From positions 720,001 through 752,000 of the forward strand of contig NC_014205.1 in assembly GCF_000092465.1 (NCBI RefSeq): 32,000 nucleotides of DNA. Reading direction: 5' to 3'. Numbering within the stretch: position 1 is the first letter of the stretch; the number at the start of each line of letters is the position of its first letter. The DNA is from Staphylothermus hellenicus DSM 12710 (GTDB taxonomy: Archaea > Thermoproteota > Thermoprotei_A > Sulfolobales > Desulfurococcaceae). The notes beneath the pieces were generated by a model, which saw nothing but the letters and a program-made list of their open reading frames with translations, had not been told where the DNA came from and made no database searches. Made by a program: the position numbers and the translations under genes. Shown piece after piece: positions 1-32,000 of the stretch.

Positions 1-750
1 TACACGAACATATGTTATATCTGGATGAGCCATTACGAAAGTATTTGCTGGAAGAGTCCATGGAGTAGTTGTCCATATAAGCAAGTATTCCCTCTCTTTA
101 CCCCTAACAGGGAATTTAACATAAATACTTGGATCAGTTAGAACCTTGTATTCAACCTCGTATTCTGCAAGAGTAGTCGAGCAACGAGGACACCAGTAAA
201 CAACGCGCTCCTCTCTATCAAGTAATCCTTGCTCAGCAGCCTTCTTTATAAGCCACCATCCAGCCTCTATGTATTCATCTCTAAGGGTTAGATACGGGTT
301 TTCCCAATCCATAAACACTCCTAGTTCTTTAAACCATTTAGTCAGGCTCTTAATATTGTTGAGAGCTAGTTTCTTACATTCATTAACAAACTTGTCCACA
401 CCAATTTTTTCCTCAATTTCTCGTTTAACCTTAACACCAAGCTTTTGTTCAATTTTAACCTCTATAGGTAAACCGTGGCAATCGTATCCCGGCCTATCAA
501 ATACGTTGTATCCCCGCATACGTTTATAGCGGAGAACAATGTCTTTCAATGTCTTGTTCCAAGCCGTACCAATATGGGGAACCTCACCGCTTGGATAAGG
601 CGGGCCATCTATAAAGTTGAATCTATGAATAGATCTATTCGATTTCTCCTTGACTAATCTATAGATTTGGTTTTCATCCCAAAATCTTTTAACCCATTCC
701 TCGACTTTGTGTGGATCATATTGTCCCTTTAGTTTTCCAATGATCGGCAA
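1..750 (-). CDS. ileS: Isoleucyl-tRNA synthetase, N-terminal 250 codons (gene continues past the left edge)
   Basis: Not in the ORF track because it runs off the edge. Minus-strand translation from TTG at 750-748: [30 protein letters not shown]...[62 protein letters not shown]...[19 protein letters not shown]. It has a class-I HIGH-type motif and the DCHGLPIE block typical of IleRS. An in-frame TGA lies just upstream of the TTG. The frame stays open to position 1. Confidence 0.88.
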
Positions 751-914
751 AACCCTTCAACTCCTCTATACGCATTGCTTATTACTTTTTTAAAATAAGA
801 ATTAATACATGATAAATATTTTCTAACCAGTAGATATGTGGAGTCTAATCTACAAGAATCTCTAAAATCATGTACATAACGACTATTAAGGCTAAACAAG
901 AATACAGTTGAACA

Positions 915-1937
915 ATGAATAGGCAGGGGCGCGATATAATGCGGAGAGAAGCAATAGTTGCTGAAGACTTAAAGAAGAGATACATGACAAAGAAGAGGAA
1001 AGGATTGCTTAGAAGCGAGAAACAAGTAGTAGAAGCTCTTCGCGGTATAAGTTTTAAAATTTATGAGGGAGAAGTTGTCGGCTTACTAGGACCTAATGGT
1101 GCTGGAAAGACAACTACTGTAAAAATAATATCAACACTTCTAATACCGGATGAGGGAAATGCATGGGTATATGGATACCACGTGGTTAATGAAGCTAAAA
1201 AAGTACGTGAGAAACTAGGAGTAATGCTTACGGTTGAGAAGGGATTCTATGGAAAGCTCACGGGCCGGGAGAATCTAGAATATTTTGGAGCACTATATGG
1301 GTTAAAGGGAAAAGAGCTTAAGAAAAGAGTAGAATACCTACTGGAGCTCTTAGAACTCGAAAAACTTGGAGCTGGTGATAGATTATTTGAAGAATATAGT
1401 TTAGGTATGAAGGCAAGACTTAATCTTGCCAGAGCACTACTACGCGACCCACCTGTTCTACTCCTAGATGAACCAACTCTAGGCCTAGACCCGCCAAGTG
1501 CTAGGCGTATTAGAGAACTAGTAAAAACCCTAGCACATAAGCAGGGTAAAGCAATACTGTATACTACTCATAACATGTTTGAAGCAGAAATAGTTTGTGA
1601 TCGAATAATACTGATTAATAAGGGAAAAATAGTTGCTGAAGGAACCCCTGAGGAATTAAAGACTGCGATACCTAAGATTAAAACCATTAACCTTATTGTT
1701 AGAGGAACTGGAAGCGTTGACTCGATCTTTTCAGGTATAAACGCTGAGAAAGTATATGTTGAGCCAACTGATGGATTATACAATATTAAAATACAGGTTT
1801 ACAAGCCGGAGGAGATCATAGATATTCTGGTGAAGAAGCTTGTCAATAATGGTTTCGACATTGTCTCTTTAAAAATTGAAGAACCCACTCTCGAAGATGT
1901 ATTCATATATTTTGCTGAGAAAGGCGTTAAACAATGA
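915..1937 (+). CDS. ABC transporter ATP-binding protein (ABC-2/exporter-like)
   Basis: 340-aa ORF with Walker A GPNGAGKTT, signature-like YSLGMKARL, Walker B VLLLDEPTLGLD and H-loop TTHNM. The ATG at 939 (MRREAIVAEDL) is an equally plausible start. ATGA overlap with the next ORF. Confidence 0.9.
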   Translation: MNRQGRDIMRREAIVAEDLKKRYMTKKRKGLLRSEKQVVEALRGISFKIYEGEVVGLLGPNGAGKTTTVKIISTLLIPDEGNAWVYGYHVVNEAKKVREKLGVMLTVEKGFYGKLTGRENLEYFGALYGLKGKELKKRVEYLLELLELEKLGAGDRLFEEYSLGMKARLNLARALLRDPPVLLLDEPTLGLDPPSARRIRELVKTLAHKQGKAILYTTHNMFEAEIVCDRIILINKGKIVAEGTPEELKTAIPKIKTINLIVRGTGSVDSIFSGINAEKVYVEPTDGLYNIKIQVYKPEEIIDILVKKLVNNGFDIVSLKIEEPTLEDVFIYFAEKGVKQ

Positions 1938-2737
1938 GCTTAACAGATCTAATATTGGCTGAAATGAAGTTTGTATACGGAGACATTATTCGTAGAAAAT
2001 CTGTTTTACTAATGTTTATAGCTTTTCCATATGTTCTCACATTATTCATAGTATTAATTGGCTATTCAGTTGGTAATAGGCAGGTTTTTGTGGAGAAAAT
2101 AGGTGTTGATCCAGAAATATTCTTTTTGACAAGTGGTTTCCTTCTCATGTCTATTCTCGGAGTAAGCGATGATCTGCTGTGGAGGCCCAATTTTGATCGG
2201 TGGATGGGGACTCTTCCATACCTTATACTTAGCCCGGTACCAAGACTATACAGATATATTGCTATACCTATTCCCAGACTTATACTAGTAGTAATTACTG
2301 GGTTAACAAGCGTTATTCCAGTATATATTTACTTCTACGGATTAGAGGGGCTATGGAGCGGGTTAGCGGTTATTTTACTTGCAGCAATAGCTGCTATTCT
2401 CTTCACTACACCAATAATGATAATTATGGGGCTAGTATATGGTAGTGGAGGGGAGCATTGGAGAATAATTAATATTATTAGACCCCTCCTCCTAATACTG
2501 CTTGGAGCATATTATCCAAGATACATGATGCCATTAGCTGGCCTCATATTCTCATACATGATCCCGTCAAGCCATATAGTTGAGATTGTTCAGAGAATGC
2601 TTACCCATACACTGGAGTTATCATATGCATTAACATTGATCGGTATAGGCACGGCGCTGTTTATACTTTATGCTCCTCTAGGTGTTAGATCGATTAATTA
2701 TTGGGAAACTAAGAAACTAAAAGAAGGTGTGAGGTGA
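1934..2737 (+). CDS. ABC-2 type transporter permease
   Basis: 267-aa polytopic hydrophobic protein with a 4-nt start/stop overlap with the ATPase gene. Called from topology and context. Confidence 0.75.
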   Translation: MSLTDLILAEMKFVYGDIIRRKSVLLMFIAFPYVLTLFIVLIGYSVGNRQVFVEKIGVDPEIFFLTSGFLLMSILGVSDDLLWRPNFDRWMGTLPYLILSPVPRLYRYIAIPIPRLILVVITGLTSVIPVYIYFYGLEGLWSGLAVILLAAIAAILFTTPIMIIMGLVYGSGGEHWRIINIIRPLLLILLGAYYPRYMMPLAGLIFSYMIPSSHIVEIVQRMLTHTLELSYALTLIGIGTALFILYAPLGVRSINYWETKKLKEGVR

Positions 2738-2743
2738 ACCTGC

Positions 2744-3544
2744 TTGTTCGAAGCAGTAAAGGCTGTTTTGAAAGCATATTTTACAGCCGAACTACTTAGA
2801 AGCCATGGATTAACATATGGATTAGTATCTATGGCTCTATGGATGACATTATTTATTGCACCAATCATGCTTTTTGCCTCGCCTGGCGAATCTAGTCAAA
2901 TCATATCCGGCTATGCTTTCTCAGCTGTTCTAGTATTCATGTCCTATAGCATGGCTACTTGGGATTGGGCATGGGAGCTTAGATGGTTAATGATGAATAA
3001 TATGTTGGAACACGTAATACTTAGTGGTAGAAGCATATTCATACACTATATAGGAATTATACCCATAAGTTTTACATGGCTTGGATTCTCATTAATAACT
3101 GTTTATATATTGTTATCGATCCTAGTCGGTCCCCCATTAATTATTATAAATGATCCATTCATGCTTGCGCTAGGATTAACAATGCTTTTCACAGTATTAT
3201 TTGGCCACGCAATGATTCTTGGAGGAACCACTATTGCTGTTGGAACAAGCGGCCCTATCATGGAGTTTATTGGATGGATCCTTCCAATAGCGACCGGGGG
3301 ATTAACACCGTTGTCAAGACTACCATATCCTCTACAAGTATTCGCCTTACTTACTCCCTACAGTTATCCCGCGGAAATACTAAGATATGGTTTGCTTGGG
3401 ACACCGTCAGTAATTGATCTCTGGTCTGAGTGTTTTATAGGGATCATATATGATGCAGCCTTCATAATAATAGCGCTGGTATATTTCAAGTATCAAATGG
3501 TCAAGCTCTTTAAAGAGGGGCCTAAAACTGTAGGTATGTACTAG
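2744..3544 (+). CDS. ABC-2 type transporter permease (second membrane subunit)
   Basis: 266-aa polytopic hydrophobic protein. TTG start 6 nt after the previous stop. Same operon. Confidence 0.7.
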   Translation: MFEAVKAVLKAYFTAELLRSHGLTYGLVSMALWMTLFIAPIMLFASPGESSQIISGYAFSAVLVFMSYSMATWDWAWELRWLMMNNMLEHVILSGRSIFIHYIGIIPISFTWLGFSLITVYILLSILVGPPLIIINDPFMLALGLTMLFTVLFGHAMILGGTTIAVGTSGPIMEFIGWILPIATGGLTPLSRLPYPLQVFALLTPYSYPAEILRYGLLGTPSVIDLWSECFIGIIYDAAFIIIALVYFKYQMVKLFKEGPKTVGMY

Positions 3545-3621
3545 TTCTTCTTGATCAGTATTATTGTTCCAAATCATTTTTTATCTACATCTAATCTATA
3601 TTTGGAGAGGGTGCTGAGTAT

Positions 3622-3957
3622 TTGGAATTGCCAGATACTATAATGTGGTTGATCAAAGAATATAAGCCAACCAAGAGCTTACTACATAATCTTGTCTATT
3701 TAATGGATGGCGTTGATGAAAACTTTATGCATTGGAGCATATCAATAACTGGTGTTTACTCTGAGAAGATTGACTATATTGTTGAAAACCTTATTCGTAA
3801 AGGATTAGTAATTGAATGTAGTAATGGAAGACTTACAATAGATAAGTGTCCTAGCGAGGATATTGATGGCCACAAAATAGTTTCACAAGCCATATTTAAA
3901 TACTTGTTATCCAAGACTATGAAGGCTCAAATAATAAGGGGAGAGCTAAGCAACTAG
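3622..3957 (+). CDS. Hypothetical small protein
   Basis: 111-aa ORF (TTG start; alternative ATG at 3643). I recognise no motif. It fills the gap between flanking genes. Confidence 0.4.
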   Translation: MELPDTIMWLIKEYKPTKSLLHNLVYLMDGVDENFMHWSISITGVYSEKIDYIVENLIRKGLVIECSNGRLTIDKCPSEDIDGHKIVSQAIFKYLLSKTMKAQIIRGELSN

Positions 3958-3959
3958 TT

Positions 3960-5612
3960 TTAGCTTGTCTCCGGAGCCTCTTTAATTTTACCTCCTACGG
4001 CATCCTCCAATATATCGATAATAACATATCTTGCTCTATTCAATTCTTCTTCTGTTAATTCACGATACTTGTTCCGGTTAAGATAAACAATAAATAATGC
4101 TTCAGGTATTAAGCCGTTCTTCTCAGCGAATACATCCGGGTTTTCCTCCCTAACATCTATTGGTTTCTCATCTCTAAGCTTAGCCAGTAATAAGTACTTG
4201 ATTACCTCCCTACTAGCTGAGGGATATATACTGATAGACTCTATTACAACCCTAACATCTTCTTCGCTGAACCCCTTAGATCCAAGTTCTTGAGCAACTT
4301 CTTTCTTAACATCTTCTCTAATAGCTTTCTGCATTGCATCGCCGAATCTATTGCTGAAAATATGTCTTGCACTTCTTAAATCATATATGAACGTATCAAG
4401 TCTTTTCCAAGCTGGTTTACGGTGTATGAAGAGGTTTTCAAGGCTTTGCCTCGCTAATTCCCTATAGTCTTTGCATAGATTACCAATATCTCCTCTAGCC
4501 ATTATCATTTGTAATAGTCCATATATGCTGTAATCTGTTAGGGACAAGTATAGTCTTAGATTATCGCTTGACTCCAACATTTTATCTATAATACTGGCTA
4601 TGTGGTCTCTGAGACAGTTGAGCAGGAAACCGATTGTTTCATCAAATGCTATGTTTACATGGTGTAGATAAACATTTTTATACATCATTTTTCTAGCATT
4701 CAATAACCTTACTAGATCATCTACAGCCTTAGTAGATATTGCTGGAACAAGTAATCCATGGTGCTCTAATAAATAAGTATTTCTTATCAACCATTCATCG
4801 TTTATGTTGCCTAGAGGCAAGCCTGTAAAGTAACTGTCTCTCCTTAAATAATCAATTATATCTGATGTGTAAATATAGTCTCTAACAACAAGCCTCACTA
4901 TTCCATGGACAGCCTTATCGGGTCTTGGCACATAGAATTCATCTAGCCTAACAATATTCTTTGAAACTAGATCCGTGTGATCCTTCATTCCAAGAGGAGG
5001 CTTTAAAGATTCATCAAGAATATCAATTATAAAATCTGCATCTATACCCAAAACATTATTGTAATTCGTAATAGTTTTCCTTATTTCATCCCGTAGATAA
5101 TCCCTATAAATAATATAGCCGAGGAGTTCATGGTTTCCCAGCTTATATCCTAGAAAATCTCTATTTTTATAAACATAAGTATCGAATGCATGGCTGAATG
5201 GCCCATGACCTATATCATGCAGTAATCCAAGAATTCTAGCAGCTATTATGGCTTCCCTGGATTTACTAATTATTTCTTTGAGTTGACCGGTTCCTTCACC
5301 ACCGTATTTGGTGATGGATCTCAGCAATTGATTCATATACTTATATGATAAATGCATAACGCCCAAGCTATGATCGAAACGTGTATGAGTTGCTGAGGGA
5401 TATACAAAATGAGCTGTTTGTAGTTGATGAACATATCTTAGCCTCTGAACAGGCCATGAATCAATAATACTGTCTTCAAATCCTTTAACATAATCTATGT
5501 ATTGATAAATAACATCTCTAATCTGAGCATTAAAAGGCATACTCCATAAAAGCCCTAATTCCGTACCACCAGCATATTTAGCCAGTGTTTTATCATCATT
5601 GATTAAAGACAC
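3960..5612 (-). CDS. HD-domain phosphohydrolase, dNTP triphosphohydrolase-like (SAMHD1/COG1078-type)
   Basis: 550-aa ORF with RFDHSLGVMHL and LLHDIGHGPFSH motifs (the H...HD...D metal site typical of this family). Confidence 0.85.
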   Translation of the reverse strand: MSLINDDKTLAKYAGGTELGLLWSMPFNAQIRDVIYQYIDYVKGFEDSIIDSWPVQRLRYVHQLQTAHFVYPSATHTRFDHSLGVMHLSYKYMNQLLRSITKYGGEGTGQLKEIISKSREAIIAARILGLLHDIGHGPFSHAFDTYVYKNRDFLGYKLGNHELLGYIIYRDYLRDEIRKTITNYNNVLGIDADFIIDILDESLKPPLGMKDHTDLVSKNIVRLDEFYVPRPDKAVHGIVRLVVRDYIYTSDIIDYLRRDSYFTGLPLGNINDEWLIRNTYLLEHHGLLVPAISTKAVDDLVRLLNARKMMYKNVYLHHVNIAFDETIGFLLNCLRDHIASIIDKMLESSDNLRLYLSLTDYSIYGLLQMIMARGDIGNLCKDYRELARQSLENLFIHRKPAWKRLDTFIYDLRSARHIFSNRFGDAMQKAIREDVKKEVAQELGSKGFSEEDVRVVIESISIYPSASREVIKYLLLAKLRDEKPIDVREENPDVFAEKNGLIPEALFIVYLNRNKYRELTEEELNRARYVIIDILEDAVGGKIKEAPETS

Positions 5613-5719
5613 GGTATTACCACCTTCAAGATCAGATTTATAAATAGATCGTAATAAATCTTTCCATCAACTAAATAAAAGAACCAAGAAAAGACGGGGA
5701 GAAAAACTATATAAAAGTA

Positions 5720-6550
5720 TTACTTAGGCATATCACGAATATGTACATCCAGCTGCGGGAACGGTATCTCTATACCGGCTTTGTTGAATTCTTCATAGAT
5801 CATCTTAGTGAGATCAACTTTCACCGCTCCATAATCAGATGTTTTTGTCCAAGCTCTTATTTGTAGATTCACCGATGAATCAGCTAGTTGTGTCACAACT
5901 ACTTGGGGAGCAGGATCTTGTAGTACTTTCGGATGCTTCTTAACTGTTTCAAGAGCTACATTTATAGCTTTATCTAAATCTGTTCCATAAGCTACTCCAA
6001 CATCCAAGTCTACTCTTCTAGTATCCTCCCTCGTATAGTTCACTATTGGTGCACCCCATATATTCTTGTTTGGAATAGTTATGACAACATTTTCAAATGT
6101 TTTCAGAGTAGTAGACATTACTCCAATACCGTGAATTATACCTGAATAACCAGCTACTTGGACATAGTCTCCCTTGTCAAAAGGCCTTATAACAGCAAGC
6201 CATACACCTGCGGCCATATTAGCCCATGTATCCTGTAATCCGAAGCCTAGAATTAATCCTATGACTGCGGATAAACCTAGGCCTGCTGCGCTAGTATCTA
6301 TACCTATAATGGGTAGGACTGATAGGATAACTATTATGTATCCAATCGCTTTTATAATGTTGATAACTAATCCGGAAACTAGTGGTGGGGTTTTTAGCCT
6401 ATCCATTGTCCTCTTCAGTATATTAGCAACAATTCTTACAATAATTATACCTATTATCAACGCTACTATGAATACCACTAATTGATATATACTGAAACCC
6501 AAAAACGGTAGTGGAGACACGAATATATCCTCCACACCCATATAGGTCAC
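5720..6550 (-). CDS. mscS: Small-conductance mechanosensitive channel (MscS family)
   Basis: 276 aa with N-terminal TM helices, then GDYVQVAGYSGIIHGIGVMSTTLKTFENVVITIPNKNIW, the beta-domain signature of MscS. Confidence 0.9.
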   Translation of the reverse strand: MTYMGVEDIFVSPLPFLGFSIYQLVVFIVALIIGIIIVRIVANILKRTMDRLKTPPLVSGLVINIIKAIGYIIVILSVLPIIGIDTSAAGLGLSAVIGLILGFGLQDTWANMAAGVWLAVIRPFDKGDYVQVAGYSGIIHGIGVMSTTLKTFENVVITIPNKNIWGAPIVNYTREDTRRVDLDVGVAYGTDLDKAINVALETVKKHPKVLQDPAPQVVVTQLADSSVNLQIRAWTKTSDYGAVKVDLTKMIYEEFNKAGIEIPFPQLDVHIRDMPK

Positions 6551-6686
6551 CTAATCAATGCTTACATTACAGATACAATTTATAATTATTACATAATTAT
6601 TAAATATATAATTGACACCTGCATGAACTAGCTACATGATATTATTACCGATTTTTTTATTTTTTCATTATTAAATAAATATATAG

Positions 6687-7493
6687 GTGATAGTGGTGGC
6701 TGGTAAATCTTTGTATTCTATCTCTGTGTTACTGTTCATTATAGTGTTCTCTATTATCTCCGCTATTCCCAGTACGGTGGAATCCTATGACGTTGGTGCT
6801 GCGATGACTTTTGATGACGATACTAATGATACATGGTTTAATGCTGTAAAGGATTTTGTGGATATTATTACTAGTTCTAGGGCATACTGGTATGAATGGT
6901 TTCTAAGGGACTATCCTAATGTAGGTCCATATATGTGGACTGAGGAGGAGTATGGCGGAGAGGATAACGACTATGCTGACTTCACAGAGCTATCACTAGT
7001 ATGGGGGCATGGCTGTGTGGTGGTATTTCCTGACGGAGAATCTGTTACCGCCATAGGGTTTGGAGGGGGAAAGGGATGCGCTATGCCTTATCATATAAGG
7101 CTTGGATATAAAAGCCCCGATTATTACGGATATGCTATATGGACTTTCATAATACAATGTAGTATATTGAATGATGACGATGTAGGCGAATGGCTACAGG
7201 TAATGACAGGTATTCACATGGTACTAGGTTTCGCAAACACTGTCGTTATATCTAATGTGGATCCAAGCATTCTAGCCTACAGGTTAACGGGTACTGGAGG
7301 TTATCAGAAGGAAACAGTTCAAGATGCATTCTTCCATACATTTGTGAGATATGACAATGTCCATAAAAACAATATTGGAAGAATCATTGCTGAGAATGCT
7401 GATGCTGCTGATCATGACACCATAGATTCCTTTGAATATCATATCCCTGTCGACAACGTAAAGCTTATAATTACATGCTATATACCGGGGTGA
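6687..7493 (+). CDS. Secreted hypothetical protein with a possible His/Cys (caspase-fold-like) dyad
   Basis: 268 aa, GTG start, N-terminal signal/anchor (LYSISVLLFIIVFSIISAIP). Motifs LSLVWGHGCVVVF (His108) and WTFIIQCSILND (Cys158). Confidence 0.6.
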   Translation: MIVVAGKSLYSISVLLFIIVFSIISAIPSTVESYDVGAAMTFDDDTNDTWFNAVKDFVDIITSSRAYWYEWFLRDYPNVGPYMWTEEEYGGEDNDYADFTELSLVWGHGCVVVFPDGESVTAIGFGGGKGCAMPYHIRLGYKSPDYYGYAIWTFIIQCSILNDDDVGEWLQVMTGIHMVLGFANTVVISNVDPSILAYRLTGTGGYQKETVQDAFFHTFVRYDNVHKNNIGRIIAENADAADHDTIDSFEYHIPVDNVKLIITCYIPG

Positions 7494-7500
7494 TAGAACT

Positions 7501-8601
7501 ATGAAAAGAAACATATTATTAGTCTCATCAGTAGTCATTGCAGTGATCATAGCAATATTAATAGTTATGTTCAATACACAATATAATTACATGCCGAATA
7601 AATATAATACCATATCTAATACCATATCCCGGGAGGAGAGTGTAGAGCCTTCAAATATAACGCTCATAGATTATAGGCTTATAAACATACTTGGAACCTA
7701 TAAGTATTATGTGTTGAGCAATGGCTCCACGATCGCTGTCCCGCCCCCTCCCCATCCAGATCCATTCCCGTTTAAGATAGAGCTTAGAAATGTTAATAGA
7801 TCCGTGATCCATAAAAAGCTTCCAGTATACAAGTTAGAGTATCCTGAGGAACCCGATGAAGTCATGAAAGTTGCTCGTACACTGCTTAGTTTATTTGGTG
7901 TAGAAGTTTCATCATTAGAATTTAATAATGTGACAAAAGCTTTTCTATACAGCAACCCCGAACAGGGCATACGTTTATTTGAATATTATATCGGCACCGA
8001 TAAAGGCTTCTTCAGAATAATATTTGAGAATCCAAGAATAGTTAATTATACATTATTCATGGAGAGGGTTAGGCTGATTGTAGACGATAAGATTACCTAT
8101 AAGTCATCAATTATTGAAAAACCATATACTTGGACAGAAACAATTGTCCCCGCAGCCTCGGCAAAACCTGCTGAATCCCAAGCTATAGCCTATGCTATAA
8201 TTTATAAAGGCTTCCTAAAAGACATGCCGGTACCCTATGCTATAACCTCAGTATTATTCAAATGCGATGGGGAAGGCAAGGTTTTAGAGATAGAGGGTAC
8301 ATTGCCTAAAAAGATCATAGAGATTGGCTCATACCCCGTAATACCCATTGAGCAGATATGCAAGTTATTAACCGAGAGAGTTTCAGGTAAGATCAAAGCT
8401 GGGGACTGGTACATATCTTATGTAGGCTTCACAAAACTCACCATAACCAACATAACACTAGAATACTATGAAACCATGACAACGGAGAAATACTTGGTTC
8501 CAATATACCGTTTCACCGGAGAATGGACACTAAACTATGATGAAATCAACGACCATGGATCACTAAATGGATTCATCATAGCCGTAGCTTTATCAAAGTA
8601 A
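7501..8601 (+). CDS. Membrane-anchored hypothetical protein
   Basis: 366 aa, starting 7 nt after the previous stop. It has an N-terminal TM helix (ILLVSSVVIAVIIAILIV) and a proline-rich stretch PPPPHPDPFPF. No recognised catalytic motif. Confidence 0.6.
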   Translation: MKRNILLVSSVVIAVIIAILIVMFNTQYNYMPNKYNTISNTISREESVEPSNITLIDYRLINILGTYKYYVLSNGSTIAVPPPPHPDPFPFKIELRNVNRSVIHKKLPVYKLEYPEEPDEVMKVARTLLSLFGVEVSSLEFNNVTKAFLYSNPEQGIRLFEYYIGTDKGFFRIIFENPRIVNYTLFMERVRLIVDDKITYKSSIIEKPYTWTETIVPAASAKPAESQAIAYAIIYKGFLKDMPVPYAITSVLFKCDGEGKVLEIEGTLPKKIIEIGSYPVIPIEQICKLLTERVSGKIKAGDWYISYVGFTKLTITNITLEYYETMTTEKYLVPIYRFTGEWTLNYDEINDHGSLNGFIIAVALSK

Positions 8602-8693
8602 TTTACCCCTCATCTACCAAGTATTTTTTTCTTACACACTTTTTACGGGATAGATTTTATATCCTCTACAAATGATATTATAAGAGTTACTTG

Positions 8694-8921
8694 TTATTTT
8701 TGATCTTCTGTCTTCATTTTTTCTAAGAGCTTCTTATATGGTGATTCAAGAAAGAATCCTCTTCCACATTTTGGACAAACAACTACTACGGGTCTCTCCC
8801 TCTGTTCAGGTAATACCTCATGATCAGCTAGGTATAGGACTGATTCATATATGAATGTAAACTCTTTTGGATCTCCTTCGTAGCCGCAGTATGGGCATTT
8901 GATCTTTTTCATAGATATCAC
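8694..8921 (-). CDS. Zinc-ribbon small protein
   Basis: 75 aa with two CxxC pairs (CPYCGY ... CPKCGRG). Confidence 0.5.
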   Translation of the reverse strand: MISMKKIKCPYCGYEGDPKEFTFIYESVLYLADHEVLPEQRERPVVVVCPKCGRGFFLESPYKKLLEKMKTEDQK

Positions 8922-9076
8922 TTCGTTTCTGAATCCATATAGTAATTTGTTATTGGCAAGTATTATTTTTAGCTATTAATTCCTAATTATTTAGTTAGGA
9001 TTCCTAAACAAAAAGTTTATATATTAGAAGGATAATATTAAGAACATGATAAAAATATTTAGGAAAGGTGAACAAG

Positions 9077-9784
9077 ATGCCTGGAACAATTCCTCTTATA
9101 GGAGAAAAATTCCCTGAGATGGAAGTAGTCACCCAACATGGAAAAATAAAACTACCAGACCATTTCAAAGGCAAATACTGGGTCTTATTCAGCCACCCAG
9201 CAGACTTCACACCAGTATGTACCACCGAGTTCGTAGCATTCGCGAAGAGATATGAGGACTTCAAGAAACTTAACACCGAACTAATAGGTCTCAGTGTTGA
9301 CAGTAACTATAGCCATATGAAGTGGATTGAATGGATAAAGGAGAAGTTCGGCGTAGAAATACCGTTCCCAATAATAGCTGATCCCAGAGGCACTGTTGCT
9401 AGCAAACTAGGAATGCTCCACGCTGCAAGCGCAACACATACTGTTAGAGCTGTATTCATAGTTGACCCCAATGGAATCATTAGAGCAATCCTCTACTATC
9501 CACTAGACAATGGCAGAAACATGGACGAAATACTTAGACTAGTCAAGGCAATTCAGATAACAGACAAGTATGGTAGAGCAACACCAGCTAACTGGCCAAA
9601 CAACGAGTTAATAGGTGACTCAGTAATCGTACCACCCGCAGGAACAGTTAAGGAGGCAGAGGAGAGATTGAAGAAGTTCAAGTGCTTCGACTGGTGGTTC
9701 TGCTACGAAGAAGGAAAAGTGCCAAAAGAAGAAGTTGAAGAAGTCCGTAAATGGCTTGAGAGAGCTGCTAAACCACAGAAATAA
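9077..9784 (+). CDS. Peroxiredoxin (archaeal Prx6-like thioredoxin peroxidase)
   Basis: [17 protein letters not shown]...[14 protein letters not shown] holds the peroxidatic Cys motif, and C-terminal CFDWWFC cysteines are present. The track ORF begins at GTG 9068. I prefer ATG 9077 because, as I recall, homologues begin MPG. Confidence 0.93.
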
Positions 9785-9928
9785 CATGGACAATCCTTGT
9801 TAAAACCATATAACTAATTCCTTTTTTAACATACAATCATTTTATATGAGCTTTTATACATACGATACAATTAGGTTTAATATTTTCATAGTATATATTA
9901 TATAACGTCGTTATATCAATGTAAAACT

Positions 9929-11035
9929 TTGGTGGTATCTATGAATAAGAATGAATTATATGAGACCCTCGAAAAACTTACTAGTATAGTTTCGCCTTCA
10001 GGCCATGAAGATGAAATTAGAAATACTATTATAGAATTGCTTAAACCATATGCTGATGAATTATGGGTTGATTCACTGGGAAACATAATAGCTGTTAAGA
10101 AGGGAAGCAGTGAAGGCAGGTTAATGATTGCTGCTCACATGGACGAGATCGGTTTAATGATAAATCATATAACAAAGACTGGATTCCTCAAGTTTACACC
10201 TATAGGTGGGTGGAACTCTGTTATATTGCCTGGGCAAAGAGTCCTTATAAAAACTAAGAGAGGAGAATATGTTCGTGGAGTAATAGGTATGAAGCCCCCA
10301 CACATTATGAAGCCAGAGGAAGCTAAGCAGGCTCCACAAATAGGTGACTTATTTATCGATATAGGCGCTTCTAGCAGGGAGGAAGTGGGGAAACTAGGTG
10401 TAACTATTGGATCAGTAGCTGTGATCGAGAGAAGCATTGCTAAGCTTTCCGGAGATGTTGTAACTGGTAGAGCATTTGATGACAAGGTTGGTGTAGCGGT
10501 ATTGATTGAAGCTTTCAAGAACCTTGAAAAACCCAAAGTAGACGTGTATGCTGTAGCAACTGTTATGGAGGAAGTTGGGTTAAAAGGAGCTAGAGTAGCA
10601 GCGTACTCTATAACACCATATGTTGGATTAGCACTAGACGTAACCATAGCAGCTGATGTACCCGGAGTTGATGAATCAAAACAAATAACCAAGCTAGGTA
10701 AAGGGCCTGCAATAAAAGTTATGGATGGAAGATCCGGTTCGGGATTAATAGCTCACCCAGCAATCAAAAATACTCTAATACAATTAGCTGAACAACACAA
10801 TATTCCATACCAATTAGAAGTATTAACCGGTGGAACAACCGATGCGACAATAATACAGTTAACAAAGGAAGGTGTTCCAACAGGTGCATTATCAATTCCA
10901 ACAAGATATATTCATTCACCTGTAGAAGTATTGAATCTGGAGGATGCATTAAATACTGCAAAATTGACAAAATTGTTTGCTGAACATATAGATATTGAAT
11001 GGATCAATAAATACTTGAAGAGAAAAATAAAGTAG
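9929..11035 (+). CDS. M42 family (TET/FrvX-type) aminopeptidase
   Basis: Motifs AAHMDEIGLMI, AFDDKVGVAV, MEEVGLKGA and TRYIHSP. TTG start at 9929; ATG at 9941 (MNKNELYETL) is also plausible. Confidence 0.9.
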   Translation: MVVSMNKNELYETLEKLTSIVSPSGHEDEIRNTIIELLKPYADELWVDSLGNIIAVKKGSSEGRLMIAAHMDEIGLMINHITKTGFLKFTPIGGWNSVILPGQRVLIKTKRGEYVRGVIGMKPPHIMKPEEAKQAPQIGDLFIDIGASSREEVGKLGVTIGSVAVIERSIAKLSGDVVTGRAFDDKVGVAVLIEAFKNLEKPKVDVYAVATVMEEVGLKGARVAAYSITPYVGLALDVTIAADVPGVDESKQITKLGKGPAIKVMDGRSGSGLIAHPAIKNTLIQLAEQHNIPYQLEVLTGGTTDATIIQLTKEGVPTGALSIPTRYIHSPVEVLNLEDALNTAKLTKLFAEHIDIEWINKYLKRKIK

Positions 11036-11134
11036 TACTTGAATAAATAACAACTTATTTTTTCAAAAAACATTATAATTCGCCCTAACAGAATTAAATA
11101 CAGGAGCTATGCTCAATTTTTACAAGGTGATCCT

Positions 11135-12355
11135 ATGCCTAAAACTTACACTATAGAAATCAAGCCAGGATTCTACATATTAGGAATAGATGATGATAAA
11201 ATCAAATACTTTGAGGGATTATGGTATATTCCCGAAGGAATAACATATAATGCATACCTTTTGAAGACTAAGGATGGATATGTATTGTTTGATACGTGGA
11301 AACACATTTATAGCGAGGAATTCATTAATGAGCTGAAGAAAATAATTGATCCAAGAGAGATCAAATATCTTGTTGTTCACCATATGGAACCTGATCACAG
11401 TGGTTCTATAAAGGACTTGTTAGAAATAAATCCTGAAATACTAGTTCTCGGCCACCCACTAATGCGTGGAATGATTGAATCATTCTACAACGTCAAGCCA
11501 AGATTCAAGCCTGTAAAAGATAATGAAATACTTGAGATTGGAGAATACAAGCTACGATTCATACATACACCTTGGCTGCACTGGCCAGAAACAATAATGA
11601 CTTATATCGAGAATCTCCAAGCACTCTTAACATGCGATGCTTTCGGAGCATATGGTATATTTGATAAAATATATGATACCGAATTAAGCCCTGAAGAGCA
11701 GGAAAAACACATGTTCTATACACGGAAATATATCGCGACAGTTATAGGTCATTATGCTGATTGGGTTGAGAAGGCACTGAACAAGCTTGAATCACTGGGT
11801 CTTAACATAGAATTAATTGCTCCAGCACATGGAATTATATGGAAAAACCCGAGTATGATCATAAAATATTATCGTTCCTGGAGTAAGGGGTTAAGTATTA
11901 GTGGAAAGAAGAAGATAGTAGTAGTTTATACGTCAATGTACAGATTCGTTGAGAAAGCAGTTAAAGAAGCTATTAAAGTGCTTGATGAGAAAAAAGCTTT
12001 CTATAAAATATATCGTTTCCTAGACGATTACAGAGATAAATACAGCGATTTATTAGCTGACCTATTAAATTCCTCAGCAATAATACTTGGAACAGCAACA
12101 TATGAAGCTTCAATATTTCCATTAATGAGGCACATACTAGATCTTATGATAGAGAAAATACCCAAGAACAAAAAAGTCCTAGTTATAACTAATTATGGTT
12201 GGGGAGGAGTTGCTGGAAAGAAGATAAGGGAACTACTAACAAGTAATGGGTTCGAGGTAGTAGATGTAGTGGAGTTTAGAGCTGGACAAATAGATATGTT
12301 CAAAAATAGAATAGTTGAAGCCACCAATAAACTCCTCGAGACACTTGGTGAATAA
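11135..12355 (+). CDS. fprA: Flavodiiron protein (FprA-type, metallo-beta-lactamase-like plus flavodoxin-like domains)
   Basis: 406 aa with the HHMEPDHSG di-iron motif and a C-terminal flavodoxin-like KIVVVYTSMY segment. Confidence 0.88.
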   Translation: MPKTYTIEIKPGFYILGIDDDKIKYFEGLWYIPEGITYNAYLLKTKDGYVLFDTWKHIYSEEFINELKKIIDPREIKYLVVHHMEPDHSGSIKDLLEINPEILVLGHPLMRGMIESFYNVKPRFKPVKDNEILEIGEYKLRFIHTPWLHWPETIMTYIENLQALLTCDAFGAYGIFDKIYDTELSPEEQEKHMFYTRKYIATVIGHYADWVEKALNKLESLGLNIELIAPAHGIIWKNPSMIIKYYRSWSKGLSISGKKKIVVVYTSMYRFVEKAVKEAIKVLDEKKAFYKIYRFLDDYRDKYSDLLADLLNSSAIILGTATYEASIFPLMRHILDLMIEKIPKNKKVLVITNYGWGGVAGKKIRELLTSNGFEVVDVVEFRAGQIDMFKNRIVEATNKLLETLGE

Positions 12356-12358
12356 CAT

Positions 12359-13480
12359 TTGAGCGTTAGCCGAGACTTTATTGATAAGGCTAAAAAAGCA
12401 TATAGGGATGAACTAGAATCTGCAATAATATATTCAATGATCGCTGGAAGATTAAAAGGGAAGCCAATATCCGAGAAACTATTAAGAATAGCACATATAG
12501 AATCAGAACACGCTGGTTTCTGGGCACAGATTCTAAGGAAATACGGTGTGGATCCGGAAACGGTTAAGCCTAGTAAAACCAAAATCTTCATGTATAAATT
12601 GTTGTTTCCAATAATAGGTTTTGGATTAACACTGAAACTATTAGAATCCGGCGAATCTGAAGCAATTAAAATGTATTCTGATCTCCTAGAGTCCCCAAAT
12701 TTAAATGAGAAAGAAAAGGAATGGTTAAAGAAGATCATTGCTGATGAATTAATGCATGAAGAAAGCTTCATAGAAGAAGAATCAAAGATCAAGGAGTTCC
12801 TAGACCATGTGAGGGATGCCGTTCTAGGAATGAATGATGGATTAGTTGAAATATTATCGGTTTCAGCAGGTTTAGCTGGAGCATATGGTGACCCATTAAA
12901 TGTCGCATTAGGCGGACTAATAGTTGGAATAGCTGGTTCTCTATCCATGGGTATAGGAGCATATATTAGTGTGAAGGCTCAGAGAGAAGTTAGGATGAGT
13001 GTACTTCATAGAGTAATTGGTGCCGTTAAAAGTATACCGGAAAAACTAGTTGAAACCCTGTCTAAGATCATATCCTCGAGAGGGTACTCTAAGGATACGG
13101 TAGAGAAAATATTGAATGATGCATCTAGAAACAAGGAATTGCTTAAAAAACTGGTTGTCGAGGAAAAATATGGTATAAAAGAGGAAATGATAGAAAACCC
13201 TGCAAAATCAGGATTAATAACAGGTTTATTTTATATTGTTGGAGCAATAATACCTTTAATACCATACTTCCTAAGATTACCAATAATAATATCACTACCC
13301 CTATCTCTATTATTCGCGGGATTAATGCTCAGCATAGTGGGATTCCTAATAGCATTATCAGCCGGCTTAAACATAAAGAAGAAAATGATAGAACTACTAA
13401 TTGGAGGTCTAGGAGCAGCAGGATTAACCTACCTAATAGGTCTAATAGCATCAACACTGTTAGGCATAAACGTTGGCTGA
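12359..13480 (+). CDS. Ferritin-like (rubrerythrin-type) domain fused to a VIT1/CCC1 iron transporter domain
   Basis: 373 aa, TTG start 4 nt after the fprA stop. N-terminal ExxH pairs (ESEH, ELMH). VIT1 motif AVLGMNDGLVEILSVSAGLAG. C-terminal TM helices. Confidence 0.85.
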   Translation: MSVSRDFIDKAKKAYRDELESAIIYSMIAGRLKGKPISEKLLRIAHIESEHAGFWAQILRKYGVDPETVKPSKTKIFMYKLLFPIIGFGLTLKLLESGESEAIKMYSDLLESPNLNEKEKEWLKKIIADELMHEESFIEEESKIKEFLDHVRDAVLGMNDGLVEILSVSAGLAGAYGDPLNVALGGLIVGIAGSLSMGIGAYISVKAQREVRMSVLHRVIGAVKSIPEKLVETLSKIISSRGYSKDTVEKILNDASRNKELLKKLVVEEKYGIKEEMIENPAKSGLITGLFYIVGAIIPLIPYFLRLPIIISLPLSLLFAGLMLSIVGFLIALSAGLNIKKKMIELLIGGLGAAGLTYLIGLIASTLLGINVG

Positions 13481-13990
13481 ATTCTCCAATTATCTAAGCC
13501 GATAAAAACAATTTTATTCAATAATATTTTTTATAATTTATATTAAGGTAAAATCTATAAATCTATATAGTTCTTCGAACATCGGCCAGACCCTATTATT
13601 AGTTTAGTATTTTAATACAATTAATCTTGAAAGATTAGTCCAACGACTAAATTCTATTATTAATATTTTGAAAACAAATATTGGTAGCCTTGGTACATCA
13701 ATGGATTTATTTTAGTGTATATCATGGTATAGAGTAAGCCAAGTGAGACCTTTTTATTATATGCATTTGTACAGCTTTTTCCGATCACTAAAGCTCTAGT
13801 TGATAATATAAGTATTAGGCTAATATTTTATCTTTAACTATTAACATTTTCATCTAAAACTCTTAGTCATACTTCATTGCTGAATTAAATCTTTTCCATT
13901 TTCCTAAACCGTTAGCTTTCAACAATTTCGCCAAATACATGGCTCGATACGCTTACTTTATTAAAAATACACGTCTAATAAGTTCGAGCA

Positions 13991-13998
13991 TTTAAAAA
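13991..13998 (+). promoter_or_regulatory. Candidate archaeal TATA box for the GC-rich RNA
   Basis: TTTAAAAA preceded by purine-rich CGAGCA (BRE-like). Its centre lies about 26 nt upstream of G14021, where the GC-rich segment begins. Confidence 0.4.
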
Positions 13999-14011
13999 CA
14001 AACCAGTAACA

Positions 14012-14020
14012 ATAAAATAA
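14012..14020. repeat. Left copy of a 9-bp direct repeat ATAAAATAA flanking the GC-rich element
   Basis: An exact 9-mer is repeated at 14321-14329. The two copies bracket exactly 300 bp (14021-14320). Confidence 0.6.
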
Positions 14021-14310
14021 GCGAAGGGTTGGGGCACTCCGTAGGGGATCCAACCCCAAAATTCACGGTGTCCCAACTCCCCAGCAAGCCAATAGGGCCC
14101 CAAGGGAAGCCCCAGCAACGGCTCGGGGGCTTAGCGTAGGACTGTGCAAGCCTAGATTCACCCCGGGGGTCTAGGTTTGCATGGTTCTGCGTTGAGCTCC
14201 CTCCCCGGGGGAGCCGTTGTTGGGGTTTCTTGAGGGGCCTTTTGGCTTGAGCGGGGGTTGTAATCGGTGCTTTACGGGGTTGGGCCTCTTATGGAGTGTC
14301 CCGGCCCTGT
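14021..14310 (+). ncRNA. Unclassified GC-rich rod-like structured RNA (about 285 nt)
   Basis: 179/290 G+C (62%) inside AT-rich flanks. 14026-14160 pairs with 14170-14307 as one unbranched hairpin, including 32 consecutive pairs 14125-14156/14170-14201. I count about 20 G-U pairs versus 1 A-C, which favours the + strand. There is an upstream TATA-like box. I found no SRP, RNase P, C/D or H/ACA motifs. The ends are approximate. Confidence 0.7.
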
Positions 14311-14320
14311 CTCTTCTACT

Positions 14321-14329
14321 ATAAAATAA
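14321..14329. repeat. Right copy of the 9-bp direct repeat ATAAAATAA
   Basis: Exact match to 14012-14020. Confidence 0.6.
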
Positions 14330-14829
14330 TTACCTATGTGTAATATAATGCTGTTCTAAGAATGCTTGAGGGTCTTGTTTTATCCCATCAAGTAGAACTC
14401 CCCATATCTACGACCACGCGTATATGTTTTAGCTCTCCATTTAGGAATTGCTGTATAGAACACTTTTTCATGGTTATTTAGTTTTTGAGGTAATTAATTG
14501 TATGTCTAGTTGGTTGATGGTTCTTAATAGGTGTTCCGAGCTTGTATATATTAATAGGATATTACTTAGTGAGGAATCCTTAGCAAATAAAAATGAATTG
14601 TGTTAAGAGCATTTATTTAGAGGCTTATTATGGATAATTAGCTTCTCTATTACTTGTCGGTATTTATTTTATATTATATGGTAAGTAGTAAAGAATCTTC
14701 CAGGGGATATGAACTACAAAAACGTGACAGGATATTTTTATGAAAAAACATTATTGAGTGTTAATCATGCTTAGTAGCATTAAAACCTTGGGCTGAAAAT
14801 GCTGCATTTTATGTCATTTTATGTTTTAT

Positions 14830-15489
14830 TTATATTGGCCATTTCTCTATATTGTAGGCCATGTCCCAGAACATGTATTCGTATCTGCTGCTTAGTATGA
14901 ATATTCTTTTCAATTTATTGTAGTCTATGTGTTTCGCATATTTATCTACTAAATTTATTAGTTTGGTTGTTAATTCAATGTATTCTTTTGATCTATACGT
15001 GTTTATCCAGTCTAGATATACTGGGTTTTTGTTTTTCATTATTAAATCCTTGTTTACTCTGGGTATTTCCATATAGGTCCAGAAGCATGGAAGAGTTGAA
15101 ACCAAGCACTCTATAGGTGTTCCGAGACTACAGGTTGATAATACATGATTAACATAAGCGATATTCGTGGGTGCTGGCTCAGTATTCAATACTTCTTCTA
15201 TGGTTAATCCTATTCTATCCAGTAATCGCAGATAATTATCCATTTCAATCGTTGCATCACCATATGCTAGCATTAATGCCTCTCTTAACAATTCATAATC
15301 ATAAGCTTTAGATGCCAATAATGAAAACGCCTTAGTCATACCGATAAGGAAATTATAGTCTTGAATAACATAGTATCTAAACTTTTCCATTGGCAGAGAT
15401 CCTTTGAAAAGCTCGACTACGAAGGGATGCTTAAATATCTTATCCCATATACTATTAGCTTCTTCTCTAAGCCTCTGTGTAACCGGCAA
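14830..15489 (-). CDS. tenA: Thiaminase II / aminopyrimidine aminohydrolase (TenA family)
   Basis: 219 aa. WDKIFKHPFVVELFKGSLPMEKFRYYVIQDYNFL matches the TenA/PqqC-like N-terminal signature. Lies in a thiamine gene context. Confidence 0.88.
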   Translation of the reverse strand: MPVTQRLREEANSIWDKIFKHPFVVELFKGSLPMEKFRYYVIQDYNFLIGMTKAFSLLASKAYDYELLREALMLAYGDATIEMDNYLRLLDRIGLTIEEVLNTEPAPTNIAYVNHVLSTCSLGTPIECLVSTLPCFWTYMEIPRVNKDLIMKNKNPVYLDWINTYRSKEYIELTTKLINLVDKYAKHIDYNKLKRIFILSSRYEYMFWDMAYNIEKWPI

Positions 15490-15669
15490 GAACCCTCACC
15501 AATATAATTTATTGTATCCAAAAATATTTATTTCACAAGTCTTACAATGATTTTTCAATGTATTCAACGCTTTTACTATGGGATTGTTAAGTTTAGTTAT
15601 TGGATCGCCTATATGGTTTTTGAATTGGGTGTTTATTGAAAAATAAATATGGATTTAAAATTTTTATTT

Positions 15670-16209
15670 CTATGTTTTCCTCCTGGTTACTGTATATCCA
15701 GCAATTGATCCTATGAATCCATATATTGCTCCGCTCACAATTGCAGCTATTAACCATATAGTCATTACTTCTGGAGATGCTATTTCACCGAATAATACTG
15801 CATCTAATGCTACGCATGGAAATGCTGCGAAGGCACCTGCTAATGCTCCTATATATGGATCATATCTATTATACCTGAATAGTGTATATGCTAATTCGGA
15901 TGCTAAGCCTTGTGCAACACCATATATTAGGTTTGTGAATCCACCGGCTGTAGGGATTATTGTTTCTACTAGTGCCCCAAGTGTTTCCCCTAGAAAAGCT
16001 GATAATGGCTTCCTTATCATTGATGCTGCTAGTGGTGCACCAATAAACCATAATCCATAAGATACTATTCTAGCAAGGATTTTTCCGCCGACAGCTTCAG
16101 CTGCATAGTATACGAACCATGTAGCATAGAATATTAAGCCCGCTACTACAGCTACTACTCCGAGAATAGTGTAGTCGATCACAGTATATTTTAATTTCCC
16201 GGTGCTCAT
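15670..16209 (-). CDS. ykoE: ECF-type substrate-capture (S) component, YkoE-like (HMP/thiamine precursor uptake)
   Basis: 179-aa Gly/Ala-rich protein with about 6 TM helices. By recollection it resembles YkoE. It sits in the same island as the ykoD/ykoC homologues and thiamine genes. Confidence 0.65.
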   Translation of the reverse strand: MSTGKLKYTVIDYTILGVVAVVAGLIFYATWFVYYAAEAVGGKILARIVSYGLWFIGAPLAASMIRKPLSAFLGETLGALVETIIPTAGGFTNLIYGVAQGLASELAYTLFRYNRYDPYIGALAGAFAAFPCVALDAVLFGEIASPEVMTIWLIAAIVSGAIYGFIGSIAGYTVTRRKT

Positions 16210-16295
16210 GACTAATCACCCGGTAAAAACCTATTATAACCTAATTATTAATTATATAATAACTGAGTAATAATATTTTGCGAGGAGAACAAAAC

Positions 16296-17123
16296 ATGAA
16301 GTTCTTTCCCCAAAATCTCTATGAACTAAGCGAAGGAGATCTTTCTAAAACATTGATTGATGCACTATACAAGAAACTTTCAGAAATTGTTAAAGTTGAT
16401 GTAGCAATAGTTGGCGCAGGCCCCTCAGGATTAACGGCTGCTTGGAAACTAGGTGAGAAAGGCTACAAAGTATTAGTTCTCGAGAGAATGCTTGGTGTTG
16501 GAGGAGGAATGAGAGGGGGATCAATGCTTTTACCGGTTGGACTTATAGAAGATGGTGAAGCAGCAGAGATCGCTAGGGAGGCAGGGGCTAGGATTAATAA
16601 GATTAGAAATGGCTTATTCGTTGTTGATCCAAGCGAGTTAGCGGTTAGACTGGCATCTAAGGCTATTGAGAATGGAGCAATAATATGGCCCGGCGTATTA
16701 GTTGAGGATCTAATAACTCGTGGTAGAGGAGAAGACCTTGTTGTTAAAGGAGTACTTATTAATTGGACACCTATCTACGAGGCTGGCTGGCATGTTGACC
16801 CATTCTATATAGAAGCTAATGCTGTTGTTGACGCAACAGGTCATGACGGATCATTATTGAGAGTGCTTGCTAAGAGGCATCCAGAACTCAAAATAAATAT
16901 TCCTGGAATGTCTAGTCAGAATGTTTGGATTGGTGAAGAAATGGTTGTTGAGAAAACAAGTATGGTGGTTAAAGGATTATTCGTTACCGGTATGAGTGTT
17001 GCTGAACTATATAATACTAATAGAATGGGGGCTATCTTTGGCGGAATGCTTGTTTCAGGCAGGAAAGTAGCTGATCTTATAGATGATTATTTTGGGAAAA
17101 CTAGAACATTAAGGGAACAATAA
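16296..17123 (+). CDS. thi4: Thiamine thiazole synthase (Thi4 family)
   Basis: DVAIVGAGPSGLTAA dinucleotide-binding motif and VVDATGHDGS. The track ORF starts at TTG 16278; I prefer ATG 16296 (MKFFPQNLYE). The 3' end overlaps the convergent ykoC by 23 nt. Confidence 0.9.
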   Translation: MKFFPQNLYELSEGDLSKTLIDALYKKLSEIVKVDVAIVGAGPSGLTAAWKLGEKGYKVLVLERMLGVGGGMRGGSMLLPVGLIEDGEAAEIAREAGARINKIRNGLFVVDPSELAVRLASKAIENGAIIWPGVLVEDLITRGRGEDLVVKGVLINWTPIYEAGWHVDPFYIEANAVVDATGHDGSLLRVLAKRHPELKINIPGMSSQNVWIGEEMVVEKTSMVVKGLFVTGMSVAELYNTNRMGAIFGGMLVSGRKVADLIDDYFGKTRTLREQ

Positions 17124-17796
17124 CTTGTATTGCTAACAAAATAAATACAATAATCTCTGAAACCCCAATACGTGTTTTTCTATACCTTACCTTTCTCAGC
17201 CTAAACCCTTTCAGTTCCACAGCTATCCCTGCCCAAACCGCCCTCTCATAAGCAATGCTCAGTAAAGGAAGCAGGAATGATTTCAAATCATTAGGTAAAT
17301 ACGGTATCCTCCTATACCCACGCTCCAATCTAGCAATTCTTATTTCCTCATAATCCTTCCTCATTAAAGGTATTAATCTCAAAGCATAAGATATGGAGAA
17401 GGCTAAGCCCTTAGGAATTCTTAATTCTAATACAAGTGATCTCACCAGTTCTGAAGGAGTAGAGTTACCTATGAAAAACAGTGTAGCACCAACTATTGAT
17501 GATAATCTCATAAATATAGCGGCTGTAGCCTTTAAAGCCCCCTCACGTATAATTATCCATCCCCAATCAACAACTATATTGCCTGTATTAGAAACTGTGT
17601 AAGCATTTATGAAGGTCCCCCATAAGCCTAGAATTAATAATAGCCATAACAACTTGTATCTATAACCATACATCACCCCTAATATGAGATTAATTAAACC
17701 AATAATTAACAGATCATATAAATCTCTATAAGCATATGCTAGTAGAGAAACGATTAATGCATATATAAACAATATTGATGAAGAAGGCCTCCTCAA
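17101..17796 (-). CDS. ykoC: ECF transporter transmembrane (T) component, CbiQ/YkoC-like
   Basis: 231-aa polytopic protein with IRIARLERGY (the T-component Arg-Gly motif region). 4-nt overlap with the upstream ATPase gene. Confidence 0.8.
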   Translation of the reverse strand: MRRPSSSILFIYALIVSLLAYAYRDLYDLLIIGLINLILGVMYGYRYKLLWLLLILGLWGTFINAYTVSNTGNIVVDWGWIIIREGALKATAAIFMRLSSIVGATLFFIGNSTPSELVRSLVLELRIPKGLAFSISYALRLIPLMRKDYEEIRIARLERGYRRIPYLPNDLKSFLLPLLSIAYERAVWAGIAVELKGFRLRKVRYRKTRIGVSEIIVFILLAIQVIVPLMF

Positions 17797-19280
17797 AACT
17801 CCGCACCCGCAATTTTTTCTAATAATTCAACAACTTCCTCTTTATTTCTTGATTCAAATCTTCTAGAAACCGGGTCAATATAGTATACAGTATCAGCTAG
17901 TTCCCCAACAACTCTTGGATCATGTGTTGAAATTATAAATGATAAACCTATATCTCTTAGATTATTGATCAACCTCTTTAACTCCTTAAACAAAGAATAA
18001 TCCAAGCCTGTTGTTGGTTCATCCAATAATATTATCTTAGACTTATAGGCCCAAGCAATTATTATTGATAACCATCGACGTTGGCCATGGCTTAGATTAT
18101 ATGGGCTCATATATTTTAATTTATTAAACCATGGTATTTTTTCAGCAATAACACTTGGATCGTTTCTTGTCTTCTTAGCTAGTTCTAGAATTTCTTTTTC
18201 AAGACTTGTCTCCATGAATAAATAGTCTGGTTGTTGCGGCACGTAGAATAGTCCTTTAAACAATTTATTCCTACGATAAACAAGTTTTTCCCCTAGAAAA
18301 TATATTTCTCCATCAACTGCAGGGATAGCGCCAATTAAAGTTTTGAGAAAAGTTGTCTTACCTGATCCATTAGGTCCCACAATTACTGCAATTTCGCCTT
18401 CACGAAGCTCTAAATCAATATCTTTTACCAATACATCGCTATCAGGGTAGCCGATTGCTAGATTTCGTGTTTTAAGAATTGTCCTATTATTTAAAGGTTT
18501 AGGAGGCAATATGTGTGGAGATTTTGCATCTATCCCCATATTTTCAAGTTGGTCTAGAACCTTATTTGTAACTTCTTCTTTTCTATATACTTGTTCAAGC
18601 CTACCCCTGATAAGGACATGTATTTCATTGACTAGATCTATAAAATATTTTAGTTTATGCTCCACTATTACTATTGTTTTGCTTCTTTTTTCAGCCTCCA
18701 CTATGAATTCTCTTATCTGCTTTATCCCCCATGGATCAACAGATGCTGTAGGCTCATCTAGAAATAATACTTCGGGGTCGTGAACAGTTGCTGATGCAAA
18801 TGTGAGTCTTCTCTTCTCTCCTCCCGATAAGTATTCAACATGCATATTTGCCTTTTTTTCTAATCCATACTTTTTCAACGCTAGAAATGCTAGTCGTTGT
18901 GCTTCCTCCTCACTATATCCAAGATTTTCTAGTTGGAAAGATACTTCATCTAGTGGTGTAGGCATTGCTATTTGTTTATCAGGGTCTTGTAGAACAGCTC
19001 CTAGTATTCTAGGTATTTTTGTAAAATCCTTTTCCTGTAATGGATCTAGATTATCTATAAGAACTGTTCCTTTAACCCATCCATTTAGAAGATTAGTTAA
19101 TATACCTGTTAATGTGAGTAACAAGGTTGTTTTACCGGAGCCTGACGGACCCGTTATTATTATTGTTTCTCCAGGGTTTACTTCTCCCAATATGTTCTCC
19201 AGTATTTTTTCGTTCTCAATGTATCCTGAAGCTTCGATACCATACTTTATCATGTTTCTCTGCCTCTCTACGATAATCAA
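17793..19280 (-). CDS. ykoD: Fused double ATPase of an ECF/ABC importer (YkoD-like)
   Basis: 495 aa with two ABC cassettes: GPSGSGKTT / LSGGEKRRL / VLFLDEPTASVD and GPNGSGKTT / LSHGQRRWL / IILLDEPTTGLD. Confidence 0.9.
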   Translation of the reverse strand: MIIVERQRNMIKYGIEASGYIENEKILENILGEVNPGETIIITGPSGSGKTTLLLTLTGILTNLLNGWVKGTVLIDNLDPLQEKDFTKIPRILGAVLQDPDKQIAMPTPLDEVSFQLENLGYSEEEAQRLAFLALKKYGLEKKANMHVEYLSGGEKRRLTFASATVHDPEVLFLDEPTASVDPWGIKQIREFIVEAEKRSKTIVIVEHKLKYFIDLVNEIHVLIRGRLEQVYRKEEVTNKVLDQLENMGIDAKSPHILPPKPLNNRTILKTRNLAIGYPDSDVLVKDIDLELREGEIAVIVGPNGSGKTTFLKTLIGAIPAVDGEIYFLGEKLVYRRNKLFKGLFYVPQQPDYLFMETSLEKEILELAKKTRNDPSVIAEKIPWFNKLKYMSPYNLSHGQRRWLSIIIAWAYKSKIILLDEPTTGLDYSLFKELKRLINNLRDIGLSFIISTHDPRVVGELADTVYYIDPVSRRFESRNKEEVVELLEKIAGAEF

Positions 19281-19348
19281 GTTATATATATTTTGATAAC
19301 TAAATTATATATTGATGAGAGCACTCCTTAAAGAGGGGGGAGCGTTCT

Positions 19349-20713
19349 ATGAGAAAGAAATTATACCCCATAGCTATAACGATTGCTGGTAGTGATTCCG
19401 GCGGTGGAGCAGGGATAGAGGCCGATCTTAAAACTTTCGCCGCACTAGGAGTCCATGGAGTTGTTGCTATAACTAGTGTAACGGCTCAAAATACTTATCA
19501 GGTGACTGGTATTCATGATTTGCCTCCTGAAATGGTTGCTAGACAAATAGTTACTGTATGGGAGGATATGGGTATTGATGCTGGTAAAACTGGCATGCTT
19601 AGCAATTCCGAAATTATTAGAGTCGTGGCTGAAACTGTTTCTAAGCTTGGATTCCCATTAGTAGTTGATCCAGTAATGATTGCTAAAAGTGGAGCACCAC
19701 TTTTAAAACCCGAGGCAATGAGTACACTTATAAAATACATGGTACCAATAGCTACTGTAATCACTCCGAATAGATATGAAGCTGAAAAAATTACCGGCAT
19801 GAAGATCAATAATATAGAGGATGCTAGGAAAGCTGCAAAATATATTGTTGAAGAACTAGGGGCAACAGCAGCTATAGTTAAAGGAGGGCATATTGGGGTA
19901 GGAGATGAATCTATTGATATAATGTACTATAATAGTAAATTCTACGAATTTAGAGCACCCAGAATAACAGGTGGATGCACACATGGTACAGGATGTTCAT
20001 TCTCAGCCGCAATAGCCGCAGAGCTTGCAAAAGGAAAAGACATTGTTGAAGCTGTTAAAACCGCTAAGAAATTCATAACAATGGCTATAAAGTACGGGGT
20101 TAAAATAGGAAAGGGAGCATGCCCAGTTAATCCAATGGCTTGGATCGAGATACCTGCATTAAAGTATCACGCTGTTGAATCCGTGAAGGAGGCTTTACAG
20201 ATCATAATTGAGAACCAGAAGCTCTTCAATAAGTATATTCCCGAAACAGGCTCAAATCTAGTAATGGCAATAGATCCTAGATATGCTGAGACAATAAATG
20301 ATGTTGCAGGGGTTAAGGGTAGAATAGTTAGATATGGCGATAGAGTAAAAATTGTTGGGCCAGTAGAATTTGGAGCTTCAAGTCATATGGCTAGACTCGT
20401 ACTCACAGCTATGAAATACGATCCAAGCATTAGATCAGCTATGAATTTGAAATATGATGAGAAACTAGTAGAGAAGGCAGTGAAGAAAGGATACTTTGTC
20501 GTATATATTGATCGTAGAACTGAGCCGGAAGAAGTTCGCCGAGTGGAAGGTAGAAGTATACCCTGGATTATGGAAACAGCGTTTAAGAAGAAGGGAAGAA
20601 TTCCAGACATAATATATGATACTGGAGATGTTGGCAAAGAAGCAATGATAAGAGTGCTTGGAAGATCCCCTGGAGAAGTAGTAATTAAAGCATTAAGCAT
20701 TATTCAAGAATAA
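19349..20713 (+). CDS. thiDN: Bifunctional HMP/HMP-P kinase (ThiD) fused to a ThiN-type thiamine-phosphate synthase domain
   Basis: 454 aa. The N-terminal [26 protein letters not shown] is the ThiD signature. An extra C-terminal domain of about 180 aa matches the archaeal ThiDN architecture. A strong GAGGGGGG Shine-Dalgarno-like sequence lies upstream. Confidence 0.88.
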
Positions 20714-20717
20714 TATA

Positions 20718-21200
20718 TTAAGGTAAAGGACAATCCTCTTTAATTACGTCAAGAACTATGCTTGGATAAAGTTTTTGCACACCTTCAAGTTGCTCTATTT
20801 CTTTATGAATACGCATAATATCATCACTATCTTTACCCCATATGACAGCAATTAATGAATGATCACCTGATGTTATAGCAATATATTTAATATATGGCTT
20901 ATTCTTAAGAGCCTGAATCACATTGAATAAACGGGTTGGATCAACATTTATTCCCGTAATTGATACTTTAGCGTATCCAAGCTTTTTAGGATCAACTATT
21001 ATAGTATATTTTTTAATAACTCCGTCTTTTTCAAGTCTCCTAATCCTCTTAATCACTGCTACATCGCTTAAACCAACTTTTTTAGCTATCTCATTATATG
21101 TAGCACGAGCATTTTCCATGAGTATTTTTAATATCTTCATATCTGTTTCATCAATCACTCTGGGACACCCCCTCTTTATATCCCTTAATCCTAAAAACAC
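20718..21200 (-). CDS. Lrp/AsnC family transcriptional regulator
   Basis: IDETDMKILKILMENARATYNEIAKKVGLSDVAVIKRIRRLEKDGVI is the HTH region, followed by a C-terminal RAM-like domain. GTG at 21158 would give an 8-nt overlap with the upstream gene. It is a plausible alternative to ATG 21200. Confidence 0.85.
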   Translation of the reverse strand: MFLGLRDIKRGCPRVIDETDMKILKILMENARATYNEIAKKVGLSDVAVIKRIRRLEKDGVIKKYTIIVDPKKLGYAKVSITGINVDPTRLFNVIQALKNKPYIKYIAITSGDHSLIAVIWGKDSDDIMRIHKEIEQLEGVQKLYPSIVLDVIKEDCPLP

Positions 21201-21498
21201 CTACCCTAATATTTTCTGTCTCCTTATCTGGTTCGAGATATTCAACTAGCTCAGCTTCTACTCCTAGATCTTCGAGGACATAAACCATGTCTTCAACCCA
21301 ATCCCTTACTCCACAGGTAAAACAAAACGATCCCTCAAACAATATCTTTACTTTATCACCATTTATTTCTAGAAGCGTGGCTTTTGCTTCAGGCGCTCTA
21401 AACTTGTTATATAGCTCTATTGCTTTCGAAAGAATCTTCTTAACCTCGCCGCTATTCTTTAAAAAAGAAGATTTATTTATGGCCAAATTATTTTTCAC
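21151..21498 (-). CDS. Small CxxC protein of unknown function
   Basis: 115 aa. KVKILFEGSFCFTCGVRDWVEDMVYVLEDLG places a CxxC at a predicted strand-helix junction. Tightly packed between the SOR and Lrp genes. Confidence 0.5.
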   Translation of the reverse strand: MKNNLAINKSSFLKNSGEVKKILSKAIELYNKFRAPEAKATLLEINGDKVKILFEGSFCFTCGVRDWVEDMVYVLEDLGVEAELVEYLEPDKETENIRVGVFRIKGYKEGVSQSD

Positions 21499-21509
21499 CC
21501 AAGCATGGC

Positions 21510-21938
21510 TTATTTCTCAACTTTAATTTCTTTACGGGCTTCCCATAAACCATGTAGGTTACAATATGCTACAGCATATAAGACGCCGCTCTTCTCAAGC
21601 TTGACCGTGAATTCCACTTCTGGCTCTGCATATACTGGGGTCCAAAGTGCTCTGCCTAGGAGTATGGGGTTGAATGCTCTTCCCTCCTCCTCAAAGTAGA
21701 GCTCTACCCATCTAATACTGTGTTCTACCTTGTTAGGATGTGGTCCAACACTTATTCTTATCTTGAACGGCTCGCCTGCTTTAACTTTATCTGGTGCTTC
21801 GATTTTTGGTGTATGAGATTCCACCTTAGTTATGGCTTCACCAGATGCTGTTTCAGGAGTATAGATTAGGTCTCCAAACTTCTTCATATACTTCACCAGT
21901 CTAAGAATATGTCTAGGTTTCCTAATATATTTTATCAA
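21510..21938 (-). CDS. sor: Superoxide reductase (neelaredoxin-type, 1Fe-SOR)
   Basis: Iron ligand motifs ESHTPKIE, PHPNKVEHSIRW and YCNLHGLWE. The likely true start is ATG 21887 (MKKFGDLIYTPE). Confidence 0.9.
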   Translation of the reverse strand: MIKYIRKPRHILRLVKYMKKFGDLIYTPETASGEAITKVESHTPKIEAPDKVKAGEPFKIRISVGPHPNKVEHSIRWVELYFEEEGRAFNPILLGRALWTPVYAEPEVEFTVKLEKSGVLYAVAYCNLHGLWEARKEIKVEK

Positions 21939-21993
21939 TATATAATTAGAAATAGTTAAAAATTCTTCTAATTTGAGTAAAAAATAATATTTT

Positions 21994-23166
21994 TCATATT
22001 AGGGAAATTAACCATTTCTCTAAATCTTCACGATTCGGTAGTTCAGGTGTTAATCCATGATATCTCTTCATTCTCTCGTTTTCATAAAAGAACTTGACAG
22101 CTTCCTTAACGTCTTCGACTCCGAACCCATATGTTGAAAATGGCTCGTTAAATCCTATTTCTTCGAGGAACTTATTATATGCTTTCTGAGCTTTTTCAGC
22201 ATCTTCTATTCTAGGTTTTAACTCTGGATCCAGTGGTTTCAGTATTCTAGCCATTACTTCGGGGTCTAACTTATAGAAGAACTGTAATAATGCTTTATAT
22301 AATATAGCTAGTCCTGCTCCATGAGGCAGTTTAGGGTTGAATCCGCTGAATACATGTTCTAATCCATGTGCTATATGGGTTACTCCGTGATCAATGCTTA
22401 TTCCAGCAATCATTGATGCATATAGGAGCCAGTATCTTGTCTCCAGATCATCTAGTTTCTCCAGTGCTCTGGGAAGATATTTTACTATATGCTTAATCGC
22501 TTCTTCTGCGAGAACCCATGTATATGGGCTGGACCGTGTAGATGTCGCTGATTCAACAGCGTGAGCAAACGCATCTATAGAAGTATATATTGTCTGGTTT
22601 CTCGGAAGAGTCCTCGTATATCTTGGATCATCGATTGATACATTGGGGTAACCAGCACTTATACCTATTTTTTCCTTGGTCTCTACATTGCTTACAACAG
22701 CATATTTATCAATTTCTGTTCCAGTACCATGAGTTAGATTAACTGCTAGGAGAAACGGTAGTTTCTCGGGATAAGGTTTTCTACCATATAAGTAATCAGC
22801 AACGCTTCCACCACCACTTATAACTAGCCTAGCAACTTTTGCTGAATCAATAATGCTGCCACCACCTATAGCGATAATGGCTTCGGCTCCAAATTCTCTA
22901 TAAGCTTTCACTATTCCCCCAACATTTTCTACTGTAGGATTAGGCACAATGTCATTATAGATAGTATATTTTATTCCATGCTTATCGAGGATACTAGTCA
23001 CATCGTCAAGAGCGCCTGATATCTTTGCTGATCTACGCCCTGTAACTAATAATACTCTTTCATAAGCCTTAACGTATTCCTCAGCATTACCAATAACGTT
23101 TATGCCGAAGAATAATTTAACTCCGCCATTATAGACTTGGAAAGATAGAGTCTTCATCAAGAACAC
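21994..23166 (-). CDS. Iron-containing (group III) alcohol dehydrogenase
   Basis: 390 aa with GGGSIIDSAKV and the metal-site His motifs HAVES, HGVTHIAHGLEH. Confidence 0.88.
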   Translation of the reverse strand: MFLMKTLSFQVYNGGVKLFFGINVIGNAEEYVKAYERVLLVTGRRSAKISGALDDVTSILDKHGIKYTIYNDIVPNPTVENVGGIVKAYREFGAEAIIAIGGGSIIDSAKVARLVISGGGSVADYLYGRKPYPEKLPFLLAVNLTHGTGTEIDKYAVVSNVETKEKIGISAGYPNVSIDDPRYTRTLPRNQTIYTSIDAFAHAVESATSTRSSPYTWVLAEEAIKHIVKYLPRALEKLDDLETRYWLLYASMIAGISIDHGVTHIAHGLEHVFSGFNPKLPHGAGLAILYKALLQFFYKLDPEVMARILKPLDPELKPRIEDAEKAQKAYNKFLEEIGFNEPFSTYGFGVEDVKEAVKFFYENERMKRYHGLTPELPNREDLEKWLISLI

Positions 23167-23241
23167 CCTCTAAATTATAGACTCTATAAATTAGCTTATT
23201 ATTAGCATCCTAAATAAGATTGCAATTAAATTAGGAAGAAA

Positions 23242-25218
23242 CTATATATCGAGGCTTTCTCCTTTCCTCCTCTTCGTTGCTGAATAGATATAATACGTTA
23301 TTAAACCGAGTGCGAAGCCTGTTATTATCCCCAAAACATAGTATCCCATATCGTGTATACTTGTATTGATCTCATTTATTCCCGTATTATTAGATGGTAA
23401 TCTATTAGCGGGTGTTTCAGTTTTATTACTTGGATTAATAGCTGGTGTATTAGGTGGAAGAGATACAGTGTTTTCAATGAGGTTTAATGATGAATTCTTC
23501 GACATAAATATGGAAGCATACATTATTCCTTTCAATAATACATACATCGAGTCTACGTAGTCATTAATATATATGTATTGATTACTAGCTGTGAATGTAT
23601 AGTTCATGTAGTCTTTAATTGTTGTAAGATTATAATAGATTAAATGTTCTCTCATTAGATACGTAGTTATGTTTGAGTAAGCAGTATTGTTTTGTATAAA
23701 AAGCGTTTCTATCCCTATATCCGCATATGTAATGCTATCGATCAATAATCCTATTGATGCAGCCGTGTAATTGGTTGTATAAGCATTTACTGCATCCTGA
23801 AAATAATTTACCGCCTCAGCTATGTACTGGTTTCCACCTCCAACATCGTTTGCTAAACTATAAGCATATGAAACAACTGAATCAGATAAACTATATAGGG
23901 TCATAAAGGAATCCGTGATGTTTAAATTTTCTTTACCAAACATTGACGAAATATTAAGTAATTGATCAGAGAAGTACAGCTTGACAACTATATCAGCTAA
24001 TTTTTCTATATCGCTAGTAGTAAATGATGTATTGTTTTTGCCGAGTAATCCTATATAGTTTGTTAATGCTTGAAAATATAGTTCATGCGACTCAATTAAT
24101 AGCGGGTTTAAGCCGGGGCCAGCATTAGATAATTTATAGTGGAGATCATTTATGGTTTCATTAATCATCGACATAGTGTTTTCTAAATTTAGTTTTCCAA
24201 GCATTGATTTATATAGCCAGTTTATGTAAATGTTTTCTTTAAGCACTTTATTAGAATAAATGAAGGATGCGATGGATAGATTCTTATCTATTAATTGTTT
24301 TAACTGATAATTCATTTCCTCAACATTATTGATCTGATCGTATAGCTGTATTCTAGTAAACAAATCTAATTGATTAAACAGTTTCTTAGACTCATTAAAT
24401 AGATTTATTGATCTAACATAGTTTTCCCATGCAAACTTATCTATAATGTTGAGAACAGAATTGTTCATAACTATTTCCGCGCCCTTAATAGGCTTCACAG
24501 TGATTCCGAGAAAATACTTCATAGCATCAAAGATGTTGCCTACCTCGATAACTGTTACATTAAGCTTTTCACCCTCCTTAACAAGGTCTATTGGCGCATA
24601 TTTTATAGTCTCATAATATCCCCAGAGAACCCTCTTAACAATTCTTTTCTCAACATAAACTATTCTCTGACCAATTGGTATTAGGAAAACCTTGAACCCA
24701 TTATCAGCGACAGCATGGAGTTTCCCTAGAAGCCCGCCGACAGGGCCAATGCTTCCATCAGGATTTATCATTCCAGTCATCGTTACATTAGGGTTCAATG
24801 TCTTATTCAGAAACAATGATATAAACCCAATAGTCATCAACCCACCAGCACTCGGCCCCCCAACTACGAGAGAATTACTAGTCATAACTACGTAGTAGTC
24901 GTAGGAGTAAAAGTTTCGGCCTGTAATAGTTGAAGCAACATATGCTGCAATACGCGCTGTTGCTTGAGTATCTGGTTCAACGAGTGGTTTCGCAGAAAAA
25001 TAAACCATTCCAGAACCTGGATAAACAATTGTGAGATTTACTCGTAGAACAGCTCCCTCACCACTACGTGTAACTGCGGGAGCATAAACGACTACCGACT
25101 TTCTAAACGAGTGAATATTTAAATATACAGGATAAGCATTCACAACAATCATCGTCGACAATATAATGATAAACACAAGTATCGACGAAACTATTCTCAG
25201 ATACTGCAATTCAAACAT
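23242..25218 (-). CDS. Membrane-anchored Lon-like (S16) serine peptidase without an AAA+ domain
   Basis: 658 aa. N-terminal TM helix. The Lon proteolytic domain has the Ser motif VGGPSAGG and the Lys motif GGLLGKLHAVADNGFKVFLIP. A long Asn/Tyr-rich region carries many N-x-S/T sequons. A Pro/Thr/Asn linker and a C-terminal TM plus KRRK anchor follow. Confidence 0.8.
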   Translation of the reverse strand: MFELQYLRIVSSILVFIIILSTMIVVNAYPVYLNIHSFRKSVVVYAPAVTRSGEGAVLRVNLTIVYPGSGMVYFSAKPLVEPDTQATARIAAYVASTITGRNFYSYDYYVVMTSNSLVVGGPSAGGLMTIGFISLFLNKTLNPNVTMTGMINPDGSIGPVGGLLGKLHAVADNGFKVFLIPIGQRIVYVEKRIVKRVLWGYYETIKYAPIDLVKEGEKLNVTVIEVGNIFDAMKYFLGITVKPIKGAEIVMNNSVLNIIDKFAWENYVRSINLFNESKKLFNQLDLFTRIQLYDQINNVEEMNYQLKQLIDKNLSIASFIYSNKVLKENIYINWLYKSMLGKLNLENTMSMINETINDLHYKLSNAGPGLNPLLIESHELYFQALTNYIGLLGKNNTSFTTSDIEKLADIVVKLYFSDQLLNISSMFGKENLNITDSFMTLYSLSDSVVSYAYSLANDVGGGNQYIAEAVNYFQDAVNAYTTNYTAASIGLLIDSITYADIGIETLFIQNNTAYSNITTYLMREHLIYYNLTTIKDYMNYTFTASNQYIYINDYVDSMYVLLKGIMYASIFMSKNSSLNLIENTVSLPPNTPAINPSNKTETPANRLPSNNTGINEINTSIHDMGYYVLGIITGFALGLITYYIYSATKRRKGESLDI

Positions 25219-25509
25219 CCTCTATGAACTCTTTTACCACCAAAAATAAGATTAACTAATGTAATTATAACCTTTAACATAGAAGGCACTAGTTATTATT
25301 AAATTAATATAATGGATCAACTACATCATCGAAACAAAATATAATTATGGATAACCAGGTTATTTCCAATTGAAACATTAAATAATAAAGAACCCCCTAT
25401 CGAGAATTCTTTAAAATATAGTAATTGAATCTTAACAGTTTTCCTTCTATAATCTATTAAGAATTATATATGGTAGCACTTTATGAAAGAATAAGTTATG
25501 GGGATATGA

Positions 25510-25866
25510 TTGCTTGTCTTAGAGCCAGATAAAGGAATCCTTCGCAAAGCAGGTAAAAAAGAACTATATGAAGCAGTATATTTATTAACAATGCTGATCC
25601 CTATAGGAAAAGTTACAACTTATAAATCAATTGCTAAAATACTAGGTATTCATCCGAGAACAGTTGGAATAGTTTTGAAGAAAAATAGTAAACCAATAAT
25701 AGTTCCATGCCATAGAGTAATAAGCTCAAATGGATCAATAGGAGGCTATAGTTGGGGAGGTAAAAATGTTAAGAAGAAACTACTAGAAATAGAAGGCGTT
25801 AGAATAATAGGTGAAAAAGTAGATCCTGAATACATAATTGATATAGGTGAGCAACTCATCTCTTAA
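25510..25866 (+). CDS. ogt: Methylated-DNA-protein-cysteine methyltransferase, single-domain (MGMT/Ogt C-terminal domain)
   Basis: 118 aa, TTG start. IPIGKVTTYKSIAKILG (HTH) and the active-site motif IVPCHRVISSNGSIGGY. Confidence 0.85.
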   Translation: MLVLEPDKGILRKAGKKELYEAVYLLTMLIPIGKVTTYKSIAKILGIHPRTVGIVLKKNSKPIIVPCHRVISSNGSIGGYSWGGKNVKKKLLEIEGVRIIGEKVDPEYIIDIGEQLIS

Positions 25867-26314
25867 TATTTACATATAAGTATTCAGCAATACTTCTAAT
25901 AATATAAGGCAATGAACCCAGCAAGCTTCTCAACGAGTATCTATAGATCAGGAATTTCCCATTATAGTATACTTGGTAAAACTCTATTGTTCTCCAGAAC
26001 CGTTCCAATAATAATGAATATATTCTTAGAACAACTAGCAGATACAATATAAATCTTAGCTTATCAATTCTAATAAATAATAATATTTCAGCAAGAGTAA
26101 TTGTTATTGCAACAGGTATTATGAGCGAGTATATGTATAGATAACCAAGTAAATTATATAATTGAACATTGTAGATAATGCTTGAAAAAAATATTATTAC
26201 AGCAATAATAATTAAGCCGAACAAATAAGAAAACATTGATTGAAAACCTCTAACTCTATAAATAATATATGAGCCAAAAAAGACCACTATAGGCAGTAAT
26301 TCTGGAAACAACAT
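25856..26314 (-). CDS. Small polytopic membrane protein, possible short or truncated ECF T-component
   Basis: 152 aa, hydrophobic. It is the last gene of the S / double-ATPase / membrane array. T components are usually about 230-270 aa (231 aa for ykoC here), so it may be truncated. The family call rests on context only. Confidence 0.4.
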   Translation of the reverse strand: MLFPELLPIVVFFGSYIIYRVRGFQSMFSYLFGLIIIAVIIFFSSIIYNVQLYNLLGYLYIYSLIIPVAITITLAEILLFIRIDKLRFILYLLVVLRIYSLLLERFWRTIEFYQVYYNGKFLIYRYSLRSLLGSLPYIIRSIAEYLYVNIKR

Positions 26315-26356
26315 ATCTGAAAATACAGGTAGAGAAAACCAATTGTAACAGCTAGT

Positions 26357-27576
26357 CTAAGGAGCAAATAAATATAGCCCTTCAACAGCATGGAGTTCAT
26401 CACCACTTGGCAAAGTAGATACTACAATGCCTCCACTGTTTAGGAACTTATCTACGAGTTCTTCTACAATTTTAGCCTTCTCATAATCTATATATTCAAG
26501 ACCCCCATCAATTAATAATATGTCAGGTCTCTTCATGAGTTGAGGAATTAGAATTACTAGTCTTTTTTCTCCATCACTATGCTCATAAAAGAACCTATCC
26601 TCTATTCTTATTCCTAAATTCCTGAGAATTCTTGTCGAATTCTTATAACAATTATTGTTGTTACTGCAAAGTTCTCTTATTACAGTTTCTGTATCGCTCC
26701 ATGAGAAAATCATTGATACATCATCTGGGACAAAGCCTATACTGCCTTTTATTTCGCGATAGCCATATATTTTCAAGACCCCGCTAATACCTAGTAGGAT
26801 AGATGTTTTTCCTGCACCATTAGAGCCGATAATGGTTATTGAGCTTCCAGGCCTAAGATCTATTTCGGGAATACGTATTCTTCTTTTACCCCTTCTTACA
26901 TATGCGTTTTTAATAACTATTTTTCCTCTACCAGAGCTTAGAGGATCAATTTGTTTGAGCTCATATATATTGATTTGATGCTTCTTTATAGATGTGATGC
27001 TGTATGTTTTCCAACCATCTAATCTGGTCTTCGCCGTAGCTATAATTATTTTTCCATGGCTAACCAGTTCTCTTAATAATTCAGAAACCATTATTTTGTT
27101 TCTGGGATCAAGAGCTTCGAAGGGTTCGTCGAAAAAACTATGTCCGGATCGATATGATTGTCTTCAATATTTCCAAAATCCTTTTTTCACCATAGCTCAT
27201 GTCAGAGATCCTTTTTGTTAGCACATGCTTATATTGATCTAATTGTTTAAGCTCTAGTTGTTTAAACAATGATGTATTTTCCTTATTAGCATACATTGTA
27301 TATATTAGTTCTTCAATTCCTGTTTTTCCAATATTAATGATCCATGGTTCTTGGGGGATGTAATAGCTTTTTCCATCTACAACTATTTCTCCCTCAACTT
27401 CTATATTGTAAAGATCAAGGGCTATGCCTGAGAGAGTTTTTAATAAAATAGTTTTACCTGCTCCAGTTTTTCCTACATATAAGTTTTGGGAGGGCTCATG
27501 AACCTCTAGGTTTTCAGGCAGTATGATTTGCTCATCTATTTTTATTCTAGCATTTTTTTACTAGTATATTCGCCAT
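26357..27576 (-). pseudogene. Fused double ABC/ECF ATPase disrupted by two frameshifts
   Basis: ATG 27576 gives MANILVKKC*, with a TAG at 27549-27547 just after an A7 run (27553-27559). The next frame has no start codon. It encodes ...ARIKIDEQIILPENLEVHEPSQNLYVGKTGAGKT...MSYGEKRILEILKTIISIRT* and stops at 27140-27138. A third frame continues SGHSFFDEPFEALD...GSNGAGKTS...HSDGEKR...ILLIDGG to 26357. The track lists only the last 244 codons. Confidence 0.7.
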
Positions 27577-27600
27577 TCTTAGTCATCCATTTATAAATAA

Positions 27601-28295
27601 CTATTGTGATTGATAGAATTTCCTCCACGGTTTCAATACTGGTAACAATATTATCGCACCTATCAATATCAGTATTGTTCTTTCAATAGGATAAATATAT
27701 GCTACGTATTTCCATAGACTTATCAAGCCAACTATAGAGGGATACGTTATCGATGCTCCAAGGCTTCCTCCTACATGGTCAGCTATTACACCATAAATAA
27801 TAGCTCCCAATTCTTTAAGCATAGGAATTCTATGTTTGAACAAATAGTATACTGCAAGATAAGCTATTGGAACTAATCCATCATAGTATAGGTATTCAAT
27901 ATATTTATCGATAAAGAATATATGTACCAGAACAAATCCCAGTATCCCCATATACAGTATCGCTAACGATAATAGTGGGGAGTCTTTTTTGAACATTAGT
28001 GATGTAATCCATGATAAGAGTAGTGGGAGGAAATAAAAGTACCCTAATAAACTAACTATACCTGGATTCACGAGTGGGGTAAGTATTAATGATATAATTA
28101 CAACTAGGATAAAATTACAACTAGTAATCCATGGAAGGGATTAAGAAACAATCCGATAATAGTACCTGATAATGCTCCAAGAGTGATTACTCCCCCACTG
28201 AATCCTATTACTGGAAAAGCTGGTATTACCGACAATACTAGAACCAGAGCTGAAAACGACAATATAATTGATAGATCTCTTATGGTTAACTCCAT
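27601..28295 (-). pseudogene. ECF S-component-like membrane protein split by a 17-bp tandem duplication
   Basis: Track ORFs 28104-28295 (63 aa) and 27601-28071 (156 aa, GTG start) are both hydrophobic and 224 nt out of register. Removing one 17-bp repeat copy gives one continuous 225-aa ORF (...HGLLVVILSLILTPLVNPGIVSLLGY...). Confidence 0.62.
28091..28124. repeat. 17-bp tandem direct duplication (2 copies, 1 mismatch)
   Basis: GATATAATTACAACTAG (28091-28107) is immediately followed by GATAAAATTACAACTAG (28108-28124). Confidence 0.95.
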
Positions 28296-28416
28296 TACTT
28301 CAGCCCTCCCAATGTCTTTCTCTTATTTATTTAAAGAAATATTTTATAGATTAATTTAAATAAATTATGGAATGTTAAGGTAAAATACAATTAATATGTT
28401 AGTAGAAGTATGTCAA

Positions 28417-29091
28417 TTATATTCTCTTCCAACTAGCTATTAGCGCTCGCAAATAATCTCCTACATCTTCACATGAATCAGCAGCTTCTTCGAGGTCTTG
28501 GTTTAGATCATGAACAAGTAATGCTAATGTAATTGGTTTGAGTTGTTCAGAATATTCGAGAAGCTTTCCCCGATTCTCTAGATTTATCTGGTCAGCCTCT
28601 TCCTCTAATTTCTCTATTTCACTTATCAGTTCTACTGCTTCTCCATATTCTCCACTCATAGTACTCTTTATTGCCCTATTCACCTTCTCAGCTAGTTCAA
28701 CAACTTTATCAATAAGTTTCTCTATACCCTCCCTAATCGGTTGTGGAACCTCGAGGTATGGTATAATTATTAGTTCGCGAGCAGCTTCCTTGATCCAGTC
28801 AGCAACAGAATCTATTCTTTTAATGAGGTGGAAAAAATCCTCCTTAAACCCTGGATCTATTCTGGATTCTTCAAGTAAAGCAATTATTTTCTTCTTAACA
28901 ATATCTGCTTCGCTCTCAATTTTCATTGTATCTCTTAATTTTCTGCGCGCCTCGCCTATTCTCATTTCATTTAGTAGTTTAATGGAATCTAGAAAGGAAC
29001 CAGTCAGATCACTTAATTTATCTACTAGTTCGTCTAACAAGATAATAATTTGCTCAGGCAATATGTCTTTGAACAATACTGCTTCCCTCAT
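28417..29091 (-). CDS. DUF47 / PhoU-like putative phosphate-transport regulator
   Basis: 224-aa all-helical protein with two repeats carrying the E-x-E-A-D pattern: KIESEADIVKKKI...KEDFFHLIKRIDSVADWI and KLEEEADQINLEN...LEEAADSCEDVGDY. Confidence 0.75.
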   Translation of the reverse strand: MREAVLFKDILPEQIIILLDELVDKLSDLTGSFLDSIKLLNEMRIGEARRKLRDTMKIESEADIVKKKIIALLEESRIDPGFKEDFFHLIKRIDSVADWIKEAARELIIIPYLEVPQPIREGIEKLIDKVVELAEKVNRAIKSTMSGEYGEAVELISEIEKLEEEADQINLENRGKLLEYSEQLKPITLALLVHDLNQDLEEAADSCEDVGDYLRALIASWKRI

Positions 29092-29145
29092 TCTTGCTCT
29101 ATATAAGTATGAGAATATAAATATAACAATTGATGAGAGATAGAA

Positions 29146-29758
29146 ATGTCTAAGCCTAAAATAAAACTACCTGAACCATCATTTAAGAAATGTTTATCAA
29201 AAGATTATATTGGAGAGGAAAAGCCATCAAAAATACCGAGAAGAACCATTATCGTTGAATGGGTTATAAACGATTTTATGGGGTTCTTATGGATGTATAG
29301 ATGAGGATTGTAGAAGGAGAACGGTGCCTTCGGCCGGCGCAACATATCCTATGTAAATCCATGTATTTGTTAGAGAAAATGGTGTAACGGGTTTAGAGCA
29401 TGGAATACATTATTATGAACCATTTACCCACAGTATTATCTTAATCCACAGATGTGATCAACATAGGAAACTATATTATGCATGTTTAAACCAGAAATGG
29501 GTGTTAGATGTCCCAATAAATATTGTTATAACAGCTATTTATGAAAGAACAACTTCGTGGAATGGTAGGAGGGGAGGGGGGTTTAGATACATTTATATGG
29601 AGTCATGACATATTAGCCAAAACGCATACTTGGTCGCTACATGTCTAGGACTGGGAACAGTTGCTGTTGGAGCATTTGATGATGAGGAAATAAGGAAAAT
29701 AATTGGATTAAACAATAAATATCTAGTCCTATATGTGTTTCCTATAGGGAAAATCTAA
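29146..29758 (+). pseudogene. Nitroreductase-family (SagB-type) gene remnant
   Basis: Frame 1 reads MSKPKIKLPEPSF...GFLWMYR* (TGA 29302-29304). The +1 frame continues YGCIDEDCRRRTVPSAGATYPM*, with a TAA at 29354-29356. It then reads IHVFVRENGVTGLEHGIHYYEP...RYIYMES*, with a TGA at 29606-29608. It ends HISQNAYLVATCLGLGTVAVGAFDDEEIRKIIGL...FPIGKI*. Confidence 0.8.
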
Positions 29759-29943
29759 TAGTCAACCGGGTCTAGTTTAGAATCATAGCCAGATTCAATA
29801 ATTTTATGTTTTAATTTCCAGGATCAATAATTAATTCATTAATCGAAAAATACTGTATAAATAACTATTAGCAAAAAATATAAAATTATTGATAATATTA
29901 AAAAGTATTGTAAATATTAATACTCAGATATAAGGGAATAAAA

Positions 29944-30333
29944 TTGTTCCTGAGAAAATACAGTACAGAAGCTAAGAGACTAAGAATAAAAAGAAAAGAA
30001 CTAGAGGATGAGTATCTAGGTTTCTATGCAGACTTAATAATTAACCTATGTAAGTTACAGCCTAGAAAACTATATGTTGTAGGATTTTTTGAGGAGAAAA
30101 ACAATATGATCTATGATGTTGAAGAGGGGGTTATAATAGAAGATGGAATACCATACTATGTGAACAAAGAGAGAGGAATAAAAGAGAAGCTAAAGGATCC
30201 GGAGGATATAAAACTAGCTGTTAAAATGGCGCTCGGAGAATTATTGTTACTAGTGGATCCTCAGAGAGTTGTAAGCGATGTATTGAGCCAGCTGGTTAGG
30301 GATAGAGAACATTTAAGGACGATTGGATTTTAG
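29944..30333 (+). CDS. Hypothetical protein
   Basis: 129-aa ORF, TTG start, charged/helical. No recognised motif. The 3' end overlaps the convergent gene by 21 nt. Confidence 0.4.
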   Translation: MFLRKYSTEAKRLRIKRKELEDEYLGFYADLIINLCKLQPRKLYVVGFFEEKNNMIYDVEEGVIIEDGIPYYVNKERGIKEKLKDPEDIKLAVKMALGELLLLVDPQRVVSDVLSQLVRDREHLRTIGF

Positions 30334-30870
30334 AGACAAAATATTATGTGGTGCTGTAACAGTTATGGTTGCAACTCTTTTTCTATGATATAATCTAACA
30401 CTACGAATATAGACTACGTAATCTGGATGGGTTAAAGATACTTGTCTATTGATTTTTTCAGCAATTACTTTTATAGCGTCTAGAGAGTGTGCAGGCATAC
30501 GAGTTTCTTGCCAGTAGAGCCTGCCTCTTAGACTTACCCGATACGTTTTATCTTCTGGAATCTTTTTCTCGGCAAGCTCAGCTGATTTTTCAGCAACAAC
30601 TTCAACATATGGATCAACGATTACATCTATTGGTATAGCACGATACATTATGTTTAATTCGTCTTTTCTATTCCTCAACTCCTCCACAGCCTTATACGGA
30701 TCATCGACTTGTAATAATATAACCGATGTACCCGCATCTACAACTCTATAGTTTCCTATAATGCTTCTCAGAATAGATAATACGTATCGATAATTATCAA
30801 GCCCTGGCTCATGTGTTATAATGAGATTAAACGACAATACACATCTCCACCATATTAGTTTGATAGTCAA
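30313..30870 (-). CDS. Putative THUMP-domain RNA-binding protein
   Basis: 185 aa. The FNLIITHEPG start of the domain and the YRVSLRGRLY...HPDYVVYIRSV pattern resemble stand-alone archaeal THUMP proteins, from memory. The true start may be downstream of the annotated ATG. Confidence 0.5.
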   Translation of the reverse strand: MTIKLIWWRCVLSFNLIITHEPGLDNYRYVLSILRSIIGNYRVVDAGTSVILLQVDDPYKAVEELRNRKDELNIMYRAIPIDVIVDPYVEVVAEKSAELAEKKIPEDKTYRVSLRGRLYWQETRMPAHSLDAIKVIAEKINRQVSLTHPDYVVYIRSVRLYHRKRVATITVTAPHNILSLKSNRP

Positions 30871-30982
30871 TATCTAATCATTTATCAATGTATAATAAAT
30901 ATATCATATCCATACCTACTATTCAATGCTTAAATCGTGGAGAACAAATAAAATAATATGTCTTTAATATGGTTATATCTCA

Positions 30983-31273
30983 ATGATAGCAAATAGAAGG
31001 TGGCATTTTGTGATTGCAAGGATTGGTAGAAAAATAATCATTATACAGGAAGCTCCAACTCATTGGGATGTAAGATATGCTCTCGAAGACGTGAACCATA
31101 TATTGTTGACAAGGAAGTATAAGCCAACATATTTCTTCGAAGGAACACCTGCCATGGGACAAGGTGGATTCTCAGTAATCGTAAAACTTGACAGAGAAAT
31201 GAAAGATGAAGAACGAAGAATGCTTAGACGCTTACTAAGTAATAGAGGAATAAAAGTTATTATGGAGGATTAA
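30983..31273 (+). CDS. Hypothetical small protein
   Basis: 96-aa ORF ending 4 nt before the xdhC-like start. No recognised motif. Confidence 0.4.
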   Translation: MIANRRWHFVIARIGRKIIIIQEAPTHWDVRYALEDVNHILLTRKYKPTYFFEGTPAMGQGGFSVIVKLDREMKDEERRMLRRLLSNRGIKVIMED

Positions 31274-31277
31274 TCCC

Positions 31278-32000
31278 ATGGCAGAGAACATAATAATTTA
31301 TAAAAAGATCGTTGAAGAACTTGAAAAAAGAAACCCAGTAGCACTAGCAACAATCGTAAATAAAGAAGGAAGCGGGCCAAGAGATCCGGGTTCAAGCCTA
31401 GTTTACACAGTAGATGGAGTCAAAATAGGAACTATAGGTGGAGGACATATCGAGAAAATAATTATTGAAGAAGCCAAGAAAGCCTTACAGGAAGGGAAAC
31501 CTAGAAAAATAAAGCTTGCACTTAGAAGAGAAAATATTCCCCCAGACGCGATCAAGACAAACCAGCTATGCGGAGGAATCGTAGAAGTGTTTATAAACGT
31601 AATAAATCCTCCTCCAAGACTAATAATAACAGGCGGAGGAAACGTTGGCAAACCAATAGCTGATATAGCAAACATATTGGGTTACAAAATAATAATTATA
31701 GACACCAATCCTAAACTAGCCAATAAAGAAAGATTCCCCTATGCTGAAAAAGTCTTAGCTGGAAACATAGTAGAAAAACTAGAATCAATTAAATACTCAC
31801 CATTCGATATAGTTGTTATTGCATATGGAGAAGTAGAAACAGATTATCAATCACTAAAAACACTAGTAAAGAACAAATTCCCAGGACACATATGGGCACT
31901 ATGCAGTAGAACCCGTGCAACATGGATGCTTAAACGACTCGTCGAAGAAGAAAATATTGAACTAGACAACATAGTAGATAAACTACACATGCCCGCCGGG
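31278..32000 (+). CDS. xdhC: XdhC/CoxI-family accessory protein, N-terminal 241 codons (continues past the right edge)
   Basis: Not in the track because it runs off the edge. MAENIIIYKKIVEELEKRNPVALATIVNKEGSGPRDPGSSLVY...IGTIGGGHIEK...LCGGIVEVFINV...RLIITGGGNVGKPIADIANILGYKIIIIDTNP...LHMPAG. This is the XdhC N-domain followed by a Rossmann-like domain pattern. Confidence 0.85.
   Translation, partial: MAENIIIYKKIVEELEKRNPVALATIVNKEGSGPRDPGSSLVYTVDGVKIGTIGGGHIEKIIIEEAKKALQEGKPRKIKLALRRENIPPDAIKTNQLCGGIVEVFINVINPPPRLIITGGGNVGKPIADIANILGYKIIIIDTNPKLANKERFPYAEKVLAGNIVEKLESIKYSPFDIVVIAYGEVETDYQSLKTLVKNKFPGHIWALCSRTRATWMLKRLVEEENIELDNIVDKLHMPAG

What the first reader, a model, noticed from the sequence alone, without database searches (positions are those of the whole stretch)
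14021..14310. Orphan ~285-nt GC-rich, unbranched rod-like hairpin RNA with a strand-specific G-U wobble signature
Seen directly: 14021-14310 is 179/290 = 62% G+C (hand count) inside strongly AT-rich flanks. It folds on paper into a single unbranched rod, with 14026-14160 pairing to 14170-14307. I paired these segments base by base. First, 14125-14156 with 14170-14201: 32 consecutive pairs, 8 of them G-U. Second, 14085-14124 with 14211-14249: one 2x2 internal loop and one bulge. Third, 14032-14057 with 14276-14302. Over the whole rod I count about 20 G-U pairs and one A-C opposition. G-U on the + strand would be C-A mismatches on the - strand. The asymmetry therefore argues for selection on a + strand RNA rather than a plain DNA palindrome. 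A TTTAAAAA box (13991-13998) sits about 26 nt upstream of G14021. Established knowledge: GC-rich islands in AT-rich hyperthermophile genomes are a classic marker of structural RNA genes. Inference: it does not look like the expected ~300-nt archaeal RNAs. There is no branching helix 6/helix 8 with a GNRA tetraloop and AGCA loop (SRP RNA). There is no GAGGAAAGUCC-type CR-I (RNase P RNA). There are no C/D or H/ACA boxes and no ORF. A thermostable dsRNA rod of about 130 bp has no obvious described counterpart. It could be a novel ncRNA class, a processing substrate or a transcribed palindromic mobile element.
Basis: partly seen in the sequence, partly recalled or inferred. Interest (0 to 1): 0.85.

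Follow-up and report, generated by a model that had tools for sequence, protein, structure and literature searches.

The report
Conserved rod-shaped hairpin RNA gene
A 290-base GC-rich stretch in the heat-loving archaeon Staphylothermus hellenicus folds into one long, almost perfect RNA hairpin that its sister species S. marinus also keeps, so it is very likely a real non-coding RNA gene that matched no described family I could search and whose job is unknown.

Summary
Window 14021-14310 is 61% G+C against 31% in the flanks. The + strand folds into one unbranched rod of 127 base pairs, 24 of them G-U (-211.7 kcal/mol, z = -15.4). The - strand reaches only -143 kcal/mol.

The window is Staphylothermus hellenicus chromosome. 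S. marinus has the same element at the same place, between a rubrerythrin-VIT1 gene and tenA.

The two copies differ by 36 transitions, 3 transversions and a few indels, yet fold equally well (-210.1 and -212.6). None of 500 random mutants with the same numbers of changes came close (mean -148, best -189). A<->G and C<->T changes are about equally common, but they fall where pairing survives. This rules out a strand-biased mutation artefact and a plain DNA palindrome.

A TTTAAAAA box and an AT-rich proximal element lie at the right distance upstream and are conserved. Sequence homology between the species starts just upstream of that box.

Nothing matched in Rfam, phage or plasmid collections, viral or metagenome scans, or a covariance-model search of 731 kb of related archaeal contigs. 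Three nearer relatives lack the whole spacer.

Verdict: a genus-restricted, very stable hairpin non-coding RNA gene. Function is unknown. A duplex-dependent protein ligand is my best guess. Transcription and copy number remain untested.

The parts
13986..13998 (+). Candidate archaeal promoter core: TTTAAAAA box (13991-13998) with the 5 nt upstream of it, where homology with S. marinus begins
   Evidence: Box read. It is conserved in S. marinus as TTTAAAAAA. The alignment is random-like (about 38% identity) upstream of about 13965-13986 and good from there on. The exact octamer occurs 4 times in 64 kb of both strands. Its centre lies about 26 nt upstream of G14021, the usual archaeal TATA-to-start distance (established knowledge). 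Promoter activity is inferred.
14009..14020 (+). AT-rich proximal element ACAATAAAATAA; first copy of a 12-nt direct repeat that flanks the rod
   Evidence: family D4. Identical in S. marinus. It is either a proximal promoter element or half of a target-site duplication.
14021..14313 (+). Rod-shaped hairpin RNA, predicted transcript body; the conserved paired core is 14026-14307
   Evidence: 127 bp, 24 G-U, -211.7 kcal/mol, z -15.4. Orthologue in S. marinus. Structure-preserving substitutions.
14026..14159 (+). 5' arm of the rod
14160..14166 (+). Apical 7-nt loop ACCCCGG, inside a 40-nt block (14143-14182) that is identical in both species
14167..14307 (+). 3' arm of the rod; it contains a 33-nt block (14266-14298) with no substitution between the species
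14202..14210 (+). 9-nt bulge UCCCCGGGG on the 3' arm: an exposed 8-nt GC palindrome, invariant between species. As an alternative it is the loop of a local hairpin GCUCCC[UCCCCGG]GGGAGC (14196-14214)
   Evidence: Self-duplex of the bulge is -18.3 kcal/mol at 37 C and -7.3 at 85 C.
14058..14073 (+). Loosely paired internal-loop region of the 5' arm, opposite 14261-14274; the only sizeable interruption of the duplex
   Evidence: RNAalifold leaves 8 + 5 nt unpaired here in the consensus.
14082..14084 (+). 3x3 internal loop (cag opposite agc, 14250-14252). In S. marinus it is partly closed by one inserted base on each arm, which adds base pairs
   Evidence: columns 68/240 and 69/239.
14318..14329 (+). 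Second copy of the flanking direct repeat, ACTATAAAATAA (11 of 12 identical to 14009-14020)
   Evidence: A match this good in 55-nt flanks has P of about 0.02 in the local AT-rich spacer. Only 9 of 12 match in S. marinus.
14375..14381 (+). First T-run after the rod, TTGTTTT (TTTTTGTTTT in S. marinus); possible termination site
   Evidence: Read. Inferred from the established role of oligo-T in archaeal termination. Not tested.

Best explanation
This is a stand-alone gene for a very stable, rod-shaped non-coding RNA, transcribed from the + strand.

Shown:
- The + strand folds into one unbranched duplex of about 127 bp.
- The element sits at the same locus in S. hellenicus and S. marinus.
- It has diverged about as fast as the genome average, but almost only by changes that keep pairing in + strand RNA (G-U intermediates, double compensations, even a paired insertion).
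- The spacer around it decays with transversions and indels.

Inferred:
- Transcription starts near G14021 from the conserved TTTAAAAA box plus AT-rich proximal element, and ends at the pyrimidine/T-rich sequence after the rod.
- Selection holds pairing along the whole length, and the only invariant unpaired elements are the ACCCCGG loop and the UCCCCGGGG bulge. So the selected property is most likely the continuous duplex itself.
- My best guess is that the RNA works as a double-stranded RNA ligand (a scaffold, decoy or substrate) for a protein. The two exposed CCCCGG motifs would be specific contact points or RNA-RNA kissing sites.

The gene-level statement is well supported. The molecular function is a guess.
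For: Fold and strand asymmetry: + strand -211.7 (z -15.4) against - strand -143.1 in S. hellenicus; -212.6 against -159.5 in S. marinus. There are 24 and 17 G-U pairs but only 1 and 0 isolated A.C oppositions.

Orthologue: same place between the rubrerythrin-VIT1 gene and tenA. Three further S. marinus-like assemblies carry it, differing by one wobble-compatible change and a bulge base.

Substitution pattern: 36 transitions, 3 transversions and 5 indel columns, with no loss of stability. 0 of 500 random mutants with the same numbers reach it in either direction (mean -147.7, sd 12.4, best -189). RNAalifold gives 123 consensus pairs: 4 with both sides changed, about 22 changed on one side with pairing kept. 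The few broken pairs are mostly at the misaligned 5' end.

Contrast with the flank: transitions to transversions are 32:3 in the rod against 61:40 in the adjacent spacer, and gap columns are 3 against 116. In the rod A<->G = 18 and C<->T = 14, so there is no strand mutation bias.

Promoter: the box and proximal element are conserved, and homology begins just upstream of the box.

Not coding: the small ORFs are broken by 1-nt indels in S. marinus.

No known family.
Against: There is no expression data, so the transcript, its ends and its strand are inferred.

Only two species (three distinct sequences) carry it, so covariation rests on one divergence event per site. Double changes (4) are not far above the roughly 2 expected by chance.

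The element is missing from three nearer relatives, so it is not essential for the order.

Its stems are only 52% G-C with 19% G-U. I recall the stable RNAs of hyperthermophiles as having more G-C-rich stems; that comparison was not measured here.

No clear oligo-T terminator lies directly after the rod.

A TATA-like box also lies on the - strand just 3' of the rod.

No partner protein or target is known.
Confidence: 0.75

Rival explanations
1. It is a palindromic non-autonomous mobile element (MITE-like) that inserted once into an AT-rich spacer. It folds as a hairpin when read through, and the RNA structure is incidental or serves only the element.
For: 12-nt direct repeats abut both ends (11 of 12 identical, P about 0.02 locally), which resembles a target-site duplication. 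The whole 1.3-kb spacer is absent from a relative whose VIT1 protein is 81% identical. Its G+C content is foreign to the genome. The spacer next to it has been replaced between species. Anderson et al. 2009 (PMC2678158) report 14 copies of a roughly 260-nt putative MITE in S. marinus.
Against: A DNA-level inverted repeat predicts equal G.T and A.C mismatches, whereas 24:1 and 17:0 are seen. Changes between the species are structure-preserving in + strand RNA only.

The position is orthologous in two species that differ by about 12% in DNA, so it is not a recent hop.

There is no second copy in the window, in 21 kb of S. marinus or in 731 kb of related contigs.

Six independent assemblies run straight through the rod. 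As far as I know those Logan contigs are built with 31-mers, so they would break at a multi-copy repeat; this step is inference.

The repeat match drops to 9 of 12 in S. marinus.

The published MITE is described as flanked by inverted repeats and related to the upstream regions of IS607-family elements, not as a full-length GC-rich palindrome. I could not fetch a copy to compare (one search failed to reach a Staphylothermus transposase).
Confidence: 0.07
2. It is a cis-acting RNA structure inside a longer transcript, not a gene of its own. It could be a protective or terminating 3' structure for read-through from the rubrerythrin-VIT1 gene, or a 5' structure of a longer non-coding transcript that runs on toward tenA.
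For: It lies on the same strand as, and downstream of, the VIT1 gene. It sits between convergent genes. There is no strong terminator directly after the rod, and the 500 nt downstream still align between the species.
Against: The 470-540 nt between the VIT1 gene and the rod are not homologous between the species. A T6 run follows the VIT1 stop codon in S. hellenicus, though I did not confirm a matching T-run in S. marinus.

Homology resumes exactly at a well-placed TATA box.

The downstream 500 nt evolve about as fast as unconstrained sequence: 20% substitutions, transitions to transversions 1.5:1, 116 gap columns, and no conserved ORF.

Close relatives do without any spacer here.
Confidence: 0.1
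3. It acts as DNA: a long palindrome or cruciform that serves as a protein-binding site, recombination site or replication-related element in a long AT-rich spacer.
For: It is a long inverted repeat in a 1.35-kb gene-free, AT-rich region.
Against: As DNA, the arms carry 24 G.T mismatches in one species and 17 in the other. All of them are of the kind tolerated only in + strand RNA. The - strand fold is 50-70 kcal/mol weaker. Substitutions track RNA pairing rules. No initiator gene and no repeated origin-box-like motif was seen nearby.
Confidence: 0.03

Closest known systems
GC-rich structured ncRNA genes found as G+C islands in AT-rich hyperthermophile genomes (Klein, Misulovin and Eddy 2002; HgcC-HgcG RNAs of Methanocaldococcus and Pyrococcus). 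Cited from my own knowledge.
   Same: It is detected in the same way (a 61% G+C island in a 36% genome). It is intergenic, has its own TATA box, has no ORF, and its function is unknown.
   Different: No Rfam family, including the Hgc families, matches. The architecture is one unbranched 127-bp duplex rather than a compact multi-helix fold. It is restricted to one crenarchaeal genus.
Archaeal SRP (7S) RNA, Rfam Archaea_SRP
   Same: Length of about 300 nt, G+C-rich, with the 5' and 3' ends paired into a long rod (helix 5).
   Different: No covariance-model match even at E <= 10. There is no branch into helices 6 and 8, no GNAR/GRRA tetraloops, and no Alu-domain loops. The apical 56 bp are almost perfect duplex. 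Desulfurococcales SRP RNAs keep the large domain (PMC2905702).
Long hairpin RNA (hpRNA) and pri-miRNA genes of eukaryotes
   Same: Transcribed inverted repeats that form long, near-perfect duplexes with a G-U excess on the transcribed strand. The only weak Rfam resemblances are to miRNA hairpins.
   Different: Those matches score 20 bits against cut-offs of 82-100, so they reflect generic hairpin shape. As far as is known, Crenarchaeota have no Dicer or RNAi machinery (established knowledge). No evidence for processing was obtained.
Rod-shaped decoy or mimic RNAs and replicons: bacterial 6S RNA, viroids (Pospiviroidae), Obelisks
   Same: Rod-like, G+C-rich, about 180-400 nt (Obelisks about 1 kb). 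Their function depends on overall duplex shape.
   Different: It is encoded in DNA at a fixed chromosomal locus. It lacks the large central bubble of 6S RNA. Nothing matched in Rfam, whose models I recall (not checked) include 6S RNA and the small self-cleaving ribozymes. It is open-ended rather than circular as far as sequence shows, and there is no bulge-helix-bulge motif at the base.
Archaeal and bacterial MITEs and palindrome-associated elements, including the roughly 260-nt S. marinus repeat of Anderson et al. 2009 (PMC2678158)
   Same: Similar size, palindromic, possible flanking duplication, and a position in a variable spacer.
   Different: Apparently single-copy and orthologous in two species. 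Strand-specific wobble pairing and structure-preserving evolution point to selection on RNA.

Membership tests
Archaeal SRP RNA (Rfam RF01857) | Match to the covariance model at or near its gathering score | tested here: not met
   No match in the window at gathering score, and none in 13900-14450 at E <= 10.
Archaeal SRP RNA (Rfam RF01857) | Large domain with helices 6 and 8 branching from helix 5, with GNAR and GRRA tetraloops | tested here: not met
   The minimum-energy, centroid and consensus folds are all unbranched. The single apical loop is the 7-nt ACCCCGG.
Archaeal RNase P RNA | Match to the Rfam RNase P models and a conserved catalytic core | tested here: not met
   No match. The fold has no multi-helix junction.
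Box C/D and H/ACA guide RNAs | Box motifs with a kink-turn or pseudouridylation pocket; match to Rfam models | tested here: not met
   No Rfam match. No 3-nt bulge with tandem G.A pairs and no RUGAUGA box in the rod, by inspection of the layout.
tRNA, split tRNA or tmRNA | tRNA-like fold or a tRNA half with a bulge-helix-bulge junction | tested here: not met
   ARAGORN finds nothing in the window. The known Staphylothermus split tRNA-Lys halves are placed at about 1.09 Mb among Shell_1116-1133 (PMC3218864). I did not establish the window's genome coordinates, so I have not verified that this is a different locus.
MITE / palindromic mobile element | Several copies per genome | tested here: inconclusive
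   One copy in the 32-kb window, one in 21 kb of S. marinus, and none in 731 kb of related contigs. Assemblies are not broken at the rod. The full genomes could not be searched.
MITE / palindromic mobile element | Terminal inverted repeats plus a target-site duplication | tested here: inconclusive
   The whole element is an inverted repeat. The flanking 12-mers match 11 of 12 (P about 0.02) in S. hellenicus but 9 of 12 in S. marinus.
MITE / palindromic mobile element | Arms evolve as DNA, with no preference for RNA-compatible mismatches | tested here: not met
   G-U to A.C is 24:1 and 17:0. Changes between the species keep RNA pairing, and 0 of 500 random mutants do as well.
Bacterial 6S RNA-like promoter mimic | Rod with a large central bubble; Rfam 6S models | tested here: not met
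   No Rfam match. The largest interruptions are a one-sided 9-nt bulge and small internal loops.
Viroid-like or Obelisk-like RNA | Circular RNA replicon, often with self-cleaving ribozymes | not testable with these tools
   Nothing matched in Rfam, whose models I recall (not checked) include the small self-cleaving ribozymes. Circularity and RNA-level replication need RNA data. The element is chromosomal and vertically inherited.
Structured ncRNA gene under purifying selection (generic) | Conserved secondary structure with structure-preserving substitutions in orthologues | tested here: met
Structured ncRNA gene under purifying selection (generic) | Own promoter and a detectable transcript | not testable with these tools
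   A conserved, well-placed TATA box is present. No expression data were available.

The most novel reading that the evidence does not exclude
Staphylothermus makes a long double-stranded RNA rod whose function lies in its duplex shape. It would be an archaeal counterpart of shape-dependent RNAs such as 6S or viral decoy RNAs, or of viroid-like rods. It might sequester or be cut by a duplex-binding protein, or self-assemble through its two exposed CCCCGG(GG) palindromes. If so, it would be the first case of long-dsRNA biology in a crenarchaeon growing at about 85-90 C.
Probability: 0.15. Interest if true: 0.85.

Novelty: new variant of a known kind. Interest (0 to 1): 0.6.

Why it matters
G+C islands in AT-rich hyperthermophiles are a known way to find RNA genes. 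Those I know of are compact, branched folds, and I could not find a described archaeal RNA that is one unbranched duplex of about 127 bp held together by selection along its whole length.

If the transcript exists, three questions follow. What reads or cuts long double-stranded RNA in a crenarchaeon that has no known RNAi? Why has a genus-specific RNA of this kind been kept since the two species split? Do the two invariant exposed GC palindromes mediate RNA-RNA assembly at 85-90 C?

It is also a clean example of how a two-genome comparison can separate RNA-level selection from a DNA palindrome. The limits are real: it is found in one genus, its function is unknown, and it is not yet shown to be transcribed.

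Tried and rejected
- Rfam at gathering score and at E <= 10 gave only generic miRNA-hairpin noise. ARAGORN found no tRNA.
- Synteny search with TenA in GTDB genomes returned 80 loci, the best 72% identical. None has the VIT1-tenA neighbourhood with a spacer. blastn found no match to the rod and nhmmer reported no hits. A scan of those loci for G+C islands that fold as rods found nothing comparable.
- Exact and degenerate pattern scans found nothing real. Two viral scans returned none. A metagenome scan with a transition-tolerant pattern around the apical loop returned none. A metagenome scan with the two CCCCGGGGG motifs returned 24 hits, all in 55-76% G+C contigs except one at 46% (L100). All fold as branched structures (3-9 hairpin loops). 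The follow-up nhmmer homology check failed to run, so they are rejected on composition and fold alone, as chance matches.
- blastn against the phage and plasmid collections gave no match.
- A covariance model of the apical 165 nt, searched over 731 kb of related archaeal contigs, hit only itself.
- Hidden gene or pseudogene in the spacer: six-frame translations of both species show no shared ORF.
- Strand-biased deamination as the cause of the G-U excess is rejected, because A<->G (18) and C<->T (14) are both frequent and each falls opposite the base that keeps the pair.
- G-run or C-run periodicity along the helix: none.
- Bulge-helix-bulge or kink-turn motifs: none seen in the layout.
- Link to the Staphylothermus split tRNA-Lys: the paper places it at a different stated position, about 1.09 Mb. 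I did not place the window in the genome to confirm this.
- An attempt to fetch a Staphylothermus IS607/TnpB locus, to compare the published MITE with the rod, failed. A TnpB from locus L012 used as the query returned only hot-spring relatives.
- Literature searches for a described counterpart found none.

Full report
**1. What is there**

Window 14021-14310 has 178 G+C of 290 bases (61%). The kilobase on each side has 31%, and the window as a whole 36%. No other 100-nt stretch of the 32 kb exceeds 0.55.

Folded as RNA, the + strand of 14015-14320 gives one unbranched hairpin at -211.7 kcal/mol. Dinucleotide shuffles average -128 (z = -15.4, 0 of 100 as good). The - strand gives -143.1.

The minimum-energy structure has 127 pairs: 66 G-C, 37 A-U and 24 G-U. 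It has a 7-nt apical loop ACCCCGG (14160-14166) and a 9-nt one-sided bulge UCCCCGGGG (14202-14210). It also has a 2x2 and a 3x3 internal loop, two 1-nt bulges, and one looser region at 14058-14073 / 14261-14274. There is a single isolated A.C opposition. At 85 C the rod is still the best fold, at -60.9 kcal/mol.

**2. Where it comes from**

The flanking genes encode a rubrerythrin-VIT1 fusion (12359-13480, +) and TenA (14830-15489, -). A thiamine gene cluster lies beyond. The VIT1 protein is 100% identical to the Staphylothermus hellenicus protein on a 1,580,347-bp contig. The genome paper gives that genome size and an optimum growth temperature of 85 C (PMC3236042). So this is chromosomal DNA of a hyperthermophilic crenarchaeon.

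The rod sits in a 1,350-bp gene-free spacer between two convergent genes.

**3. Known families**

Rfam 15 has no match at gathering score anywhere in the window. With permissive settings on 13900-14450, the only matches over the rod are miRNA-precursor models at 16-20 bits, against cut-offs of 82-100. That is a generic hairpin resemblance. ARAGORN finds no tRNA.

The fold has no branch, no tetraloop-capped helices 6 and 8, and no kink-turn or bulge-helix-bulge motif. A review of archaeal SRP notes that Desulfurococcales SRP RNAs erode the small domain (PMC2905702). This rod has none of the large-domain features either.

**4. The orthologue, and what it shows**

S. marinus F1 has the same gene order, with a 1,394-bp spacer and a copy of the rod (L083). 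Three other S. marinus-like assemblies carry it too. They differ from F1 only by an adjacent AG to GA change at the base, which turns a G-U into an A-U and swaps the bulged base.

Genome-wide, the two species are 87-89% identical in DNA. The rod differs by 36 transitions, 3 transversions and 5 indel columns. It has therefore not been frozen, yet the S. marinus copy folds to -212.6 kcal/mol against -210.1 for S. hellenicus.

I applied the same numbers of transitions and transversions at random positions. S. hellenicus mutants averaged -147.7 (sd 12.4, best -189.2) and S. marinus mutants -147.9. In both directions 0 of 500 reached the real partner.

Mapped on the structure, 98 pairs are unchanged. 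Eighteen changed on one side with pairing kept through G-U. Four changed on both sides (three G-C to A-U, one C-G to U-A). Seven are broken, five of them at the very base, where MAFFT misplaces a 2-nt indel. RNAalifold on the three distinct sequences gives the same picture with 123 consensus pairs. One extra base on each arm in S. marinus turns part of the 3x3 loop into pairs.

**5. Why this is selection on + strand RNA and not mutation bias or a DNA palindrome**

In the rod the ratio of transitions to transversions is 32:3, with 3 gap columns. In the 500 nt of spacer just downstream it is 61:40, with 116 gap columns.

A<->G (18) and C<->T (14) changes are about equally common in the rod. One-strand cytosine deamination therefore cannot explain the G-U excess. 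Purine changes sit opposite U and pyrimidine changes opposite G.

A DNA palindrome would collect G.T and A.C mismatches equally. The counts are 24:1 and 17:0. On the - strand the fold is 50-70 kcal/mol weaker in both species.

**6. Promoter and ends (inferred)**

The alignment of the two spacers is random-like (32-46% identity) from 13520 to about 13965. It becomes good from about 13986, five bases before the TATA box. The VIT1 gene end up to 13520 is also conserved.

The TTTAAAAA box and the AT-rich 12-mer ACAATAAAATAA just before the rod are conserved. The exact octamer occurs only four times on both strands of the window. Its centre is about 26 nt from G14021, the standard archaeal spacing (established knowledge).

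No long T-run follows the rod directly. The first is TTGTTTT at 14375-14381 (TTTTTGTTTT in S. marinus). The 3' end is unknown.

Small ORFs inside the rod are disrupted by 1-nt indels in S. marinus, and the downstream spacer has no shared ORF.

**7. Distribution**

A relative with a VIT1 protein 81% identical (L084) has VIT1 and tenA only 60 nt apart. Two others, with TenA 74% and 71% identical, have 26 nt and 11 nt after tenA. So the whole spacer with the rod is specific to the S. marinus / S. hellenicus lineage, by gain there or by loss elsewhere.

No homologue was found in any of the following:
- 80 TenA-anchored loci from GTDB genomes;
- viral contigs;
- JGI metagenomes;
- phage and plasmid records;
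- a covariance-model search of 731 kb of related contigs.

A genome-wide nucleotide search of archaeal genomes, including the two Staphylothermus genomes themselves, could not be done. That is the main gap.

**8. The mobile-element rival**

Twelve-base direct repeats abut the rod: ACAATAAAATAA and ACTATAAAATAA. A match this good in 55-nt flanks has a probability of about 0.02 in this AT-rich spacer. It weakens to 9 of 12 in S. marinus, and the left copy doubles as the promoter-proximal element.

The S. marinus genome paper reports 14 copies of a roughly 260-nt putative MITE related to sequences upstream of IS607-family transposase genes (PMC2678158). I could not retrieve a copy.

Four points argue against identity with that repeat:
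- The rod is at the same site in both species.
- It evolves under RNA pairing rules.
- It is described differently: a full-length GC-rich palindrome, against an element flanked by inverted repeats.
- Six independent short-read assemblies run through it without a break. As far as I know these are 31-mer graph assemblies that stop at repeated sequence, so this point is inference.

The rod may well have arrived by insertion. What is seen now is maintenance as RNA.

**9. Mechanism**

Shown: a conserved, promoter-associated, + strand-specific duplex under purifying selection for pairing along its entire length.

Inferred: the functional property is the long duplex itself. The invariant unpaired ACCCCGG loop and UCCCCGGGG bulge would be specific sites. 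The bulge is a fully exposed 8-nt GC palindrome whose self-duplex is worth -18.3 kcal/mol at 37 C and -7.3 at 85 C. Loop-bulge pairing is worth -12.3 and -4.9. Dimerisation or a protein contact is therefore plausible.

Two blocks have no substitution at all: the apical 40 nt (14143-14182) and 33 nt of the 3' arm (14266-14298). The partner of the second block on the 5' arm has changed five times. That hints at sequence-level constraint on one arm, but with these numbers it is not significant.

I commit to 'stand-alone hyperstable hairpin ncRNA acting as a duplex ligand, scaffold or substrate for a protein'. Confidence in the gene-level claim is high. Confidence in the function is low.

**10. 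Verdict**

The element is a genus-restricted structured RNA gene candidate with an architecture that has no described archaeal counterpart I could find (literature searches).

It is not yet shown to be transcribed. Its copy number in the two genomes is untested, and its function is unknown.

Noticed in passing
window 6553-8675: A 2.1-kb segment with two ORFs (6687-7493; and 7501-8601, 366 aa, with no Pfam match) is present in S. hellenicus. In S. marinus it is replaced by 86 nt (L083 6217-6303). It is a species-specific insertion or deletion of unknown nature.
   Followed up: partly
window 13520-13986; L083 11162-11589: The 430-470 nt between the VIT1 gene and the rod's promoter are completely non-homologous between the two species.
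   Followed up: partly
L084 3799-3860; L116 6660-6686; L117 2559-2570: Three relatives (VIT1 81% identical in L084; TenA 76%, 74% and 71% identical in L084, L116 and L117) have only 11-60 nt where Staphylothermus has the 1.35-kb spacer with the rod.
   Followed up: yes
window ~14519 (alignment A1 columns 1065-1127): S. marinus has 63 extra bases in the spacer downstream of the rod. The length is a multiple of three, but the insert carries a stop codon in the only shared frame, so it does not look coding.
   Followed up: partly
window 14320-14327, - strand: A TATA-like box (TTTTATAG; TTTATAAT in S. marinus) lies on the - strand just 3' of the rod. It could drive antisense transcription into the rod.
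   Followed up: no
L020 6480-6981: A 502-nt island of 79% G+C in a 53% G+C Desulfurococcales MAG contig folds strongly on both strands, with 8 hairpins. It is probably another structured RNA and was not identified.
   Followed up: no
L012 7134-8324: A TnpB-family gene (396-409 aa) in a Desulfurococcaceae MAG has hundreds of 75-85% identical relatives in hot-spring metagenomes, indicating a very active IS family there.
   Followed up: partly
S. marinus genome (literature, PMC2678158): Fourteen copies of a roughly 260-nt putative MITE are reported in S. marinus. Its sequence is only in a figure that I could not read, so the comparison with the rod is still open.
   Followed up: partly
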